64,000 bases of DNA, taken from Escherichia coli (lineage in GTDB: Bacteria; Pseudomonadota; Gammaproteobacteria; Enterobacterales; Enterobacteriaceae). The position numbers and the translations under genes were made by a program. Numbering within the stretch: position 1 is the stretch's first letter; each line of letters begins with the position of its first letter. The notes beneath the pieces were generated by a model. It was not told the origin of the DNA. It saw only the letters and a program-made list of their open reading frames with translations, and ran no database searches. The stretch lies in the NCBI RefSeq assembly GCF_003334815.1, contig NZ_QOWO01000003.1; one strand, 5' to 3'. Shown here piece by piece: positions 1-64,000 of the stretch.

Positions 1-14741: not shown

Positions 14742-16373
14742 GTGTTAACGCTGCTTCACCTGCTTTCTGCCGTCGCCCTGCTGGTCTGGGGGACTCATAT
14801 TGTTCGAACCGGCGTAATGCGCGTCTTCGGCGCGCGTTTGCGTACTGTCCTTAGCCGGAGCGTCGAAAAAAAGCCGCTCGCCTTTTGCGCGGGGATCGGC
14901 GTTACCGCACTGGTACAGAGCAGTAATGCCACCACCATGCTGGTGACCTCGTTTGTCGCTCAGGATCTGGTAGCCCTCGCACCGGCTCTGGTCATTGTGC
15001 TGGGTGCAGATGTCGGGACGGCGCTAATGGCGCGTATTCTCACCTTCGACTTATCCTGGCTGTCACCGTTACTTATTTTTATCGGCGTGATTTTTTTCCT
15101 CGGACGCAAACAGTCACGCGCCGGGCAACTGGGCCGCGTCGGTATTGGTCTTGGGCTGATTTTGCTAGCGCTGGAGTTGATTGTGCAGGCCGTAACGCCG
15201 ATCACCCAGGCAAACGGCGTTCAGGTGATCTTTGCCTCGCTGACCGGCGATATTCTGCTGGATGCGCTGATTGGCGCGATGTTCGCCATTATCAGCTACT
15301 CCAGCCTTGCTGCTGTACTGCTGACCGCGACTCTGACCGCCGCAGGCATTATCTCCTTCCCCGTGGCGCTCTGTCTGGTGATTGGTGCTAACCTCGGTTC
15401 CGGTCTGCTGGCAATGCTCAACAACAGTGCCGCCAATGCCGCAGCCCGCCGTGTCGCGCTGGGTAGTCTGCTGTTTAAGCTGGTGGGTAGCCTGATTATC
15501 CTGCCGTTTGTCCATTTGCTGGCAGAGACAATGGGGAAGTTGTCATTGCCAAAAGCGGAACTGGTGATCTATTTCCACGTCTTCTACAACCTTGTACGTT
15601 GCCTGGTCATGCTGCCATTTGTTGACCCGATGGCACGGTTTTGCAAAACGATTATTCGCGATGAACCGGAACTGGATACCCAGCTACGGCCTAAACATCT
15701 GGATGTCAGCGCGCTGGATACGCCCACGCTTGCTCTGGCGAACGCCGCGCGCGAAACCCTGCGCATTGGCGACGCCATGGAACAGATGATGGAAGGGTTG
15801 AATAAAGTGATGCACGGTGAGCCACGGCAGGAGAAAGAGCTGCGTAAGCTGGCAGATGATATCAACGTTCTCTACACCGCCATTAAGCTGTATCTGGCGC
15901 GGATGCCAAAAGAAGAGCTGGCGGAGGAAGAGTCGCGCCGCTGGGCAGAGATCATCGAAATGTCGCTCAACCTTGAACAGGCCTCCGATATCGTCGAGCG
16001 CATGGGCAGCGAAATTGCTGACAAATCACTGGCAGCACGGCGGGCATTTTCGCTTGATGGGTTGAAGGAACTGGATGCGCTCTATGAGCAATTGCTCAGT
16101 AATTTAAAGCTGGCAATGTCGGTGTTCTTCTCTGGCGATGTCACCAGCGCTCGTCGTTTGCGTCGCAGCAAACATCGTTTTCGCATTCTTAATCGCCGCT
16201 ATTCCCACGCCCACGTCGATCGCCTGCATCAGCAAAACGTGCAGAGCATTGAAACCAGTTCGCTACATTTAGGCTTACTGGGAGATATGCAGCGCCTGAA
16301 CTCGCTGTTTTGTTCGGTGGCTTACAGTGTGCTGGAACAGCCGGATGAAGATGAAGGACGGGACGAGTATTAA
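14742..16373 (+). CDS. yjbB: Na/Pi-cotransporter family protein YjbB (543 aa)
   Basis: GTG-initiated ORF with multiple transmembrane segments and a C-terminal PhoU-like region; recognised as YjbB. Confidence 0.88.
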   Translation: MLTLLHLLSAVALLVWGTHIVRTGVMRVFGARLRTVLSRSVEKKPLAFCAGIGVTALVQSSNATTMLVTSFVAQDLVALAPALVIVLGADVGTALMARILTFDLSWLSPLLIFIGVIFFLGRKQSRAGQLGRVGIGLGLILLALELIVQAVTPITQANGVQVIFASLTGDILLDALIGAMFAIISYSSLAAVLLTATLTAAGIISFPVALCLVIGANLGSGLLAMLNNSAANAAARRVALGSLLFKLVGSLIILPFVHLLAETMGKLSLPKAELVIYFHVFYNLVRCLVMLPFVDPMARFCKTIIRDEPELDTQLRPKHLDVSALDTPTLALANAARETLRIGDAMEQMMEGLNKVMHGEPRQEKELRKLADDINVLYTAIKLYLARMPKEELAEEESRRWAEIIEMSLNLEQASDIVERMGSEIADKSLAARRAFSLDGLKELDALYEQLLSNLKLAMSVFFSGDVTSARRLRRSKHRFRILNRRYSHAHVDRLHQQNVQSIETSSLHLGLLGDMQRLNSLFCSVAYSVLEQPDEDEGRDEY

Positions 16374-16384
16374 TATTGTGAATC

Positions 16385-16460
16385 CTGTAGGCCTGATAAG
16401 ACGCGTCAAGCGTCGCATCAGGCACTATGAACAAGATGCCGGATCATGCATCCGGCAATT
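16385..16460. repeat. REP element pair
   Basis: GTAGGCCTGATAAGACGCG...GCATCCGGCAAT palindromic units between convergent yjbB and pepE. Confidence 0.8.
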
Positions 16461-16463
16461 CAC

Positions 16464-17153
16464 TTAAAAACGGTGACCAGCTTCCAGCGGAACCGCTTCT
16501 TCACCAGCCTTAAACACATAAGTGGTGTTCGGGCCACCCAGCGTAGCGTGACCTTTACTCACTGTGATCCAGTTACCTTCCGGTAGACCAATAATCGTCA
16601 GTTCTGGCGCGACGACCAGCAGTTCGCGAATACGCTGCTCACGGGTTTCACCTTTATGGCCTTCCGGCAGCGCGTTGGTGAAGTGCGGGTTGATTTGCAG
16701 CGGGAACAGATTTAGCGCATCGAAACCTTGCGGATCGACAATCGGCATATCGTTGGTGGTACGAATAGTTGGGCAAGCAAGGTTAGCGCCTGCGCTCCAG
16801 CCAATATACAGAGCGCCACGTTTAACCACGTCAGTAATTGGTGCCAGCAGCCCGCGCTCGCGGCACTGTTTCAGCAACTGGAAAGTATTCCCGCCGCCGA
16901 CAATCACGATCTCAGCATTTTCAATCGCGGCAACGGGATCGACAACGCTATGAATACCGGTGACAGAAACACCCAGCGGAGCGAGAACCGCAGCCGTTTT
17001 CGCTGTGTAATCATCCCAGGTCTGCGTTACGCCAGCGAAAGGGATAAACACCGCTGAGCGGCGACCCTGCAACTGTTCAGCAATTAGCGGCAGTGCATGT
17101 TCCAGCCAGGCTTTACCCGGCAGCGTCGAGTTACTCAATAAAAGCAGTTCCAT
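16464..17153 (-). CDS. pepE: Peptidase E, alpha-aspartyl dipeptidase (229 aa)
   Basis: Product [25 protein letters not shown]... recognised as PepE (S51 peptidase). Confidence 0.93.
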
Positions 17154-17364
17154 TACTTCTCCGGTTAGTAAGAAATCACGGGAGGCATGCTACCACTGCG
17201 AATTTAACCACTTACTGACATGGCTCACGATGTCGCACATTGCTTCTGGAAAGTGATTTGAGCAGGTAACGAATTCAAGCCAATGGAAATAACAAATAGT
17301 TCGCTCATGACTATTTTTTATCAACCCAAAGGTACGGTATATTCCGTTTTTTACAGGAGAATTT

Positions 17365-18237
17365 ATGCTGCCCGACTCATCAGTCCGTTTAAATAAATAC
17401 ATCAGCGAAAGCGGAATTTGCTCACGCCGCGAAGCGGATCGCTATATCGAGCAAGGCAATGTGTTCCTTAATGGCAAGCGAGCCACCATTGGCGATCAGG
17501 TGAAACCCGGCGACGTTGTGAAAGTAAACGGTCAGTTGATTGAACCTCGGGAAGCCGAAGATTTGGTACTTATCGCCCTGAACAAGCCCGTTGGTATTGT
17601 AAGCACCACCGAAGATGGCGAGCGCGATAACATTGTCGATTTCGTTAACCACAGCAAACGCGTGTTCCCGATTGGCCGCCTGGATAAAGACTCCCAGGGG
17701 CTGATTTTCCTCACCAATCACGGCGATCTGGTGAATAAGATCCTGCGTGCTGGCAATGATCATGAGAAAGAGTATCTGGTGACGGTCGATAAACCGATTA
17801 CCGAGGAGTTTATTCGCGGCATGAGTGCGGGGGTGCCAATCCTCGGGACAGTGACCAAAAAGTGCAAAGTTAAAAAAGAAGCGCCGTTTGTCTTCCGCAT
17901 TACCCTGGTGCAGGGGCTGAACCGTCAGATCCGGCGCATGTGCGAGCATTTCGGCTATGAAGTGAAAAAGCTGGAACGCACGCGCATCATGAACGTTAGC
18001 TTAAGCGGCATTCCGCTGGGGGAATGGCGCGATTTAACCGACGATGAGTTAATCGACCTCTTTAAGCTCATTGAAAATTCCTCTTCCGAGGTAAAACCTA
18101 AAGCGAAGGCCAAACCGAAAACAGCGGGCATCAAACGTCCAGTCGTTAAGATGGAAAAAACGGCGGAAAAAGGCGGTCGCCCGGCGTCCAACGGTAAGCG
18201 TTTTACCTCGCCGGGGCGTAAAAAGAAGGGGCGCTGA
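17365..18237 (+). CDS. rluF: 23S rRNA pseudouridine synthase RluF (290 aa)
   Basis: S4 domain plus RsuA-family pseudouridine synthase core with a Lys-rich C-terminal tail. Confidence 0.92.
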
Positions 18238-18369
18238 TTAACGCCTCAGACTGATGAAAACGGCCCAAAAGTGCCCGGACAGTCCCCTCGCCCCTTCGGG
18301 AAAAGGGTTAGGGTGAGGGGAAAATTGTGTTCACACTGACGAGTGAAAATCTCAGGCGTTGATTGTGGA

Positions 18370-18642
18370 TTAGCGCCTGCCGCGCGTCGACGTATTTGCT
18401 GACCAGCTAAATGACGCTTCAGGATCCGGTTTATAAGCCTGCTTTTTCTTCAACTGGCGGGCTTTTTTCGCTTCAGCCTCACGCTCAACCATTAATTTAT
18501 CGATGTAATCTTTCTTAATGCTGTTGGTTTCGGAGTTGGTCAATACGCGACCATGCGCAATCCGCGCCCGATCCAGCAGTGTTTTAAGTTCACGCTGCTC
18601 GCGTTCAGTCATCTCTTTTTGGGTAATACGGGGGAGTGCCAT
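18370..18642 (-). CDS. yjbD: Uncharacterized protein YjbD (90 aa)
   Basis: Small ORF product MALPRITQKEMTEREQRELK...; recognised as YjbD by sequence and position. Confidence 0.8.
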   Translation of the reverse strand: MALPRITQKEMTEREQRELKTLLDRARIAHGRVLTNSETNSIKKDYIDKLMVEREAEAKKARQLKKKQAYKPDPEASFSWSANTSTRGRR

Positions 18643-18894
18643 GATGGTGCCCTCAGTGAGCCAGAGAGTTCAGTGTACGGGAATTCGTTTGCGAGCAGAA
18701 CTGATAATATTCATTTTGCCTTCTCTTAACTATTTATCTCTTTCGATAATTAATTAGAGATGCAGATAAAAAAATTAAAGGCAATTATTCTCCGATAAAG
18801 ACGCTGGTTAACAGAGTACAGGCTCGTTTATTGATGAGCATAGTGACAAGAAAATCAATACGGCCCGAAATATAGCTTCCAGGCCATACAGTAT

Positions 18895-20244
18895 TTACTC
18901 AAACAAATTACTATGCAGTTTTTGCACCACCTGCTCGGCATCTTCGCCGGGCACCAGGAAGCACAGGTTATGGCTGGATGCGCCATAACAAATCATGCGA
19001 ATGTTGAACGGTTCCAGTACGCCGAATACCTCTTTGCCAACGCCGCAGGCTTTTGACAGGTCATTGCCAATCAACGCGACCAGCGCCAGACCTTCTTCCA
19101 CCTCCACCCGACACAGTGCGGAAAGCTCCATCAGCAGAGATTGCGTCAGCAACGTATCGCCAGTGGAGGTTGAACCGGTGGTATCAAGGGTTAATGCCAC
19201 GCTCACTTCTGACGTGGTGATTAAGTCTACCGAAATATTATGCCGCGCGAGGATGCCGAAAACTTCCGCGAGGAAACCGCGAGAATGCAGCATATTCAGG
19301 CTGTGCAAAGTGAGCAGAGTCTGATTGCGACGAAGCGCCAGAGCGCGGAACAGCGGCGGATTTTCAGTTTTATTGCACACCAGCGTACCACCTGCGCGTG
19401 GGTCTTTGCTGGAGCCGACAAAGACCGGGATATCGCTGCGTACTGCGGGTAGCAACGTTGCCGGATGCAGTACTTTTGCACCAAAAGTTGCCATCTCTGC
19501 CGCTTCGGCAAACGCGATTTCATCAATGCGTTTTGCTGCGGAAACTACGCGTGGATCGGTGGTGTAGATGCCCGGAACGTCGGTCCAGATATCAACACGA
19601 GATGCGTGTAAAGCCTCCGCCAGCAAGGCTGCCGTATAATCGCTGCCTCCACGGCCAAGCGTCGTTGTACGACCTTTATTTTCGCTACCGATAAATCCCT
19701 GGGTGATCACTAAGCCTTCATTGAGACGTGGGAGCAGCTGCAGCGCGGCCAGTTCCGCCAGCGCGGCTATATCTGGCTCTGCACGACCAAATCGGTCGTT
19801 GGTACGCATCACTTTACGTACATCAAACCACTGTGCCTGAACATCGCGTTCGCGCAGGATCTCAACAAACAGCAGGGTCGACATCAGCTCGCCGTGGCTG
19901 ACCAGCTCATCTGTCAGCGCCGGAGACGTTGCCAGCGCCGCCGCTTCTGCCAGAACAGTAATGTTCTCCAGCAGACGTTCAATCTCTTCACGGATAACGT
20001 TCGGGTAACGCAGACGTTCCAGAATGGCAAACTGGATGTTGCGGATAGCGTCGAGTTTTTCGAATCGCTCGCCAGGTTCCAGTCCTTCAGCTAAAGCGAC
20101 CAGCAGATTAGTGATACCAGCAGAAGCCGAGAGGACAACTAAACGCACGTTGGCATCAGAAAGCACAATATCAGCGCTGCGGTTCATGGCGTCAAAATCA
20201 GCTACGCTGGTACCGCCAAATTTGGAGACAACAATTTCAGACAT
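18895..20244 (-). CDS. lysC: Lysine-sensitive aspartokinase III (449 aa)
   Basis: Product MSEIVVSKFGGTSVADFDAMNRSADIVL...; aspartokinase fold with C-terminal ACT domains. Confidence 0.95.
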   Translation of the reverse strand: MSEIVVSKFGGTSVADFDAMNRSADIVLSDANVRLVVLSASAGITNLLVALAEGLEPGERFEKLDAIRNIQFAILERLRYPNVIREEIERLLENITVLAEAAALATSPALTDELVSHGELMSTLLFVEILRERDVQAQWFDVRKVMRTNDRFGRAEPDIAALAELAALQLLPRLNEGLVITQGFIGSENKGRTTTLGRGGSDYTAALLAEALHASRVDIWTDVPGIYTTDPRVVSAAKRIDEIAFAEAAEMATFGAKVLHPATLLPAVRSDIPVFVGSSKDPRAGGTLVCNKTENPPLFRALALRRNQTLLTLHSLNMLHSRGFLAEVFGILARHNISVDLITTSEVSVALTLDTTGSTSTGDTLLTQSLLMELSALCRVEVEEGLALVALIGNDLSKACGVGKEVFGVLEPFNIRMICYGASSHNLCFLVPGEDAEQVVQKLHSNLFE

Positions 20245-20261
20245 AACTACCTCGTGTCAGG

Positions 20262-20530
20262 GGATCCATTTTCAGCCTTGGCACAAGGGAAGAGCGGAAG
20301 ACGGGTGGGCGCAGAGCGATACTTCGCTACTATTTTCACCCAGAAGTGCTCCACCACTTGCGAAACGCCCGACTGCGAACGCTTCTGGTGACAACCCAGG
20401 GGATTCAGCCCCTGTAGCCGATGATGAACGTGGCCAGCCGTTCAATCACCTCGGCGATGCACCCCCTCAGGTGTTATCACAGGACTGGCTCCTCCAACAC
20501 CGTTACTTGGGCAACGCGCCTCTTCTGGCC
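20262..20530 (-). ncRNA. Lysine riboswitch (L box) in the lysC 5' leader
   Basis: Long structured leader upstream of lysC on the minus strand; the reverse complement contains conserved L-box-like segments (e.g. GAGGCGCGTTGCCCAAGTAACGGTGTTGGAGGAGCCAGTCCTGTGATAACACCTGAGGGGGTGCATCGCCGAGGTGATTGAACGGCTGGCCACG). Confidence 0.75.
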
Positions 20531-20768
20531 TGCGCTAGCGCAGGTAGTACATTTATAAATAAAGGGTGAGCGGGGCGGTTGTCAACGATGGGGTCATGCG
20601 GATTTTTCATCCACTCCTGGCGGTCAGTAGTTCAGCTAATAAATGCTTCACTGCGCTAAGGGTTTACACTCAACATTACGCTAACGGCACTAAAACCATC
20701 ACATTTTTCTGTGACTGGCGCTACAATCTTCCAAAGTCACAATTCTCAAAATCAGAAGAGTATTGCTA

Positions 20769-22418
20769 ATGAAAAACATCAATCCAACGCAGACCGCTGC
20801 CTGGCAGGCACTACAGAAACACTTCGATGAAATGAAAGACGTTACGATCGCCGATCTTTTTGCTAAAGACGGCGATCGTTTTTCTAAGTTCTCCGCAACC
20901 TTCGACGATCAGATGCTGGTGGATTACTCCAAAAACCGCATCACTGAAGAGACGCTGGCGAAATTACAGGATCTGGCGAAAGAGTGCGATCTGGCGGGCG
21001 CGATTAAGTCGATGTTCTCTGGCGAGAAGATCAACCGCACTGAAAACCGCGCCGTGCTGCACGTAGCGCTGCGTAACCGTAGCAATACCCCGATTTTGGT
21101 TGATGGCAAAGACGTAATGCCGGAAGTCAACGCGGTGCTGGAGAAGATGAAAACCTTCTCAGAAGCGATTATTTCCGGTGAGTGGAAAGGTTATACCGGC
21201 AAAGCAATCACTGACGTAGTGAACATCGGGATCGGCGGTTCTGACCTCGGCCCATACATGGTGACCGAAGCTCTGCGTCCGTACAAAAACCACCTGAACA
21301 TGCACTTTGTTTCTAACGTCGATGGGACTCACATCGCGGAAGTGCTGAAAAAAGTAAACCCGGAAACCACGCTGTTCCTGGTAGCATCTAAAACCTTCAC
21401 CACTCAGGAAACTATGACCAACGCCCATAGCGCGCGTGACTGGTTCCTGAAAGCGGCAGGTGATGAAAAACACGTTGCAAAACACTTTGCGGCGCTTTCC
21501 ACCAATGCCAAAGCCGTTGGCGAGTTTGGTATTGATACTGCCAACATGTTCGAGTTCTGGGACTGGGTTGGCGGCCGTTACTCTTTGTGGTCAGCGATTG
21601 GCCTGTCGATTGTTCTCTCCATCGGCTTTGATAACTTCGTTGAACTGCTTTCCGGCGCACACGCGATGGACAAGCATTTCTCCACCACGCCTGCCGAGAA
21701 AAACCTGCCTGTACTGCTGGCGCTGATTGGCATCTGGTACAACAATTTCTTTGGTGCGGAAACTGAAGCGATTCTGCCGTATGACCAGTATATGCACCGT
21801 TTCGCGGCGTACTTCCAGCAGGGCAATATGGAGTCCAACGGTAAGTATGTTGACCGTAACGGTAACGTTGTGGATTACCAGACTGGCCCGATTATCTGGG
21901 GTGAACCAGGCACTAACGGTCAGCACGCGTTCTACCAGCTGATCCACCAGGGAACCAAAATGGTACCGTGCGATTTCATCGCTCCGGCTATCACCCATAA
22001 CCCGCTCTCTGATCATCACCAGAAACTGCTGTCTAACTTCTTCGCCCAGACCGAAGCGCTGGCGTTTGGTAAATCCCGCGAAGTGGTTGAGCAGGAATAT
22101 CGTGATCAGGGTAAAGATCCGGCAACGCTTGACTACGTGGTGCCGTTCAAAGTATTCGAAGGTAACCGCCCGACCAACTCCATCCTGCTGCGTGAAATCA
22201 CTCCGTTCAGCCTGGGTGCGTTGATTGCGCTGTATGAGCACAAAATCTTTACTCAGGGCGTGATCCTGAACATCTTCACCTTCGACCAGTGGGGCGTGGA
22301 ACTGGGTAAACAGCTGGCGAACCGTATTCTGCCAGAGCTGAAAGATGATAAAGAAATCAGCAGCCACGATAGCTCGACCAATGGTCTGATTAACCGCTAT
22401 AAAGCGTGGCGCGGTTAA
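20769..22418 (+). CDS. pgi: Glucose-6-phosphate isomerase (549 aa)
   Basis: ORF 20763..22418; ATG at 20769 gives [19 protein letters not shown]...; phosphoglucose isomerase signatures present. Confidence 0.95.
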
Positions 22419-22421
22419 TCA

Positions 22422-22512
22422 TCGTCGATATGTAGGCCGGATAAGGCGTTCACGCCGCATCCGGCAACCGATGCCTGATGCGACGCGGTCGCGTCTTATC
22501 AGGCCTACAGGT
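22422..22512. repeat. REP element pair
   Basis: GTAGGCCGGATAAGGCGTTCACGCCGCATCCGGCAA ... GCGTCTTATCAGGCCTACA palindromic units. Confidence 0.85.
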
Positions 22513-22582
22513 CGATGCCGATATGTACATCGTATTCGGCAATTAATACATAGCACGATTGATTAAATAACCTTAATAACAA

Positions 22583-22610
22583 TGCCGACGTTATGTCGGC
22601 ATTTTTTTAT
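22583..22610 (+). terminator. Rho-independent terminator downstream of pgi
   Basis: Hairpin TGCCGACGTTATGTCGGCA followed by TTTTTTTAT. Confidence 0.75.
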
Positions 22611-22916
22611 CAGATAAATCCCCTTGTCTGTGATTTAACGGAAATCATACCATGAGGTTAATCCTAAAATAGATTTTTAATCGTTGTTTATTTCGGAAAA
22701 TACGCAGATTAATTGCTTTTGTTTTTATTTTAAGTTTATGATTTTTATTGTTATTTAAATATAAGTTGAAACTTATATTTGATATTCATTCCAATTATCC
22801 TAAAACGCCATCGCTAATTCCCCGCGCCGTAATTCGCATGCTTTAGTTGTGTATACTCGATCCCGCCCGAAATGTTTTTGGGTAAATCTCCATTCATTCA
22901 ATGAAGGGAAATTGTT

Positions 22917-23159
22917 ATGAAAAAAGTTCTGTATGGCATTTTTGCCATATCTGCGCTTGCGGCGACTTCTGCGTGGGCTGCACCTGTACAGGTGGGCGAA
23001 GCGGCAGGGTCGGCAGCAACGTCGGTTTCGGCGGGGAGTTCCTCCGCGACCAGCGTCAGCACCGTAAGCTCGGCGGTGGGTGTCGCGCTTGCGGCAACCG
23101 GTGGCGGTGATGGTTCTAATACCGGGACCACCACAACCACGACCACCAGTACCCAGTAA
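22917..23159 (+). CDS. yjbE: Secreted Ser/Thr/Gly-rich small protein YjbE (80 aa)
   Basis: Signal peptide [21 protein letters not shown] followed by a low-complexity S/A/T/G-rich region ending in a poly-Thr run; first gene of yjbEFGH. Confidence 0.85.
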
Positions 23160-23272
23160 TAAAGTATGTATCCCCAAAATAATTCGAGTCATTGCATCTG
23201 TGGCTAGAAGTATGAAGGGATTAACCATAACCACACTCCGGTGTGGTTATTCTGCCCCTCTGGAGAAGAGTC

Positions 23273-23911
23273 GTGAAGCGACCTGCACTCATTCTTATCT
23301 GCCTGTTATTACAGGCCTGTTCAGCCACGACTAAAGAGCTGGGCAATTCACTGTGGGACAGTCTGTTCGGCACGCCAGGCGTACAGCTGACGGATGATGA
23401 TATTCAAAATATGCCCTACGCCAGCCAGTACATGCAGCTTAATGGCGGGCCGCAGTTATTTGTGGTGCTGGCCTTCGCTGAAGACGGACAACAAAAATGG
23501 GTCACTCAGGATCAGGCTACTCTCGTTACCCAACATGGCCGTCTGGTGAAGACTCTGCTCGGCGGCGACAACCTGATTGAAGTGAATAACCTTGCTGCCG
23601 ACCCGCTGATTAAACCCGCACAAATCGTTGATGGCGCAAGCTGGACGCGCACGATGGGCTGGACCGAGTACCAGCAGGTACGCTACGCCACCGCACGCTC
23701 AGTCTTCAAATGGGATGGCACCGATACCGTCAAAGTCGGCAGCGATGAAACCCCGGTTCGCGTGCTGGACGAAGAAGTCTCCACCGACCAGGCGCGCTGG
23801 CATAACCGCTATTGGATCGACAGCGAAGGGCAAATTCGCCAGTCGGAACAGTATCTCGGCGCGGATTATTTTCCGGTGAAAACCACTCTCATCAAGGCGG
23901 CAAAACAATGA
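23273..23911 (+). CDS. yjbF: Lipoprotein YjbF (212 aa)
   Basis: ORF 23243..23911; GTG at 23273 gives VKRPALILICLLLQACSATT (lipobox LLQAC); stop overlaps the yjbG start. Confidence 0.8.
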   Translation: MKRPALILICLLLQACSATTKELGNSLWDSLFGTPGVQLTDDDIQNMPYASQYMQLNGGPQLFVVLAFAEDGQQKWVTQDQATLVTQHGRLVKTLLGGDNLIEVNNLAADPLIKPAQIVDGASWTRTMGWTEYQQVRYATARSVFKWDGTDTVKVGSDETPVRVLDEEVSTDQARWHNRYWIDSEGQIRQSEQYLGADYFPVKTTLIKAAKQ

Positions 23912-24645
23912 TTAAACAAACTATTGTCGCGTTGCTTTTGAGTGTGGGAGCGTCATCGGTCTTCGCGGCAGGAACCGTCAAGGTGTTCAGCAATGGCAGC
24001 AGTGAGGCCAAAACGCTAACGGGCGCAGAGCATTTAATCGATCTGGTAGGCCAACCGCGGCTGGCAAACAGCTGGTGGCCCGGTGCGGTGATTAGCGAAG
24101 AGCTGGCAACGGCGGCAGCATTGCGTCAGCAGCAGGCGTTGCTGACACGGCTGGCAGAACAGGGCGCAGATTCCAGCGCCGACGATGCCGCTGCGATTAA
24201 CGCCTTACGCCAGCAAATTCAGGCGTTGAAAGTGACGGGCAGGCAAAAAATCAATCTTGATCCCGATATCGTCCGCGTTGCCGAACGCGGTAACCCGCCG
24301 TTGCAGGGCAACTACACGCTGTGGGTCGGACCACCGCCGTCCACGGTCACGTTGTTCGGGCTTATCAGCCGTCCTGGCAAGCAGCCATTCACTCCAGGTC
24401 GCGACGTGGCGAGCTATCTCTCTGACCAGAGCCTGCTCAGCGGTGCGGATCGCAGCTACGCGTGGGTGGTTTACCCGGACGGACGCACGCAAAAAGCGCC
24501 GGTGGCTTACTGGAACAAGCGTCACGTAGAGCCGATGCCCGGCAGCATTATTTATGTTGGCCTCGCGGACTCCGTCTGGAGTGAGACGCCTGATGCCCTT
24601 AACGCCGACATTCTTCAGACTCTGACGCAGCGGATACCTCAATAA
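23908..24645 (+). CDS. yjbG: Periplasmic protein YjbG (245 aa)
   Basis: ATG at 23908 gives [20 protein letters not shown] (signal peptide); translationally coupled to yjbF and yjbH. Confidence 0.8.

Positions 24646-64000: not shown

Follow-up and report, generated by a model that had tools for sequence, protein, structure and literature searches.

The lysC L-box, or LYS element, of Bacillus subtilis was reportedly described in 2003 by Grundy, by Sudarsan and by Rodionov, and crystal structures of the lysine riboswitch of Thermotoga maritima asd are said to have been obtained in 2008 by Serganov and by Garst. L-box is the Bacillus name for the lysine riboswitch, and a kissing interaction between the loops L2 and L3 is a hallmark of the class. 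Crystal structures are also reported to show a K-turn in P2 and a helix-loop contact between P2 and P4. The lysine riboswitch of Escherichia coli lysC has reportedly been studied by Caron et al. in PNAS in 2012.

The published numbering of the E. coli lysC RNA starts at the transcription start and places G309 at the G of the lysC AUG (Ghosh et al. 2024, PMC10946432). When lysine is absent, an antisequestering stem permits translation and keeps the region of rut and of the RNase E sites hidden; in its presence P1 forms, the Shine-Dalgarno (SD) sequence is sequestered and RNase E cuts at Site1 and Site2 (PMC10946432). In vitro, Rho in combination with NusG terminates transcription at G309, with lysine raising termination from 31% to 56%, and deletion of nucleotides 250-253 relieves early termination (PMC10946432). 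Fusions of lysC to gfp transcribed from the lacUV5 promoter are repressed 2- to 8.5-fold by lysine, and this repression is weaker in a rho-R66S background and, for the shortest fusion, in rne-131 (PMC10946432). A Rho termination score of 6.1 has been given for lysC (PMC5499598), and ensemble deconvolution of DMS data revealed multiple conformations of the riboswitch in living cells (PMC13271884).

The DNA analysed here is a stretch of 64 kb, referred to in its entirety as the window. Its minus strand at positions 20245-20550 is, almost certainly, the 5′ leader of the E. coli lysC mRNA with its lysine riboswitch, working as an OFF/ON switch in the manner proposed below. The element is already known: it is the annotated and experimentally dissected lysine riboswitch of E. 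coli lysC. No evidence contradicting this identity was encountered, and the weak points are limited to details.

The lysC gene and the extent of its leader

The gene that follows the leader encodes lysine-sensitive aspartokinase III, and its product scored 767.9 bits against the NCBIfam equivalog NF006570 (lysine-sensitive aspartokinase 3; cut-off 455). With G309 as the G of the AUG (PMC10946432), the transcription start falls at window position 20550 and the leader is 306 nt long, leader position n being window position 20551 - n. The published numbering is self-consistent on this sequence, as Site1 (250-253) lands on UCUU and rut (~240) on the C-rich, G-poor stretch at leader 231-270. The following features frame the leader:

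18858..18889, minus strand: terminator-like hairpin just past the lysC stop (consensus scan only)
18895..20244, minus strand: lysC coding sequence, lysine-sensitive aspartokinase III, 449 aa (ORF list, NCBIfam NF006570, RefSeq)
20242-20244, minus strand: lysC AUG (sequence)
20245..20550, minus strand: lysC 5′ untranslated leader, 306 nt (transcription start from the published numbering)
20281..20320, minus strand: stretch rich in C and poor in G at leader 231-270 (50% C, 17% G), corresponding to the published rut site for Rho loading (composition; role from PMC10946432)
20298-20301, minus strand: RNase E Site1, UCUU, leader 250-253 (role from PMC10946432)
20557..20585, minus strand: putative lysC promoter, -35 TTGACA at 20585-20580, 17-nt spacer, -10 TTATTT at 20562-20557 (read relative to the published start)

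An earlier note on this DNA had described about 300 nt of non-coding leader ahead of lysC, which agrees well with the 306 nt found at 20245-20550. The interval that it assigned to the leader, 20245-20600, holds in its larger part only, 20245-20550 being leader and 20551-20600 promoter. The putative promoter hexamers, assigned from the sequence in combination with the published start site, pair a perfect -35 element (TTGACA) with a weak -10 element (TTATTT), and it is because of this poor -10 that the lysC promoter went unflagged in a consensus promoter scan. At the opposite end of the gene, the hairpin at 18858..18889 is likely the 3′ end of the lysC transcription unit.

The mechanically called ORF of the neighbouring gene pgi begins on the plus strand with the TTG at 20763 and comprises 551 aa; the RefSeq coding sequence has 549 aa, implying a start at the ATG at 20769. 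The same position, 20769, is also the end of the plus-strand ORF 20566..20769.

A full-length lysine aptamer upstream of lysC

All 4,227 Rfam models were scanned at a permissive threshold against window positions 18000-23000, and RF00168 (Lysine riboswitch) emerged as the one dominant match, at 20336-20532 of the minus strand, where it scored 99.5 bits with E = 2.4e-26 (gathering score 30). The alignment is untruncated, spanning model positions 1-182 of 182, and the score, at more than three times the gathering threshold, is far beyond chance. It is the single lysine riboswitch match in the 64-kb window. The five helices P1-P5 around the junction, as well as the conserved strands AGAGGCGC, CGCCGA, UGUCAC and GGAG, were all found in the model alignment. 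The aptamer lies upstream of lysC on the same strand, with 91 nt between its end and the AUG. Its parts are as follows:

20336..20532, minus strand: lysine riboswitch aptamer, leader 19-215, five-way junction with P1-P5 (Rfam RF00168, covariation and the RefSeq riboswitch feature)
20522..20527, minus strand: 5′ strand of P1, CAGAAG, leader 24-29 (Rfam alignment; invariant)
20485..20489, minus strand: L2 loop, GCCAG, leader 62-66 (exact complement of L3)
20433..20437, minus strand: L3 loop, CUGGC, leader 114-118 (exact complement of L2)
20341..20346, minus strand: 3′ strand of P1, CUUCUG, leader 205-210, the switching strand (Rfam alignment; invariant)

In the RefSeq annotation of the matching E. 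coli locus, lysC is preceded by a 'riboswitch' feature of 197 nt, on whose far side lies the divergent gene pgi; the feature consists of the same 197 nt as the RF00168 match. Window positions 20200-20650 are 100% identical to E. coli chromosomes and were matched in 5,426 of 5,426 complete E. coli genomes, with at least 99% identity in 5,421 of them. The lysC leader region is duplicated in one of the 5,426 genomes, one of the two places being on a plasmid, and in one genome no place covers at least 80% of the leader query.

The proposal of the earlier note that a lysine riboswitch precedes lysC, together with the search of the reverse complement with the Rfam Lysine covariance model that it suggested, is thereby borne out: the match is full-length at more than three times the gathering score, lysC lies downstream, RefSeq agrees, and both the helices and the L2-L3 contact covary, as described below. 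The 'L-box helices' that it had recognized are likewise real according to RF00168; the name, however, is a Bacillus term, and the E. coli leader is devoid of a Bacillus-type terminator.

Covariation of the aptamer in related leaders

Relatives of the leader were sought with the exact pattern AGAGGCGC...CGCCGA...UGUCAC in one genome per species, which gave at least 120 matches. Those listed (at least 120) are spread over Clostridia, Bacilli, Gammaproteobacteria and other groups, and among them 11 loci belong to Enterobacterales or close relatives and have a LysC orthologue (73-90% identical) directly downstream. These derive from Acerihabitans, Enterobacter sp., Klebsiella sp., Rosenbergiella, Pantoea stewartii, Ca. 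Pantoea persica, Pantoea sp. IMH, Serratia oryzae, Mangrovibacter, Pseudescherichia vulneris and one MAG. Each of the 11 related leaders independently reached the RF00168 threshold, with scores of 55-104 bits.

Together with the leader of the window they form a set of 12, onto whose alignment the Rfam structure was mapped for the analysis of covariation. Standard pairs occupy 92.9% of the cells of the aptamer pairs. As many as 20 pairs are altered on both sides, a number reached by none of 500 shuffles and to be compared with 5-11 in controls with slid partners; the covariation score was 0.291, against 0.149 in shuffles (0/500 reach the observed value) and 0.057-0.099 in the slid controls. The covariation is located in P2, P2b and P3 and, in part, in P4. 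Neither P1 nor the base of P5 varies across the 12 leaders, P1 (24-29/205-210) being 100% paired in 12/12. The junction strands are also invariant, for AGAGGCGC, CGCCGA and UGUCAC by construction, since these three served as the search pattern; the helix covariation is not affected in this way.

The distal part of P5 (window 20362-20385, minus strand; leader 166-189) is variable in length, with an extension of approximately 18 nt in E. coli relative to the Rfam consensus. Longer structured segments occupy the same place in Enterobacter sp. BIGb0383 (58 nt), Klebsiella sp. BIGb0407 (97 nt) and Pantoea sp. IMH (150 nt). These long segments (loci L055:1463-1842, L060:9101-9519 and L113:3533-4006) are strongly structured, and the inserts of the three relatives gave no Rfam family at the gathering threshold. 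The score of L113 against the Lysine model is down to 55 bits.

The two loops of the kissing contact change in concert. Across the 12 leaders the combinations GCCA/UGGC, GCCG/CGGC, ACCA/UGGU and ACCG/CGGU were observed, and the mean Watson-Crick run between L2 and L3 was 4.58 for cognate compared with 3.45 for non-cognate loops, the observed value being reached by 4 of 5000 permutations.

Conservation of the aptamer bears on the reading in which the element is degenerate or re-purposed, its fold having been kept and its lysine sensing lost, so that lysC would be regulated at the promoter only or by another ligand. Regulation of lysC at the promoter level does exist (Liao and Hseu 1998, cited in PMC10946432). 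However, the family-conserved junction strands are all intact and do not vary among Enterobacterales, the score amounts to three times the gathering threshold, riboswitch-dependent repression by lysine is retained from the heterologous lacUV5 promoter (PMC10946432), and lysine-dependent in-line probing has already been reported. We consequently regard a loss of lysine sensing as highly improbable, and retain the reading of a functional lysine aptamer.

Predicted mutually exclusive helices in the expression platform

Three blocks downstream of the aptamer, GGUGGAGCGCUUCUGGGU, CGCUCUUCCCUUGUGCCAAGGCUGA and CCUGACACGAGGU, are kept across genera, and the last of these, which holds the SD region, is nearly invariant in the Enterobacterales leaders. 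The strands discussed in this section are the following:

20348..20361, minus strand: predicted anti-sequester (ON) helix, 5′ strand, leader 190-203 (partition-function folding, conservation)
20283..20295, minus strand: predicted anti-sequester helix, 3′ strand, leader 256-268, GCUCUUCCCUUGU (partition-function folding; block conserved across Enterobacterales)
20282..20288, minus strand: predicted SD-sequestering strand, CCUUGUG, leader 263-269 (constrained partition-function folding)
20250..20256, minus strand: SD strand, CACGAGG, leader 295-301, with GAGG at 298-301 (sequence)

The leader was folded as an ensemble (ViennaRNA) in three ways, i.e. with the aptamer pairs of the Rfam model imposed to mimic the lysine-bound state, with P1 forbidden as a proxy for the ON state, and unconstrained. 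When the aptamer was locked, the helix between CCUUGUG (263-269) and CACGAGG (295-301) appeared with a probability of 0.23-0.64, and the anti-sequester helix had a probability of 0.00. Conversely, with P1 forbidden or in the unconstrained ensemble, the SD-sequestering helix dropped to 0.00 and the 190-203/256-268 helix reached 0.98. Strand 190-203 overlaps the 3′ strand of P5 and the GGAG core of J5/1, and therefore the ON helix excludes the folded aptamer. The SD was predicted to be unpaired with a probability of 0.09-0.33 in the OFF state, 0.20-0.35 in the P1-forbidden ON proxy and 0.29-0.49 without constraints, which is a modest difference.

Whole-leader minimum free energy (MFE) folding without constraints gave a structure marginally more stable than shuffled sequences (z = -1.90) in which P1 is absent. 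Such an outcome is expected, because the ligand-bound state is stabilized by tertiary contacts and by the ligand, both of which the energy model ignores. As the MFE alone is insufficient to identify the element, the covariance model and the constrained ensembles were used.

The SD-sequestering helix is invariant in sequence, with 97% of its cells paired across the leaders, and the anti-sequester helix is maintained in 10 of 12 leaders, Acerihabitans showing one compensatory change from A-U to G-C. In the ON-state helices, 3 pairs are altered on both sides compared with 1.8 in shuffles, a difference that lacks significance. The platform helices are nearly invariant, and covariation consequently neither supports nor refutes them; conservation and thermodynamics are what support these predicted helices. 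The individual base pairs given for the ON state were derived here independently of published drawings and should be read as those of a folding model. In the predicted ON state, RNase E Site1 (250-253) would reside in an internal loop between two stable helices, being 98% unpaired, in contrast to the published model, in which Site1 is double-stranded in the ON state (PMC10946432). This difference between duplex and internal loop is a detail of modelling and involves no difference in sequence.

An alternative anti-P1 register, 196-202/252-258, with Site1 partly duplexed, was obtained upon folding nucleotides 196-330 alone and was rejected, its probability being 0.01 in the full-leader ensemble. 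Perfect complementarity over 7 nt links leader 3-9 (ACUACCU) with the SD region at 299-305 (AGGUAGU); it was likewise set aside as probably due to chance, as 8.7% of shuffles match or beat it and it is absent in relatives. The same complementarity (window 20542-20548 and 20242-20253, minus strand) dominated some of the predicted folds. A local hairpin CCUUG/CAAGG (263-267/271-275) is a candidate third state; it is kept in most leaders and disrupted in Acerihabitans, and its ensemble probability is 0.01-0.18.

A lysine-dependent intrinsic (Rho-independent) terminator within the leader, as in a Bacillus-type L-box, would be an alternative to this platform, and E. coli and B. subtilis indeed have aptamer class and regulated gene (lysC) in common, the B. 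subtilis mechanism being summarized in PMC10946432. Yet a consensus scan of the minus strand from the aptamer to the AUG (20245-20336) returned no terminator-like site, i.e. no G+C-rich hairpin with a U-run, which shows that the leader is not of the Bacillus terminator type. The conserved downstream blocks pair with the SD strand instead, and in vitro transcription gives mostly full-length product with as well as without lysine unless Rho is added (PMC10946432). That single-round transcription lacking Rho yields no short product dependent on lysine has already been reported. An intrinsic terminator thus has a negligible chance of being the mechanism, and the SD-sequestering platform is preferred.

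A small hairpin 5′ of P1

A further structure lies outside the Rfam model:

20529..20544, minus strand: small hairpin CCUGCG-CUAG-CGCAGG, leader 7-22 (constrained and unconstrained folds)

The hairpin ends 1 nt 5′ of P1. Of the 12 Enterobacterales leaders, 9 have an equivalent at a distance of 0-2 nt from P1; at least five different stem sequences are represented, and the mean z was -2.35 compared with 0.05 ± 0.89 for random control windows of 28 nt. Equivalents also occur in Rheinheimera and Alishewanella. The loci with an equivalent are L060, L062, L069, L087, L097, L101, L112, L113, L019 and L116; L055 and L081 lack the hairpin, and in L040 it is weak.

It seems rather unlikely that this hairpin serves the lysC riboswitches of enterobacteria as a functional accessory element. 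If it were, it might stack on P1, or might act as a stem-loop that blocks the 5′-end-dependent entry of RNase E. Were 5′-end entry blocked, decay would depend only on the lysine-gated internal sites. A description of the hairpin was not found in the literature searched; the 2012 study by Caron and co-workers stood outside that search and may already draw it. This small covarying hairpin is possibly the sole undescribed detail of the leader.

Open reading frames over the leader and other Rfam matches

Two plus-strand ORFs, 20024..20569 (181 aa) and 20566..20769 (67 aa), appear in the ORF list with the coordinates quoted in the earlier note, where they were considered spurious. This judgement is supported, as RefSeq annotates no coding sequence over them at the matching E. 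coli locus and stop-free runs are unconserved in the 12 leaders, the longest run on either strand differing in frame and in length (22-126 aa). Moreover, leader indels in the same set are not multiples of three, and leader substitutions follow base-pair compensation rather than codon periodicity. An unannotated ORF of 57 aa with a TTG start (20272-20445, minus strand) lies on the lysC strand within the riboswitch region and is presumably spurious as well.

That the region is protein-coding, with 20024..20569, 20566..20769 or the 57-aa frame at 20272..20445 as real genes and the RNA match as incidental, can be given next to no credence: the ORFs exist and 181 aa is long for chance, but the 181-aa frame is antisense to both lysC and a structured RNA rich in G+C, a setting in which stop-free runs are expected, and the lack of a RefSeq coding sequence at the leader, the shifting frames and lengths, the non-triplet indels and the pair-compensating substitutions all speak against it.

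Elsewhere in the window, the intergenic region between pgi and yjbE holds Rfam matches to naRNA4, a REP-type repeat that scores on both strands, and to STnc430, an enterobacterial sRNA family. Four further naRNA4 matches (REP/BIME-like) exceed the gathering score. The Rfam matches are:

22435-22505 (plus strand) and 22571-22720 (minus strand): naRNA4 and STnc430 in the pgi-yjbE intergenic region
5352-5429, plus strand: naRNA4
5450-5527, plus strand: naRNA4
32106-32176, plus strand: naRNA4
36335-36405, plus strand: naRNA4

Proposed mechanism

In the proposed scheme, the aptamer (leader 19-215) would bind L-lysine in its five-helix junction. In the OFF state, bound lysine would hold P1 and P5 closed, leaving CCUUGUG (263-269) free to pair with CACGAGG (295-301) and thereby to hide the SD, and the C-rich segment around 240-260 would be exposed to RNase E and Rho. 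The expected outcome is blocked translation initiation, Rho termination at and beyond the start codon, and degradation of the mRNA. In the ON state, without lysine, the 3′ side of the aptamer (190-203) would instead pair with 256-268, occupying the sequestering strand, so that the ribosome binding site would be free and aspartokinase III made. The identity and covariation of the aptamer, its kissing loops, the predicted mutually exclusive helices with their conservation and the absence of an intrinsic terminator are results of the present analysis; the dependence on lysine, the cleavage by RNase E and the termination by Rho are taken from published experiments on the same RNA (PMC10946432).

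A textbook cis-regulatory RNA in this way accounts for the gap of approximately 300 nt upstream of lysC and for the two plus-strand ORFs that overlie it. Through the riboswitch, aspartokinase III would be shut down at plentiful lysine at the levels of translation, transcription (Rho) and mRNA decay (RNase E) together. Existing knowledge is left unchanged; the worth of the analysis lies in a correct annotation and in a positive control for the recognition of riboswitches from raw sequence.

Comparison with known systems

The described E. coli lysC riboswitch and the element of the window are the same, with 100% DNA identity, the same 197-nt RefSeq feature, and positions of G309, Site1 and rut that map onto the sequence. 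With the lysC L-box, or LYS element, of B. subtilis it has in common the aptamer class, the ligand, the regulated enzyme and the OFF logic based on stabilization of P1. The platforms differ, in that the Bacillus platform consists of an intrinsic terminator and an antiterminator, whereas the E. coli leader has neither and relies on SD sequestration, RNase E and Rho instead. The leader is consequently placed within the lysine aptamer family and outside the Bacillus terminator subtype. The T. maritima asd riboswitch shares with that of E. coli the five-helix junction, the L2-L3 kissing loops and the conserved junction strands; the junction and the kissing loops were examined here with the covariance model and by covariation. 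P5 of E. coli is, relative to the family consensus, extended by approximately 18 nt, compared with inserts of 58-150 nt in some Enterobacterales. The closest parallels in mechanism are found in E. coli itself: in thiC (TPP) and ribB (FMN), the ligand also exposes a rut site within the riboswitch, which leads to early Rho termination in addition to translational control (PMC10946432, PMC5499598). These two belong to other aptamer classes and respond to other ligands, and the same papers describe for lysC, in addition, a direct exposure of RNase E sites.
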